DNA of 64,000 nucleotides from an uncultured delta proteobacterium. Its GTDB lineage: Bacteria > Myxococcota > Myxococcia > Myxococcales > Myxococcaceae. The stretch is from positions 32,001-96,000 of the forward strand of contig CAVZMH010000014.1 in NCBI GenBank assembly GCA_963776345.1, in the 5' to 3' direction. The notes below the pieces were generated by a model. It made no database searches. It saw nothing but the letters and a program-made list of their open reading frames with translations, and had not been told where the DNA came from. The translations under genes were made by a program, and so were the position numbers. Below are positions 1 to 64,000 of this stretch, piece by piece. How positions within the stretch are numbered: the stretch's first letter is position 1; every line of letters starts with the position of its first letter.

Positions 1-157
1 CGGGCTCTGGGACTTCCCTGAGGGGAAGACCTGGGGCATCCGGATCGGCTACCTGCCGCTCGAGGAGTACCTCTTCTTCGGGCTGCAGACGCTCCTCACC
101 GGGCTCTGGGCGGGGCGGCGGCTGCTCGCGCTGGGCGACCGCGGGGTGGCGGCATGA
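1..157 (+). CDS. crtYc: Lycopene cyclase domain protein, 5'-truncated (CrtYc-like)
   Basis: Frame 2 reads GLWDFPEGKTWGIRIGYLPLEEYLFFGLQTLL...stop. PxEExxFF is the lycopene-cyclase motif. ATGA overlap with the next gene. Confidence 0.75.
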   Translation, partial: GLWDFPEGKTWGIRIGYLPLEEYLFFGLQTLLTGLWAGRRLLALGDRGVAA

Positions 158-492
158 ACGGCCCGACCGCCTACCTGGCGCATCTCCTGGTCTGGGCGCT
201 GCCGGTCATCGGGGTGCAGCTCGCGGTCATCTCCTGGCGGTACCGGCGGCACACCTGGGCGGTGCTGCGGGCCGTGCTCCCGCCGGCGCTGGTCGTCACC
301 GCCTGGCTCGTCGCCGGGGACCACCTGGCCATCCGCGCCGGGGTCTGGCAGTTCGGCGAGGGGAAGCACCTCGGCGTGTACCTCGGCGCGGTGCCCATCG
401 AGGAGGCGCTGTTCTTCCTCCTGACCAACCTCCTGGTCGTCTTCGGTCTGGCGCTGTTCTGGCCCCGGGGCGCGGCGGAGGTGACTCCGTGA
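154..492 (+). CDS. crtYd: Lycopene cyclase domain protein (CrtYd-like)
   Basis: Hydrophobic 112 aa with DHLAIRAGVWQF and VPIEEALFF motifs; paired with the upstream cyclase half. Confidence 0.8.
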   Translation: MNGPTAYLAHLLVWALPVIGVQLAVISWRYRRHTWAVLRAVLPPALVVTAWLVAGDHLAIRAGVWQFGEGKHLGVYLGAVPIEEALFFLLTNLLVVFGLALFWPRGAAEVTP

Positions 493-1175
493 TTCCCGCC
501 TGCAAGGGCTGCCTCCGCCAGCACCTGGTCGACGCGTACGTCCGTCGCAAGGTCCGCGCGTCCTTCCGCGCGGTGTGGCTCCGGGGCGAGCTGCCGCCCG
601 CGCCGGGAGGGCTCGTGGTCTACGTGAACCACACCAACTGGTGGGACGGCTTCGTGGTGCACCAGCTCGGCAAGGCGGCGGGCTGGGACGGGTACGCGCT
701 GATGGAGGAGAGGAACCTCGCCTGCTACCCCTTCCTCCGGCACATCGGGGCGTTCTCGGTGCGGCGGGGAGAGGCGGCCTCGTCGCTGGAGACGCTGCGC
801 TACGCGCGGGGCCTCCTGCGCCAGCCCGGGGCGGCCATCTTCGTCTTCCCCGAGGGCGAGCACCGGCCGCCGGGAGAGCTCCCGCTCCGGCTCGAGCGCG
901 GGGTGGAGACCCTGGCCCGGATGAGCCAGGTGCCGTCGGTGCCGGTGGCCATCCGCTACGCCTTCTTCGAGCACGAGCGGCCGGACGTGCTCCTCGACAT
1001 CGGCACGCCGCACCCGCCGCTGCGGCTCGCGGACTACCAGCGGCGGCTGGAGGAGCGGGTGGCAGCGCTGCAGGCGGTGACGCGGCTCGAGGGATTCCGC
1101 CCGCTCCTGGAGGGCCACCGCGGCGTCGCCGAGCGCTGGGACGCCGTCCGGGGCCTGGGCGAGGGAGGGCGATGA
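489..1175 (+). CDS. Lysophospholipid/carotenoid acyltransferase family
   Basis: NHTNWWD (NHxxxxD) and FPEG motifs; lies between crtY and carA as in the myxobacterial car operon. Confidence 0.85.
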   Translation: MIPACKGCLRQHLVDAYVRRKVRASFRAVWLRGELPPAPGGLVVYVNHTNWWDGFVVHQLGKAAGWDGYALMEERNLACYPFLRHIGAFSVRRGEAASSLETLRYARGLLRQPGAAIFVFPEGEHRPPGELPLRLERGVETLARMSQVPSVPVAIRYAFFEHERPDVLLDIGTPHPPLRLADYQRRLEERVAALQAVTRLEGFRPLLEGHRGVAERWDAVRGLGEGGR

Positions 1176-2023
1176 GCCTGCGCATCCGCACCATCGCCCG
1201 CCTCACCGGCGTGCGCGAGGCGACGCTCCGGGCCTGGGAGCGCCGCTACGGCTTTCCCCGGCCGGCCCGCGGGGAGAACAACTACCGGGAGTACTCCCGC
1301 GACGAGGTGGAGGCGGTGCGCCGGGTGGCGCAGCTGCTCCAGGAGGGCTTCTCGGCCTCCGAGGCCATCGAGCAGGTGCGCCGCGTGCCGCTGGGCGAGC
1401 TGCCCATCGGCGCGCAGCTCCGCGAGCGCTTCTGGTCCGCGGTGGCCGTGCTCGACACCGAGGCCGCGGACAGGGCCCTGGAGGACGCCTCGGCGGTGAT
1501 GACCCCCACCGCCCTCTGTGACGGGCTCCTCCTCCCGCTGCTCCGCGAGATGTCCGACCGGCTGGACGTGGCCCGCGAGCACCTCGCCTCGGCGCTCGTC
1601 CGTCAGCGGCTCCGCGCGCTGGTCCTCGCGCCCGGGCCGAGCACCGGGCCGCGCGCGGTGCTGGCCTGCCCGGCGGGGGAGACCCACGAGGGTGGCCTGC
1701 TCGGACTGGGAGTGCACCTCAGGTCGATGGGCTGGACGCTGGCGGTGCTGGGAGCCGACACGCCGGTCGACGCCATCGCCAGCGCGGCGAGGACCCTCCA
1801 GGCCGACGTGGTGGCGCTCTCGCTGGTCATGCCCCGGACGCCGGTGGAGCTCGAGGCCACCCTGGCCGAGGTGGTGCGGGCGGTGCCCTGCCCGGTGGCG
1901 GTGGGCGGCCCCGGGGCCAGGGACGAGGTACGCCGGGTGCTGGCCGCAGGCGCCCACTTCGTGGAGAACGCGCAGGACCTGGGCGAGGTGGCCTCGGCCC
2001 GGCTGCGCCCCGCCGCCCGCTAG
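1172..2023 (+). CDS. carA: MerR-family HTH + cobalamin-binding-like domain repressor, CarA type
   Basis: Starts [31 protein letters not shown], which I recognise as CarA-like. Has EH and ETHEGG (ExHxxG) motifs but no Trp of the CarH W-x9-EH motif. Confidence 0.85.
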
Positions 2024-2037
2024 GCTACGAAGTTGCC

Positions 2038-2829
2038 ATGGCGAACCGGGTGGTGCTGGTGACCGGAGGCTCCCGCGGGGTGGGGCGGGCCGTCTCCCTG
2101 GTCCTCGCGGCCGAGGGCTGGGACGTGGTGGCGACGTACCGGCGGGACGAGGAGGCGGCGCGCGCGCTCGAGGCGGAGGTGACGGCGCTCGGGCGGCGGG
2201 CGCTGGTGCTCCGCGCGGACCAGCTGGAGCCCGGGAGCCTGGAGCCGGTCTTCGCCCGGACCCGCGAGACGTTCGGGGGGCTGGACGCGCTGGTGGCCAA
2301 CGCGGCGAGCACCGCCTTCGTGCCGCTGCTGGCGATGAAGCCGCACCAGATGGACAAGACGTTCGCGGTGACGGTGAAGAGCCTGGTGCTCCTCGCGCAG
2401 CTCGCGGTGCCGCTGATGCAGGGGCGCGCCGGAGCGAGCATCGTCGCCGTGTCCGGGATGGACAGCCGGATGCCGCTGCCGTTCCACGGCTTCCTCGGGG
2501 CGATGAAGGGGGCGATGGAGGTGCTGGTGAAGTACCTCGCCGCGGAGCTGGCGGCGGACCGCATCCGGGTCAACGCGGTCAACCCCGGCTACATCGACAC
2601 CGACAGCTCCCGCTTCTACATGGGCCCGGCCTGGGAGGCCCTGGCGGCGAACGTGGAGTCGCAGGTCCCGGCGGGCCACATCGCCACGCCCGAGGAGATC
2701 GCCCGGCCCATCGCCTGGCTCCTCTCCGACGCCGCGGGGTACGTGAACGGGACGACGCTGGTGGTCGACGGGGGTCTCGAGGTGGCCTACGGCATGGCGG
2801 TGGGCGCGCGCATCGCGGCGAAGACGTGA
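2038..2829 (+). CDS. SDR oxidoreductase (FabL-like enoyl-ACP reductase)
   Basis: [20 protein letters not shown] and VDGG motifs. Confidence 0.85.
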
Positions 2830-3578
2830 GCGTCCGCCCGTCGCGGGCGAGCGTCGCCGTCACGGTGGCGTTCTGGGCGGTGGCGGGGGTGACGATGCCC
2901 GTGCTCTTCGTCCTGACCGGGCTCCTGTACCTGGTCACCGCCCCCCTGGACCCGGACCGGCGGGTGCTGCACGCCTTCGTCTGCCGGGTGTGCCACGGCT
3001 ACCTCCGCCTCAACCCCCTCTGGCGGGTCCGGGTGGAAGGCCGGGAGCGGATTCCGCCCGGTGCGGCGGTGCTGGTGGTGAACCACCAGTCGCTGGCGGA
3101 CGTGGCCGCGTGCATGGGCCTCCACCGGACCTTCAAGTTCGTCTCCAAGGCGTCGCTCTTCTCCATCCCGCTGGTCGGCTGGGCGATGTTGATGCTGCGC
3201 TACGTGCGGCTGGAGCGGGGGCGGCCGCATTCGACGCGTCAGATGCTCGAGGACTGCCGGCGCTGGCTCCGCCGCGGGGTGGCGGTGCTGATGTTCCCCG
3301 AGGGCACGTACGCACCCGGCGAGGCGCTGCTCCACTTCAAGCCCGGAGCGTTCCTCCTCGCGCGCGACGAGGGTGTCCCGGTGGTCCCGGTGCTCCTCTC
3401 CGGGACGCGGGACCTCGTCCTCGGCGACGGGCCGTGGATGGCGCCGCGGGTGGACATCCGCATCCGGGTGCTGGAGCCGGTGAAGGTCCCGCCCGGGGCG
3501 GACGCGCTGCACGTGGCCGGAGAGATGCGGGCGCGGTTCGCCCGGGAGCTGGGGCGGCCGCTGCACGTGCCGAGCTGA
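2826..3578 (+). CDS. 1-acyl-sn-glycerol-3-phosphate acyltransferase (PlsC-like)
   Basis: NHQSLAD, FVSK and FPEGT motifs; GTGA overlap with the SDR gene. Confidence 0.85.
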
Positions 3579-3589
3579 CGGGGCCGGCG

Positions 3590-4201
3590 CTACTCGCCGG
3601 TGCAGCGCGAGTAGTTCGGCGTGCTGACGCAGGTGGTCCTGCCGTCGCTGGCGAGGTTCATGTTCTGCCCTGGCGTCGTGCCCTCGTAGTGCTTGCTCCA
3701 GGCCTGGCCTCCGCCCGAGCTGCGGTGGGCCTGCGCGAGGACCATCAGATTCCCGAGCGGAGGGCCACCCTCGAGCCCGTAGTTCCCCTGCGCGTCGACC
3801 CACCAGCGGCCGGGCCACACCTGGCCGATGAGCTGCTGGAGCCCGAGCACGTCCACCGGGTGCAGCTCGCGGCCGTTGACGAAGACACCGGTGAGCCTCC
3901 CCTGGCCGCCGCCCGATGCATCGGCCGGGAGCGGTCCGCCGAGGGCGAGGCCCGGAGGAAGGAAGGCCAGCGTCGGTCCGCCCCAGCGCCCCGAGGCCCC
4001 GGTGCGCGGGTCGTACCAGTACCCGCCGTCGTCGAGGCGGCCCACCCCGCGCTCCAGGCGCTCCAGGGTGGCGAGCTCCGAGGCGCCGAGGAGGCGGTTG
4101 TTGAAGCGGACCTTCCGCGTGGCCGCCGGCTTCGTCGCCGGGGCCTGCCGCGCCTCGGAGGCTCCGGCCATCAGGAGGAGCGTCAGGACCAGCATGCGCA
4201 T
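3590..4201 (-). CDS. Secreted hypothetical protein with EDR4/XLG-like YWYD...VFVNGRELH domain
   Basis: Signal peptide MRMLVLTLLLMAGASEA; motifs YWYDPRTG, TGVFVNGRELH, WWVDAQGNY. Confidence 0.7.
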   Translation of the reverse strand: MRMLVLTLLLMAGASEARQAPATKPAATRKVRFNNRLLGASELATLERLERGVGRLDDGGYWYDPRTGASGRWGGPTLAFLPPGLALGGPLPADASGGGQGRLTGVFVNGRELHPVDVLGLQQLIGQVWPGRWWVDAQGNYGLEGGPPLGNLMVLAQAHRSSGGGQAWSKHYEGTTPGQNMNLASDGRTTCVSTPNYSRCTGE

Positions 4202-4315
4202 GGGACACCTCCGGGCGAGCGGCGGCATTCTCGCACCGGCGCGCGCCGGAGGCCCATCCGGCGCCCGGCGAGCGGCCAGGAGACCCCGGATTCCCCGGTA
4301 CCGCGGGGCCCCCGG

Positions 4316-4606
4316 TCAGAGCTCGATGCGGGGCTCGTCCGGGTTCGGCTTGTAGATCAGCACCGTGCGCCCGAGCACCTGCGCCACCAGGGCGCCCGTC
4401 GCGGTGGCGAGCGCCTGGGCCTGCTCCTGCCGGGTGTCGCGGTCCTCGGAGGCGAGCTTCACCTTCACCAGCTCGTGGTCCCAGAGCGCCTGCTCCAGCG
4501 CGGCGACCACGCCCGGGGTGACGCCCTCCTGGCCCACCTGCACCACCGCCGCGAGGTGGTGGCCGAGGGCACGGAGCTTGCGCCGCTGCTTTCCGTCGAG
4601 GGTCAT
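4316..4606 (-). CDS. yhbY: CRM-domain RNA-binding protein YhbY
   Basis: LDGKQRRKLRALGHHL...VGQEG...HELVKVK...QVLGRTVLIY. Confidence 0.93.
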   Translation of the reverse strand: MTLDGKQRRKLRALGHHLAAVVQVGQEGVTPGVVAALEQALWDHELVKVKLASEDRDTRQEQAQALATATGALVAQVLGRTVLIYKPNPDEPRIEL

Positions 4607-4607
4607 C

Positions 4608-7091
4608 TCACTTCTGGCCGGCGATGCGGATCTCGCGCTGCGCGTCCACGTGCTGCGGATCCAGCGCCACGCAGCGCTTGAAGTGCTTCAGCGCGGTCGT
4701 GGCGTCGCCGGTGAGCTTGTACAGCTGGCCGATGAAGTAGTGCGCCGGGGCGCAGCGCTCGTTGAGCTTCAGCGACTGGTTCAGGTCACGCAGGGCCTCC
4801 ACCATCGCCACCTTCTTGTCCGGGAGGGTGAAGAAGCGGGCGTAGCCCCGCCAGGCGTAGAACTCGCCTTCGCGCGGATTGGCGGCGATGGCGTCGTCGA
4901 ACGTCTTCACCGCCTCGGGGAAGCGCCGGGCCCGCACCAGCGCCGTTCCCTTGTTGAAGGTCTCCTCGGCCTGGAGCACCGACTGCACGTCCACCTCGCC
5001 CGGTCCGCCGTCGGCGAGCGTCTCCTTGTAGCGGGCGCGCGAGGCGTCGTCGGCGAGCATCCGGTTGGCCTCGCCGATGGCGGCGAAGATCTCCGCCTTC
5101 GCCCGGCCCAGCTCGGGGGGAGCGTCGGGCGGAACGGTGTCGGGGTGGTACAGCTTGGCGAGCTTGAAGTAGGCCGCCTTCACCGCGGCCGCGTCGACGT
5201 TCTCGGGGACGCCGAGCACCTGGAAGTGGTTCTCCTTCCGGATCTTCTCCAGCTTGGCCTGGAGCGCGCGGAGCTCCGCGGTGAACCCGGGAGAGGCCGG
5301 CCGCGGCGTCGGCATCGGCGCGATGCGGGGCGGGTCGGCCTGGGGGAGCGACGCCAGCCCGGTCGGGGTGATCGCCGGGGCCCGCGGAGCCGCGGGAGCT
5401 TGCGTCGCCGCCGGGGCGGATGGCGCGGTGGGCTTGCGGGGCGGCGCCGGGGCGGCCGCGGCAGGCGCGGGCCGCGGGGGCGGCGTCGCGACCGGAGGGA
5501 CGGGAGTGGGCCGCGACGGGGCCGCGGGCTCGGGACGAGGCGGCGGGGCGGGAGGTGCGCGCAGCGTCACCTCGGGGAACGAGACCGCGTCCAGCTCGCG
5601 CAGGAGCAGCGCGACCCGGAGGATGGTGTCCATCTCGCCGGCGTTGCTCTGCGCGAGGTGCGCCAGCGAGCGGGTGCCGTCGAAGTAGCCCATGGCGCGC
5701 GTCTCCTGCGCGGTGAGGCGGAGGTCAGGCAGCGAATCGCCGGCGCTCCGGCGCACCACTGGCCGCTCGCGCACGTCCATCAGGCGCGACTTGAGGTCGG
5801 GAAGCGGGACCCGGCGGATGACCTCCGCCAGGAGCCCCCAGCGGTTGCCGAGCGGGACCACCTTGCTGGCCGGTAGCTCGAGCGCCTCGAAGCGGAAGCT
5901 CCCGCGCGGCGCGAGGTAGGCGTGGAGGAGGATGTCCGCCGCCCGCTGGGCCAGCGCGGGGAAGACCAGCCCGGGGTTCACGGCGCCGATGGTGAAGAGC
6001 GCAGCGAGCACGTCGTTGCCGTACTTGATCGCCTCGTGCTCGGCACGGGACACCTGATCCGCCGTGGCCAGCCGCTGGGCGACGAGGAAGGGGCCGATCG
6101 CGTCGGAGGCGTGCGTCGACTCGGCCGACTCGGGGTTCCCGCGCCGCATGTACACGGTGGCGGTCCGGTCCTCGAGGTCGAAGAAGAAGAGCCCGGTGGC
6201 GCTGGCCCGCGCGCCCTGGACGTAGACCTTCAGCGCGTTGGTCTCGGCGAGGTCCGCCCGGAGCAGGCTGAAGGTCGAGGTGAGCGGAGTGGCGGCCCGG
6301 GCGGGTGGCTTCGACGCTCCCGGCGGGGCGAGCTCGAAGGGCACCGCCTCGGCCCAGGCATCCTGCGGCTCGAGCGGCGCCTGCCCGCGCGTCGGCGGCG
6401 GGGTGAGAGGCTCGGCGGTGAGCACCGGAACGCTGCCGGTGGGCGTGCGTCCGGCCGCAGCCGCGGGCGCCGGAGCGATGGGCTCGGCAGGCGCGGCGGT
6501 GAGCACGGGAACGGTCTGGAAGGTCCCGGTGGGTGTCCGCCCTGGCGCCGGTGCCGGCGGCGAGGTGAGGGGCTCGGCGGTGATCACGGGAACGCTGTCG
6601 GTGGGCGTCCGTCCGGCCGCTGCCGTAGGCGCCGGAGCGACGGGCTCTGCGGGGGCGGCGGTGAGTACCGGGGGAGCAGCACTCGGTGCGGGAACGGGCC
6701 GTCCGGGCGCTGCGGGCCGGCCTCCCTTCGGTGCGCGGCCCACCGCCGGCGGCGTGCTGGCCCTGTCACCTGCCGCGTCCGTCTGCGCATCGGCGCCGAA
6801 GAGCGCGGCGTCGAGCTGACCCTCGACCGGGCCGGAGGACCCGGCCGGCGCGCCGGACTCCGCGTCGAGCTGGACGTCCCGGCGGTCGTCGTCTCCCCAG
6901 AGGTGGCGGGGGAAGTAGTCGCGCAGCTGCGGGAAGCGGTAGGGGAGCGCGTAGGACTCGCCGTCGGTCGAGACCTGGAGGAGGCCCTGGAGCACGCCGC
7001 CGTCGATGAGGAGCTCGACGGTGGAGGGCTCGATGGGGCCGAACACCTTCCCCTCGCGGTTCCGGACGAAGATCTGCGTGCCGCCCGTCAT
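4608..7091 (-). CDS. J-domain (DnaJ) protein with Pro-rich linkers, DUF4388-like middle region and C-terminal TPRs
   Basis: HFQVLGV...KAAYFKLAKLYHPD J-domain, followed by TPR-like helices; N-terminal GYF-like FGP motif. Confidence 0.85.
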   Translation of the reverse strand: MTGGTQIFVRNREGKVFGPIEPSTVELLIDGGVLQGLLQVSTDGESYALPYRFPQLRDYFPRHLWGDDDRRDVQLDAESGAPAGSSGPVEGQLDAALFGADAQTDAAGDRASTPPAVGRAPKGGRPAAPGRPVPAPSAAPPVLTAAPAEPVAPAPTAAAGRTPTDSVPVITAEPLTSPPAPAPGRTPTGTFQTVPVLTAAPAEPIAPAPAAAAGRTPTGSVPVLTAEPLTPPPTRGQAPLEPQDAWAEAVPFELAPPGASKPPARAATPLTSTFSLLRADLAETNALKVYVQGARASATGLFFFDLEDRTATVYMRRGNPESAESTHASDAIGPFLVAQRLATADQVSRAEHEAIKYGNDVLAALFTIGAVNPGLVFPALAQRAADILLHAYLAPRGSFRFEALELPASKVVPLGNRWGLLAEVIRRVPLPDLKSRLMDVRERPVVRRSAGDSLPDLRLTAQETRAMGYFDGTRSLAHLAQSNAGEMDTILRVALLLRELDAVSFPEVTLRAPPAPPPRPEPAAPSRPTPVPPVATPPPRPAPAAAAPAPPRKPTAPSAPAATQAPAAPRAPAITPTGLASLPQADPPRIAPMPTPRPASPGFTAELRALQAKLEKIRKENHFQVLGVPENVDAAAVKAAYFKLAKLYHPDTVPPDAPPELGRAKAEIFAAIGEANRMLADDASRARYKETLADGGPGEVDVQSVLQAEETFNKGTALVRARRFPEAVKTFDDAIAANPREGEFYAWRGYARFFTLPDKKVAMVEALRDLNQSLKLNERCAPAHYFIGQLYKLTGDATTALKHFKRCVALDPQHVDAQREIRIAGQK
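6402..6672. repeat. Intragenic imperfect duplication, 162-nt period
   Basis: PVLTAAPAEPxAPAPxAAAGRTPTxSVPVxTAEPLT occurs twice; CTCGGCGGTG at 6411 and 6573. Confidence 0.75.
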
Positions 7092-7166
7092 CTGAAGACA
7101 CTCATACCCCAGCCGGGGCCGGGACCGTAACGCGCGATTCCGGGGCTGCGCGAACGCGCCGACGGA

Positions 7167-8666
7167 TCAGCGGCCCGGTCCTGGAGTCGCCCCGACCGCG
7201 CTGCACCGCGTGCGGTACTGCTCGAGGCGAGCCTCGAGATCGCGGCGGACCGCAGCGGGGACCCCGTCGGGCAGGGCGTCGATGGCGCGGGCCTGGCTGG
7301 CGACGGCCTCCGAGCACCGCCCCAGCTGTGCCTGCACCGCGGCCAGCGTGTCCAGCATGCTGGGGTCGTACGGCGCGAGCTGGATCGCCTTGCTGATGAG
7401 GGGCGCGGCCTCGGCGGCCTTGCCCTGCCCGGCGTAGAGCCAGGCCAGGTCGTTCAGCGGCGTCGGGTCGTCGGGCCGGAGGGCGATGGCCTTGCGGAAC
7501 GCAGCCTCGCGCTCGGCCGCAGCCGCGGGGGTCGACACCAGGGCCTGCCCGAGCGCGACCCAGCCGCGCCCATCGTCCGGATGGGCCTCGGTGATCCGCC
7601 GAGCCAGCGTGGCACGCTCCGCGGCGGGCGCCCCTCGAGCCTGGAGCAGGAGCGCGCTGGCGTTCGCCGGCTCGAGCTTGAGCGCCGCGGCGAGCTCGCG
7701 GTGGGCCTCCTCCTCGTGGGCGGGTCGATCGGAGGTCGATCGCGCAGCCGCCATGGCCACGCGGGCGCGCTCGGCATGCACGTCCGCCTCGGTGAGGGCA
7801 GCCTCCTTCATCGGCGTCGCCGGCTGCGTGAAGGGGGCCAGGAACTCGCTGTAGTTGCCGTGCTTGACGTACTGGTTGAGGGCGTCGTCCACGTCCGGAG
7901 TGTTCAGGCCCGGGAGGATGACCTTCCAGGCCTTGTCGGGGTCGATGCCCTTGGCAAGCAACCCCTGCAGCTGGTCGAACTGCGCCGGGTGCGCGTTGTA
8001 GAGCCAGTGCACCATCACCCAGCTCAGGCCGTAGAGCCCGTGCACCGTGGCCTCCGGCATCGCATCGAGCTTGCCCGACCACGCGAGGGCGTCCGCCACC
8101 CGCAGGCTCCGGAACGAGTTGTACTTCCGGATGGCCTCGAGATTGACCGCGCCGACGACCACCGTCTTGCCGTCCTCGCCAGGGCGGACGGTCTCCAGGA
8201 ACTGGGCGAGCCCTTCCGCAAACCAGCGCGGCTGCCGGCGGTAGACGCTCGCCGCGAGGTGGTGGACGAGCTCGTGCCGCAGGATGGAGGTGGTCTCCGG
8301 GGTGGCGAGGCTCGCCCGGTGCTCCCACTTCTCGGGGGTGCCGTACATCACGGCGAAGGGCGGCACCTCGTGGAAGAAGACCCCGGCGAGGTTCCGGCCG
8401 AAGTGGTGCTCGAAGTCGAGCCCGTTGGAGAAGACCGTCATCTCGATCCGGTCGCCCGCGGGCAAGGTGGCTCGCGGCCAGGCGGCGGCGATGATCTCCG
8501 CCCGGAAGCGCTCGGCGGCCAGGGCGGCCTCCCGCGCCGCGCCGGAGCCGAGGTCCGTCCGGAGAACGACGTGCGGCGCCTGGATCTCGCGCCAGCCGGA
8601 GTCGGCCCGCGCCACGCCCGACAGCAGCATTCCCAGAAGGACCGCCCGTTCGACAGCTCGTCTCAT
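7167..8666 (-). CDS. Secreted gluzincin-like (DUF1570-type) peptidase-domain + TPR protein
   Basis: Signal peptide; HELVH...PRWFAEGLA; C-terminal TPRs (LNDLAWLY, MLDTLA). Confidence 0.8.
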   Translation of the reverse strand: MRRAVERAVLLGMLLSGVARADSGWREIQAPHVVLRTDLGSGAAREAALAAERFRAEIIAAAWPRATLPAGDRIEMTVFSNGLDFEHHFGRNLAGVFFHEVPPFAVMYGTPEKWEHRASLATPETTSILRHELVHHLAASVYRRQPRWFAEGLAQFLETVRPGEDGKTVVVGAVNLEAIRKYNSFRSLRVADALAWSGKLDAMPEATVHGLYGLSWVMVHWLYNAHPAQFDQLQGLLAKGIDPDKAWKVILPGLNTPDVDDALNQYVKHGNYSEFLAPFTQPATPMKEAALTEADVHAERARVAMAAARSTSDRPAHEEEAHRELAAALKLEPANASALLLQARGAPAAERATLARRITEAHPDDGRGWVALGQALVSTPAAAAEREAAFRKAIALRPDDPTPLNDLAWLYAGQGKAAEAAPLISKAIQLAPYDPSMLDTLAAVQAQLGRCSEAVASQARAIDALPDGVPAAVRRDLEARLEQYRTRCSAVGATPGPGR

Positions 8667-8734
8667 GGGTCTCCCCCCTCGGACCTCGACTTTACTCCGG
8701 CGAGGCCGGTCCGTCGGGCTAGAAGGGTGCGGAC

Positions 8735-9103
8735 ATGGACTGGTTCCGCAGCGTCGTGGGGGTGGTGGTGGGGTTCGGCGTCTTCTTCATCGGGTCGCTC
8801 ATGCCGCGGGGCGCCGCCATGGAGCACCCCGGCAGCGCGCCCACTGCCGGGTTCGCCGCCGGGGCGATCGGCTACGGCGTGGTGTTCGCCGCCCTCGCCG
8901 GGTTGACCGCGGCCAGCATCGCCGGGCGCAAGCAAGTGCAGCACGCGGCGGTGGTGGCCGGGCTCATCGCGGTCGCGGCGCTGGCGCACCCCTGGCTCGA
9001 GCCCGGGGCGAACCCGCGCTGGCTGGACCTCGCCGCCGCGCTGCTGATGGCGCCGGCGGCGGTGTTCGCCGGGTGGGCGCGCGGGCGGCTGCAGCCGAGC
9101 TGA
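8735..9103 (+). CDS. Small membrane protein
   Basis: 122 aa with about four hydrophobic segments and a clean ATG start. Confidence 0.65.
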   Translation: MDWFRSVVGVVVGFGVFFIGSLMPRGAAMEHPGSAPTAGFAAGAIGYGVVFAALAGLTAASIAGRKQVQHAAVVAGLIAVAALAHPWLEPGANPRWLDLAAALLMAPAAVFAGWARGRLQPS

Positions 9104-9122
9104 GGCGCCTCCGGGGCGGCGC

Positions 9123-10932
9123 CTAGACCAGCGCGCCGAGGCCGATGAGCGCCACCGCCAGGTAGAACAGCGACTCGCCGGCGATGAGCCCGCCGCCGAC
9201 CAGCGAGGTGGTGGACATGTCGGCCGGCAGCTCGTCGGTGGCGCCACCCTCCGTGGAGCCGCGTCGCCGGCCGAGCGTGTTCCAGATCGAGCTCAGGATG
9301 CCGCCGGCGCCCCACCAGAGCGCGGTGGGCAGCTCGACGAAGGTGCCGAAGGCGTAGGCGTACGGGCTGGGCAGGAGCACCGAGTCGGCGGTCCAGCCCA
9401 CGGCGAAGCCGAGCCGCGAGCGCTCGACGAAGCTCCGGTACCGGGTGCTCGCCCGGAGGAGCTTCCTGAGCACCTCGACGACCAGGCCCAGCGCGAACCC
9501 GACCTCGAGCGCCACCAGCTGGTGCGTGGGCAGCCGGCCCAGACCGCGGATCGCCCCCACGAACTTGTAGGTCATCGCCGATTGCCACTGGCCGACCTTC
9601 GCCTCGGGGTGGTCGAAGCTGTTCAGCGCCAGCACCGGGTAGGCGTGCATGAAGACGCGGGCCAGCACCACGCAGAGCACCGCGCCCATCCCGATGCCGA
9701 GGACCTGGTAGTAGAACTGCACCCGGCGGTCGGTCCCGAGGCGCCAGCCGGTGGACCGATCCTGCTGCATGTCGACCCCGACCGAGCTGCAGATCAAGAG
9801 CACGGTCGCCGCGGTCATCGCCACCACCGGGTTGCGCAGGCCCATCGCCGACATCAGCAGCACCGAGACCACGAAGGCGCTGGAGATGGGGTTCTGGTCG
9901 CTGACCCCGGTGGAGATGCCGTTGATGAAGACGAAGAGGATGCTCAGGCCGAGGCCGAAGAGGATGTAGCGGGCCGGCTGGTGCATGACCCCGGTGGCGA
10001 CCGCCACCACCGCGCCGGCCCAGAAGAGCACCCAGAGGATCAGCATCCGGGTGGGGAAGCCGCCGCGCTCCGATGTCTCCCGTCCCGCCGGCTGGTGCTG
10101 CGGCGCGCGCTCGGGCGATCGCCTGGCGAGCGATGAGCGTCAGGTCGACCAGGGCCGCGCCCATGATGGAGGCCAGGCCAACCAGGAAGCCGAGGCGGCG
10201 GAACGGCTCGTTCGCGCCGAGCCAGCCATTGGCGCGGAGCCACGGGGTGAGCAGCCATCCGATGAGCCCCACCACCGAGGCGGGCACGGCGATGCGCGAG
10301 CCGACGATGAGGCCTGCGCCCACGTTGGACATGGAGAGCCCGCTCGCGCCAAGCCACGCCACCCGGTCGATGAGCCAGCCTCCGACGGCGCCGAGCCCCG
10401 CGCCCGAGGCGAGGCTGCGCACCGAGCGCTGGAGGAGCGTCTTGTCGGTGAGCGCGCGGATGATGTTGGCGACGGCGTACCCGGACGGGTAGTCGAGCTG
10501 CATCCGGTCGACGAGGATGGGCGTGTAGAGCATCCCCAGCCCCACGCCGAACATCCCCACGCAGGAGATGAAGAGCATCAGCTGCCAGGCGGGCGGCATC
10601 TCCATCCCCAGCCACACCGCGGCCTGGATCAGCACCGCCATCGCGCCGAGCGAGGCGACCGAGGCGGCCATGGTCTGCATGTAGTTGGCGCCGTGCCGGC
10701 CCTGGGCGCCGTAGGGGTAGGTGACGACGCTGCCGAGGATGCCGGCGAGGATCTGCCCGGGGACGAAGATCCCGAGGGTGAAGTTCATGTACGCGGCGGC
10801 CACCCCGCCGAGCGGGCCGAGGATGAGCAGCGCCACCGCGGCGAGCATCAGGTGAAAGCCCACGGTCCCGGGGCGGGGCAGCCAGCGAAACCGCACCTGC
10901 ATCTCGTCGCCGCTCGACACCGTCGTGTCCAT
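9123..10932 (-). CDS. OPT/YSL oligopeptide transporter; one frameshift near 10080
   Basis: N-half (NYMQTMAAS, LDYPSGYAVA) and C-half (NPISS, DMQQDRSTG, GGGLIAGES) are in different frames, rejoined by removing one G. Confidence 0.8.
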
Positions 10933-11345
10933 CCACTCTCCCGCTCGGGGTGAGCGGGCGACCTTCGCACAACGCGCCCCCTCGGGCTCCGGGCACTTGC
11001 GGGTACGTTTGACAGGGACTCGCCGCTCTGGCACTTCCGCGTGCCGCAGCTCCCCGGCCCCGAAGCTGCCTGTGCTCGAAAGGAGGCCACGATGGCGCGC
11101 CTCCCGAGCATCAAGCCGACGAGGCACTGAACAAGACGAAGTCGACCGACGTCTCCCGTCCGGCGTGACGGCGCGACGTCACGTGGCGAGCGGCCCAGTG
11201 GTGCGCGGATGCGCGCGCACGCCCGGGGGATCCGCGGAGTCGCCGCGATCGTTCAACCGGAGATCCGCTGCGCGGGCCCTCGGGGGTCCGCGTGCGCGGA
11301 ACGTCCGCTCGCGCCCTCGTACGGGCCGTGGGCCGGGGGTGAGCC

Positions 11346-11954
11346 ATGGTGTCGGGAACGAAGCTGGAGGCGCTCCTCGGGAAGATCCGGAGGGCGCTCG
11401 ACGAGAGAGGAAGCGCGGAGGCGGCGGAGACGCTGTTCCGCGAGGTGATCGCCGAGGCCCAGCGGCTGGGATTCGCCTCGGCCTACGTGCACTACGTGCT
11501 GGCCGGGGCGCTGGACCGGATGGGAAAGCTGGAGATGGCATTCGACGAGCTCAAGAAGGCAGTGCAGGCCGACCCGCTCGCGCTCCCGGTGCGCCATGCG
11601 TTCCAGGACGTGGCGGCACGGCTGCGCGCTGCGCTCGCCGACCCGACCCGGGCGGCGGACGACGCCGACATCCCGCGTCTGTACACGCTGCTGGTGGAGG
11701 CGGGCGAGGCGGACCTCGAGGCGCATCTCACGATGGTGCGCTTCGCGCTCGCCACCGCGCAGCTCGAGCGGGCGCGCACGCTGGCCGAGGCGGTCACCAC
11801 GCTTCTCCCGGCGGCCCGGGAGGCCTGGGCGGCGCTGGCCCGGGTGGCCCGGGCGCAGGGGGACGTGGCGCTGGCGGCGAAGGCGGACGCCGAGGCCGCG
11901 GTGGCCGAGGTGCAGGCGCCGCTCTTCGGCGTGGTGGGAAAGGCGACGGCATGA
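11346..11954 (+). CDS. TPR-like hypothetical protein
   Basis: Helical-repeat composition (AYVHYVLAGALDRMG...AVQADP); good GC3 frame. Confidence 0.7.
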   Translation: MVSGTKLEALLGKIRRALDERGSAEAAETLFREVIAEAQRLGFASAYVHYVLAGALDRMGKLEMAFDELKKAVQADPLALPVRHAFQDVAARLRAALADPTRAADDADIPRLYTLLVEAGEADLEAHLTMVRFALATAQLERARTLAEAVTTLLPAAREAWAALARVARAQGDVALAAKADAEAAVAEVQAPLFGVVGKATA

Positions 11955-12271
11955 GCCGCCGCGATGCAATCGATGGGGTGGCGGGGCGCAGCGCGGGCCC
12001 CGCCGCCCGCCGTGCCGAGCGCGCGAAACCTCAACTGGGAGGACGGCGAGCTGGCCGACGTGTTCCCGCGGTCCGCGCTCGAGGGTGCCGAGGCGGGGAG
12101 AAGAACCTCTTCTCGCATCTGACGATGAGTCGGTTCGCCCCGGTCGCCGGGCAGCCCGGGGGGCGCGCTCGCGTTGGCCGAGGCCGTCGCGGCGCTCGAC
12201 CCGGGTGAAGCGCAGGCGTGGACGGTGCTTGCCTCCGGGGCGGGGAGAAGGCCCGGGGCCTCCCGGCAGGG

Positions 12272-12350
12272 AAGGGGTGAACTGGTCAAGAAACGCACTT
12301 GTCTATTTCCTGGAAATAGTCAGGTGCGTTTCCTGTCTAGTTGACCCCTT
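12272..12350. repeat. 79-bp AT-rich imperfect palindrome (copy 1)
   Basis: 39-nt arms around T12311, 33/39 complementary; related to 36497-36559. Confidence 0.85.
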
Positions 12351-12604
12351 TGTTCCGCGCGCCTCCGGCCACATCCCAAGCCGTTCCCGGCCGGGGACGA
12401 GCGGGTTCCCGTTGAGCGCCCGGAGCGTGCGCGCACGCCGGCCGGAATTGCAGCACTGGCAGCGCTCTGGCCGCCGCCGTTCCGTTATCGAGAGCGGTCC
12501 CGGCCGCGGCCCCGAGCGCCGGAGGCGCGCGCAGGCCGGACGGGAATGCGCCCCGCTCCCGGCACCCGGCACGCCGTCCTGCCAGGGCCCTCCTGCTGCC
12601 GCGC

Positions 12605-14257
<1,653 letters not shown>

Positions 14258-14260
14258 GGC

Positions 14261-14782
14261 CTACTCCACGGTGAGCAGCTTGGCGTTGGCCTCCACCGCG
14301 CTGCCCTCCTTCGCGAACACCTCGATCACGGTGCCCGCCTTGGGGCTCTTCAGCTCGTTCTCCATCTTCATCGCCTCGACCACCACCAGGCCCTCGCCCT
14401 CGGCCACCTGGGCGCCGGGAGCCACCAGCACCCGCACCACCTTGCCCGGCATGGGCGCGGTGACGATCACCTTGCCGCTCACGCTGAACCCTGCGGCCCC
14501 GGCGCGCAAGCGGACCGAGCGCTCGTCGGCCACGTCCACCGTGAGCAGCTCGAAGCCGACCAGGACCTGGACCTCGTCGCCCGACTCGTCGAGCTCGACG
14601 TCGTGCGAGCGCCCGTCCACCAGGAGCGAGACCGCGCCGTGCGCCAGGACCAGCGCGTCGACGGTGTGCGCGGTGCCGTCGATGGTGAGGACGTACCGGC
14701 CCCCGCCCAGGGCCTCGATGTCCACGGGGACCGAGTCCTTCGCTCCGCGGACGCGCGTGACGTAGCGCTTGGGTGCGCTCAT
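14261..14782 (-). CDS. Biotin carboxyl carrier protein
   Basis: APMPGKVV...EAMKMENE; start MSAPKR overlaps the upstream stop. Confidence 0.92.
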   Translation of the reverse strand: MSAPKRYVTRVRGAKDSVPVDIEALGGGRYVLTIDGTAHTVDALVLAHGAVSLLVDGRSHDVELDESGDEVQVLVGFELLTVDVADERSVRLRAGAAGFSVSGKVIVTAPMPGKVVRVLVAPGAQVAEGEGLVVVEAMKMENELKSPKAGTVIEVFAKEGSAVEANAKLLTVE

Positions 14783-16293
14783 CGCCGGCTCCCGCGCGCC
14801 CGCTGCCGCCACGGGGAGGGACCCGAGGTCCTGGTCTCCGGCGCCAGGGTGCGCTGCCTCCGCGCATCCCGCTGGTAGGCGTCCACCACCGCGGCGAGCA
14901 GCGCCACCTCGCCGAGGGCGTGATCGTGACGCCCGAGCAGGGCGGTGTGGGCCCGGGGCAGGAAGCCGGTGTCGTAGTTGCCGCCCACGAAGTCGGGGTG
15001 CTCGAGAACCGCGCGCAGATAGCGGATGTTGGTGGTGATGCCCTTCACCACGTACTCGTCCAGGGCACGCTTCATCCGGGCGACGGCCTCGGGCCGGGTC
15101 GGCGCCCAGACCGAGAGCTTGGAGATCATCGGGTCGTAGGCCGTGGGCACGGTGTAGCCCGGGTACACGCCCGAGTCGTCGCGCACGTTCGGCCCGGAGG
15201 GCGCGCGGAGATAGGTGATGCGCCCGGGGCTGGGCATGAAATTCTGCCCCGGGTCCTCGGCGTAGACGCGCACCTCGATGCTGTGACCGTGCGGCGGCTG
15301 GGTGCGGAACCCGAGCGCCTCGCCGCGGGCGACGCGGATCTGCCAGGCGACCAGGTCCAGGCCGGTGACCCACTCGGTCACCGGGTGCTCCACTTGAAGG
15401 CGGGTGTTCATCTCCAGGAAGTAGAAGTGGCGGTGCCTGTCGACGAGGAACTCCACCGTGCCCGCGCCGACGTAGCTCACCGCCCTCGCCGCCTTCACCG
15501 CCACCTCGCCCATCGCCGCGCGCATCTCGGGGGTGAGGATGGGGGAGGGCGTCTCCTCGATGACCTTCTGGTGCCGCCGCTGCGCCGAGCACTCCCGCTC
15601 GTTGAGGTGCACCGTGTTCCCCGCCTGGTCGGCGAAGACCTGGATCTCCACGTGGTGCGGCTCCTCGAGATATTTCTCGAGGTACACGGCGTCGTTGCCG
15701 AAGGCGTTCAGCGCCTCGCTCTGGGCCGAGCGCCATGCCGAGTCGAACTCGGCCGCGCGCTCCACCCGCCGCATCCCCTTCCCGCCGCCGCCGCCAGCGG
15801 CCTTGAGCATCACCGGGAAGCCGATCTTCTGGGCGTAAGCGCGGGCCTCGGTGACCGACGGGAAGGGCGCCGTGCTGCCGGGCACCACCGGGACACCGGC
15901 CTTCTCCATGTTCGCCCGGGCCCGGGTCTTCTCGCCCATGGCGTCCATCGCCGAGGCGGGCGGGCCGATGAAGACCAGCCCGGCCGCGTCGCAGGCCCGG
16001 ACGAAGGCGGCGTTCTCGCTCAGGAACCCGTACCCGGGGTGGATGGCGTCCGCGCCGGAGGCCTTCGCGGCATCGAGGACCCGCTCGAAGCTCAGGTAGG
16101 ACTCGCGCGAGGGTGGGGGGCCGACCCGGAACGCCTCGTCGGCCATGCGCACGTGGAGCGCGGCGCGGTCCGCGTCCGAGTAGACGGCCACGGTGGGGAT
16201 GCCGAGCTCCCGGCACGAGCGGATGACCCGGACGGCGATCTCCCCTCGGTTGGCGATCAGGACCTTCCGGATGGGTCTGGTTCCCGGGGCCAC
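14779..16293 (-). CDS. pccA: Acyl-CoA carboxylase biotin carboxylase subunit
   Basis: IANRGEIA, HPGYGFLSEN, GGGGKGMR, ERECSAQRRHQK, EMNTRLQVEH. Confidence 0.93.
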   Translation of the reverse strand: MAPGTRPIRKVLIANRGEIAVRVIRSCRELGIPTVAVYSDADRAALHVRMADEAFRVGPPPSRESYLSFERVLDAAKASGADAIHPGYGFLSENAAFVRACDAAGLVFIGPPASAMDAMGEKTRARANMEKAGVPVVPGSTAPFPSVTEARAYAQKIGFPVMLKAAGGGGGKGMRRVERAAEFDSAWRSAQSEALNAFGNDAVYLEKYLEEPHHVEIQVFADQAGNTVHLNERECSAQRRHQKVIEETPSPILTPEMRAAMGEVAVKAARAVSYVGAGTVEFLVDRHRHFYFLEMNTRLQVEHPVTEWVTGLDLVAWQIRVARGEALGFRTQPPHGHSIEVRVYAEDPGQNFMPSPGRITYLRAPSGPNVRDDSGVYPGYTVPTAYDPMISKLSVWAPTRPEAVARMKRALDEYVVKGITTNIRYLRAVLEHPDFVGGNYDTGFLPRAHTALLGRHDHALGEVALLAAVVDAYQRDARRQRTLAPETRTSGPSPWRQRARGSRR

Positions 16294-16367
16294 GCCGTTC
16301 GCTTAGCACGGGCGAGGGTGACCGGGCGCTCAGGGACACCGAGATCTCGCTAAGGTCCGTTCCCGCG

Positions 16368-17492
16368 TTGGCCGGACCTCACCACGTCGTCCTCGTCCCG
16401 GGCTTCTTCGGCTTCGCCAACCTGGGCGACTTCACCTACTTCGGGCACGTGCGCGAGCTGCTCGGCGAGGTGGGCCCCCCGGCCGGCCTCGACGGGGAGG
16501 TCCGCATCGTCCTCACCGAGCCGTCGTCCTCGCTGCCCCGCCGGGCCGCGCTCCTCGCCGAGGCGATCCACCGCCTGCTCGAGCAGCGCGGGGGGGTGGT
16601 GAGCATCGTCGGCCACTCCACCGGCGCGCTCGACGCGCGGCTGATGCTCAGCCCCGGCTCCATCCTCCCCACCAAGGTGGACGTCGAGCAGTGCGCCGCC
16701 GCGGTGCACGGGGTGGTCGGCGTGTCCGCACCCCACCATGGCACGCCGCTCGCCCAGCACTTCACCTCGCTGTTCGGGGGCCAGCTGCTGAAGCTGCTCT
16801 CGCTGGCCACGGTGTACTCGCTTCGCACCGGGCGGCTCCCGGTGGGCGTGGCGCTCCGGCTCGCGCGCCTGCTCCGCCGGAAGGACGCAACCCCCACCGG
16901 CGTGGTGGACCAGCTCTACCTCCAGCTGCTGTCCGACTTCGCCGGCAAGCGCCGCCGCGCCATCGAGCAGTTCTTCTCCAGCGTGCACAGCGACCAGGGG
17001 CTGGTGCCGCAGCTCGCCCCGAGGGCCATGGAGCTCTTCAACGCCGCGACCGCCGACCGCCCGGGCGTCCGCTACGGCGAGGTGGTGACCCGGGCGCGTC
17101 CCCCGGGGCTGCGCTCGCTCACCCGGGCCGGGTTCAGCCCCTACGCCCAGACGACCCACGCGCTCTACGTGGTGCTGTACCGGCTCGCCCGCGGCCGACC
17201 CACCGATCCGCCCGGGCATCTCTCGCCCGAGCACCGGAAGTTCCTCCGCCGCGCCTACGGGAAGGCGCCCGACCACACCGCCAACGACGGCATCGTCCCC
17301 ACGCTGAGCCAGGTGCGCGGCCAGCTCGTCGCGGCGGTGTGGGCGGACCACCACGACGTGCTCGGGCACTTCCACAAGCCGCGGCACGTCCCGCCGCACT
17401 TCGACTGGGTCGCCTCGGGCACCGGCTTCGACCGGGAGCACTTCGAGGCGGTGTGGAAGGCGGTGGCGCGCTTCCTCGGCGAGGCGCGCTAG
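16368..17492 (+). CDS. Alpha/beta-hydrolase, triacylglycerol lipase-like
   Basis: VLVPGFFGF, GHSTG nucleophile elbow, PHHGT, NDGIVP. Confidence 0.85.
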   Translation: MAGPHHVVLVPGFFGFANLGDFTYFGHVRELLGEVGPPAGLDGEVRIVLTEPSSSLPRRAALLAEAIHRLLEQRGGVVSIVGHSTGALDARLMLSPGSILPTKVDVEQCAAAVHGVVGVSAPHHGTPLAQHFTSLFGGQLLKLLSLATVYSLRTGRLPVGVALRLARLLRRKDATPTGVVDQLYLQLLSDFAGKRRRAIEQFFSSVHSDQGLVPQLAPRAMELFNAATADRPGVRYGEVVTRARPPGLRSLTRAGFSPYAQTTHALYVVLYRLARGRPTDPPGHLSPEHRKFLRRAYGKAPDHTANDGIVPTLSQVRGQLVAAVWADHHDVLGHFHKPRHVPPHFDWVASGTGFDREHFEAVWKAVARFLGEAR

Positions 17493-17520
17493 AGGACCCG
17501 ATCGGCGGCCCGTGCGGAGC

Positions 17521-18477
17521 TCACGCGGCCGACGGTGGCACCGAGGGAGCCGGGGTGGAGGCCGGCTCGGCCTGGGCCGCACCGGCGCCCGGGCGCAGGC
17601 GCGCGGCGATCCACCGCATCCAGCCCGGGGTGATGATCTGCTCGCGCCGGATGGCGACGACCAGGAAGGCGGCGCCCAGGGCGGTCCCGAGCACCATCGC
17701 CGGGAGCCCCGCCTCGGGCCCGAACGCCCCGCCGGTCAGGAGCGACGGCCCGGGGAACGTCGCCTGCGCCAGCACGCCGATGTCGTTGCCGGAGACCAGC
17801 GAGCCCCACACCGGGCCCTCGACGAGGTTCCACGCCCAGTGGATGCCGATGGGGAGCCAGAGCGAGCGGGTGGCCACGTAGGCCGCGGCGAGCAGCCCTC
17901 CGGCCTCGATGGCGATGGCGACGCTGCTCATCCAGGTGGCGCCCGGATTCCCGCGGTGCCCGAAGCCGAAGAAGAGCGCGCTCACCAGCATCGCCAGCCA
18001 GGTCCCGATGCCCTGCTCGAGGAGCCGGAAGACGATGCCCCGCATCGCGACCTCCTCGAAGATTCCCACCGCGAGGAACAGGAGGACCACCTTGCCGAGC
18101 AGGAGCGCGCGGCCGGTCCCCTCGGGCAGCGGCGCCCAGCCGAGGATGCGGTAGCTGCCTGCCAGCGCCAGCACCCCGGTCACCGCGGTGAGCAGCGCCG
18201 CGCCGAGCAGGAAGCCGCGCAGCGTGTCCGGCACCGCGCGTGCCGGAGCGAGCCCCGCATCGCGCGGCCGCCTGCCCTCGAAGAGGAGGAGGCCGAGCGT
18301 GAAGACCACCAGGGTCATCACCGCGTTCCGGACCGAGCCCGCCAGCGTGACGTTGGGCAGTCTGGCGACGGACGGAGCGACCCAGTGCAGAAGGCGCACC
18401 AGCAGATAGGCCAGGACACCGGTCCAGACCAGTCGCGGGAGGGGGGCGAGGAGGATGCGTCGGAGCAGTGCAGGCAT
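17521..18477 (-). CDS. CPBP (type II CAAX/Abi) intramembrane protease
   Basis: FEEVAMRG, FGFGH, IGIHWAWN and GGAFGPE motifs. Confidence 0.9.
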   Translation of the reverse strand: MPALLRRILLAPLPRLVWTGVLAYLLVRLLHWVAPSVARLPNVTLAGSVRNAVMTLVVFTLGLLLFEGRRPRDAGLAPARAVPDTLRGFLLGAALLTAVTGVLALAGSYRILGWAPLPEGTGRALLLGKVVLLFLAVGIFEEVAMRGIVFRLLEQGIGTWLAMLVSALFFGFGHRGNPGATWMSSVAIAIEAGGLLAAAYVATRSLWLPIGIHWAWNLVEGPVWGSLVSGNDIGVLAQATFPGPSLLTGGAFGPEAGLPAMVLGTALGAAFLVVAIRREQIITPGWMRWIAARLRPGAGAAQAEPASTPAPSVPPSAA

Positions 18478-18585
18478 TCGGGACCGGGGTGACAGACGGC
18501 CAGGAGGCGCGCCGATTGCCTAGTCCGGGGCGCAGGAGTCTCGCCAGCCTCCAGGCGACCGTCCGCAGGCCGTGCGCCCGCGGGC

Positions 18586-18936
18586 TCAGCCGCTGATCGG
18601 GAAGATCAGGCGCAGCCGCTGGAACATCTGCCGCGGGCACTCGACCGGCCGGTTGCACGACCGCGGCACCTCGCGGCGGCAGACGTGGACCTGCTTCTCC
18701 TCCGGCTCGCGGGCCGGAGGCGCCTCGCGGAGCAGCCCGGGCGCGGCGAGCACGCCCAGCCCGGCGGCCCTGGCCGCCGTGGTCCCGTGACCGCCGGCAG
18801 TCGCGACCAGGGTCGGGGCGAGGTGCGCCAGGACCGACGCCGCGCGCCAGGCCGAGGACGGAACCAGCGCGGCGCCGGCGAGGAGCAGGACCAAGGCGGC
18901 GATGGAGCAGGCGACGACCGGGGAGTCCTTGCGCAT
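18586..18936 (-). CDS. Small hypothetical protein: N-terminal hydrophobic segment, Cys-containing tail
   Basis: ATG at 18936 preceded by GAGGTA; MRKDSPVVACSIAALVLLLAG...HVCRREVPRSCNRPVECPRQ. Confidence 0.5.
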   Translation of the reverse strand: MRKDSPVVACSIAALVLLLAGAALVPSSAWRAASVLAHLAPTLVATAGGHGTTAARAAGLGVLAAPGLLREAPPAREPEEKQVHVCRREVPRSCNRPVECPRQMFQRLRLIFPISG

Positions 18937-19054
18937 GGCGTACCTCGCGGTACCCGGGGAAATGTCACGGGGCCCGGGCCGGGGCAAGGCGGGGTCGCAG
19001 GGGTTGCAGCCGGCCTGGCACCGGCTGCAGGGAAGCGCGCCCTGGCCCTCCGCG

Positions 19055-19972
19055 TCAGCCGCCGACGGGTGGTGCGTACGACACGTGCTCCACGGGCTTC
19101 GCGGTGCGCGGCGCCGGCCGCCGGGCGAGCTGCGGGAGCGCGAAGGGGCGCCACCACGGCCGCAGGTAGAGGACCAGCGCGGCGGACATCGCGATGGCGA
19201 ACGACGGCAGGCCATGGACCAGCGCGATCCCGAGGTGGAACACGATGGCCACCGGAAGCAGACGGAGGCGGAACCGGGTGGGCGCGACGAGGGCCGCGGC
19301 GAGGCATAGCTCGAAGACCAGCACGCTCCAGGTCAGCGGAACCACCAGCACCGTCGGGCCGATCCGGTCGGTGATCCAGCGCATGACGCCGACGGTTCCG
19401 AACTTCGGGTGGATCCACCAGTAGTAGAGCGCGGTGCCGTTCGCCCACTCCTCGGTGGGGAACTTCAACACCGCGGCGAAGAGGTAGATGACCGAGATCT
19501 GGAGGCGGAGGAGGAGCAGACCCGTCTGAGCGGTGATCGACGCCACGACTCCGCCGTCGCCCGTTCCCTGCCACTGCCAGACGCGCCGGTCGGTGAGCGC
19601 CACCGGGATGAGCAGCAGACTGAGCGTCGCGGCGACCTGGTCCCCGCCGTCGATGACCGAGGCCGAGGCGGCGAAGCTGTACGAGATCCACCAGTGCGGA
19701 ATGGCGGTGAGCCGGGGCCGCCAGCCCACGATGACCAGCACCAGCACCACGATCGCCAGGAGCTTCGCCAGGACCAGGTGATTCCGGGCGAGGAAGAAGA
19801 GGCTCGCCCCGGCGATGGCCCGGCGATCGATGATCCCCACGTCCTCGATGAGCAACGGCTGGAACAGCTGGTCGGTGGAGCTGGCCAGGAGCGTGAGGAG
19901 CGTCGCCGTGGCGAGCAGCGAGCGGCCCACGCCATAGACGTTCGTCCAGGGTCTATCCGCGCGGGTCAGCAC
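19055..19972 (-). CDS. sdpB: SdpB-family (HTTM-like) membrane peptide-maturation protein
   Basis: PWTNVYGVGRSLLA, GWRPR, HWWISYS, DGGDQV, TDRRVWQW, EWANGTALYY, FHLGIA; GTG start overlaps the sdpA stop. Confidence 0.88.
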   Translation of the reverse strand: MLTRADRPWTNVYGVGRSLLATATLLTLLASSTDQLFQPLLIEDVGIIDRRAIAGASLFFLARNHLVLAKLLAIVVLVLVIVGWRPRLTAIPHWWISYSFAASASVIDGGDQVAATLSLLLIPVALTDRRVWQWQGTGDGGVVASITAQTGLLLLRLQISVIYLFAAVLKFPTEEWANGTALYYWWIHPKFGTVGVMRWITDRIGPTVLVVPLTWSVLVFELCLAAALVAPTRFRLRLLPVAIVFHLGIALVHGLPSFAIAMSAALVLYLRPWWRPFALPQLARRPAPRTAKPVEHVSYAPPVGG

Positions 19973-20475
19973 TGGACGTTCAGCAAGGCATACGTCGCGG
20001 GGAGCGCGATCTTGCCGCTCGAGCGCGCCCAGGCCCAAGGGACCGGCGTGCGCGAGAGGAGCAGCACCTCACCGCAGAGCTGCGGATGCCGGGCGAGGTT
20101 TCTCACCGTCAGCCCGGGTCCGGTGGTCTCGGGAAATTGACCGGGCGCGAGGGTGGCACCCGACCACTCTGTCCCGATCTGCGAGACCAGGGTCCGGAGC
20201 TCGGAGCTGTGGTGCACCGGCCCGCGCCGGAGGCCAAGGAGGTTGCCTGCGCTGGCGAACGGCGCGTCGGCCTGCACCCAGGCGCCGTCGCGCCAGCGGA
20301 ACGCCTGGAGCCGGTCCTGGAGCGGCGCCGCGAAGTAGCCCCAGAACTGTGGGGCGATGGCGAGCATCTGCAGCCGCCGCGTGGTCGACGGCCGCAGAGG
20401 GGACTCCAGCCAGGCGACGCAGGTCAGGCAGACGATCGCTCCGGCGAGGATCGTCGCCACGCGCCGCGGGCGCAC
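19966..20475 (-). CDS. sdpA: SdpA-family antimicrobial peptide system protein
   Basis: N-terminal TM; PQFWGYF (cf. PQGWxFF), NLLGLRR, PQLCG, PVPWAW. Confidence 0.82.
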   Translation of the reverse strand: MRPRRVATILAGAIVCLTCVAWLESPLRPSTTRRLQMLAIAPQFWGYFAAPLQDRLQAFRWRDGAWVQADAPFASAGNLLGLRRGPVHHSSELRTLVSQIGTEWSGATLAPGQFPETTGPGLTVRNLARHPQLCGEVLLLSRTPVPWAWARSSGKIALPATYALLNVQC

Positions 20476-20476
20476 C

Positions 20477-21445
20477 TCAGCGCTCGCCGGAGGCGGGCCG
20501 CTCGAGCGTCATCGCGACCGAGTTCGCAAGCTGCTCGGAGAAGAGCCGGTTGTTGAAGAGCGCCCAGGCGGGCGCCACGGTGACGTCGGCGACGGGAAGG
20601 TTGCCCCGGACGCCCGCGACGGGAAGGTTGCCCCGGACGTCGGCGACGGGAAGGTTGCCCCGGACGTCGGCGACGGGAAGGTTGCCCCGGACGTCGGCGA
20701 CGGGAAGGTTGCCCCGGACGTCGGCGACGGGAAGGTTGCCCCGGACGTCGGCGACGGGAAGGTTGCCCCGGACGCCCGCGACGGGAAGGTTGCCCCGGAC
20801 GCCCGCGACGGGAAGGTTGCCCCGGACGCCGGCGACGGGAAGGTTGCCCCGGACGTCGGCGACGGGAAGGTTGCCCCGGACGTCGGCGACGGGAAGGTTG
20901 CCCCGGACGTCGGCGACGGGAAGGTTGCCCCGGACGTCGGCGACGGGAAGGTTGCCCCGGACGTCGGCGACGGGAAGGTTGCCCCGGACGTCGGCGACGG
21001 GAAGGTTGCCCCGGACGTCGGCGACGGGAAGGTTGCCCCGGACGTCGGCGACGGGAAGGTTGCCGGGGGCGCCCCGCACCGACGTCTGGTTCACGACCTG
21101 CACCGCGCGCGCGAGCATCGCCCGCACCGTGGCCGGGTTTCCGCTCCGCGCCGCCCGCGCGAACTCGGCCACGAACCCCGGCTGCGCGCTCTCGACCGCG
21201 TCGATGAGCCGCGCCCGCGCGTCGGACATCGCCGCCAGCTCGCCCTGGTCACTCACGTAGAGTTCGGGCCGCAAATGGTCGCGCGCCTCGGGGAGAACGC
21301 TGGCCAACGGCCCGCTCCCGAACACGACGCCCTCGAGGATCTGCCGATCCGTGAAGTCCTGATTGACCGCGACACCCTGCCCACAACCGAGCGCAGCAAC
21401 CCAGCAGAACGACGTCACGACGACCAGCTTCGCCGAGCGGTGCAT
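20477..21445 (-). CDS. sdpC: SdpC-family precursor with 18x 9-aa tandem repeat
   Basis: Signal peptide with possible lipobox (AALGC); prodomain ILEGVVFGSGPLA...PE...PGFVAEFARAARSGNP; repeats; tail RLFSEQLANSVAMTL; 1 nt from sdpA. Confidence 0.78.
   Translation of the reverse strand: MHRSAKLVVVTSFCWVAALGCGQGVAVNQDFTDRQILEGVVFGSGPLASVLPEARDHLRPELYVSDQGELAAMSDARARLIDAVESAQPGFVAEFARAARSGNPATVRAMLARAVQVVNQTSVRGAPGNLPVADVRGNLPVADVRGNLPVADVRGNLPVADVRGNLPVADVRGNLPVADVRGNLPVADVRGNLPVADVRGNLPVAGVRGNLPVAGVRGNLPVAGVRGNLPVADVRGNLPVADVRGNLPVADVRGNLPVADVRGNLPVADVRGNLPVAGVRGNLPVADVTVAPAWALFNNRLFSEQLANSVAMTLERPASGER
20579..21064 (-). repeat. 27-bp coding tandem repeat x18 (GNLPVA[D/G]VR)
   Basis: Plus-strand unit CCGGACGTCGGCGACGGGAAGGTTGCC; 486 nt; 14 Asp and 4 Gly variants. 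Confidence 0.98.
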
Positions 21446-21578
21446 GTGGTCCCCCTGGTGAGGTCAGGCGTGCAGAACGTCATGAGACACACGAATGCCT
21501 ACCCTCGGCAAGTCCTCACCGACCCGCGGGGCTGTTTGCACCTCGGCTCTCCAGCCGGGATGGGTCAAATGGGACAGC

Positions 21579-21595
21579 GTGTGACGTTGTCACAC
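21579..21595. promoter_or_regulatory. Inverted repeat GTGTGAC-GTT-GTCACAC (operator or hairpin)
   Basis: Perfect 7-bp arms between the pccB stop and the sdpC start. Confidence 0.4.
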
Positions 21596-21615
21596 CTGCA
21601 CAAGGCTACAGGTCG

Positions 21616-23178
21616 CTACAGGGGGATGTTCCCGTGCTTCCGGGCGGGGTTCTCCTGGCGCTTGTCCTTGAGCATCTCCAGCGCCCGGACCAGCTTCTCC
21701 CGCGTCTGCTCGGGACGGATCACCTCGTCGATGTACCCGAGCTCGGCGGCCTTGAAAGGATTGGCGAATTTCTCCCGGTAGTCGGCCACCAGCCGGGCGC
21801 GTTCGGCGGTCTGATCCGACGCCTTTGCCAGCTCGTTGCGGAAGATGATGTTCACCGCCCCCTCGGGCCCCATCACCGCGATCTCCGCCGTGGGCCAGGC
21901 GTAGTTCACGTCCGCCCGGATGTGCTTGCTGGCCATGACGTCGTAGGCCCCGCCGTACGCCTTGCGGGTGATGACCGTCACCTTGGGCACCGTGGCCTCG
22001 GCGAACGCGTAGAGCAGCTTCGCCCCGTGGGTGATGATCCCGCCCCACTCCTGCGCGGTCCCGGGGAGGAACCCCGGCACGTCGACGAAGGTCACCAGCG
22101 GGAGGTTGAAGCAGTCGCAGAGGCGCACGAAGCGCGCCGCCTTCACGCTGGCCGAGATGTCCAGCACGCCCGCGAGCACCGCCGGCTGGTTGGCCACGAT
22201 GCCCACCGAGCGCCCATTCAGTCGCGCGAAGCCCACCACGATGTTCCGCGCGTAGTGCTCGTGCACCTCGAGGAAGTGATGCTGGTCCACCACCGCCCGG
22301 ACGACCTCCTTGATGTCGTAGGGCTTGTTGGGGTTGGGCGGGACCAGCGTCCGGAGCGAATCGTCGGCGCGGAACGGATCGTCCTCGGAGGCGATGACCG
22401 GCGGATCCTCGGCGTTGTTCGAGGGGAGGTACGAGAGCAGCTCGCGGACCGTCAGGATTCCGGCCTGCTCGTTCTCGGCCGCGAAGTGCGCCACGCCCGA
22501 CTTCTGGTTGTGCGCCAGCGCCCCGCCCAGGTCGTCCTTGGTCACCTCCTCGTGGGTCACCGTCTTGATGACCTCGGGGCCGGTGATGAACATGTAGCTG
22601 GTGTCCTTGGTCATCACGATGAAGTCGGTGATGGCCGGCGAGTACACCGCCCCGCCCGCGCACGGGCCGAGGATCAGCGAGATCTGCGGCACCACGCCGG
22701 AGGCCAGCGTGTTGCGGAGGAAGATGTCCGCGTACCCGGCGAGGCTCTCCACGCCCTCCTGGATGCGCGCCCCGCCCGAGTCGTTGAGCCCGACGATCGG
22801 CGCCCCCACCCGGGTGGCGAGGTCCATCACCTTGCAGATCTTCTGGGCGTAGGCGCCGGACAGCGAGCCGCCGAAGACGGTGAAGTCCTGGGCGAAGACG
22901 AAGACCTGCCGGCCGTCGACCCGACCGTAGCCCGTCACCACCCCGTCGCCGGGGATGCGCTTGTCGCCCATCCCGAACTCGGCGCTGCGGTGCATGACGA
23001 ACTTGTCCAGCTCGACGAAGGTGCCGGGGTCGAGCAGGAGGTCCAGCCGCTCGCGGGCGGTGAGCTTCCCCGCCTCGTGCTGCTTGGCGATGCGCTCGGC
23101 TCCGCCGCCGAGCTCGGCCTGCCGCTCCAGGGCGTCCAGGCGGGCGCGGAGCGGGTCTGGGTCGGGAGGGGCATCCAT
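21616..23178 (-). CDS. pccB: Propionyl-CoA carboxylase carboxyltransferase subunit
   Basis: [55 protein letters not shown]. Confidence 0.95.
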
Positions 23179-23198
23179 GGTGGCAGGCGCTTTAGCAC

Positions 23199-23861
23199 GT
23201 GTGCCAGGATGCTCCGCCGCTCGTCGGAGTCCCGGTGACCGGCCGGACCGGACGCTCGACGGCCCCTGCCCCGGTGACCCTGCCGATCCCCGTCCGCTGC
23301 AGCGCCCTCGTCCTGCTGGTGTCGCTCGTCGCCCGGGCCGAACCCGCGCCGGCCGCGGCGACGGAGCCCGTGACGCCGCTGGTGCGGGTGGGGGCCGAGA
23401 CCGGCGGTGGAATCGTCGGTGGGCTGCTGATCGGCGGGGCCGCGGCGTGGATCACCTACGCCACGCTGAACACGCAAGGAGACGACGCCTCGCGGCGGTC
23501 GGCGGCGCAGCTCGCGGGGGCGGTGGGCGTCTCGGTCGGCGCGCCGATCGGCGTCTCGCTCACCGGGAAGCTGCTCGGACGGGAGGGGAGCTTCATCATC
23601 AGCTGGCTCAGCAGCGTGGCCGGGCTGGGCGTGGGCTACGGCATCTACGGGCTGGTTCGCTCCGGGAGCGACAGCCCCGCGGCGAAGGCCACCTACGCGC
23701 TCACGCTCCTGCTCCCGGTGGCGGGCGCGGTCATCGGCTACGAGCTGTCCTCGTCCGGCGAGCCCCAGCCGAACACGGCCACCTCGGACCTCCCGGGGCT
23801 CCTGCCGGCGGTGGCGGTGGGCCCGGGCGGCGCGACCTTCGCGCTGGTCGGCCGGTTCTGA
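23199..23861 (+). CDS. Hypothetical Gly-rich membrane protein (start uncertain)
   Basis: Glycine-zipper-like helices; ends LVGRF. Confidence 0.6.
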
Positions 23862-23883
23862 GGCGCGGGGCGCGTCCGGGGGC

Positions 23884-26085
23884 TCACCCGTCCACGGCGC
23901 GGAGTCGCGGGTCGAGCAGCGCCTCCTCCCAGCGGGCGATGGCCGCCTTGCGCTCGGGCGCGGGCGCATCCGGCGAGTAACCCAGCGTGTCTCCCAGCGC
24001 GTCGGCCAGCTCCTCGGCCGCGGCCGAGCGGAGCCACGGCTCGGGGTGCCTGAGCGCGGCGAGCAGCCACTGCACCCGGCGGTGCCCCTTGTTCTCGGCC
24101 CACCACGCCATCCAGCCGTGGGTGCTGGTGCCGAACGAGGCCCGGGTGAGCTCGATCAGCGCCTCGGCCGCCGCCTGCGCCGAGAGCGCGTCGTCGCTCG
24201 CGGTCAGGCCGATGAGGCCCTCGATCGAGGCACGGTCGTGGAGCACGCCGAGCGCGCGGGCGGCGAGGACCCGCCGCTCGGGGTCCTTCGCCACCAGCTC
24301 CTGGCGCAGGTCGGGGAGCGCCGCCTGGAACCGGGGAAGCCGGCACAGCGCCGTCGCCGCCGCCCGCGCCGCCGAGGATACGTCTGGCTCGGGGTCGAAC
24401 AGCCCGCGCAGCACGCCGGGCACCAGCTCGGGGTACGGCAGGTTCCCCGCGGTGAGCAGCGCCACGTAGCGCGTGTCCGCGTCGGGGGCGTCGAGGAACT
24501 TCGCCAGCGCCCGGGCCCCGGCGGCGCCGAGCCGGGCGAGGCCGGCCGGGACGGGTCCCAGCTCATCCGGCGCGGGCAGCTCGACCACCGGCACCCGGCT
24601 CCAGGCGCTCGGGCCCGGGAACTGCGCGCCGAGCGCCCGTGCCGCGGCGTCCGGCGCGCGGGTGAGATCGGAGATGGCCGCCGCCCGTGCCGTGGCGTCG
24701 GCCCCCACCAGCCGCTCGAGCACCGGGCCGAGGTCGGCCGGCGCCGTCGCAGGCGGGGCACGGTCGAGACCCTCGAGCGTGCGCCTCGGCGCGCCGCCGA
24801 GGCCGAGCGCTCCGGGGGCCTCGGCCGAGGGCGGCTCGTCCTCCGGGAAGCGGCGCTGCTTCCGGAGAACGATCAGCTCGGCGAAGGCGGGGCCCAGGTC
24901 CTGGCAGAAGAGGATCAGCTCCGACAGCCGGCGCTGGCTCACCGGACGCTCCCCGCGGTCTCCGTAGAGCACGGCCACCAGGCGGCCGCGGACCTCGACC
25001 GGGAAGACGAAGACCGAGCGCGGGCGCCGGCCGAGCGCGTCCAGCACCTGCCGGGTGAGCGCGTCGCCGGGGACCGGTCCGGCGTAGCACGCGTGGGCGA
25101 GCGCGGTGGTGCGGAACACCGAGGGCACGTCGAGCGGGAACGAGACCTGCGCGACCGCGATGGCGTCCGCGCCCTCGCCGCGGGCGTCCCATCCCATGGC
25201 GGTCCCGCGCACCACGGCGAAGGCGGCCAGAAAGTCGAAGGTGCGCCGGGCATACCGGAGCACCACGTCCTTGAGCCCCTCGCGATCGCCGGCCACGGCC
25301 CGGAGCGCGGTGCGCGCCTCCGCCAGCGACCAATCCACCACCGGCTCCCGCCCGCGCGCGCCGTCCGCCGCCGTGCCGCGCGCCCGGCGCGGTCCCCGGG
25401 GCCGCGCTGGCTCGGGTTGCCAGGCGGGAAGCTCGGGCTCGGCCGCGGCGACGCCGGCCTCGAGCGCCTCCAGCAACGAGCCGGACGACTCCAGCGCGAG
25501 CGGCGGCTCGGGCTCGGGCGGAGGCTCGGGGCGGGGGTTCATCAGGGGGAGCGGCTCCTGGGCGACTGCCCGGGCCGCCTGCTCCGCCATCTCGGTGGCC
25601 AGCCGCTCCTCGAGCGTGGGCCCCAGCGTCCCGAGCAGCGCGGAGTCACGGGCCGGCAGCGGCGCGCCGTAGATCTGCGTGCGCCAGGCGCGGACCCGCA
25701 CGTCGGTCGAGACCCACGGCGCCACCGAGCGCCCCAGCTTCCGGACCAGGGCCTCCAGGCCGCGCATCGGCACCGGGTACGGGACGGCCACGTGGAGCAT
25801 CCCGTCCTCGACCGAGAGCGGGGCGAGGTTCAGCCGCTCGGCGTCCTCACGTGGCAGGGCGGCGGCCATCGCTGGATTGGGCACGTAGTCGGCGAGGTAG
25901 ATGGGCTGGAGCCCGCTCACCTCGCCCAGCGCGGTCACGAGATCCTGCTCGCGGACCGCGCCCATTTCCAAGAGAAGCGTGTCCATCGCCCCCCCCACCA
26001 GGGCCTGCGAGCGCAGCGCATCCTCGGCCCGCTCCGGGGTCAGCAGACCGCGGGCGACGAGGTGCTCTTCCAGACGTTCGGTCAT
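23884..26085 (-). CDS. MshEN/GSPII_E-N + GAF-like + HEAT-repeat protein (FrgA-like)
   Basis: RLEEHLVARGLL...EDAL N-terminus; FPVEVRGRLVAVLYGD; HEAT repeats. Confidence 0.7.
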   Translation of the reverse strand: MTERLEEHLVARGLLTPERAEDALRSQALVGGAMDTLLLEMGAVREQDLVTALGEVSGLQPIYLADYVPNPAMAAALPREDAERLNLAPLSVEDGMLHVAVPYPVPMRGLEALVRKLGRSVAPWVSTDVRVRAWRTQIYGAPLPARDSALLGTLGPTLEERLATEMAEQAARAVAQEPLPLMNPRPEPPPEPEPPLALESSGSLLEALEAGVAAAEPELPAWQPEPARPRGPRRARGTAADGARGREPVVDWSLAEARTALRAVAGDREGLKDVVLRYARRTFDFLAAFAVVRGTAMGWDARGEGADAIAVAQVSFPLDVPSVFRTTALAHACYAGPVPGDALTRQVLDALGRRPRSVFVFPVEVRGRLVAVLYGDRGERPVSQRRLSELILFCQDLGPAFAELIVLRKQRRFPEDEPPSAEAPGALGLGGAPRRTLEGLDRAPPATAPADLGPVLERLVGADATARAAAISDLTRAPDAAARALGAQFPGPSAWSRVPVVELPAPDELGPVPAGLARLGAAGARALAKFLDAPDADTRYVALLTAGNLPYPELVPGVLRGLFDPEPDVSSAARAAATALCRLPRFQAALPDLRQELVAKDPERRVLAARALGVLHDRASIEGLIGLTASDDALSAQAAAEALIELTRASFGTSTHGWMAWWAENKGHRRVQWLLAALRHPEPWLRSAAAEELADALGDTLGYSPDAPAPERKAAIARWEEALLDPRLRAVDG

Positions 26086-26115
26086 TCGCCGGCCGCCATA
26101 CTAGGGCGGCGCGCG

Positions 26116-28271
26116 TCAGCCGGGACGGACGACGAACGTCTGGGTCAACTTGTCGTGCAGCGTCTGTCCGCGCCGGTCGAAGAGGGCCAGCCAGAACCCG
26201 GCGAGGAAGGGGACGAACGAGACCACCGCCAGCACCGCGCGGGCGATGGCCCGGCCAGGTGCCGGAGCCAGGCCGGTGCGGTCCACCAGGCGGATGCCGA
26301 GGAGGCGCCTTCCCGGGGTGCGGCCGTCCCAGAGCAGCGCGAAGGCGGCGGTGTAGACGAGGCCGAGCACCAGCGCGAGGGCGACGCACGGAGCGAGCAC
26401 CGCGTGGAGCTGGTGCACCCGGGCCATCACCCCGTCGATGCCGCTGAGCTGGGTGGTCGGGACTCCGTGCGGGGCGATGAGCGCCGCCGCCAGGCCGACG
26501 TAGACAGCCAGCACGGCGCCGACCAGCGTGCCGTCCACGATGAAGGCGGTGATGCGCTGCCACAGGGCGGCGGGGCGGGCGCGGACCTCGATGATCTCGG
26601 GGTCGGGCGCGACACCGGCCAGGTCCCGGGGTCGGTGGAGGCGAACGCCGGGGCGGGGAGAGGCTCGATGCGCGGCGTGCGCGTCGGGGTGGGGTGAGGG
26701 GACGGCGCGGGCGGTTCCGAGCCCAGCAGCTCGGTCATCATCGGCGAGGAGGGTGTGGTGGTCGCCGGGGTGAGCGGCGTCGGCCCTTCCGGGAAGCGCG
26801 GCTCGGTCGGGGGGAGAGGCTCGGTCCGCGGAGCGACGCCCATCAGCTCGGCCATCGTCGGCGACATCGGGGCCGGTCCGCGCCCGGGAGCCGGCCGTGG
26901 CTCCACGGGCGTCAGGATCGGCGGGCCCATGGCCGGCGTGGGCTCCTCGGTGAAGCGGGGTGTCCGCGCGGCCGCGGCGGGGGTCGACGGAGAGCTCGGC
27001 GCTCTCGCAGGCGCGGCCGGCCGATCGGCCTGCGCGGGCGTCGACGTGCGCGGGGTGAGGCCCGGCATCGGAGGCGTGGTCGGCGCCGCGACCGGCTCGC
27101 GTGCCGTGGCGGTCCTGGGGGCGGCGCTCGGTGCTGGAGCGGCGCCCGCGGCGGGTGCTGCGCGAGGCTGCGGTGTCGTCGTGAGGGGAGGGGTCCGCGT
27201 CGCGGCCGGGGGCACCGGCGCTGGCGGTCGTGGCTCCAGGGCGGCAAGAGGCATCGGCGCGGGCGGAGCGGCGCCCGTGGCCGGGCGGGCGGAGGAGCCG
27301 GGCCGGGGCTCCTCGGGAGAGCGTGGCATCTGGGACGCCGGGACGGACGGGGAGCTCGGCGCCCTCGGCGGGGGCAGTGGCTGCGTGGACCGTGCCGTCG
27401 ACGGAAGCGAGCTGCCGAGGGCTGGACCCGGCGCCGCCGCGGGGGTGGACCCGGGGACGGAACCTGCCGGGGGCGCACGGGGACCGGGGGGCCCGGAGGT
27501 GGAGGCCGTGGATGGCCCGGCGCCCGGTGCGGCAGGGCGCGGGGCCGCGGGCCAGGCAGCGGCTGCCGCCTGCGCCTGAGCGGTGCGCGGGTCCGGTGAG
27601 CGCGCGGTGGGCCCGGTTGCCGGCGGGGCCGGGGTGGCCGTCAAGGTGGGCGGGCGCGGCAACGGCGAGGAGCCCGCGCCGGTGGGGACGCTGCTCGCGC
27701 TCCGGGGTGGCGGGAGTCCCGCTCCGGCGGGCGCTGCCGGCGGTGCCGAGGGCGTCATCGAGCGCGGCCAGGACGGCATCGTGGTCGACGGGATCGGCGC
27801 CGGAGGGCGGCGCGGGCTCGCCGTCGGCCCGGCCGGGCTCGCCGTCGAGGACGGCGCCCCGGGGGAGGTCGTCGGGCGCGCACCAGGAATAGGCGTGGCG
27901 CCCGCCGGGCCTGGCGGCGCGCGTCCGGGAGCGGCTGCTCCTGCGCCCTGGCCCGGGGCGGCGCCGGGAGGGGGCCGCGGCACGGGTGTCAGCACCGGAG
28001 GCCGGGAGGCGAAGGCTGCGCCCGGTCGCGGGACGGGCGTCAGCATGGGGATGTGGTGGCCCGGCGTGGGTGCTCCCGGCGGCTCGAGCTGGAAGGGCGC
28101 GGGCGTTGCGCGCGACGGCGTCGGCGGCGGGGTCTGGCGACGGTCGAGCGAGAGGTCCCGGCTCAGGATCTCCGGCGGCGGCGGCGCGGGCATGCCCGGT
28201 TCGCAGGCCGTGCAGTCGCCGTGTGGCGGCAACTCGGCGCCGCATCTCAGGCACTTGGACACGTCGGGCAT
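26116..28271 (-). CDS. Zinc-ribbon + Pro-rich linker + RDD domain protein; frameshift near 26625
   Basis: CLRC...CTAC at the N-terminus; RITAFIVD, GRTPGRRLLGIR, QTLHDKLTQT in another frame. Confidence 0.75.
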
Positions 28272-28347
28272 GAAAGGCCGGATGCCCGGGGGACGCAAGA
28301 AACGGGCAGGCAGCCTGTTCGCCCGGGACCGGTCGCCCCCCGGGGAA

Positions 28348-28392
28348 AGGTGCCAAACACCTCGTTACCGAGGTGCCAATCACCTCGTGACC
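28348..28392 (-). repeat. REP tandem pair
   Basis: AGGTGCCAAACACCTCGTTACC followed by GAGGTGCCAATCACCTCGTGACC. Confidence 0.9.
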
Positions 28393-28396
28393 GACC

Positions 28397-29116
28397 TCAG
28401 CCGAGGAGCCCGTCGAGGTGACGGAGCACCGCCAGCGCGGCGAGCCCGGCAGTTTCCGTCCGGAGTACCAGGGGCCCGAGCGAGACCGGCACGCCGCCGG
28501 CGGCGCGCAGCGCCGCGACCTCCTCGCGCGCGAGCCCGCCCTCGGGGCCGACCACCAGCGCCACCGGCCCGTCTCCCGCCGCGCGGCCCAGCCGCTCCGT
28601 CCGCTCCTCCTCGTCGAGCACCAGCAGCCGCACGCCCGCGGTGAGCGCCCGCACCGCCTCGTCGAGCGGACGGAGCGCTGCCACCTCGGGAACGTCCGTC
28701 CGGCCCGACTGCCGCGCCGCCTCCTCCACGATGCGCTGCCAGCGCGCGTGCCGGGCCGCCAGCGCCTCGGGCTTCGGCCGCGCCACCGACCGTGCCGTCA
28801 GCACCGGCCACACCGCCGAGACGCCGAGCTCGGTCGACTTCTGCAGCAGCCAGTCCAGCTTGTCCCCCTTGGGCAGCCCCTGGAGGAGGACCACGCTCCG
28901 CCCCGCCACGCCCCGCCGCTCGTCGCCGAGCCGGATCACCGCCGCGCCCTCGTCGATCGACTCGAGCCACGCCGCCCAGGCCCGCCCGCGGCCGTCGAAC
29001 ACCTCCACCGCCTCGCCCGGCACCACCCGGGCCACGCGCAGGTGGTGCAGCACCGGGCCTTCCACCCGGAGGCGCTCGGGAACGGGCGTGGGGACCTCGA
29101 GGCGGAGGCGGAACAT
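28397..29116 (-). CDS. rsmE: 16S rRNA m3U1498 methyltransferase
   Basis: HHLRVARV, KGDKLD..LQKSTELGV, EAARQSGR, VGPEGG, SLGPLVLRTETA. Confidence 0.95.
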   Translation of the reverse strand: MFRLRLEVPTPVPERLRVEGPVLHHLRVARVVPGEAVEVFDGRGRAWAAWLESIDEGAAVIRLGDERRGVAGRSVVLLQGLPKGDKLDWLLQKSTELGVSAVWPVLTARSVARPKPEALAARHARWQRIVEEAARQSGRTDVPEVAALRPLDEAVRALTAGVRLLVLDEEERTERLGRAAGDGPVALVVGPEGGLAREEVAALRAAGGVPVSLGPLVLRTETAGLAALAVLRHLDGLLG

Positions 29117-29124
29117 TCCCTGAC

Positions 29125-29982
29125 TCAGCCGACGCGGAAGTCGAGCCGCACCCAGTCGCCGATGCGGGCGCCGCCGTCGGACACCGCGCCCGCGCGCTCG
29201 AACGCCTCGCGCACCTCGTCCTCCTGGTGGATGAGCACCCCCGCCAGCACCAGGCGGCCGCGGGTGTGCCGGACCAGCGCCGGCGCGAGCTCCACCAGCG
29301 TGTTGGCCAGGATGTTCGCCAGCACCAGGTCGAAGGGTCCCTGGACCGCCTCGAGCGTGGCGCCGGAGAGCTCCACGCCCTCGATGCCGTTCGCCGCCGC
29401 GTTCTCCCGGGCCAGCGTCACCGACATCGGGTCGTTGTCCACGCCCACCACGCGGGCCGCCCCGAGCTTCCGGGCCATCAGGGCGAGCACGCCCGTCCCG
29501 GTGCCCACGTCGAGCACCGAGGCGCCCGGGTGTGCGGTGCAGAACGCCTCCACCGCGGCGAGGCACAGCGCGGTGGTCGGATGGTCCCCGGTGCCGAAGG
29601 CCATCTTCGGCTCGATGGTGAGCGCCACCGTCCCGCCAGGCGCGCTCTCCCACGGCGGCCCCACCCAGAGCCGGCCCACGCGCGTGGAGCGGATGCGCGA
29701 TCGCCAGGCCGTGGACCAGTCGGTGTCCGGCGCCTCCTCCAGCACTCCGCGGACTGCCGGCACCCAGGCCCGCACGTCCTCCAGCGCCGCCTCGGCCGGC
29801 GCGCGCCCGTCGAACCAGGCGACCACGATGGCCTCTCCTGGCGAGGGTCCGCGCACCCCGGGCATCGGCGGGGCCTCCCGGTCGCGGATCTCGAGGCCGG
29901 TGGCGCCCGCGTCCCAGAGGAGCGCCTCCACCCGCTCGGCCTCGGGCTCGGGCACGTCCAGGCTCAGCGAGACGGCGCTCAC
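29125..29982 (-). CDS. prmA: Ribosomal protein L11 methyltransferase
   Basis: IEPKMAFGTGDHPTT, LDVGTGTGVL, ANILA. Confidence 0.95.
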   Translation of the reverse strand: MSAVSLSLDVPEPEAERVEALLWDAGATGLEIRDREAPPMPGVRGPSPGEAIVVAWFDGRAPAEAALEDVRAWVPAVRGVLEEAPDTDWSTAWRSRIRSTRVGRLWVGPPWESAPGGTVALTIEPKMAFGTGDHPTTALCLAAVEAFCTAHPGASVLDVGTGTGVLALMARKLGAARVVGVDNDPMSVTLARENAAANGIEGVELSGATLEAVQGPFDLVLANILANTLVELAPALVRHTRGRLVLAGVLIHQEDEVREAFERAGAVSDGGARIGDWVRLDFRVG

Positions 29983-30284
29983 CCGCCGCGGCCGCGGAGC
30001 TGGAGGGGAATCCAGGTGTCCGGGGTGCGGCTCTCGAGAATCCGGAACAGGCCGCGCTGCACGTATTGCTCGAAGTGCGGGCTCGCCCGGTGCGCCTCGA
30101 GCGCCTTCTCGTCGTCGTACTGCTCGTAGAGAAAGAAGCGGCGCGGCTCCTGGTGGCTCCGGTGCACCTGGTACATCCGGCAGCCCGGCTCGCTCAGGGT
30201 GGCCTCGGTCATCCGGGTGAAGAGGTCCACCGCCTCGTCGTCGCGGTTGGGGAGCACCACGTAGGTCACGGCCACGCAGATCAT
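29979..30284 (-). CDS. ABM-family putative quinol monooxygenase
   Basis: EPGCRMY...FFLYEQY...AHRASPHF. Confidence 0.85.
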   Translation of the reverse strand: MICVAVTYVVLPNRDDEAVDLFTRMTEATLSEPGCRMYQVHRSHQEPRRFFLYEQYDDEKALEAHRASPHFEQYVQRGLFRILESRTPDTWIPLQLRGRGG

Positions 30285-30652
30285 CGCTCCGCTCCTCTCC
30301 GGAACAGCACCCGCGAGGCGAGCCGGCGGTTCCGGGCCACCAGCCAGTAGCCCAGCTCGACCGCCCACACCAGCGGCGGAAGCGAGAGCGCGCGCGACAG
30401 CAGACGGTGTCCGGTCCGCTCCAGCACCCAGAGACAGGCCCGGCCGGCCCGGAGCACGGTCCCGTCGGCAGTGACCACGTGCACCGCGCGGGAGCAGGCG
30501 GCCCGGAGCTCGGGCGTCATGGGGGGCGAGTCCGCCTGCTGGTACGGCACGGCCCGGAAGGAGTGGCCCGTGTCGCGGCGCTCCGCCCACTGGACGCCGC
30601 GGCGGCAGAAGCCGCAGTCGCCATCCCAGAGGAGGAGCGCCGGCGCGGTCAC
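30281..30652 (-). CDS. DCC-family thiol-disulfide oxidoreductase
   Basis: WDGDCGFC; GYWLVARNR. Confidence 0.88.
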   Translation of the reverse strand: MTAPALLLWDGDCGFCRRGVQWAERRDTGHSFRAVPYQQADSPPMTPELRAACSRAVHVVTADGTVLRAGRACLWVLERTGHRLLSRALSLPPLVWAVELGYWLVARNRRLASRVLFRRGAER

Positions 30653-33246
30653 GGGCCCACCACCGCGACGGTCGCCCGGTCGAGCTGGATGACCCGCCGG
30701 GCGACGCGCTGCACGTCCTCGGCGGTGACCGCCTGGATGTGCTCGGCGTAGCGCTCGAAGTTGTCCAGCCCGAGGCCGTAGGCGGTGTCCAGCGCCAGCA
30801 GCGCCGCCCGGGCCGCGTTGCGCTGCAGCCCGATCTCGTGGGTGCCGACCAGGTGCGCCCGGGCCCGGTCCAGCTCGGCGGGGGTGACGCGCTCGTCGAG
30901 CACCTTGCGCAGCTCGGCCTCCATCCCGGCCTCGGCCGCCTCGCGCTTGTCGGCGCTGGTGCCGATGTAGACGGCGAAGTACCCGGGGTCGATGCCCTCC
31001 ACGGCCAGGCTGGTCACGCTGTAGGCCATGCTCCGCCGGTCGCGGAGCTCGGTGAACAGCCGCCCGCCCATCCCCGAGAGCACCGTGGAGAGCACCTCCA
31101 GCGCGTGCCGGTCCGGGTCGAACAAGGTGAGCCCCTGGAACCCGAGGACCACATGGGCCTGCGCCCGGGCGAGCGTGCGGTGGACGCGGCGGCGCTCGGT
31201 CGGAGGCGCCTCGCGCGCGACCTCGGGGAGAGGCTGCGGTCCCTTGCCGGCTGCGCCGAACAGCGCGCGCGCGCGCTCCACCACCTCCGCGACGTCCACG
31301 TCGCCGATGACCGCCAGCACCATCCGCGACGGGTCATGGAAGCGGCGGTGGTGGACCCGGAGCTGGTCGGCGGTGAAGCGCTCCACCGTCGCCCGCTCGC
31401 CGATCTGCGGCATCCGGTAGGGGTGATGCTGGAACAGCGTGCGGGAGAAGGTGTCGAAGGCCAGCGACGACGGCCGGTCCTCGCGCGCGGCGATCTCTTG
31501 CAGCAGGAGGTGTCGCTCGCGCTCCAGCTCCTCCTCGGGGAAGGCCGGGTCGAGCAGGCAGTCGGCGAGGAGGGGGAAGGCGCGGTCGAAGTGCCGCGAG
31601 AGCGCCTCGGCCCGGAGCGACACCGAGTTCCGTCCGCCCGCGCCGGAGATGGACCCCGCGCAGGCGTCCATCAGGTGCTGGATCTCCTCGGCGCCGAGGG
31701 ACGTCGTGCCTCGGGTGAGCATCCGCGAGAGCAGCGTGGTCAGCCCGTTGGTCTCCTCGGTCTCGAAGCGCAGGCCGCCGACGAACGCCGCGCGCATCGC
31801 GACCAGAGGCGTCGCCCGCTCCTCGCGGACCAGCAGCGTGGCGCCGTTGCCGAGGGTCTCGACGGTGATCTTCCCCGCCTCGGGCCCGGTGCCCTTCAGC
31901 CTGGGAATCGCCGCCGCCGGGGCCGTCTGCGCGCGGCGGGCCGGGGTGGTGACGCCGGGCTCGCGGGCCGCCTCGTCGAGCGCCGCCTGCACCTCGGGCT
32001 CGCCGAGCTGGACGCCCGCGGGCAAGAGCCCGGTCACCACCGCGGTGTCGAAGGTCAGGTAGCGGCGGGCCACCTGCCACACGGCGTCGGGCGTCAGCGC
32101 GGCGACCCGGGCGTGGTACCGCTCCTCGGCCTCGAAGCCGCCGAGGCTCGTCTCGTAGTGCCCGAGCTTCCGGGCGAGGCCCTGCACTGTCTCCCGTGCG
32201 TACACCGCCTCGCTCTCCACCAGCGCCTGGATGGTCGCCAGCTCCTCCGCGGAGGGAGGCGCCGCCACCAGCTGGGCCAGCGTGCGCAGCGTCTCGGTCA
32301 GCGCCGGCCGGACCTTTTCGCCCGGGAGCGTCATTCCGACCCCGAACAGGCCCGGGTCCACCGGGGTGTAGGCGTAGGCGCTGATCTCGTTCACCAGGCG
32401 TCCGGCCCGCTTCACCTGGCGGAAGAGCCGGCTGGTCTCCCCCTGCCCGGCGAGCATCGCCAGCACGTCCAGCGCCGGCACGTCCTCGTGGTTGGCGGCG
32501 GGAATGGCGAACGAGACGTTGAGCCAGGCTTCCTTCGCCTCGTCCGGCGCCAGGTGGATGCGCCGGCCGGCGCGGGCCGGCTCGGGCGGTCGGTGGCGGC
32601 CGGGCGCGCGCGGGCGTCTCCAGTCTCCGCCGAGCAGCTCCTCGGCCCAGGCGCGCACCGAGGCGAGCGGCACGTCGCCCACCGCCACCAGGGTCATCGC
32701 CTCGGGGGTGTAGTGCCGCCGGTAGAAGTCCAGGATGCGCTCGCGGGTGGTGGCGCGCACGCTCTCCGGCGTCCCGAGCACCGGGAGCCGGTAGGGGTGC
32801 ACCTGGTAGCTCTCGCGGAACAGGTCGCGCGAGGCGCGGCGGGCGGGGGTGTCCTCGGCACGCTTGATCTCCTCGACCACCACCTCGCACTCGCGGGCCA
32901 GCTCGGTCGGGTCGAAGCGCGGGAAACGCACCGCGTCGGCGAGCACGTCGAGGCCCTCGCGCGCGAACTGGGCCGCCATCACCGTGTGGTAGACGGTGTG
33001 GTCAAACGAGGTCCAGGCGTTGACCTCGCCACCGTGGGCCTCGATGTCCCGGGCGATCTCCCCCGGGCCCCGGCGCTCGGTTCCCTTGAACAGCATGTGC
33101 TCGTGGAGGTGCGCCAGGCCGGCCTCGTCCGGGGACTCGTCGGCGCCGCCCACGTCGACCCAGATCTGCCAGGCGACGACGTGCGCCGCGCCCTGGTGCT
33201 CGTGGAGGACGGTGAGGCCGTTGTCGAGTCGGTGGCGGGTAGGCAT
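30649..33246 (-). CDS. M16 (pitrilysin) family zinc peptidase
   Basis: LDNGL, GLAHLHEHMLFKGT, NAWTSFD; duplicated domain layout. Confidence 0.93.
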   Translation of the reverse strand: MPTRHRLDNGLTVLHEHQGAAHVVAWQIWVDVGGADESPDEAGLAHLHEHMLFKGTERRGPGEIARDIEAHGGEVNAWTSFDHTVYHTVMAAQFAREGLDVLADAVRFPRFDPTELARECEVVVEEIKRAEDTPARRASRDLFRESYQVHPYRLPVLGTPESVRATTRERILDFYRRHYTPEAMTLVAVGDVPLASVRAWAEELLGGDWRRPRAPGRHRPPEPARAGRRIHLAPDEAKEAWLNVSFAIPAANHEDVPALDVLAMLAGQGETSRLFRQVKRAGRLVNEISAYAYTPVDPGLFGVGMTLPGEKVRPALTETLRTLAQLVAAPPSAEELATIQALVESEAVYARETVQGLARKLGHYETSLGGFEAEERYHARVAALTPDAVWQVARRYLTFDTAVVTGLLPAGVQLGEPEVQAALDEAAREPGVTTPARRAQTAPAAAIPRLKGTGPEAGKITVETLGNGATLLVREERATPLVAMRAAFVGGLRFETEETNGLTTLLSRMLTRGTTSLGAEEIQHLMDACAGSISGAGGRNSVSLRAEALSRHFDRAFPLLADCLLDPAFPEEELERERHLLLQEIAAREDRPSSLAFDTFSRTLFQHHPYRMPQIGERATVERFTADQLRVHHRRFHDPSRMVLAVIGDVDVAEVVERARALFGAAGKGPQPLPEVAREAPPTERRRVHRTLARAQAHVVLGFQGLTLFDPDRHALEVLSTVLSGMGGRLFTELRDRRSMAYSVTSLAVEGIDPGYFAVYIGTSADKREAAEAGMEAELRKVLDERVTPAELDRARAHLVGTHEIGLQRNAARAALLALDTAYGLGLDNFERYAEHIQAVTAEDVQRVARRVIQLDRATVAVVGP

Positions 33247-33295
33247 GTGGGATGGGCCTTTGGGGCGAAGGACAGGTAGTCTGCCCTGACACGCG

Positions 33296-35602
33296 ATGCC
33301 CGGCGCACCGGAAGACGTCAACCCTCTTCAGGACTTGGACTTCGGGGACGAACCCCTCGCCCCGAAGCCGCCGGCCGCCGCGTCCCCCCGCCGTGCCCCC
33401 CCGCCCCCGCAGCAGGCGGCCTCGGCGGGCTCCCCCGCGCCCCCGCCGCTCCCCCGGAGGTCCTCGGGGAACAAGCCGTCGAGCGCCCCGGCCGCGGCCC
33501 AGCCCGGCGCCCCCACCGGCGGCCTGGTGCCCGTGGCCCAGGTCCCCCCGGCCGTCCCGAGGCCCTCGGGGGACCCCTTCCAGGAAGGGCCCGAGCCGCG
33601 CCCGCCCCGGGGCATCGCCCTCGACGAGAAGCTCGAGTACTTCCGCTCCGTCCTCAAGCTGAAGGAGGAGACGCTCGTCCGGGCGCGCGCGGTCTACGAG
33701 CAGCGAGATCTAGAGGCGGCCCGGCTGCGCGAGGTGGCCGTCGCCCTGAAGGCGCAGCTCGACGAGGTGCTCCCCCAGCTCGGGCAGCTCCGCTACCTCC
33801 CGGCCCGGCTCGAGCAGCTCCAGGCGGCGCTGGAGCAGGAGCGCGCCCGGGCCGACGCCGCCGAGGGCCAGGCCTCGAGCTTCGAGCAGCAGCTCGGCTC
33901 CAGCGAGGCCGACCGGCGGGACCTGGCCCGCGCCCTGGCCGAGGTGGAGGCCGAGCTGCCCGGGCTGAGGGGCTCGCTCGACGAGGAGAAGCTGGCCCGG
34001 GCCGCGGTGGCGGAGGAGCTGGCCACGGTCAAGGAGTCGCTCCAGGCCTCCGAGGAGAAGGCCCGCCAGCTCGAGGTGGAGAAGCTCGAGGCGATGGGCA
34101 GCCTCGACGCGGTCAACGGCCAGTACCACGAGATGGCCAGCGTGGCGGACCGGCTCGAGTCGGAGCGCGACCGGCTGGCCGAGGAGGTGAAGACCCTCAC
34201 CGCCGAGCGGGACGGCGCCAGCACCGAGAAGGACCTGGTGCGCGGGGAGCTGGAGTCGCTCACCGGCGAGGCCGACCAGCTCCGGGGCGACCTCCAGGCG
34301 GCCCGCGGCGCGCTGCACTCGCTCGAGCAGGAGCACGGGAGGAGCAAGGCCTCGGTCGTCGACTTCGAGGGCCGCGTCCGCTACCTCGAGAGCGAGCTGG
34401 CCGAGGCGCGCCAGCGGGCCCAGGCGCTCGAGGAGAGCGCGGCGCAGATGGCCGAGGCCTCCAGCGAGGAGCTGGCCGATGCGAGCGCCGCGCTGGCCGC
34501 GCTGAAGGGCGAGAAGGCCGCGCTGGAGAAGGAGGCCGGGGACCTCCCGCGGCTCCGGCAGGCGCTCGAGGCCCAGCTGGCGAGGGTCCGCGACCTCCAG
34601 ACACAGCTCGAGGAGTCCACCCGCCACGGCTCGCAGCTCCAGGACCAGCTCCACTCCCACTCCGAGGAATCGGCCGCGCTCAGGGGCGAGCTCGAGGCCT
34701 TCCAGTCGCAGATGCAGGCCGAGGAGCAGCGGGCCCGCGCCGAGCTGGACGAGGCGCTGGGGCGTGAAGGCCAGGCGCGGAAGACGCTGGAGACGAAGCT
34801 GGCCGAGCGGACCCAGCAGCTCCAGGCCGCCCAGAAGGCCGAGGCCGCCGCGCGGCAGGAGGGCGAATCGCGGGCCGAGCGGGTGAAGGCGCTCGAGCGG
34901 CAGCTCCAGGCCGAGGTGGAGAAGCGCACCCAGGCCGAGGCGAAGGGGGCCGACCTCCGCCGCACGCTCGACGAGTACCAGGGCGCGCACGACGAGAAGA
35001 GCTCGTTGCTGGAGACCCAGCGTCACCAGTCCAAGCAGCTCGAGGCGGCGCTCGGGGGCGAGGAGGAGAAGCGCAAGGGGCTGGAGAAGAAGCTCCAGAC
35101 GCTGGCGAAGGAGCTGGAGTCGGCGCGGTCGGGGGAGGAGAAGGCCCGGGCGCAGGCCACCCAGACCGGCGCGCAGGTGCAGAAGCTCCAGGACTCGCTC
35201 AAGGCCGAGCAGCAGAAGTCCACCTCGTTCCGCGAGCAGCTCAACGCGCAGCTCGCCGGCGGGTCCGAGGCCATCATCAGGAAGCTCACCGAGGAGCTGG
35301 AGCGGGTCCGGGCCGATGCGATGGCCCTGAAGAAGACCCGGGAGGAGCTGACCGACGCCAACCGCAAGGCCATGGAGGCCCAGGCATCCTTGACGAAGGA
35401 GAAGCGCGAGCGCGAGGCGTTGCAGGCGCGCGTCTCGGAGCCCCCGCCCAAGGGCGCGAGCAGCGACGAGGTGGAGAAGCTCCGCGCGGACGTGGCAAAG
35501 CTGAAGACCAAGCTGGTCGCGGCGGAGAACGCGGCCGAGGCGGCGGCCCTCCTGAAATCGAAGGTTGCAAGGCTCGAGGCCCAGCTGAAGAAGAAGGGCT
35601 GA
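33296..35602 (+). CDS. Long coiled-coil protein with Pro-rich N-terminus
   Basis: 768 aa of E/L/A/Q/K heptad composition. Confidence 0.8.
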   Translation: MPGAPEDVNPLQDLDFGDEPLAPKPPAAASPRRAPPPPQQAASAGSPAPPPLPRRSSGNKPSSAPAAAQPGAPTGGLVPVAQVPPAVPRPSGDPFQEGPEPRPPRGIALDEKLEYFRSVLKLKEETLVRARAVYEQRDLEAARLREVAVALKAQLDEVLPQLGQLRYLPARLEQLQAALEQERARADAAEGQASSFEQQLGSSEADRRDLARALAEVEAELPGLRGSLDEEKLARAAVAEELATVKESLQASEEKARQLEVEKLEAMGSLDAVNGQYHEMASVADRLESERDRLAEEVKTLTAERDGASTEKDLVRGELESLTGEADQLRGDLQAARGALHSLEQEHGRSKASVVDFEGRVRYLESELAEARQRAQALEESAAQMAEASSEELADASAALAALKGEKAALEKEAGDLPRLRQALEAQLARVRDLQTQLEESTRHGSQLQDQLHSHSEESAALRGELEAFQSQMQAEEQRARAELDEALGREGQARKTLETKLAERTQQLQAAQKAEAAARQEGESRAERVKALERQLQAEVEKRTQAEAKGADLRRTLDEYQGAHDEKSSLLETQRHQSKQLEAALGGEEEKRKGLEKKLQTLAKELESARSGEEKARAQATQTGAQVQKLQDSLKAEQQKSTSFREQLNAQLAGGSEAIIRKLTEELERVRADAMALKKTREELTDANRKAMEAQASLTKEKREREALQARVSEPPPKGASSDEVEKLRADVAKLKTKLVAAENAAEAAALLKSKVARLEAQLKKKG

Positions 35603-35618
35603 AGGGCCGGACGCTCGG

Positions 35619-36347
35619 ATGGGCGCAGCTCCCCAGCACATCGGCATCGTCGCCTGCTCGGCGGAGGGCGCGGCCCTCTGCTACCGGACCGTCTGCACGG
35701 AGGCGCCGCGGCTCCTCGGTCGGTACGCCCACCCGGAGGTCTCGCTGCACGGGCAGTCGTTCGCCGACTATCAGGAGTGCATCGACCGGGACGACTGGGC
35801 GGGGGTCGCCGAGCTGATGCTCGCGTCGGCGCGGAAGCTCGCCGCCGCCGGAGCCCGGTTCCTCATCTGTCCGGACAACACGATTCACCGGGCGTTCCCG
35901 CAGCTCGAGGGGCGGTCGCCGCTTCCCTGGCTGCACATCGCGGAGGTGGTCGCCGCCGCCGCCGTCGAGCGCGGGTTCCGGCGGCTCGGGCTCACCGGGA
36001 CGCGGTGGCTGGTGGAGAGCGAGGTCTACCCGGAGAAGCTGGCCGCGCGCGGGCTCCAGTGGGTGCGGCCGGGCGCGGAGGACCGCCTCGAGATCAGCCG
36101 CATCATCATGGAGGAGCTGGTGAACGGCCGCTTCAGGCCCGAGGCCGTGGCCACGTTCCAGGCGGTCATCGGACGGCTCAAGGACGCCGGGTGCGACGCC
36201 GTGGTGCTGGGGTGCACCGAGATCCCCCTGATCATCGACGACGCCAGCTCGCCGCTCCCGACGCTGGATTCCACCCGGCTGCTCGCCCGCGCCGCGATCC
36301 ACCGGGCGATCGAGCCTGAGCCGGCCGGCGTGGCGGGGCGCGGGTAG
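35619..36347 (+). CDS. Aspartate/glutamate racemase family
   Basis: ICPDNTIH, LHIAE, VLGCTEIP, LDST. Confidence 0.88.
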   Translation: MGAAPQHIGIVACSAEGAALCYRTVCTEAPRLLGRYAHPEVSLHGQSFADYQECIDRDDWAGVAELMLASARKLAAAGARFLICPDNTIHRAFPQLEGRSPLPWLHIAEVVAAAAVERGFRRLGLTGTRWLVESEVYPEKLAARGLQWVRPGAEDRLEISRIIMEELVNGRFRPEAVATFQAVIGRLKDAGCDAVVLGCTEIPLIIDDASSPLPTLDSTRLLARAAIHRAIEPEPAGVAGRG

Positions 36348-36496
36348 CGGCGGGCGAGGCCGACCGGCCCCTGGGCAACGCCGGAGTCGGGGTCAACGTC
36401 GCCCTGCCGGTTCCGGGCGGCCTGCGCGAGTCCCAGCGCTCCGCCGCCTCCGCCGCGGGTCCTGCGCGCCTGCCGTCCGGGGGCCAGCGGGGGCGT

Positions 36497-36559
36497 GACT
36501 CGTCAGGAAACTCACCTGACTATTTCCGAGAAATAGACAGGGTACTTTCCTGACCAGTC
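36497..36559. repeat. 63-bp AT-rich imperfect palindrome (copy 2)
   Basis: 30-nt arms, 25/30 complementary, loop CGA; its reverse complement aligns ungapped to about 12280-12342. Confidence 0.85.
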
Positions 36560-36629
36560 CGTGACTCGGGTGCGGACGGGGGAGGCACGCGGAGTCGCCG
36601 TCCGGGTCCCCCCGGTGTACAGGCCCTGC

Positions 36630-37820
36630 ATGGGAGTCGATCCGCTCACCGGGCTCGAGGTCGCTCGCTCCGGGCTGTACGTCCATTTCCCGTACTGCCT
36701 CCGGCGCTGCCCGTACTGCGACTTCACCATCGCCATCGCCCGCTCGGTGCCGGGGGCGCGCTACGCCGACGCGGTGCTGGCGGAGCTGCGCCTCCGGCTC
36801 GAGGAGCGCCCGGCGTGGGGCGAGCGACCGCTCGACTCGGTGTACCTCGGCGGAGGAACGCCCTCGCTCTGGGCCCCGGCGGACGTCGCCCGGGTGCTCC
36901 AGGGCATCGCCGCGGTCCTTCCGCTCGCGCCCGACGCCGAGGTGTCGCTCGAGGCCAACCCGGAAGTGTCCGACGCCGCGCGGCTCGCCGGGTACCGGGC
37001 CGCAGGGGTGAACCGGCTCTCGCTCGGCATCCAGTCGTTCGAGCCCGGGACGCTGGCGACGCTCGGACGCTCTCACTCGCCCTCCGAGGCAGAGGCGGCG
37101 TTCGGCGCGGCTCGGGCCGCCGGCTTCGAGAACGTCAGCGTGGACCTCATCCACGGCGTGCCCGGCCAGTCGCTCGCCCAGGCCGTGGAGGACGCGCGCC
37201 GGACCGTCACGCTCGTGCCCGAGCACGTCTCGTCGTACGTCCTCACCGTGGAGCGTGAGCACCTCGGGGCCGAGACGGTGTTCAGCCGCCGGCTTCGCCA
37301 GGGCCGGCTCGCGCTCCCGGACGATGCGGCGGTGGTGGAGATGGTCGACGCGGTCGGCGAGGTGCTCGCCGGGGCGGGGCTCGAGCGGTACGAGATCTCC
37401 AGCCACGCGGTGCCCGGCCGGCACTCGCGGCACAACGCGCTGTACTGGACCGGAGGAGAGTCGCTCGCCCTCGGCGCCGGGGCGGTGGGCTTCCACCGCG
37501 ATGGAACGGGTGGCGTGCGCACCACGAACCTCCGCAGCACGCCGCGTTGGCTCGAGGCGGTCGAGTCGGGCCGGCGGCCGGACGAGGATCGGGAGACGCT
37601 CGACGCGGAGGCGCTCTACGAAGAGCGGCTCCTGCTCGGGCTCCGGCTGCGCTCGGGGCTCGACCTGTCGGCGCTCTGGGCGGAGCACGCCGTCGCGCCC
37701 CGCGCCGCGGAGCTGGCGACGCTCATCCGCGACGGCTTCGTCGAGAGGGTCGACCACCGGGTCCGGCTCACCCCGCGCGGCGCCCACCTGCACCAGGAGA
37801 TCAGCGCCCGGCTGGTGTGA
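36630..37820 (+). CDS. hemW: Radical SAM heme chaperone HemW
   Basis: LYVHFPYCLRRCPYCDF, GGGTPS, EANP, YEISS, SRHNALYW. Confidence 0.92.
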   Translation: MGVDPLTGLEVARSGLYVHFPYCLRRCPYCDFTIAIARSVPGARYADAVLAELRLRLEERPAWGERPLDSVYLGGGTPSLWAPADVARVLQGIAAVLPLAPDAEVSLEANPEVSDAARLAGYRAAGVNRLSLGIQSFEPGTLATLGRSHSPSEAEAAFGAARAAGFENVSVDLIHGVPGQSLAQAVEDARRTVTLVPEHVSSYVLTVEREHLGAETVFSRRLRQGRLALPDDAAVVEMVDAVGEVLAGAGLERYEISSHAVPGRHSRHNALYWTGGESLALGAGAVGFHRDGTGGVRTTNLRSTPRWLEAVESGRRPDEDRETLDAEALYEERLLLGLRLRSGLDLSALWAEHAVAPRAAELATLIRDGFVERVDHRVRLTPRGAHLHQEISARLV

Positions 37821-37907
37821 CGTCGCGGTGGAGCCGATGGGTGTGCATGCGGGTGCAACGGCGCGACTGTCGGACAGACGTGGCGAGCGCCAGGCTGCCC
37901 GGCCCCC

Positions 37908-39503
37908 GTGCTAGAAAGTCACTCCTTCGCTCCCGTGCAAGCGCCGCACTCCGTTGCCGAGGCCCTCGGCGAGCCCGCTCCCGGTGAGCGCCTCGCCGGT
38001 CCGCCAGGCGTCCCCGTCCAGATTGCGCCCGCCGCCGGCGCGCCGGGCACGCCCGCGCCGCTGGCGCACGAGACCGTCGAGTTCCGGCGGCTCCTGACCC
38101 GCGCCTTCCTCATCCCGGCGATCCTCCTCGCGTTGCTGGCGGTGGCGCTGGGCGGGGGCGTGGCGCTGCTCGTCCATCAGGCCCGGCTGACCCAGCGGTC
38201 GGACCAGGTGCTCGCCTATTCGGCCCTGCTCCGCGAGCTGCTGGTGGACCGGGAGACCGGCCTGCGCGGGTACCTCCTGTCCGGTGACCGGAGCTTCCTC
38301 GCCCCGCTCGAACGCGCCGACGGGAAGCTCACCGACACCTTGCGGCTGCTGCGGCTCCTCCTCCGCGAGAACCCGGACCAGCTGGCACGGCTGGACATCG
38401 TCGAGTCGATGGCCAGCGACTGGGCCAGCTACGCCGTGCGGGAGCGAGCGCTCTTCGAGACCGGCGAGGACTACATCCGCTACTTCAAGGCCGGTGAGGG
38501 CGTGCAGCGGCTCTCCAGCATGCTCGAGGTGCTCGACACCCTCGGCGAGAGCGAGCAGGCGAGGGGGCGCGAGCGCGCCGAGCAGGCGGCGCTCACCGGC
38601 CGGCTGCTCTTCTGGCTGTCGCTGGGGTGCGTGGGCACGCTGGCCCTGGTGCTCGGGTACGCCAGCCGCCGGCAGCTCCTGGCCCTGGCCCGGAGCCACG
38701 GCGAGGCGGTGACCGCGATGGAGGAGCGCGAGCAGGCCATCCGCGAGCTCAATGCCTCGCTCGAGGAGCGGGTCGCCGAGCGGACCCAGGCCCTCGCGGC
38801 GGTGAACGCCGAGCTGGAAGCGTTCACCTCCTCGGTGAGCCACGACCTGCGGGCGCCGCTGCGGCAGCTGGGCGGTTTCACCCGGCTGCTGGACGAGAGC
38901 GCCGGCTCACGGCTCGACGCCCGCGAGCGCAGTTACCTGACATTGCTCCGGAACACCGCGGCCGAGGCGGTGCAGATGGTCGACGACCTGCTCTCGTTCA
39001 GCCGGGTCAGCCGGGCCGAGCTGCGGAGCCGCGCGGTCGACCTGAACGCGGTGCTGCGGTCGGCGCGGGACGGTCTGCTGCACGAGCAGGAGGGTCGCGA
39101 GGTGGAGTGGGTGGTTCATTCGCTGCCCACGGTGCAGGGCGACCCGACGATGCTGCTGCTGGTGCTGCGAAATCTCCTGGGCAACGCGCTCAAGTACACC
39201 CGGGAGCGCCGGTCCGCGCGCATCGAGGTGGGCACGGTGAACGTCCCCGGCGCCGAGGACATCGTCTACGTCCGGGACAACGGGGTGGGCTTCGACATGA
39301 AGTACGCCCACAAGCTCTTCGGCGTGTTCCAGCGGCTGCACCGGGCCGACCAGTTCGAGGGCAGCGGCATCGGGCTGGCGCACGTCCGGCGCATCGTCCA
39401 GCGGCACGGCGGCCGGGTGTGGGGCGTGGGCGTGCCGGACCAGGGCGCGACGTTCTACGTGGCGCTGCCCCGGCGCGGGCAACCGGGCGAGATCGCGATC
39501 TGA
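37908..39503 (+). CDS. CHASE3 sensor histidine kinase (start uncertain)
   Basis: DRETGLRGYLL, SHDLRAPL, NLLGNALKY, DNGVGF, GSGIGL. Confidence 0.92.
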   Translation: MLESHSFAPVQAPHSVAEALGEPAPGERLAGPPGVPVQIAPAAGAPGTPAPLAHETVEFRRLLTRAFLIPAILLALLAVALGGGVALLVHQARLTQRSDQVLAYSALLRELLVDRETGLRGYLLSGDRSFLAPLERADGKLTDTLRLLRLLLRENPDQLARLDIVESMASDWASYAVRERALFETGEDYIRYFKAGEGVQRLSSMLEVLDTLGESEQARGRERAEQAALTGRLLFWLSLGCVGTLALVLGYASRRQLLALARSHGEAVTAMEEREQAIRELNASLEERVAERTQALAAVNAELEAFTSSVSHDLRAPLRQLGGFTRLLDESAGSRLDARERSYLTLLRNTAAEAVQMVDDLLSFSRVSRAELRSRAVDLNAVLRSARDGLLHEQEGREVEWVVHSLPTVQGDPTMLLLVLRNLLGNALKYTRERRSARIEVGTVNVPGAEDIVYVRDNGVGFDMKYAHKLFGVFQRLHRADQFEGSGIGLAHVRRIVQRHGGRVWGVGVPDQGATFYVALPRRGQPGEIAI

Positions 39504-39576
39504 GCGTTCGGCGGGCGCTCCCATCGAGCGCCGGTCCGTGCCTAGTCTCCTCGCTCCCGGTCGCGCTGGAGGGCTC

Positions 39577-40044
39577 ATGGCCGAAGCGAAGGTCGTCGCG
39601 CGCTGGCGCAGCTGGGCCCCCCGGCTGCTGAGCGTTCTCCGCATCGTCGCCGCGTTCGTCTTCATCCAGTTCGGGACGGCGAAGCTCTTCGCCTTTCCGG
39701 GCCCGCTGGTGCATGGCGGAGGCCCCGTGCCCCTCGGCTCGCTCTGGGGCATCGCCGGCGTCCTGGAGACCGTCGGTGGGGCGCTGCTGCTGGTCGGGCT
39801 CTTCACCCGCCCCGTGGCCTTCCTCCTCTCCGGGGAGATGGCCGTCGCCTACTTCCACGGTCATGCGCCGAACGGCTTCTGGCCGGTGCTGAACGGGGGA
39901 CACCCGGCGGTCCTGTTCTGCTTCGTCTGGCTCTACGTCTCGGCCGCCGGCGCCGGGCCGTGGAGCCTGGACGCCCTCCGCCGCCGTCCGGACGGAGCAG
40001 CCGCGGAGGGTCGTCCCGGAGGCGGCCCTCCCGGAGGCGTCTGA
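39577..40044 (+). CDS. DoxX family membrane protein
   Basis: LRIVAA...GTAKLF...GLFTRPVAF..SGEMAVAYF...GAGPWSLD. Confidence 0.9.
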   Translation: MAEAKVVARWRSWAPRLLSVLRIVAAFVFIQFGTAKLFAFPGPLVHGGGPVPLGSLWGIAGVLETVGGALLLVGLFTRPVAFLLSGEMAVAYFHGHAPNGFWPVLNGGHPAVLFCFVWLYVSAAGAGPWSLDALRRRPDGAAAEGRPGGGPPGGV

Positions 40045-40135
40045 GAGCTCCGACGACCCCAGGGCGTGGTCGGCGACGGGACCCGTGCTCGGCTGAGGGG
40101 CAGCACCACGAAGGCCAGCAGCAGCCACACCAGCC

Positions 40136-40160
40136 GGTAACGAGGTGTTTGGCACCTCGG
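40136..40160 (+). repeat. Single REP
   Basis: GGTAACGAGGTGTTTGGCACCTCGG between convergent genes. Confidence 0.9.
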
Positions 40161-40212
40161 GCCGGCACCTCGGGCCAGCGACCGGTCGGGCCCGCCTCCC
40201 CCGGCCTGCGCT

Positions 40213-43200
40213 TCAGCGCTCGGTGCGCCCGGCAGGGTTCTTCAGCGCGCCCTGCTTGATGGCCACCAGGTCGCGCGTCTGGAGCAGGTCCACCTGCCCC
40301 GCGAACCCGGCGAACGCCTCGTACTGCGCGACGGGGATCCGGGCCATGTCGAGCCGGTACCGCTCCTCGACGCGGAACACCTCGCCCTCCACCTCGTCGC
40401 GGGTGAAGAGGCCGAAGGGGCTCTCCAGCTTGCCGCCCTTGAGCGGATCGTCGACGTGCCACCCCCGCGGCAGCCGCAGCGCGACGTGGCTGACGTTCGA
40501 CTCGGTCGAGTCGATGAACAGCGGCGAGCGGCGCGTCCCCAAGGTCACGTACCGGCGACCCACCTGCGCCGGGTAGGTGAGCGGCCCGAGCGTCATCCGG
40601 CCCTCGTCCACCCGGGCGAACCGCGGGGCGACGAAGTGGTAGCGGAGCGAGAGGGGCGCGCCCACCGCCCGCTTCACGTCCAGCCGGAGCTGCGAGAGCT
40701 GCGCGCCGCCGAAGTAGCGCGAGAGCGCCTGCTGCAGCGCCTGGTCCCGCTGCTCGCTGGACACGCCCTCCAGCGTCTCGGCGAGCTGCGCCGCCTCGAA
40801 GCCGCTGTACACCTCCAGCACGTCGCCGCTGAGCGTCCCGTCCTCGGCCAGCGCGAGGTCGAGCGTCACCTCGCGGCCGCCGGACGATTTCTGCGCCGGC
40901 GTCTTCAGGGCGACGAGCGGCCGGCCGGGCTCGGGGAGGAGGTACGCCTCGCGCCCGTTCGTCGCCTGCTCCGGCAGGAGCCCGAACGGTCCGTAGCGGA
41001 TGACCGTGTCCAGCCACACCGGCTCGTGGCCTGGAACGTCGACCCGGAGGCACACGTAGGGGAAGAGCGCCTCGTTGGGGAAGCGGTACGGGCTCGGGTC
41101 CGTGGCGAAGGTCCGCACCATCGCCAGGCGCGCGGGGAATCCCTCCGCCTCGAGCGCCGCCTTGAGCAGCCACAGCCGGCTCCCCCGGTCCTGCGCCAGG
41201 GTGGATGCCGCGCTGAGACCGAGGCCCGCGTCGCGCCCCGGGATGCGATCCATCACCGCGGCGTGCAGCGCGCGAACGGCGTCCAGGCCGGACTTACCCG
41301 CCGCCGCGGCCCGGGCGAACGCCTCCACCTCGAAGGTGCGCTGGGCCCGGGCGGCCAGCGCGTCGCCGGTGGCGGTGAGGAGCCCGCTGGCGCCGGTGTC
41401 GCCCGCGCCGACGACGACGAAGGGGAGCTCCTCGGTCCCGGACGGCGGGGCGTTCGGCTCGGGGACCAACGCCGGCGCGCGGTGCACCTCCACCCGGACG
41501 ATGTCCCGCTCGCCCTCGGTCTTGACCGGCGGCGCGGGCATGTTGTGCGCGTCCACCGTCATCCCCGATCCGCGCGGGGCGACGACCGCGTAGGTCGCCC
41601 AGTCGTCCGCCACCCCGCCCACCTGGAAGTAGAAGGCGCCCGCGGTCCACCCCGGGCTCGCCGCGCGGCGCGACGGATGGGAGAGCAGATATTCGAAGTC
41701 CACCGAGTCGCCCACGCCCACCCCGGGGAGGCTGACGGTCTCCTTGTCCAGGCTCTCGGGCTCGAGCGCCGTCCCGTCCGCCTTGAGCGTGCGCAGCGCC
41801 AGCACCTGCGCGCCCTGCGGCACCTGCACCTCGGCCACGCGGGCCACCGCGCTCTGGTCCAGCGCCCTCTCCACGGTGTGGATCCGGTCCACCATCGAGC
41901 CGTCCGCGTAGGCGCGGGTGGCCGCGGCGTCGACCACCAGAACGCTCGAGCCTTCGACGTTGCTCCCCCGCGCGTCGAAGGCCTTGAGCGCCGCCCGGGC
42001 GTCGATGGCGAACTCGGCGAGGAGCTCCTTCCCCGTGCGGGCGCGCTCCACCATCCGCCGCAACGCGAGGTCCGAGCCGTCCAGGGCCAGCGCCTGCTCC
42101 CGGGCGGCGAGCGCCTCGGCGTCGTGCTTGCCGAGCGCGAGCGTGTCTCCGAGGCGCCTCCACAGCGCCGGGTCGCGCGGGCGCAGGGCGGTGAGGCCGC
42201 GGAGCAGCGCCGCCGCCTCGTCCGTCCGCCGGAGCGAGACCAGGAGGTCCGCCTCCTGGGCGCCGAAGGAGACGTCACCCGGCAGCCGGGCGCGGAGGCG
42301 CCGCATCTCGCTCAGCGCCCGGTCGAGCTTGCCGCGGAACTTCCAGTGGTTCACTCGCCGGAGCTGCTCGCCGGGGCAGGTGGAGATGGCGTCGAGCAGC
42401 CCATCGGTGGTGGCCACCGCGTCGCGTCGCCGGGCGACGTCGTAGCGGACCAGGAGCGCCTCGCACAGCCCGGGCACGCGCTCCAGGCTCTGCCGGGCCA
42501 GCGTGTCGGCCTGGGCGTCCACGCCCTGCGCGAGCGCGATGCGGGACTCGAGCCCCAGCACTGGCGTGCCCACCGGGGAGTGCGCCGCGCGCGCCCGGGC
42601 CGCCAGCGCCACCGCCTGGTCCACCCGCTGGTCGTTGACCGCGAGGAAGCCCCGGGAGAGGAGCGCACCCACGTTGCCCGGGTCCCGCTCCACCGCGACC
42701 TCGAGGTCCCGCGTGGCGCGTCCCTGGCCCACCTTGGTGGGAAGGCTCCGGTCGCGGAGCGCGAGCTCGGCGGAGAGCACGTTCCACGCCGCGGAGGCCG
42801 GGAGCGGCCCGAGCTCGGAGAGGAGGCGCCGGGAGCCGTCCACGTCCCGTCCCTCGCCGTCCCGCGCGGCGAGGAAGGTGGCCAGCGAGCGGCCCGCCTC
42901 CTTCTCCAGCGCCGCCTCCAGGCTCGCCGCGTCCGGGTAGAAGCCGGGCGCATCCTCCACCTTCACCCCGTCCCAGCGCGGCGCCGGTCCCCGCGCGGCG
43001 GAGAAGCGCACGCTCGAGGGCTGCCCATCGGCGCGGGAGACGGTGAAGACCAGCGAGCCGGTCCGCTCCTCCTTCAGCAGCACGGCCATCAGCCGGTGCA
43101 CGCCGGGCTCGAGCCGGACGGCGCGGGCGGCGGTGGTGGAGTCCGGCCGCTCGTAGGTCCGCCGCTCGTCGAGCAGGGCGCCGTCGAGCAGCATCCGGTG

Positions 43201-43995
43201 GGTGCTCGGGCTGATGGCGCGGACCACGTACAGCGCCGCGGTCGGCACCTCCACGTCCACTGCCATCACGTAGAGGTCGCCGACCAGCCCCTCGGCCTCG
43301 AGCGACAGCCGTCCCCCGGGGATGCCCAGCACCCGTGGCGTGACCGCGCCGAGCGGGCCGGTCAGCGAGTCGGGGATTGCGCCGGTGCGCTCGGGCTCAC
43401 TTCGCTCGCCGAAGCCGAGGAGGTGGAGCGCCGAGAGCGGTCCGAGCAGCGTGGCCTCCGAGGGGACTCCGGCGGCGGCCCGGGTCTCGGCGAGCTCGGG
43501 CCGGTCGTGGAGAAACTGGAGCTGGGTCAGCGCGGAGCGCAGGAGCACTGCCGTCTCGCCGCCGGCGCCCGCGGCCAGCGCCCGGGGCGCCTCGGCGAGG
43601 ATGCGCGCGTCGAGCGAGGCGGCCAGCCCGGCCGCGTCCTGGATCTCGCGCGCCGCCGCCGCCGCCAGCGGATGCCTCGGGGCCGCCTGGACCAGCCGGA
43701 GCGCGGCGTCGAGCGCTGCCTCCGGCTGCCCGTCGCGGCGGGCGAGCACGCCCTGGAGCGCCAGCGCGTAGGGCTCGGCCGGGTCACGACGGAGCGCGTC
43801 CTCGGCCAGCGTCCGGGCGCGCTCGGGCTGGTTCTCCACCAGCAGCGCGTGGAAGGCGGCGAGGGCCAAGGTGCGCGGCGGGGCGCCGGTGTCCCTCGCC
43901 CGCCCGGCGGCCTCGTCGAGCACGGTGGTGGGTGAGGGTGGGACGTGGGCGCAGGCGCACAGCGCGAGCACGAGGACGGGGAGGAGACGACGCAT
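40213..43995 (-). CDS. Large TPR lipoprotein with DUF3857/transglutaminase-like C-terminal region
   Basis: Lipobox LCAC; TPRs; RTLKADG..LEPE, GVGVGDSVDFEY, WLD. Confidence 0.78.
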   Translation of the reverse strand: MRRLLPVLVLALCACAHVPPSPTTVLDEAAGRARDTGAPPRTLALAAFHALLVENQPERARTLAEDALRRDPAEPYALALQGVLARRDGQPEAALDAALRLVQAAPRHPLAAAAAREIQDAAGLAASLDARILAEAPRALAAGAGGETAVLLRSALTQLQFLHDRPELAETRAAAGVPSEATLLGPLSALHLLGFGERSEPERTGAIPDSLTGPLGAVTPRVLGIPGGRLSLEAEGLVGDLYVMAVDVEVPTAALYVVRAISPSTHRMLLDGALLDERRTYERPDSTTAARAVRLEPGVHRLMAVLLKEERTGSLVFTVSRADGQPSSVRFSAARGPAPRWDGVKVEDAPGFYPDAASLEAALEKEAGRSLATFLAARDGEGRDVDGSRRLLSELGPLPASAAWNVLSAELALRDRSLPTKVGQGRATRDLEVAVERDPGNVGALLSRGFLAVNDQRVDQAVALAARARAAHSPVGTPVLGLESRIALAQGVDAQADTLARQSLERVPGLCEALLVRYDVARRRDAVATTDGLLDAISTCPGEQLRRVNHWKFRGKLDRALSEMRRLRARLPGDVSFGAQEADLLVSLRRTDEAAALLRGLTALRPRDPALWRRLGDTLALGKHDAEALAAREQALALDGSDLALRRMVERARTGKELLAEFAIDARAALKAFDARGSNVEGSSVLVVDAAATRAYADGSMVDRIHTVERALDQSAVARVAEVQVPQGAQVLALRTLKADGTALEPESLDKETVSLPGVGVGDSVDFEYLLSHPSRRAASPGWTAGAFYFQVGGVADDWATYAVVAPRGSGMTVDAHNMPAPPVKTEGERDIVRVEVHRAPALVPEPNAPPSGTEELPFVVVGAGDTGASGLLTATGDALAARAQRTFEVEAFARAAAAGKSGLDAVRALHAAVMDRIPGRDAGLGLSAASTLAQDRGSRLWLLKAALEAEGFPARLAMVRTFATDPSPYRFPNEALFPYVCLRVDVPGHEPVWLDTVIRYGPFGLLPEQATNGREAYLLPEPGRPLVALKTPAQKSSGGREVTLDLALAEDGTLSGDVLEVYSGFEAAQLAETLEGVSSEQRDQALQQALSRYFGGAQLSQLRLDVKRAVGAPLSLRYHFVAPRFARVDEGRMTLGPLTYPAQVGRRYVTLGTRRSPLFIDSTESNVSHVALRLPRGWHVDDPLKGGKLESPFGLFTRDEVEGEVFRVEERYRLDMARIPVAQYEAFAGFAGQVDLLQTRDLVAIKQGALKNPAGRTER

Positions 43996-44028
43996 GGTTG
44001 GGCTTGGTGCTCGGGCGGACGCCCGCGG

Positions 44029-45879
44029 TCACTTCTTGGCGTGGCGTGTGGTGGGTGCCGGGGTGCGCAGGGTCGCGGGCTTCTTGTCCGTCGTGCTCTT
44101 GCGCTTGGTGATTCCCTTGGCACCCGTCTTCGACTTCGAGGAGGAAGGCTCGGTGAGCACCATCGGCTCCGGGAGGTCCGGCGGCTCCCGGCCGACCTCG
44201 TAACCCACCTGCCGGAACGTGCACTCGCCGTCGATGCAGCCGAGGGCGGGCGTGGGCGGCGCGCCGAAGCTGTTGCGCCAGTCGGTGCCCAGATAGAGCG
44301 GCTCGCCGACCGGGCGCTGGTCCACGTCGGTGCCGACGAAGGCCTGGAGCTGCCCGGCGCGATCCACCTCCAGCTTCACGTGGGCGGCGCCGCCGGGCGG
44401 GCTCGGGGGGCCGAGCATGGTGCCCCGGCGCTCGCCGAGCGCCCACTCGAACGCCACCGGCTCGCCGGCGCCGGAGACGACGACCGCCACGTACCGGCCC
44501 GGGCTGCCGAGCAGCACCAGCGCCGACTGGGGCTCGCGGCCGACCCCGAGGAGCTGCTCGCGGAGTCCGGCCCAGAACGACGACGGCGGGGCGCTGGAGG
44601 TCACGTCGGCGATGAAGTGGGCCGAGATGCCGTCGCGGTCCACCAGGTCCAGGTTGAGCCGTCCCACGCTGACGTCGTCGGCGCTGGCGGGGAAGCGGAC
44701 CGTGCGGCCCTCGAGCCCGGGGATGCGGCCCCAGGCGATGAGGGGGATGGCGTCCGGGCCCTCTCCGAGCACCATGCGGCGCACGTTGCTGGTGTCGGCG
44801 ATGCGGCCGGGGGAGGTGGTGGCGGTCTCCAGCCGCAGCTCGGGCGCGGTGAGCGCGGTTCCCGGCGAGGGCCGCGCAGGCGGATGGTACCGGGAGCGGG
44901 CCCAGCTGATGCCCAGGATGGCGAAGGCCGCGACCACCACCGCCACCTCGGCGACCCGCATCGCCTTGCGCAGCACCGCCCGGACCTGGTTCTTCAGCTG
45001 CTCGACGCGGGAGATCTTCCGCGGCACCTGGCTGAACGACACCGGCGCGAACGGCTCGAGGTCGAGCATCAGGTCCATCACCCGCTGGTACCGGTCGGCG
45101 GGGGCGGGCTTCAGGCAGCGGAGGACGATGGCGTCGAGCCGCCGGTCGGTCCCCGGGCGGCGCTGGCTCGGGGGGTCGAAGGTGCCGATGGGGACCTCGC
45201 CCACCACCAGCTCGTAGAGCATCACCCCGAGCGAGTAGATGTCGGCGCGGTGGTCGGCGTTCTTCGCGTCGACCCGCTGCTCGGGCGCCATGTAGCTGAG
45301 CGTGCCCATCGAGACGTGGGTCTCGGTCACGTTGAAGCGGCCGGTGGCCTTGCTGTCGTCGAAGAAGGTGGCCAGCCCGAAGTCGGTCACCTTGGCGATG
45401 CCGCCGGCCTGCTCGTCGAAGAGGATGTTCTCCGGCTTGAGGTCGCGGTGGACCACCCCGCGGCTGTGCGCGTAGTCGATGGCCCGGGCGATCTCCATGA
45501 TGATCCGGAGCGCGCCGGGGATGTCGAGCAGGGGCGAGCGCATCACCTCGCGGAGCGAGGGCCCGTCCACGTACTCCATGACCAGGTAGTAGGTGCCGTC
45601 GGCCTTCCCCTTGTCGACGATGCTCACCACGTTGGGGTGGCTGAGCGTCGCCAGCGCCGCCGCCTCCTTGTCGAAGCGGGTGACGAAGGTGGGGTCCGCG
45701 GCCAGCTCGCCGGAGAGGATCTTCACCGCCACCACGCGGCCGAGGCTGAGCTGGACGGCCCGGTGGACCTCGCCCATCCCGCCCTTGCCCACCAGCTTCT
45801 CCAGCCGGTACCCGGGGATGTGCGGAGGGCCCGGCGCTGGCCGCGCGGGGGTCTGGGTGGCTTCGAGGGAGGCGGACAT
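44029..45879 (-). CDS. Transmembrane Ser/Thr protein kinase
   Basis: GKGGMG, VAVK, HRDLKPEN, DFG, GTLSYMAPE; TM segment. Confidence 0.95.
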   Translation of the reverse strand: MSASLEATQTPARPAPGPPHIPGYRLEKLVGKGGMGEVHRAVQLSLGRVVAVKILSGELAADPTFVTRFDKEAAALATLSHPNVVSIVDKGKADGTYYLVMEYVDGPSLREVMRSPLLDIPGALRIIMEIARAIDYAHSRGVVHRDLKPENILFDEQAGGIAKVTDFGLATFFDDSKATGRFNVTETHVSMGTLSYMAPEQRVDAKNADHRADIYSLGVMLYELVVGEVPIGTFDPPSQRRPGTDRRLDAIVLRCLKPAPADRYQRVMDLMLDLEPFAPVSFSQVPRKISRVEQLKNQVRAVLRKAMRVAEVAVVVAAFAILGISWARSRYHPPARPSPGTALTAPELRLETATTSPGRIADTSNVRRMVLGEGPDAIPLIAWGRIPGLEGRTVRFPASADDVSVGRLNLDLVDRDGISAHFIADVTSSAPPSSFWAGLREQLLGVGREPQSALVLLGSPGRYVAVVVSGAGEPVAFEWALGERRGTMLGPPSPPGGAAHVKLEVDRAGQLQAFVGTDVDQRPVGEPLYLGTDWRNSFGAPPTPALGCIDGECTFRQVGYEVGREPPDLPEPMVLTEPSSSKSKTGAKGITKRKSTTDKKPATLRTPAPTTRHAKK

Positions 45880-45945
45880 CGCTGGGGACGAGAACGTCCA
45901 TCCGAGGCTACCCTTCGATGGAACACCCGGACAACCGGACGAGCC

Positions 45946-46623
45946 ATGGCAACCCCCCGGGAACGACTGCAGGAATTGCACGCCCAGCTGGCGGGTTGCC
46001 GCGCCTGCCCGCGGGTGGCGGGGACCCCGGTGCACCCTTCCCCACAACCGGCGCGGATCCTCCTGGTGGGTCAGGCGCCCGGGCCGCGGGAGGCCTCGCT
46101 GGGGAAGCCCTTCGCCTGGACTGCGGGACGGACGCTCTTCGGGTGGTTCGCCTCGGTGCTCGGGGCGGACGAGGAGACGGTGCGGCGCCACGTGTACCTG
46201 TCGGCGGTGACCCGGTGCTTCCCGGGCAAGGCGCCCGGAGGTGGAGATCGGCGGCCGGATCCGGACGAGGTGACGCGCTGCCGGCCCTGGCTGCGGGCCG
46301 AGGTGGAGCTGATGCGCCCGCGGCTGGTGGTGCCGGTGGGGACGCTGGCCATCTCCGAGGTGATGGGGCACCGGGGCGGGCTGGCGGAGGTGGTCGGAAC
46401 CTCGCACCGGCTGGTCTTCGAGGGGCACCGCGCGGACGTCATCCCGCTGCCGCACCCGTCGGGGGCGTCGACGTGGCACCGGACCGAGCCCGGGAAGTCG
46501 CTGCTCGGCAAGGCGCTCGGCCTGCTCGCGGCGCACCCGGAGGTCGCGCGGGTCTTCGCTGCGCGGGGCTCACTGTCAGGCCGCGGACCGCGGACCGGGG
46601 AACGCCAGGTCCGCCGCCGCTGA
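45946..46623 (+). CDS. Uracil-DNA glycosylase family protein
   Basis: CRAC, VGQAPG, RCFPG, LPHPSG. Confidence 0.9.
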   Translation: MATPRERLQELHAQLAGCRACPRVAGTPVHPSPQPARILLVGQAPGPREASLGKPFAWTAGRTLFGWFASVLGADEETVRRHVYLSAVTRCFPGKAPGGGDRRPDPDEVTRCRPWLRAEVELMRPRLVVPVGTLAISEVMGHRGGLAEVVGTSHRLVFEGHRADVIPLPHPSGASTWHRTEPGKSLLGKALGLLAAHPEVARVFAARGSLSGRGPRTGERQVRRR

Positions 46624-46959
46624 CCCGCCGACCAGCGCATCGCCAGGCGTGAGCGCGACCAGGCGCTCGCCCAGCGCAGCGAGGCGTCGTGGGTTGACCT
46701 GGAGCACGGTCCATCGCCCACGCCTCAGCCGGACCACCAGGCCGGCCCGGTGGAGCACGGCGACGTGGTGAGAGACCAGAGCGTGGGGCTGGCCGAGCCG
46801 CGCCTCGAGATCGGAGAGGCACAGGCCCGGCTCACGCTCGCCGACGGGTCCAGCCCGCGGTCCGGGCGGCGAGGAGAGAAGCTGGAGGATGCGGAAGCGA
46901 ATCGGCTGGGCGAGGGCGCGGAGCGCGCCGAGCAGCGGCTCTCTGGGAGAGGGGTTCAC
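46576..46959 (-). CDS. ArsR/SmtB family regulator
   Basis: GTG start with AAGGAG SD; ALAQPIRFRILQLL...VSHHVAVLHRAGLV...RGRW. Confidence 0.82.
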   Translation of the reverse strand: MNPSPREPLLGALRALAQPIRFRILQLLSSPPGPRAGPVGEREPGLCLSDLEARLGQPHALVSHHVAVLHRAGLVVRLRRGRWTVLQVNPRRLAALGERLVALTPGDALVGGSAAADLAFPGPRSAA

Positions 46960-47029
46960 GCTCCTTCGGACGCCGGTGGGGGACGAGCGGAGCACGGTCC
47001 GTTCGCACCAGTCGCACCGGGTACGGCCA

Positions 47030-47045
47030 TAGAACGATCGTTCTA
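47030..47045. promoter_or_regulatory. Perfect 16-bp palindrome TAGAACGATCGTTCTA, candidate operator
   Basis: AT-rich perfect palindrome in the divergent arsR/luxR intergenic region. Confidence 0.6.
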
Positions 47046-47079
47046 GGGGGCTTCCGGTGCGTGGTGCGGCTGACCTAGT

Positions 47080-47838
47080 GTGCTTCGTCGCGGGGGCCCC
47101 ACCGGGAGAGGGGAGCAGGACAGGGCTCTCCACGTGTGTTCGGTGGATTCGGCAACCGGATCGTCCTTCCTCTCAGAGATCGCCGCCCTGGCCTGCGATG
47201 CACCCGGGCGACACGCATTCCGGGAAGGGGTCCTCGATCGGCTGACCAGGACCCTCCAAGCGCCGGTCGCAGTCTTCGCCACAGTTCCCCCGCTCGACGA
47301 CGGGAACAGCGTCTCGGCCCGCAACGTGGGCAGGCGCTGGGTTCTCGAAAGGTGGCACCGCACCGCTGCTGATCTCTTGAGCCATCTCCGCCCGCCCCAC
47401 CGCTGTGTCGTTCTCTCGCCGCTCCAGGGAGCTTCGCTTCTTCCCGTGGAGGGCGTCCCGGTCTGTCTGGTCCGCGGCGGCGTCCGCGTTCCCTCGGTGC
47501 TGGCGCTGGCCCGGCCGCGCCCCTTCTCGCCCGAGGAGCTCACCTTCCTGGAAGTGCTGCAGCCGGTGCTCGAGCTCGGCGACGAGCGACAGCTGGAGGT
47601 GGGCGACACGGTGACGGTCCAGCTCTCCCCGCGAGAGCGGCAGATCTTCGAGTACCTGGTTCGCGGGTTTCGCAACGAGGACATCGCCCGCGCCCTCGGG
47701 ACCTCTCCGGCCACGGTCCGCAACCAGCTGGTCCGGCTGTACCGGAAGACCGGCGTGGCCACCCGGTCGGAGCTGGTCGGTCTCGCCACCTCCCGTCTGC
47801 TCGGGTCCGGGGCCGAGCGCAGCCGAGGTGCCGCGTGA
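47080..47838 (+). CDS. LuxR-type HTH regulator (start uncertain)
   Basis: LSPRERQIFEYLVRGFRNEDIARALGTSPATVRNQL...TRSELV. Confidence 0.8.
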   Translation: MLRRGGPTGRGEQDRALHVCSVDSATGSSFLSEIAALACDAPGRHAFREGVLDRLTRTLQAPVAVFATVPPLDDGNSVSARNVGRRWVLERWHRTAADLLSHLRPPHRCVVLSPLQGASLLPVEGVPVCLVRGGVRVPSVLALARPRPFSPEELTFLEVLQPVLELGDERQLEVGDTVTVQLSPRERQIFEYLVRGFRNEDIARALGTSPATVRNQLVRLYRKTGVATRSELVGLATSRLLGSGAERSRGAA

Positions 47839-48671
47839 CCGGGCAACTGGGGAACCTGCCCGGGCCTCCCCGCCCCGCACCGGCGCCGGAGCTGATGAAG
47901 GAGATCACCCGGCTGGCGCTGGCCAGCAACTGCCGTTCGCAGTTCCGCTCCAGTGCGCTCCTGGCGCTCGGCGGCATGGTGCCCTTCGATCGCGGATGCT
48001 GGGAGGAGCTCCCACCGTCGGGGTCTCTCCGGGTGGTGGTGGCCGGACCGCTGAGCCGCGCCCTGCGCCCGCTCGCGGTCGGAGCCGCCCCTGCCGGGCT
48101 GCTGCGCCTGGAGCTGGAGCGGTTCGGCAAGGTCCGGGCGACGCTCATCCTGGAACTCGACGAGCGCGCCTTCCTCGATGAGGAGGTGGCCTTGCTCGGG
48201 GTGCTCCTGCCCACCCTCATCCTCGCCGACGAGGGAGCGGAGGCGGCGGCGCCCGCCGGCCCGGCGCGCACCCTGAGCCCCCGCGAGGCGGAGATCGTGG
48301 AGTACGTGCGGCTCGGCTACACCAACGCCCAGATCGCGCTGGCCACCGGGCGCTCGCTCGCGGCGGTGCGCAACCTCCTGGTCCGGATCTTCGACAAGAC
48401 GGGGGTGCGGTCCCGGGCCCAGCTGGTGACCGGGCCCTTGACCACCTCGGGGCTGACCCGGCGTGAGCGGCAGATCGTGGAGCACCTCCGCGCCGGGCTC
48501 ACCAACCGCGAGATCGGGCGCACCCTGGGCATCTCCGCGAACACCGTCCGCAACACCCTGGCCCGGCTGTTCGAGAAGGTGGGGGTGTCCACCCGCTCCG
48601 AGCTGATGGGCGCGCTGGCCGAGTCCGTGCCGTCCCCGGACCGGTCGCTGGGGCCCGGTACGGTCTGGTGA
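47835..48671 (+). CDS. Regulator with two tandem LuxR HTH domains
   Basis: LSPREAEIV...TNAQIA and LTRRERQIV...TNREIG. Confidence 0.85.
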   Translation: MTGQLGNLPGPPRPAPAPELMKEITRLALASNCRSQFRSSALLALGGMVPFDRGCWEELPPSGSLRVVVAGPLSRALRPLAVGAAPAGLLRLELERFGKVRATLILELDERAFLDEEVALLGVLLPTLILADEGAEAAAPAGPARTLSPREAEIVEYVRLGYTNAQIALATGRSLAAVRNLLVRIFDKTGVRSRAQLVTGPLTTSGLTRRERQIVEHLRAGLTNREIGRTLGISANTVRNTLARLFEKVGVSTRSELMGALAESVPSPDRSLGPGTVW

Positions 48672-48847
48672 GCTGCCCGACCTTCCAGTAACGAATCACC
48701 GATCGTGAAATCTTCATCGTGGGAGGAGCCCCGCTCCCGCGAGGTCCGATCGGTGTCCGACGCGGACGTACCAGCCGCGTACCGGTCGGTCGCACCAGGG
48801 AAGTGCGGGTGACGCTCCGGTATCTCCTCCGCTCCAACGGAGGAGGG

Positions 48848-51800
48848 ATGTTCGTGAGATTGACTCGTCTGGGAAGGCTCGGGGCGCCTCTGGTCGTGGC
48901 CCTGCTGCTCCCGTCGGTGGTGCTGGCGCAGGGTGCCACCTCGGTGCTCACCGGAAACGTCGTCGATGCCCAGAGCCGCGCCCCGGTCCCCGACGTGGTG
49001 GTGACCGCGACCTCGCCCTCGCTCCAGGGCGAGCAGGTCGTGGTCACCGACAACTCGGGCCTGTACCGGATCCCGCAGCTGCCCCCGGGCACCTACACCC
49101 TCCGCTTCGAGAAGGAGACCTACCGGCCCTTCAGCCGGACCGACCATCGAGGTGGCCGCGGACCGCACCCTCCGCCTGAACGTCGAGCTGCTGCCCGAGG
49201 CGATCCAGGGTGAGGTGATCACCGTGACCGGCGCGGCTCCGGTGGTGGACGTGGGCTCGAGCACGGTGGGCGCCACGCTCAACCAGGACTTCATCCGCAA
49301 CTTCGCCCTGAGCCGCGCGGGAGGCATCGGCGGGGCGGTCCGCTCCTTCGACTCGATCGCCGCCGCCGCGCCCCAGGCCGGGGTGGACCTCTACGGACTC
49401 TCGGTCAGCGGTGCGACCTCGCCGGAGAACTCGTACCTGATCGACGGGCTCTCGGTGAACAACCCCGCCTACGGCGTGCTCGGCACTCTTCTCACCGTCG
49501 AGTTCCTCGACGAGGTGAACGTCATCACCGGCGGCTACATGCCGGAGTACGGCCGGACCACCGGCGGCGCGGTGAGCGGCGTCACCAAGTCGGGCGGCAA
49601 CGAGTTCCACGGCAGCGTGTGGGGCACCTTCACCCCCGGCGCGCTCCAGGGCCGCGCGAACACGGTGACCACCGCCGGCGCGGTGGTTTCCGGCACCCGT
49701 GACCTCTACAACATCGGCGACTTCGGAGCGACGCTCGGCGGCTACATCCTCAAGGACAAGCTCTGGTTCTTCGCCGGCATCCAGCCGAGCTTCACCCGCT
49801 ACTCGTACACCCGGCAGTTCTCCATCGAGAACCCGGGTCAGACGGACGCCCAGGGAAACCAGGCCTACTCGCCCATCGCCAACAGCGACCAGCGGCGGTT
49901 CGCGGACGAGAAGTCCATCCAGTTCATCGGGAAGCTGACCTACCTCATCAACCCGGACCACCGGGTCAGCCTCACGGTCATCGGGACTCCGACCACCGGA
50001 GGCAGCGATGGCGCGTTCTCGGTGCGGGTGCCAGGACTTCTCGCTGCACGCGCGCCGTTCAGCCTCGCCGCCTGGACGGGCGGCACCTTCAACTCCAACC
50101 ACTACCTCACCAACGACACGGCCTACGACGTCAACGCCGAGCTGAACAGCAGCTTCCTGGACAAGAAGCTGCTCCTCGAGGTGCGGCTGGGCTGGCACCA
50201 CCAGATCGACGAGGGCGCCCCGGGTGACGGCAGCGGATTCGACAACATCCACAACCTGAACACCCTGGCCGGCATCCCCTCGCTGGCTCCGCTCTACAAC
50301 AGCAACGTCCTGGACTTCGAGGATCAGGTCCCGGCGAGCGTGCGCGAAGCCTGCGGAACCGGCGATCGCACCACCAAGTGCCAGACCAGCTGGAACCTCT
50401 ACGGCGGCAACAACTTCCTCGAGCGGCAGATCCTGGACTCGTTCCAGGGGAAGGCCACGGTCACCTATCTGCTCACCGCGCTGGGCCACCACGTGATCAA
50501 GGGCGGCGTGGAGGGGAGCATCTCGTACTACGACCACCTGAAGACCTACGGGGGCGGGGCCTGGTACTTCGACTTCGGTCCCGGAGCGGTCGGGGCCGGC
50601 AACTCGCTGGGTGTCCAGGAGGCGCGCCGGTTCGGCTACCTCTCGGACATCGACACGCCGGCGGGGAACGGGCTCCTCACCGCCAAGAGCAAGTCGGTGA
50701 TCATCGGCGGCTTCCTCCAGGACAGCTGGAGCATCCTGGACAAGGTCACGGTGAACGCCGGGGTCCGGTGGGACGGCCAGTACCTCTACGACAAGGATGG
50801 CCTCCTGGGGATGAAGCTCGGCAACGAGTGGTCACCCCGCATCGGTTTCGTCTGGGACCCCACGCAGCAGGGCCGCGCCAAGATCTTCGCCAACTACGGC
50901 CGGTACTACGAGGCGGTGCCGCTGGACATCGCCGACCGCGCGCTCTCCAGCGAGAGTCAGATCATCGCCAACCACGACTGCGATCCCAGGGTGGTGGGGA
51001 CGGCCGGATGTGATGCGGCCACCGCGCTGCGCGGCTCGAACATCACCCGGCCCAACGTGAAGTGGCGGAACGTGTCCGCGGACAAGACGGCCGTGGACCC
51101 CAACCTGCAGCCGACGTCGAACGACGAGATCGTGGCCGGCGGCGAGTACGAGATCTTCGCCAACGCCCGCCTGGGGGTCTCGTACACCTACCGGAACCTG
51201 GTCCGCACCATCGAGGACATGTCGGCGGACAACGGGAACACCTACTTCATCGGCAATCCGGGTGAGGGCGCCGCCGGCTCGTTCCCCAAGGCGACGCGCA
51301 CGTACCACGCGGTCACGGTGCAGTTCACCAAGAACTTCAGCGACCTCTGGCAGGCCCAGGTCAGCTACACCTGGTCGCAGCTGCGCGGGAACTACGACGG
51401 CCTGTTCCGGAGCGAGGACGGCCAGCTCGACCCGAACATCAACTCCACGTTCGATCTCGCGCAGCTCCTGGTGAACCAGGACGGGCCGCTGTCCAGCGAC
51501 ATCACCCACACCATCAAGGTGTACCTGGCGAAGGAGTTCGTGATCAGCCCGGTGCTGAGCTTCTCGCTGGGTCTCACCTATACCGGGGCCTCGGGGCCGC
51601 CCATCAGCTACACCGGGCCGTCGAACGAGAGCGGCTACGGCCCCGGGCAGGTCTACATCCTCCAGCGCGGCGAGGGCGGGCGTCTCCCCTGGGTGAACAG
51701 CATCGACGCCCGGCTGGCGGTGAACTACCGCTTCACCAAGGACAGCGTGGTCTCGCTGGGGGTGGATGGTTTCAACCTCTTCAACTTCCAGAACCCGATC

Positions 51801-52088
51801 CGGGTCGACCAGGAGTACGTGACGCTGCCCTCCCTGACCGGCGGCGGCCGCGACCCTGGCCCGATCATCAACGGCAAGCAGGGCAGCGTGCCTTCGCCGT
51901 ACGGGGTGAACGGGTCCCTGCCTCGCGGCGGGGTCGTTGCCGGGCCGAACGGGCCGGAGCTGAAGACGGTGGTCCTGCCCGATCCGGACCAGCAGCCGCA
52001 GACCTACGCCATCAACCCGAACTGGGGCCGGCCGACGCAGTACCAGGCGGTGCGCAGCTTCCGGTTCACCGCTCGCTTCACGTTCTGA
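48848..52088 (+). CDS. Oar-like TonB-dependent receptor; frameshift near 49144
   Basis: Signal peptide + carboxypeptidase-regulatory-like domain (LPPGTY); ENSYLIDG, TGGYMPEYGRTTGG, SGGNEFHG; ends ARFTF. Removing one C gives FSRTDIEVAADRTLR. Confidence 0.9.
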
Positions 52089-52102
52089 GGACCGACGACA
52101 CC

Positions 52103-52849
52103 ATGACCAAGCCTTCCTTCCTTGTGGTGCCTCTCCTCGTCCTGCTCGCCGCGTGTGGAGGGGACGTCAATCACTCCTGCCTGGTCCAGCGGCCGGGTCT
52201 GGGCGGGTATCTGTTCGTGATGGACCGGACGGGCGCGGTGACCGGCGGCGCGGGGTGCGACGACACCGTCCTCCCCGCCCGGATGGCGGACAACCTCCGC
52301 TTCGACAAGCTCGGCGCCGACCAGCGCGAGGTGGTGTTCCGGGCGCAGTCGCTGATCCCGCTGGACGCGAACGGGGCTCCGGACTTCCCGGCCACGACCG
52401 GTGACGTGGGCCGGGCGCAGATCGGCGAGTCGCCGGACGCGGAGGGCATCTGCGCGGTCCCCAGCTTCACCACGGCGCAGGCCGTCGCGGCGCTGAGCGA
52501 CGGCACCCCACCGAACCCGCCCCGCTCGGTGACGCTGGCCAACACCCGGTTCCTCAGCGCGCCCGAGTACCAGGGCTCGCAGGCCGAGAGCGACGCCACG
52601 TACACCGTGGGCGCGTGCAGCGCGACGTACCACGGGCTCCTGCTCACGCCGATCGCCACGTGCAGCACCGACGCCGACTGCAACCCCTTCGCCGACCCCG
52701 CCAACGGTCGTCCCGCGGGCTCGGGCGTCAACCCGTTCTATCCGGTGAACTGCAACACCGAGGTGGGAGCGCTCTACGGCGAGGATCCGGGGACGGGCAT
52801 CTGCTGGTTCACGGGGACCACCTTCCCCCAGGTCCAGAAGTCGCCGTAG
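52103..52849 (+). CDS. Cys-rich lipoprotein (MlpA-like partner of the Oar-type receptor)
   Basis: Lipobox LAAC; C-terminal CSTDADCNP...GSGVNP...C; immediately follows the receptor. Confidence 0.75.
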   Translation: MTKPSFLVVPLLVLLAACGGDVNHSCLVQRPGLGGYLFVMDRTGAVTGGAGCDDTVLPARMADNLRFDKLGADQREVVFRAQSLIPLDANGAPDFPATTGDVGRAQIGESPDAEGICAVPSFTTAQAVAALSDGTPPNPPRSVTLANTRFLSAPEYQGSQAESDATYTVGACSATYHGLLLTPIATCSTDADCNPFADPANGRPAGSGVNPFYPVNCNTEVGALYGEDPGTGICWFTGTTFPQVQKSP

Positions 52850-52878
52850 GTCCCGCGAGCTCGACGCCGAGGCCCTCC

Positions 52879-53188
52879 CCCGGGGAGGTGCCGGGGGCGG
52901 TGCCCTCGACGGAGGTGCTCGACGGAGGTGCTGCTCGACGGAGGTGCTGCTCGACGGAGGTGCCAAACACCTCGTGACCACCTCGTGACCACCCGGAGGG
53001 GGGAGGGGTGGTGCCGCCCGAGAGGTGCCAAGCACCTCGTTACCCGCCCGAGAGGTGCCAAGCACCTCGTTACCGGCGCCGCTCGCCCGAGCCCGGGGAG
53101 GTGCCCCGGGGAGGTGCCAAACACCTCGTTACCTCCCCCGAGGGGGCCGCCTGGGAGGTGCCAGACACCTCGTGACCACCTCGTGACC
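52879..53188 (-). repeat. REP array: 5 full copies plus partial repeats
   Basis: GAGGTGCCA(AA/AG/GA)CACCTCGT(T/G)ACC at 52957, 53022, 53052, 53111, 53155; CTCGACGGAGGTG x4 at 52905-52962. Confidence 0.92.
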
Positions 53189-53262
53189 GGCCCCGTGGCT
53201 CGCCCGCGACCCCCCAGGTGGGCGCCGGGGCGGTGCTCTGTGCTACGAGCGGCCGGTCCAGG

Positions 53263-53991
53263 ATGATCGAGGCCCGCGGTCTCTCCAAGCGCTACGGCGA
53301 GGTGGTGGCGGCCTCCGGGGTGAGCTTCACCGTGGGCCGTGGCGAGGTCGTCGGCCTGCTCGGACCGAACGGCGCGGGCAAGACGACGGTGCTCCGGATG
53401 CTGGCCGGCGTGCTCACCCCGACCGCGGGCGAGGTGCGCATCGCCGGCCACGGGACCGAGGGCGAGGCCTTCGAGCTCAAGCGCGCGCTCGGGTTCCTCA
53501 CCGGCGACACCGCGCTGTACCAGCGGCTCACGCCGCGCGAGGTGCTCCGGTACTTCGGGCGGCTGCACGAGATCCCCGAGCGCCTGCTCGACTCCCGGGT
53601 CGAGACGCTGGTCGCGCGGTTCCGGCTCACCGAGTTCGCGGACCGCCTGTGCGGCAAGCTCTCCTCCGGTCAGAAGCAGCGGGCCAACATCGCGCGCGCC
53701 TTCGTCCACGACCCGCCGGCGCTCATCCTCGACGAGCCCACCACCGCGCTCGACGTGGTGACCGGCCGCTTTCTGCTCGAGGCGTTCCGCGAGGCCCGCG
53801 CGGCGGGGAAGGCCATCCTCTTCAGCACCCACGTGCTCGGCGACGCCGAGGCGCTCTGCGACCGGGTGGTGCTGCTCCACCGGGGCCAGGTGCTGGACCA
53901 GGGCACGGTGGAGGAGGTCTGCGCGCGCGCCGGCGCCCGCTCCCTGACCGACGCCTTCCTGGCCCGCGTGGGCGACGAGGTCGCCGCGTGA
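53263..53991 (+). CDS. natA: ABC transporter ATP-binding protein, NatA-like
   Basis: GPNGAGKTT, LSSGQKQR, ILDEPT, FSTH. Confidence 0.9.
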   Translation: MIEARGLSKRYGEVVAASGVSFTVGRGEVVGLLGPNGAGKTTVLRMLAGVLTPTAGEVRIAGHGTEGEAFELKRALGFLTGDTALYQRLTPREVLRYFGRLHEIPERLLDSRVETLVARFRLTEFADRLCGKLSSGQKQRANIARAFVHDPPALILDEPTTALDVVTGRFLLEAFREARAAGKAILFSTHVLGDAEALCDRVVLLHRGQVLDQGTVEEVCARAGARSLTDAFLARVGDEVAA

Positions 53992-56006
53992 GGCCGGGCA
54001 TCGTCTTCCACATCTTCCGCAAGGACCTGGTGGAGACGCTCCGCGACCGCCGCACGGTGGTGATGGCCTTCGTCGTGCCGGCCCTGCTGTACCCCCTGCT
54101 CTTCACGCTGCTCGGCTCGGTGGCCACCGACAAGCGCGGGGAGCTCGAGCGAACGCGCGCCCGGGTGGCGGCGTGGGGACCGGTGCCCGGGGCGGTGCTC
54201 GAGGCGGTGAAGCGCGAGGCCCGGGCCGAGGTCGTGGATCGCCGCGAGGTGCCACCGGCCGAGGCCGAGGCGGAGGCGCGGCGGCTCGTCGCGGCCAAGA
54301 CGGTGCACGTGGTCCTGCTCACGCCGGCCGGTGCCGCCGGGCCGAGCATCCCCATCCGGGTGCTGGCCGACTCGACCAACGTGGACTCGGACGCGATGGA
54401 GCGGCGGGTCTCCCGCGCGCTCCAGGACGCGGGAGCGGCGCTGCTGCGCGAGCGGATGACCGCGCTCGGCCAGGACCCGGCCGCCGCGAAGCCGCTCGAC
54501 CTCCGGGAGGAGGATCTGGCCGACGCCGCCCGGCGGGGCGCCAGCTTCGCCGCCGCGCTCCTGCCCTATCTGTTGCTGGTCCTGGTGGCGACCTCGGGGT
54601 TCTACGCCGCGCTCGACCTCACCGCCGGCGAGAAGGAGCGGGGCACGCTGCAGACGCTGCTCACCGCACCGGTGCGCTCGGTGGAGATCGTCGCCGGGAA
54701 GTACCTGGCGGTGCTCGCGCTCACCCTCGCCGCGACGGTGTGCAACCTCGGGTCGATCGCCCTGGCGCTGGCCCGCGGGACGGCGGCGCTGGAGGCCGGG
54801 GCGCGCTTCTCGCTCGGGCTGGCGAGCGCGGGAGCGATCTTCCTCACCGTGCTGCCGGCGGCGCTGCTCATCGTCGCGCTCCTGATGGCCGTCGGCGTCC
54901 TGGCCCGGAGCTACCGCGAGGGGCAGAGCTACCTGATGCCCCTCCTGCTCCTGGTGATGCTGGCGGGGTTCGCGAGCTTCCTCCCCGGAGCCGAGCTCAC
55001 GGCGGGCACCGCGCTGGTCCCGCTCCTCAACGTGACGCTCCTGGTGCACGACCTCCTGCTGGGGAAGGCCGGGGCATCCCTGGTGATGGTCGTCTGGGCG
55101 GTGAGCCTGGCCTGGGCGGCGCTCGGCATCCTGCTCGCGGCCCGGGTGTTCCAGACCGAGCAGGTGCTCCTGTCGGGCGAGAAGCCGTGGCGCGACGTGT
55201 TCTCGCCCGGAGTCCGGTCGGGGCGAGGCCTCACGCCCGGAAACGCCGTGCTCTTCGCCGCGGTGCTGCTGGTGCTCACCTTCTACGGCTCGGCGCTCTT
55301 CGAGCGGCGGGCCGGGGTGACCGCGCTGATCCTCGGGTCGCAGCTCGGCTTCTTCCTCGTGCCCTCGCTGCTCTGGTGCCGGCTGTTCCGTGCGCCGCTC
55401 GCCGAGACCCTGCAGCTCCGCTGGCCCACCGCGCGGGGATGGCTGGCCACTGTGCTGCTCGCGGCGGGAGGGTGGAGCGTGGGCGCGGTGGTCTGGGAGC
55501 AGCTCCTGCGCTTCCCCGGGGCGCGGGCCTATTCGGACTGGCTCGGCGAGCTGCTCGGGAAGCAGGGACAGCTCGGGGTCGGCGCGGCGCTGCTGCTGGT
55601 CGGGCTGCTCCCGGCGGTGGCCGAGGAGGTCACCTTCCGCGGCGTGGTGCTGGCGGGGCTCAGGCGCAGCGGCTCGCGGTGGATCGCGGTGGTGGGGAGC
55701 GCGCTGGTGTTCGGCCTGTTCCACATCAACCCGTACCACGTGGCCGCGGCGTCGGTGGTCGGGCTGCTCCTCGCCTGGGTGGCGCTGGAGAGCGGGAGCA
55801 TCGTCCCCGGCATGTTGATCCACCTGGTCAACAACGGCGCGCAGGTGCTGCTCGACCGCGTGCCGGACGTGGCCGCCCAGCTGCGGTCGCCGCTGGTGGT
55901 GGCTCTCGCGCTCGGGAGCACCGCGCTCGGAGCGTCGCTGGTGCGCGGCAGCAGGCGACGGACGCCCGGGCCGGCGCAGGCCTCCCCGTCGCTCGGGCCC
56001 GCCTAG
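53988..56006 (+). CDS. natB: NatB-like ABC permease fused to a CPBP protease domain
   Basis: KDLVETLRDRRT, AGEKERGTLQTLL; C-terminal EEVTFRG, FGLFH, IHLVNN. Confidence 0.85.
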   Translation: MRPGIVFHIFRKDLVETLRDRRTVVMAFVVPALLYPLLFTLLGSVATDKRGELERTRARVAAWGPVPGAVLEAVKREARAEVVDRREVPPAEAEAEARRLVAAKTVHVVLLTPAGAAGPSIPIRVLADSTNVDSDAMERRVSRALQDAGAALLRERMTALGQDPAAAKPLDLREEDLADAARRGASFAAALLPYLLLVLVATSGFYAALDLTAGEKERGTLQTLLTAPVRSVEIVAGKYLAVLALTLAATVCNLGSIALALARGTAALEAGARFSLGLASAGAIFLTVLPAALLIVALLMAVGVLARSYREGQSYLMPLLLLVMLAGFASFLPGAELTAGTALVPLLNVTLLVHDLLLGKAGASLVMVVWAVSLAWAALGILLAARVFQTEQVLLSGEKPWRDVFSPGVRSGRGLTPGNAVLFAAVLLVLTFYGSALFERRAGVTALILGSQLGFFLVPSLLWCRLFRAPLAETLQLRWPTARGWLATVLLAAGGWSVGAVVWEQLLRFPGARAYSDWLGELLGKQGQLGVGAALLLVGLLPAVAEEVTFRGVVLAGLRRSGSRWIAVVGSALVFGLFHINPYHVAAASVVGLLLAWVALESGSIVPGMLIHLVNNGAQVLLDRVPDVAAQLRSPLVVALALGSTALGASLVRGSRRRTPGPAQASPSLGPA

Positions 56007-57526
56007 AAGGTGAAGCGCGCGGCGAGCCCGCCGCCGCCCGGGCCGAAGACCGGGGTGACCTGGACCCGCGGCTCGGCGGCGGCGGACGAGAGCCGCTTGG
56101 AGAGGTTGCGGTTGTACCCGTCCGCGAGCCGGGCGGTCTCCTCGGGCGTGGTCACCATGTCCGGGGTGAGGGCGGCGATGGTGAGGAGCAGCCCCCCGAC
56201 CAGGACGCCGCCGCCGATGAGCATGGCGCCGTAGAGGCTGGTCTGCGCCGAGCGGTCCACGCACTTGTTGTAGCTGACCGTGCCCTGGGCGAAGCAGGCG
56301 GGGTCGTTCAGCGACTGCGCGTTGGTGCTCACGTAGATGCCGGACGCGACACCGGCGGCGAAGGTGAGGAACGAGAACCCGTAGAGGATGCCTCGCTCGC
56401 CCTTGCGCGCCTCGGAGGCCGTGGCGAGGTCGCCCCGGCCCACCATCCGGTAGAACTCCCCCGCCGAGAGCTGCTTCCCGCCGTGCAGGGTGAAGACGTC
56501 CGTCTGGTGGGGGCGGACGCGGAGCATGTCGCGGTAGTAGATCTCGCGCGCCAGGCCGGGTGGCGGCAGCTCATCCTCCACCGGCTTGCCGGGCTGCGCC
56601 TGGACCGAGTTCGTTCCGGGCGCGGGCGCCGGAGCGGCGGACGGGGCCTGCTGCACCGGGACGGCGCCGGGCGGGAGGAGAGGCTTCGCCGGGGCGCTCT
56701 GGGCGGGCGGGGCAGCCGGAGCGGTCAGCTGCTGCGCGGGTGCGGCCTGAGGTGCCGGCGCCACGAGCGGAGCGGCCACGGCGGCTCCGGCGGCGGGCGC
56801 GGAGTACTGCTGCGGGGGAGGCGCAGCGTACTGCTGAGGGGGCGCCGCGACTTGCTGCGGCGGTGGGGCGGCATACTGCTGCGCGGGTGCGGCCTGGGGC
56901 GCGGGCGCCGAGTACTGCGGCGGCGCGGCGTACTGCTGCACCGGTGCGCTCTGCGGTGGGGGCGCCACGAGCGGAGCGGCCACGGCGGCTCCGGCGGCGG
57001 GGGCGATACTGCTGCGGGGGAGGCGCGGCGTACTGCTGAGGGGGCGCCGCGACCTGCTGCGGCGGTGGGGCGGCATACTGCTGCGCGGGGGCGGCCTGGG
57101 GAGGGGGCGCGGCGTACTGCTGCGGGGGAGGTGCGGCGTATTGCTGCGCGGGAGGTGCGGCGTACTGCTGCGGGCGCGACCTGTGGCGGCGGCGCGACCG
57201 TTGCTGCGGCGGGGCGTACTGCGCCGGCGCGCATACTGCTGCGGGGGCGGTGCGGCGACCTGCTGCGGAGGCGCGGCCTGGGGAGCGGGCGCGGCGTACT
57301 GCTGCGGGGGCGGCGCGGCATACTGCTGCGGCGGCGCGACCTGTTGCTGCGGTGGGGCGTACTGCGCCGGCGCATACTGCTGCGGGGGCGCGGCCTGAGG
57401 CGGCGGCGCGACCTGTTGCTGCGGTGGGCCGTACTGCGCCGGCGGATATTGCTGCGCGGGCGCGGCCTGGGCCAGCGCCAGAGCGGGAAACAGCACACCC
57501 ATCACACAACCGAGCCGACCCAGCAT
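56003..57526 (-). CDS. Secreted/membrane protein with QQYAAPPP repeats; compensating frameshifts around 57000-57230
   Basis: GGAGG SD; signal ...ALALA; repeats continue in an alternative frame; C-terminal TMs; ends ARFTF. Confidence 0.7.
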   Translation of the reverse strand: MLGRLGCVMGVLFPALALAQAAPAQQYPPAQYGPPQQQVAPPPQAAPPQQYAPAQYAPPQQQVAPPQQYAAPPPQQYAAPAPQAAPPQQVAAPPPQQYARRRSTPRRSNGRAAATGRARSSTPHLPRSNTPHLPRSSTPRPLPRPPPRSSMPPHRRSRSRRPLSSTPRLPRSSIAPAAGAAVAAPLVAPPPQSAPVQQYAAPPQYSAPAPQAAPAQQYAAPPPQQVAAPPQQYAAPPPQQYSAPAAGAAVAAPLVAPAPQAAPAQQLTAPAAPPAQSAPAKPLLPPGAVPVQQAPSAAPAPAPGTNSVQAQPGKPVEDELPPPGLAREIYYRDMLRVRPHQTDVFTLHGGKQLSAGEFYRMVGRGDLATASEARKGERGILYGFSFLTFAAGVASGIYVSTNAQSLNDPACFAQGTVSYNKCVDRSAQTSLYGAMLIGGGVLVGGLLLTIAALTPDMVTTPEETARLADGYNRNLSKRLSSAAAEPRVQVTPVFGPGGGGLAARFTF

Positions 57527-57747
57527 CGTCGCCTCCACGCGAGCGGCGCTCCCCTCGTGCCGCCTCGGGACGCCCCCAGGGGTCCCCCATCATCGTCAGG
57601 CGGGCACTTCTTCTCCAGCCTGCCGTCACCGGCTGGACGCCAACCCGGCAAGAGATCCGACACTCGTGGGGAGGATTCGTTGCAGCCGGGAGGCGTCGTT
57701 CGAGTCGCCGCGCGTCCGGCGGGTGACGGATGGGGGGAACGGCCCGG

Positions 57748-58500
57748 TCATCCGACCTGGATGCGCCCGGCCTCCGCGTCGAGGCGGGCCTTCTCGGCGA
57801 TGATCAGCCCCCGGACGTGCTCGCGGAAGGCCGCCACGTCCCCACCGAAGGGAGCTGGATCCACGGGAGGGAGGACCCGGACCCGGCACCGCGCCGTCCC
57901 GCGCATCACCCAGCCGTGCTTGGGGAGCAAGTCGCCGGTTCCGCTCAGGGCGATGGGAATGAGTGGCACCTGCCGCTCGATGGCCATCCGGAAGGCCCCG
58001 TCCTTGAACGCCTTCACCTCCCCGTCGGGGGAGCGGGTCCCCTCCGGGAAGAGGAGCACCGGGACTCCCCGCGCGAGCCAGGCCTCACAGGCACGCACCA
58101 TGGTGGCGATGCTGTCCCGGTCCCCGCGGACCAGGGGGACGTACCGGTTGAGCCGCATGTTCCAGCCGATGAACGGGATGCGGAAGTTGCTCGCCTTGGA
58201 CACCCACTTGAAGGGGCGCCAGAGCCCGAAGAGCACCAGGATGTCCGCGAGCGAGGCGTGGTTGGAGACGAGCACCGCGGCGCCACGCCATGGCAGGTGT
58301 TCGCGCCCCTCGACGCGGAGCCGCCAGAACGGGTTGCTCCAGAAGAAGAGCTGCGCCCAGAAGCACGAGTACAGGTGGAGGAGGCGCCCGTTCCGGTCCA
58401 CCGGCAGTGTGACCAGCCACACCACCAGCGCCCCGAGGAAGAGCGGGACGCAGCCCAGCGCGAGGTAGGCCCAGAACAGCGCGGAGAAGACGGCACGCAT
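57748..58500 (-). CDS. PlsC-like acyltransferase
   Basis: NHASLAD, WVSK, FPEGTRS. Confidence 0.9.
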   Translation of the reverse strand: MRAVFSALFWAYLALGCVPLFLGALVVWLVTLPVDRNGRLLHLYSCFWAQLFFWSNPFWRLRVEGREHLPWRGAAVLVSNHASLADILVLFGLWRPFKWVSKASNFRIPFIGWNMRLNRYVPLVRGDRDSIATMVRACEAWLARGVPVLLFPEGTRSPDGEVKAFKDGAFRMAIERQVPLIPIALSGTGDLLPKHGWVMRGTARCRVRVLPPVDPAPFGGDVAAFREHVRGLIIAEKARLDAEAGRIQVG

Positions 58501-58668
58501 CGCAGGCGGCGGTCAGATCTCCCGGGGAGGGAACCCGCGCCGGAGGAGCGCCGGGGCGGTGGCCATGGCGAGCGACCCTAGCACTCCGGCGCCCGCGCCG
58601 GCGCTGCAGGCGCTCGACGAGGCGGAGGATGGGCCGGCAGGATGGGTGCCCCCGAGCGGGAGGGCCAC

Positions 58669-58956
58669 ATGAACTTCCTGGTCATCGCCCACGACTTTCG
58701 CGACCCGGAGGCGCCGGCGCGGCGCCTCCAGCACCGGCCGGCGCACATCGAGGGCGTGAAGCGGATGAAGGCGGAGGGAACCTTCCTCGACGGTGGGGCG
58801 ATGCTGGACAACGAGGGCCGGATGGTTGGCTCGATGGTCCTGGTGGACTTCCCCTCCCGCACCGAGGTCGACGCCTGGCTCGCCGTCGACCCGTACGTCA
58901 CGGGCCAGGTCTGGGAACACATCGCGGTCCGGCCCTTCCGGCGGGTGCAGCTCTAG
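58669..58956 (+). CDS. YciI family protein
   Basis: RLQHRPAH, GGAML, GSMVL, DPY...GQVW. Confidence 0.9.
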   Translation: MNFLVIAHDFRDPEAPARRLQHRPAHIEGVKRMKAEGTFLDGGAMLDNEGRMVGSMVLVDFPSRTEVDAWLAVDPYVTGQVWEHIAVRPFRRVQL

Positions 58957-58967
58957 GCGACCTCGCA

Positions 58968-59101
58968 GGTCACGAGGTGCAGGTAACGAGGGGTAACGAG
59001 GTGCTTGGCACCCCGGTAACGAGGTGCTTGGCACCCTAGGTAACGAGGTGCTTGGTAACGAGGTGCTTGGCACCTCTGGTAACGAGGTGTTTGGCACCTC
59101 G
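58968..59101 (+). repeat. REP direct tandem array (7 full or partial units)
   Basis: GGT(A/C)ACGAGG starts at 58968, 58982, 58992, 59015, 59039, 59054, 59078. Confidence 0.95.
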
Positions 59102-59143
59102 GGTCTTGACGCGGACTGCACCGGCGTTCAGGAATGCGGGCCC

Positions 59144-62100
59144 ATGGCCGCGCCGCAGATCCCGCTCCAGTTCGCGTCCGCGGCGGACGCGGTCGACCCC
59201 GCACTCGCCGCGTTCCATCCGCTCGTCCAGCGCTGGTTCCGGTCGACGCTCGGGCAGCCCTCCGAGCCGCAGAGCCGCGGGTGGCCCCGCATCCTCGCCG
59301 GCGAGGACGTGCTGCTCGCCGCGCCCACGGGCTCCGGCAAGACGCTCTCGGCGTTCCTCGCCGCGCTGGACCGGCTCCTGCGGCTCGCGCTCGAGAACCG
59401 TCTCGAGGACCGGACCTCGGTGGTCTACGTCTCGCCGCTGAAGGCGCTGGGGAACGACGTCCAGAAGAACCTCCTCGGTCCGCTGGAGGCCATCTACGAG
59501 CTGGCGGCAGCCGAGGGGCTCCTCCCCGAGCCGATCCGCGTCCAGGTGCGCACCGGGGACACCCCGGCCAGCGAGCGGGCGCAGATGCTCCGCCGTCCTC
59601 CGCACGTCCTCATCACCACGCCCGAGTCGCTCTACCTGGTGCTCACCGCGGCGCGTGGCCGCGAGACGCTCCGGCACGTCGACACGGTCATCGTGGACGA
59701 GATCCACGCGCTCGCCCGGGACAAGCGGGGCAGCCACCTCGCGCTCTCGCTCGAGCGGCTCAAGGCGCAGGTGCGGCGCCGTCCCCAGCTGATCGGCCTC
59801 TCCGCCACCCAGAAGCCGGTCGAGACCTTCGCCTCGTTCCTCACCGGCCGTCCCGAGGGGTGCGCGGTGGTGCAGGTGGGGCACCTCCGGAAGTGGCAGC
59901 TCTCGCTGGAGACGCCCGAGGACGCGCTGAGCGCCGTGGCCACCCACGAGATGTGGGGCCAGGTCTACGACCGGCTGGTGCAGCTGACCTCCGAGCACCG
60001 GACCACGCTCATCTTCACCAACACCCGCAAGCTCGCCGAGCGCGTGGCCCACGACCTCGGAACGCGCCTCGGTCCAGGGACGGTGTCGGCGCACCACGGG
60101 AGCATGGCCCGCGAGCTACGGCTCGCCGCGGAGGAGAAGCTCAAGCGGGGCGAGCTCCGGGCGATGGTGGCCACCGCCTCGCTCGAGCTGGGGATCGACA
60201 TCGGGGCGGTGGACCTGGTGGTGCAGCTCGGCAGCCCGCGGGGCATCGCGCTGTTCCTCCAGAGGGTGGGCCGGGCCGGTCACTCCCTGCACGGGGTGAG
60301 CAAGGGCATCCTCTTCGCCCTCACCCGCGACGAGCTGGTGGAGTGCACGGCGCTGCTCCGTGCGGTCCACGACGGCGAGCTCGACGCGGTGCGGATGCCC
60401 GAGGCGCCGCTGGACGTGCTCGCGCAGCAGATCGTCGCCGCCTGCGCGGTGGATGCCTGGGACGAGCGGGCGCTCTACTCGCTGGTGAAGCGCGCCTGGC
60501 CGTACCGCGACCTCGGCTGGGAGACGTACGCCCAGGTCCTCCAGATGCTCTCCGAGGGCGTGAGCGAGCGGCGCGGCCGGATGCGCGTCCACCTCCACCG
60601 TGACCGGGTGAACCACGTGCTCCGGGCGCGAAAGGGCGCGCGGCTCACGGCGCTGATGAACGGCGGTGCGATTCCCGACACGTTCACCTACCCGGTGGTG
60701 GCCGAGCCCGACGGGCGGCAGGTGGGGACGCTCGACGAGGACTTCGCGGTGGAGACGATGGCCGGGGACGTCTTCCTGCTCGGGAGCACCAGCTGGCGGG
60801 TGCAGGGACTCCGGGGTGGGGTGGTGCGCGTCGAGGACGCCCGGGGCGCTCCGCCGAGCGTGCCCTTCTGGAGAGGCGAGGCGCCGTCCCGGACGGACGA
60901 GCTGTCACGCGAGGTGGGCCGGCTCCGCGACGAGCTGCTCGAGCACCCCTCGCCGGCGGAGTGGCTGCAACGGCTCGGCCTCGGTCCGCGGGACGGCGAG
61001 TCGCTCTCGGAGTACCTGCGCGCGAGCCATCGGATCCTGGGGGCGCTGCCCAGCGCGCGCATGGTCATCGCCGAGCGCTTCTTCGACGAGGCCGGCGGGA
61101 TGCAGCTCATCCTCCACGCCCCGTTCGGCGGGCGCATCAACCGGGCCTGGGGGCTCGCGCTCCGCAAGCGCTTCTGCCGCACCTTCGACTTCGAGCTGCA
61201 GGCCGCGGCGACCGACGACGGCATCCTCCTCTCGCTGGGAGAGCAGCACAGCTTCCCGCTCGCGGACATCTTCGAGTTCCTGCACCCGGACACGGTCGAG
61301 TCGGTGCTGGTGCAGGCGGTGCTCCAGGCGCCGCTGTTCGGGACCCGGTTCCGCTGGAGCGCCACGCGGGCGCTCGCGCTCTCCCGTTACCAGAGCGGCG
61401 GCCGCGTTCCGCCCCACATCCAGCGGGCGCGGGCGGAAGATCTCCTGGCGGCGGTGTTTCCCGCGCAGGTGGGCTGTCAGGACAACCACGGGGGCGCGGA
61501 GATCGAGCCGCCCGACCACCCGCTGGTGCGCGAGGCGCTGCGCGACTGCCTCACCGAGGCGCTCGACGTCGAGGGCCTGAAGAACGTGCTGCGGGCGCTG
61601 CGGGCGGGGGAGATCCGGACCCTGGCGCGGGACCTGCCCGAGCCGTCGCCGCTGGCCCACGCACTCCTGAACTCCCAGCCGTACACCTTCCTGGACGAGG
61701 CGCCGCTCGAGGAGCGCCGGGCCCGGGCGGTGCAGGTTCGCCGCGCGTTGCCGGCCGAGGACGCCGCGGGGCTGGGGGCGCTCGACGCTTCCGCCATCGA
61801 GCAGGTCGTCGCCGATGCCCGGCCGCTGGTCCGTGACGCCGAGGAGCTCCACGACTGGCTGCTCGCGGCGGTGCTGGTGCCGGCCGAGGGCGTTCCGTCG
61901 CACCTCCTGGAGCCGCTCGTCGCCACCGGTCGCGCCGCCACTCTCCACGTCGGATGGTAACGAGGTGCTTGGCACCGCAGGTAACGAGGTGCTGTCCGGC
62001 GGTAACGAGGTGCTTGGCACCGCGAGGGAAGGGCGCGCCTTCGTCGTCTGCGCGGAACGGATCCTGCACGTGCTTGCCCTCTTCCCGGGTGGCCGGGTGG

Positions 62101-63473
62101 TCCCTTCGCTGTCGCCGCTGGCTGGCGATGCTCCCGTCGAACGGGAAGCTGCGGCCCTGGCCGTGGTGCGTGGTCGGATGGAGGTCGCCGGTCCGGTGAC
62201 CGTGGCCGGCCTCAGCCTCGCGCTCGCGGTTCCCCCGGAGGACGTGACCCTTGCGCTGCACCGGCTCGAGTCGGAGGGGCAGGTCCTGCGGGGCACCTTC
62301 CGGCCCGGCGCGCAGGAGCTCGAGTGGTGCGATCGCCGGCTGCTCCAGCGCATCCACCGCCTGACCGTGGGGCGGCTACGCCGCGAGATCGAGCCGCTCT
62401 CGGCACAGGACTTCATGCGGTTCCTCTTCCGGTGGCACCACCTCGAGCCCAGCGACGCGCTGGGCGGTCAGGGCGGTCTGCTCCGGGCGGTGTCGCTGCT
62501 CGAGGGCTGGGAGGCGCCGGCGGCGGCGTGGGAACAGGTGCTGCTCCCGGCCAGGGTTCGCGGCAACGTGCCCGAGCTGCTCGAGCGAGCTTGCTGGGCC
62601 GGCGACGTCGCCTGGGGCAGGCTGAGCCTGCGCGAGCCTCGGGCCGTCGGCCCGCGACGCGGGGCAGAAGCCGAGCCGGTGGTTGCGCGGGCGATGAAGC
62701 CTGGCCGGACTGCCACGCTGACCTTCGTCCGACGCTCCGAGCTGGAGACCCTGCTCATGGCGGCGCGCGGCGATGCGTCGGACGGCTGGCCCGACGACCT
62801 GGGTGACGGGAGCCGCGCCGTGGCCGAGGTGCTTGCCCGGCGGGGGGCGTGCTTCTTCACCGAGCTGGTGTCCGGCACCGGCCAGCCGGTCGAGGCGGTG
62901 GAGAACGCGCTCTGGGACCTGCTCGCCCGGGGGCTGGTCACCGCGGATGCCGTGGACAACCTACGGGTGCTGCTGAGCCCGAAGCGCCGGCGCCAGCAGC
63001 GAGCGCTGAAGCGTGGTGGGCCCGGTCGGTGGTCGCTGCTCCGCGCCGCGGCGGAGGCGAGCGAGGAGGAACGGCTGGCCTGTCTCGGTCGGCTGTTCCT
63101 GGCCCGCTGGGGCATCGTGTTCCGGGACCTGGTGGTGCGGGAACCGCTGAGCCCGCCCTGGCGAGAGCTGGTCCGCCACTACCGTCGGCTCGAGGCTCGG
63201 GGCGAGATCCGCGGTGGCCGGTTCCTGGCCGGGGTCGCTGGAGAGCAGTTCGCGCTGCCGGACGCGGTGGAGGTGGCGCGGACGATCCGGAGGTCCCGGC
63301 CTTCCGGCCAGCGGATCGAGGTGGCGGCGGTGGACCCGCTGAACCTGACGGGCATCGTGACCCCGGGCCCGCGGATACCGGCCGTGCTCGGACAGAAGGT
63401 CCTCTACCTCGACGGCGTCCCCCAGGCGCCTGACTGCACCCCGGTGGAGCCCGAACCCGCCCTGGCGTCCTGA
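59144..63473 (+). CDS. lhr: Lhr-family large SF2 helicase; frameshift near 61952 beside a REP insertion
   Basis: APTGSGKT, DEIH, SAT, HHGS, QRVGRAGH, GGAIPD; C-terminal part (LEARGEIRGGRF..G..GEQFA) in the next frame. Confidence 0.92.
61956..62021 (+). repeat. Intragenic REP triplet in lhr
   Basis: GGTAACGAGGTGCT at 61956, 61980, 62001; translates as GNEVLGTAGNEVLSGGNEVLGT. Confidence 0.93.
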
Positions 63474-63482
63474 CGAGGTCCT

Positions 63483-63508
63483 GACGAGGTGTCAAACACC
63501 TCGTTACC
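63483..63508 (-). repeat. REP flanking the RAYT gene
   Basis: GACGAGGTGT-CAA-ACACCTCGTTACC; perfect 9-bp stem, about 50 nt upstream of the transposase. Confidence 0.92.
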
Positions 63509-63559
63509 CTCGTTGGCCCGCCTCGTGCTGGGGGTCCTCCCCAAAAGGGGGGAACGCGA

Positions 63560-64000
63560 ATGGGTCGGCCACTCCGCGACTTCGTAGCTCTCGGAATCTA
63601 TCTCGTGACTGCCCGCTGCTTTCAGCGGCGGTTGCTGCTCCGTCCGTCCAAGGAGACGAACGCAGTCCTTGGCGGTGTACTGGCGCGCGCCGCGCGTCTC
63701 TACGGTGTGGAGCTCTTTGCGTTCAATTTCGCCTCGAATCACATGCACCTTGTCGTCCGCGCCCCGCGCGGGAATCTGCCGCGGTTCATGCAGTACCTCA
63801 TGACGAACATCTCGAAGAAGGTGGGCGCGCTCGTCGGATGGCGAGGGGCGTTCTGGGAACGTCGGTACTCCGCCGCGCCGATCCTCGACGATGCGGCTCT
63901 GCTCGAGCGAGTCGGATACGTGATGGCCCACGGCGTGAAGGAGGGGCTGGTCCGCCTTTGCTGCGACTGGCCCGGCCTGAGCTCCCTCGAGATGATGCTC
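63560..64000 (+). mobile_element. REP-associated tyrosine (Y1 HUH) transposase, RAYT-like, 3'-truncated
   Basis: Absent from the ORF track; manual translation MGRPLRDF...YLVTARCFQRRLLL...SNHMHLVV...FWERRYS...GYVMAHGVKEGLV...DWPGLSS gives HUH, W..RY and catalytic Tyr motifs. Confidence 0.88.

Follow-up and report, generated by a model that had tools for sequence, protein, structure and literature searches.

The sdpABC operon on the minus strand of the window (the entire 64,000-nucleotide stretch of DNA analysed here) is tentatively proposed to represent a genus-wide variant of the SdpABC system, in which an exported multi-core precursor would be modified at each Asn-x-Pro (N-x-P) motif and then cut into short peptides. 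Comparison shows that each lineage has amplified its own unit by tandem duplication, with strict constraint on Asn-aliphatic-Pro only. The sequence-only reading had described an sdpC-sdpA-sdpB operon with a 1-nt gap and a 7-nt overlap, and the coordinates of the three ORFs agree with this arrangement (Table 1).

Table 1. Features of the sdpABC locus and its neighbourhood (positions within the window).
Feature	Position	Strand	Remarks
Alpha/beta hydrolase	16368-17492	+	Convergent; 88-92% conserved; in many genera without SdpB
Rce1-like (CPBP) intramembrane protease	17521..18477	-	PF02517; syntenic, same strand as operon
orf117	18586..18939	-	Downstream of sdpB; 117 aa; conserved in relatives (67-79% identity) but of no known family
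sdpB	19055..19972	-	305 aa, GTG start; TIGR04033 above cut-off
sdpA	19966..20475	-	169 aa, GTG start; PF17418 above cut-off
sdpC-like precursor gene	20477..21445	-	322 aa; signal peptide, prodomain, repeat array, C-terminal follower helix
Follower helix	20498..20572	-	Conserved C-terminal; PAW.LF..RLF.EQLA.S.A..L
Array of 18 x 9-aa units	20579..21064	-	27-bp tandem repeat; one Asn-Leu-Pro per unit
Helical SdpC prodomain	21074..21358	-	About residues 30-124
Signal peptide with lipobox-like A-L-G-C (Cys21)	21383..21445	-	From sequence; 22 N-termini compared
RBS-like AGGGGG	21451..21456	-	5 nt upstream of sdpC ATG; read from sequence

Profile searches confirmed the proposed family memberships of SdpA and SdpB. 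SdpB scored 227.7 bits against TIGR04033 (cut-off 178.4), and SdpA scored 62 bits against PF17418 (cut-off 25; matched in 11 of 11 clade members) and 52 bits against TIGR04034, just below its cut-off of 53.1. SdpA consists of a hydrophobic N-terminal segment and a soluble domain, with invariant residues P42, W45, F48, E92, C134, PWAW (146-149) and C169 in an alignment of 76 sequences (A6), while the HTTM domain (PF05090) was detected in all 12 SdpB members. The precursor covered only positions 2-92 of the 172-position TIGR04032 (SdpC) profile, with 49.9 bits (E 3e-13; curated cut-off 99.2); the match corresponds to residues 26-120 and thus to the prodomain only. Five clade relatives scored 48-58 bits, and since two more distant array-less relatives also scored just 56-60, the cut-off is narrow. 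The precursor carries a precomputed PF26137 annotation, and all top matches of an ESM Atlas feature search were PF26137 clusters (0.78-0.83, a lead only). The prodomain match and PF26137 support the SdpC-type N-terminal region recognised in the sequence-only reading.

Among 12 genomes of the same genus (uncultured Myxococcaceae), 11 have the operon in synteny, the sole genome lacking it being 68% complete, and sdpA and sdpB are intact and conserved across relatives. Wherever the flanks were assembled, among 26 loci examined, the operon lies between pccB and orf117-rce1. The conserved neighbour orf117 has at most a putative link to the system. Close relatives of the Rce1-like gene (E<1e-40) occur in 10 of 12 same-genus genomes versus 0 of 12 from other genera of the family, and the gene was not seen at 20 sdpABC loci of other genera, each covering about 7.7 kb. 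As one among 10 PF02517 genes in the genome, it is only a lead as a candidate processing or immunity gene. SdpI-type immunity (PF13630) was not found in the genome, which is 98% complete, by a search that does give a hit in B. subtilis; menA is present.

Regarding the precursor, the lipobox region of relatives mostly reads V/L-V/I-G-C-G-Q-G (22 N-termini), and by the established lipobox rule Cys21 would be expected to be lipidated. The long-unit subgroup (units of 26-31 aa) and precursors P0020 and P0021 lack the G-C lipobox, so that the lipid anchor suggested earlier would fit most members but not these. The prodomain diverges fast (48-64% identity, versus 93-95% for the neighbouring pccB), and a single branch (90/86) separates the repeat-bearing prodomains from 20 outgroup rows. 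The follower, with the family-wide consensus L..EQ...SIA..L, was modelled as a helix in P0020 (pLDDT 93-97), and the array as a low-confidence loop between the folded prodomain and this C-terminal helix.

The array occupies the slot of the hydrophobic toxin core in other SdpC proteins. It comprises 13 GNLPVADVR units, four GNLPVAGVR units and a last unit, GNLPVADVT. The 18 N-L-P units counted originally are thus present, but only 17 end in the expected Arg. At the DNA level this is a 27-bp tandem repeat of 17.9 copies with 98% matches, an exact 17-nt piece being seen 18 times versus 0.06 expected by chance; the D/G difference is a single point change within a slippage repeat. The core was correctly described as charged and free of Cys (18 K/R, 14 D/E, 0 Cys).

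Relatives across the genus carry arrays of their own. Their units span 8-31 aa in up to 24 copies, with a within-array DNA identity of 77-97%; two short-read assemblies show a single unit, and soil sequences that are otherwise nearly identical differ in copy number (1 to 4). N-[LIVM]-P was the sole motif repeated in all 37 precursors tested, and a motif-agnostic count of gapped residue pairs recovered N-x-P in 37 of 37 cores, the runner-up reaching 22. All units are in frame, motif spacings reveal no skipped units, and N-x-P is kept across lineages whose units otherwise differ. Across 15 arrays, the codons for N, x and P in inner units held 0 amino-acid and 15 synonymous variants, versus 44 and 19 at the eight flanking positions (Fisher p 4e-7, a value overstated because the arrays are related). 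Like multi-core RiPP precursors, the arrays consist of repeated units whose constant motif is under purifying selection, and they lie next to the gene of a putative modifying enzyme. The spacers vary freely in length; those of the long-unit subgroup are rich in Pro and Arg, and those of P0017 and L080 are Thr/Ser/Ala 8-mers of very low information. Asp stands at +4 in 11 of 34 distinct units, and no Glu or Asp is conserved.

The multi-core idea is much strengthened by these genus-wide arrays built around one invariant N-[LIVM]-P, whereas several details attached to it were not upheld. R-G, the proposed cut site, recurs in every unit of just two of 33 arrays, and no universal cut motif other than N-x-P was found; 18 of 23 short-unit arrays, but none of the 10 long-unit arrays, have Lys or Arg at a distance of 1-4 residues ahead of Asn in half or more of their units. 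The proposal of one specific 9-mer with two variants as the conserved product is not supported, given that units differ in length and sequence between lineages, and a cyclic product found no support.

The core of an SDP toxin holds a disulfide formed by a Cys pair. Comparison with the wider family indicates that the clade has lost this hydrophobic, Cys-bearing core, as supposed. A 19-residue hydropathy window above 1.6 was found in 0 of 35 clade proteins (maximum 0.25-1.25) but in 112 of 124 other SdpC-family proteins, and core Cys was absent from 37 of 37 clade cores but present in 53 of 110 hydrophobic family cores. Conversely, two N-[LIVM]-P motifs after residue 100 occurred in 0 of the 124 other proteins, and Pro at N+2 appears once among the Asn residues of ordinary SdpC cores. 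Twenty sdpABC loci from other Myxococcaceae (L059-L078) share the G-C signal, prodomain, core and follower helix, and mostly the sdpC-sdpA-sdpB order; however, 18 of them encode one hydrophobic core, the remaining two encode other low-complexity cores, and none encodes an N-x-P array. B. subtilis sdpABC and its paralogue yitPOM comprise the same three protein families (TIGR04032, TIGR04033 and TIGR04034) and, according to passages of PMC6818787, likewise combine a secreted precursor of conserved N-terminal region and variable C-terminal part with SdpA and SdpB as sole accessory genes. The clade differs from them in its hydrophilic tandem array in place of the hydrophobic toxin domain and core Cys, its lipobox signal, its C-A-B gene order and the lack of a detected SdpI.

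SdpB has the fold of the membrane domain of vitamin K-dependent carboxylase, its structure model (pLDDT 90.8) having retrieved GGCX proteins at Foldseek ranks 1-15. In a profile alignment (E 9e-6), SdpB Lys170 (codon 19463-19465), invariant in 76 sequences, aligns to GGCX Lys218, and His246 to His287; this alignment begins at GGCX residue 171, and the Glu pocket residues Asn159, His160 and Tyr395 fall outside the aligned residues. GGCX Lys218 is catalytic, according to passages of bioRxiv 2025.02.09.637231. Unlike GGCX, SdpAB is split into two genes, and Lys217 and Asn290 are not kept in SdpB. Glu carboxylation appears unlikely, since the units hold no conserved Glu or Asp. SdpA yielded an atlas lead (0.82) to DUF5819, which we take to be LinL, with an hhalign probability of 1% from a two-sequence profile. 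A DUF5819-HTTM pair has been modelled as a split GGCX (passages of bioRxiv 2026.08.19.745780). The SdpB proteins of the repeat clade constitute a separate subfamily (at least 64% identity within, at most 50% outside), with relatives in about 77 clusters at >=64% identity. The literature passages describe SdpA and SdpB only as needed for SDP processing and do not state their chemistry.

Two families of modified peptides offer a hint at this chemistry. Linaridin clusters also encode an HTTM protein (passages of PMC9927463) and epimerise peptides (passages of PMC10406935, PMC9811515 and PMC10373908). As in those passages, where LinG or the HTTM part of LinH/CypH works with LinL, an HTTM protein and a small partner would act on a ribosomal peptide; however, the sdpABC operon lacks the alpha/beta-hydrolase LinE, the decarboxylase and the methyltransferase, and the clade precursor is large (322 aa), exported and without a short Thr-rich core. 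The GNLPVA(D/G)VR units contain no Thr. The nearby alpha/beta hydrolase was considered as LinE and rejected, being convergent, conserved and present in many genera without SdpB. In the polytheonamides, repeated NX5N motifs mark a D,L beta-helix (passages of PMC10849128). Similarly, 27 of 110 ordinary SdpC proteins, belonging to 20 different clusters at 40% identity, have Val/Ala-rich cores with N-x5-N, whereas none of 300 shuffles gave more than 12 such proteins. Over all 110 cores, an Asn-Asn spacing of 6 was counted 53 times versus 7.1 when shuffled. This periodicity hints that SdpAB epimerises peptides, although polytheonamides and aeronamides (proteusins) use radical-SAM epimerases and methyltransferases, and the repeat clade has neither a hydrophobic core nor N-x5-N.

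Under the proposed model, SdpB and SdpA would act after export as a split vitamin K-carboxylase-like membrane enzyme at the outer face of the inner membrane, with prodomain and follower as a docking scaffold and one action per N-x-P unit. Within this model we slightly favour an epimerisation that leaves the mass unchanged and converts the C-alpha of Asn or of the aliphatic residue from L to D; Lys170 may serve it as base or quinol-activating residue. In the weakest step, a protease outside the operon, either a housekeeping enzyme or the neighbouring Rce1-like protein, would free the short peptides, often with cuts near Arg/Lys 1-4 residues before Asn. Such a peptide would be hydrophilic, specific to its lineage and made in many copies, possibly as a signal or narrow-spectrum effector, rather than a membrane-inserting toxin. 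Multi-core precursors are known from cyanobactins, graspetides, fungal Kex2-processed repeats and plant BURP proteins, all with tandem units and one constant motif. The clade differs in its enzymes and in its exported precursor, which has a folded element on either side of the array, and its operon encodes no dedicated protease.

That the array is an assembly artefact is exceedingly improbable. To be sure, it is spanned by no read or contig, and exact copy numbers, including 18 here, depend on assembly: when contigs from four public DNA runs were compared with positions 19000-20850, those of runs X1 (possibly the source sample) and X2 stopped at 20611, inside the last unit. Nevertheless, run X4, from another study, contained two 57-nt contigs identical to the repeat at depths of 15.5 and 6.1, versus 3-4 on the flanks, indicating that other samples, too, contain the unit in multiple copies. 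Different arrays occupy the same position in dozens of independent assemblies, and the contigs of G003, G005 and G006 also speak against an artefact, stopping at or inside their arrays. The operon and its array are real. A functionless slippage repeat in a decaying or repurposed sdpC that has lost its toxin core would fit the near-identity of the copies in DNA and the copy-number variation among soil sequences, but is largely refuted and very improbable, considering the in-frame units, the N-x-P motif common to otherwise differing lineages, the purely synonymous variation at its codons, the conservation of intact sdpA and sdpB and the large number of SdpB clusters.

More weight is due to two functional alternatives. 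It is possible, if less probable than cutting into short peptides, that SdpAB modify each N-x-P while the array is never cut to monomers, either staying on a lipid-anchored surface or periplasmic protein or being cut out in a single piece, as SDP is, to give a long repetitive peptide; selection would then act on valency rather than yield, as in an adhesin, a kin-recognition tag, a protease-resistant decoy or a matrix polymer. The missing dedicated protease and conserved cut motif, the lipobox of most members, the free spacer length with Pro/Arg-rich long units and the fast divergence of the prodomain, as is frequent in recognition proteins, agree with an intact array, as does B. subtilis, where one internal SdpC segment is excised as a single product (passages of PMC6818787). 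Against it stand the Lys/Arg residues close before the motif in most short-unit arrays, a prodomain and follower still arranged as in a family of precursors from whose studied member the core is released, and the loss of the lipobox Cys in part of the clade, which implies that anchoring is not essential. Alternatively, N-x-P could be a cleavage signal at or beside which SdpAB cut, alone or by activating the Asn, the variable spacers being the products, mostly short and antimicrobial-peptide-like in the Pro/Arg-rich subgroup. Multi-core precursors usually combine a constant motif with spacers that vary, no further protease would be needed, and SdpAB would be the long-sought processing enzyme of SDP. 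We nevertheless regard this as unlikely: the fold matched by SdpB is that of a carboxylase, profile and structure searches gave no hit to a protease family, some spacers are very low in information, and the near absence of N-x-P from ordinary cores indicates that these are not bounded by it.

A broader form of the modification-and-cutting model, doubtful as a whole, would see in SdpAB a split relative of vitamin K carboxylase, linked to menaquinone and epimerising peptides after export, in ordinary SdpC toxins hitherto unrecognised D,L beta-helical peptides with N-x5-N ladders, and in this genus a multi-core factory of short, lineage-specific D-residue Asn-x-Pro peptides. Such peptides, made outside the cytoplasm, are a class that we did not find described in the literature. 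SdpAB usually act on peptides that are hydrophobic, toxic and difficult to analyse, whereas the clade offers a natural substrate scan of dozens of soluble units, differing everywhere except at Asn-x-Pro and present in many copies per molecule. Since the units of the window's protein should be released by trypsin, the chemistry of SdpAB becomes directly testable. The Asn-x5-Asn periodicity of ordinary SdpC cores predicts D-amino acids in a widespread toxin family and, as a fast-diverging, genus-wide peptide system of uncultured soil myxobacteria, the clade is a candidate for lineage-specific signalling or recognition.

The 1-nt gap and 7-nt overlap that the sequence-only reading had placed between the sdpC-like precursor gene, sdpA and sdpB match the three ORFs in the sequence. 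The encoded precursor, consisting of 322 amino acids, was described as carrying 18 copies of GNLPVA(D/G)VR; translation indeed yields 18 Asn-Leu-Pro units (13 GNLPVADVR and 4 GNLPVAGVR), but the terminal one reads GNLPVADVT. A repeat search identified the array DNA as a 27-bp tandem repeat with 98% identical copies, and codon comparison across the inner units revealed two variants, one synonymous and the other non-synonymous. In four public DNA runs, contigs end at the array edge or carry the unit as short high-depth pieces; thus, the repeat itself is real, whereas the exact copy number of 18, unconfirmed by these runs, is an assembly value. The proposed family membership was borne out by HMM for SdpB and SdpA, scoring above the TIGR04033 and PF17418 cut-offs, respectively, but the precursor scored below the TIGR04032 cut-off, with a match covering only the N-terminal half of the model.

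A prodomain profile searched against 1.84 billion representatives yielded 517 matches, 16 of them below 1e-30. Among the best 150 of these 517, and at 20 sdpB loci scoring above the cut-off in other genera of the same family, the precursor exhibits a layout of signal, prodomain, core and C-terminal follower helix. A hydrophobic core is present in 112 of 124 other SdpC-family proteins and in 0 of 35 proteins of the repeat-bearing clade. The AlphaFold2 model of P0020, a two-unit relative, with block-mean pLDDT values of 91-98 (prodomain), 51-65 (array) and 93-97 (follower helix), fits a folded scaffold that would present the core as a loop. A G-C lipobox closes most N-termini and is absent from the long-unit subgroup, P0020 and the precursor P0021. 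Two SdpC proteins from other genera (L073 in genome G190, L074 in G210) contain differing low-complexity cores, with Asn-Thr-x-Ser-Gly-like pentads and Tyr/Asp/Thr-rich degenerate repeats, and are possibly independent steps toward repeat cores. In the proteins P0136 and P0138, an SdpC-like prodomain, core and follower are fused to about 300 aa of extra repeats at the C-terminus, which carry D.DGD motifs and, judged by eye, look FG-GAP-like.

As the sequence-only reading had suggested, SdpC homologues with internal repeats could be collected: relatives bear arrays of their own, with units of 8-31 aa in up to 24 copies. Dominant units include ARGPNVPVDT/LV (19 copies), RGQNLPVDT (24 copies), SPNIPAPAM, STNLPTAT and ALRDEYFNIPINTKAP, and the long ones are Pro/Arg-rich 26-31-mers containing ANVP, ANMP, ANLP or ANIP. 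Copy numbers are 14-24 in assemblies of at most 24 contigs; in fragmented assemblies they are 1-14, or the contig is interrupted at the array, and small numbers may therefore reflect collapsed repeats. A motif-agnostic count over 37 cores, with some rows excluded, found N-x-P (Asn-x-Pro) to be the sole gapped pair repeated in all 37 (runner-up, 22/37). In 34/34 distinct units the position between Asn and Pro is occupied by V, L, I or M, as follows from the definition used, and unit spacings reveal no motif-less unit within arrays. Motif codons inside arrays carry 0 amino-acid and 15 synonymous variants, versus 44 and 19 in the flanks (p = 4e-7, a value overstated because the arrays are related and part of the flank variation comes from unit types that alternate, not from point changes). 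The N-x-P motif is under selection, and the architecture is conserved. A branch with support of 90/86, present in 88% of the bootstrap trees, sets the repeat-bearing prodomains apart from the rest of the tree (alignment of 96 columns; bootstrap unsettled). We infer that a single ancestor lost the hydrophobic core, and that many Asn-aliphatic-Pro copies have since been retained by selection while slippage and homogenisation renewed the arrays.

SdpB was detected in 11 of 12 same-genus genomes and the prodomain in 10 of 12; in G003, one of the two genomes without a prodomain match, an array end sits at a contig edge. The SdpB search gave weak HTTM-level matches only, in 2 of 28 genomes, among other genera. 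Across 26 loci, the order pccB, sdpC, sdpA, sdpB, variable insert, orf117, rce1 is kept wherever flanks are assembled. Compared with the window's own proteins, the pccB product is 93-95% identical in intact assemblies, whereas the prodomain reaches 48-64%, SdpA 47-65% and SdpB 68-74%. The inserts 3' of sdpB are made up of unrelated genes, either ECF-sigma/CHAT or pectinacetylesterase-like. Elsewhere in G000, the window's own genome, an orphan piece (about 40 aa) of the sdpB 3' end with 63% identity (C22:347707-347829; locus L029 5711-5860) directly precedes an ECF sigma, anti-sigma and CHAT/TPR cassette; a like cassette, complete or partial, lies immediately 3' of sdpB in loci L115, L120 and L085, and it may have moved, taking the sdpB fragment along. 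The conserved orf117 product is hydrophobic at its N-terminus, carries a C-terminal motif that contains Cys, and has no Pfam or NCBIfam match. A REP-like intergenic element, the short repeat GGTAACGAGGTGCTTGGCACC in both orientations, is dispersed over the window in small tandem clusters.

Positions of orf117 and of further repeats in the window
Feature	Position in the window	Strand	Basis
orf117, 117-aa ORF	18586-18939		
GGTAACGAGGTGCTTGGCACC repeat clusters	28348-28394, 52968-53118, 58992-59104, 61956-62024		repeat search
Long degenerate tandem array, Pro/Gln/Tyr/Ala-rich when read	56729-57469	minus	repeat search

The window system is likened to SdpABC in its working and belongs to the same three protein families. 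However, it lacks the single hydrophobic core, Cys pair and SdpI that define SDP-type toxins, and should therefore not be filed as one. SdpI was not found in G000 (98% complete), in line with a non-toxic product. Nor is the system a linaridin, since it has no LinE and a precursor of another type. This repeat-loaded SdpABC variant is real and non-trivial. Repeat-bearing SdpC had no match in the literature covered; PMC6818787 Supplementary Fig. S5 (an SdpC homologue alignment) and key SdpAB and linaridin enzymology papers lie outside that scope and may bear on novelty.

The sdpC-sdpA-sdpB operon contains no protease, exporter or tailoring gene. The R-G cut site proposed from the sequence failed to generalise, occurring in every unit of only 2/33 arrays; K/R lies 1-4 residues ahead of Asn in most units of 18/23 short-unit and 0/10 long-unit arrays. 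The syntenic Rce1-like protease, found in 10/12 same-genus genomes versus 0/12 from other genera of the family and not seen at 20 other-genus sdpABC loci, is a candidate only; G000 has 10 genes of this type, the syntenic one included. We tentatively favour a multi-core precursor that undergoes modification at every N-x-P and is then cut into short peptides. The precursor would be exported and lipidated, SdpAB would act once per unit, most likely by epimerisation at N-x-P, and peptides would be released from the array; within this reading, epimerisation is slightly favoured over all other chemistries together. An array that is modified yet stays intact is a somewhat doubtful alternative, and it is unlikely that SdpAB cleave at N-x-P to yield the spacers as products. 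A neutral repeat is highly improbable beside the invariant motif residues, and an artefact scarcely credible given the public runs.

SdpB has a GGCX-like (vitamin K-dependent carboxylase) fold and retains its lysine. In another genus of the family, DUF5819 and HTTM gene pairs (L122 in G317, L123 in G268) encode an HTTM partner retaining the SdpB motifs DGGD and K...W..GTA. A separate clue to the chemistry comes from ordinary SdpC relatives, in whose 110 hydrophobic cores two Asn residues stand 6 apart 53 times (7.1 shuffled) and 12 apart 26 times (6.2 shuffled), without enrichment at the remaining distances between 1 and 11. Asn-x5-Asn occurs in 27/110 proteins, distributed among 20 clusters at 40% identity (at most 12 proteins in 300 shuffles), and is missing from the other 83; examples from the wider family (P0024-P0155) are P0057, P0074 and P0155. 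In this periodicity the cores resemble polytheonamides, whose beta-helix hallmark is repeated NX5N motifs and whose peptide has 18 D-residues, according to excerpts of PMC10849128 and PMC9811515, respectively. The three-gene unit of ordinary SdpC operons with such cores has no radical-SAM epimerase, which leaves SdpAB as the candidate epimerase. A different structural feature could also account for the six-residue period; as it stands, the period predicts D,L beta-helical products of ordinary SdpC cores.
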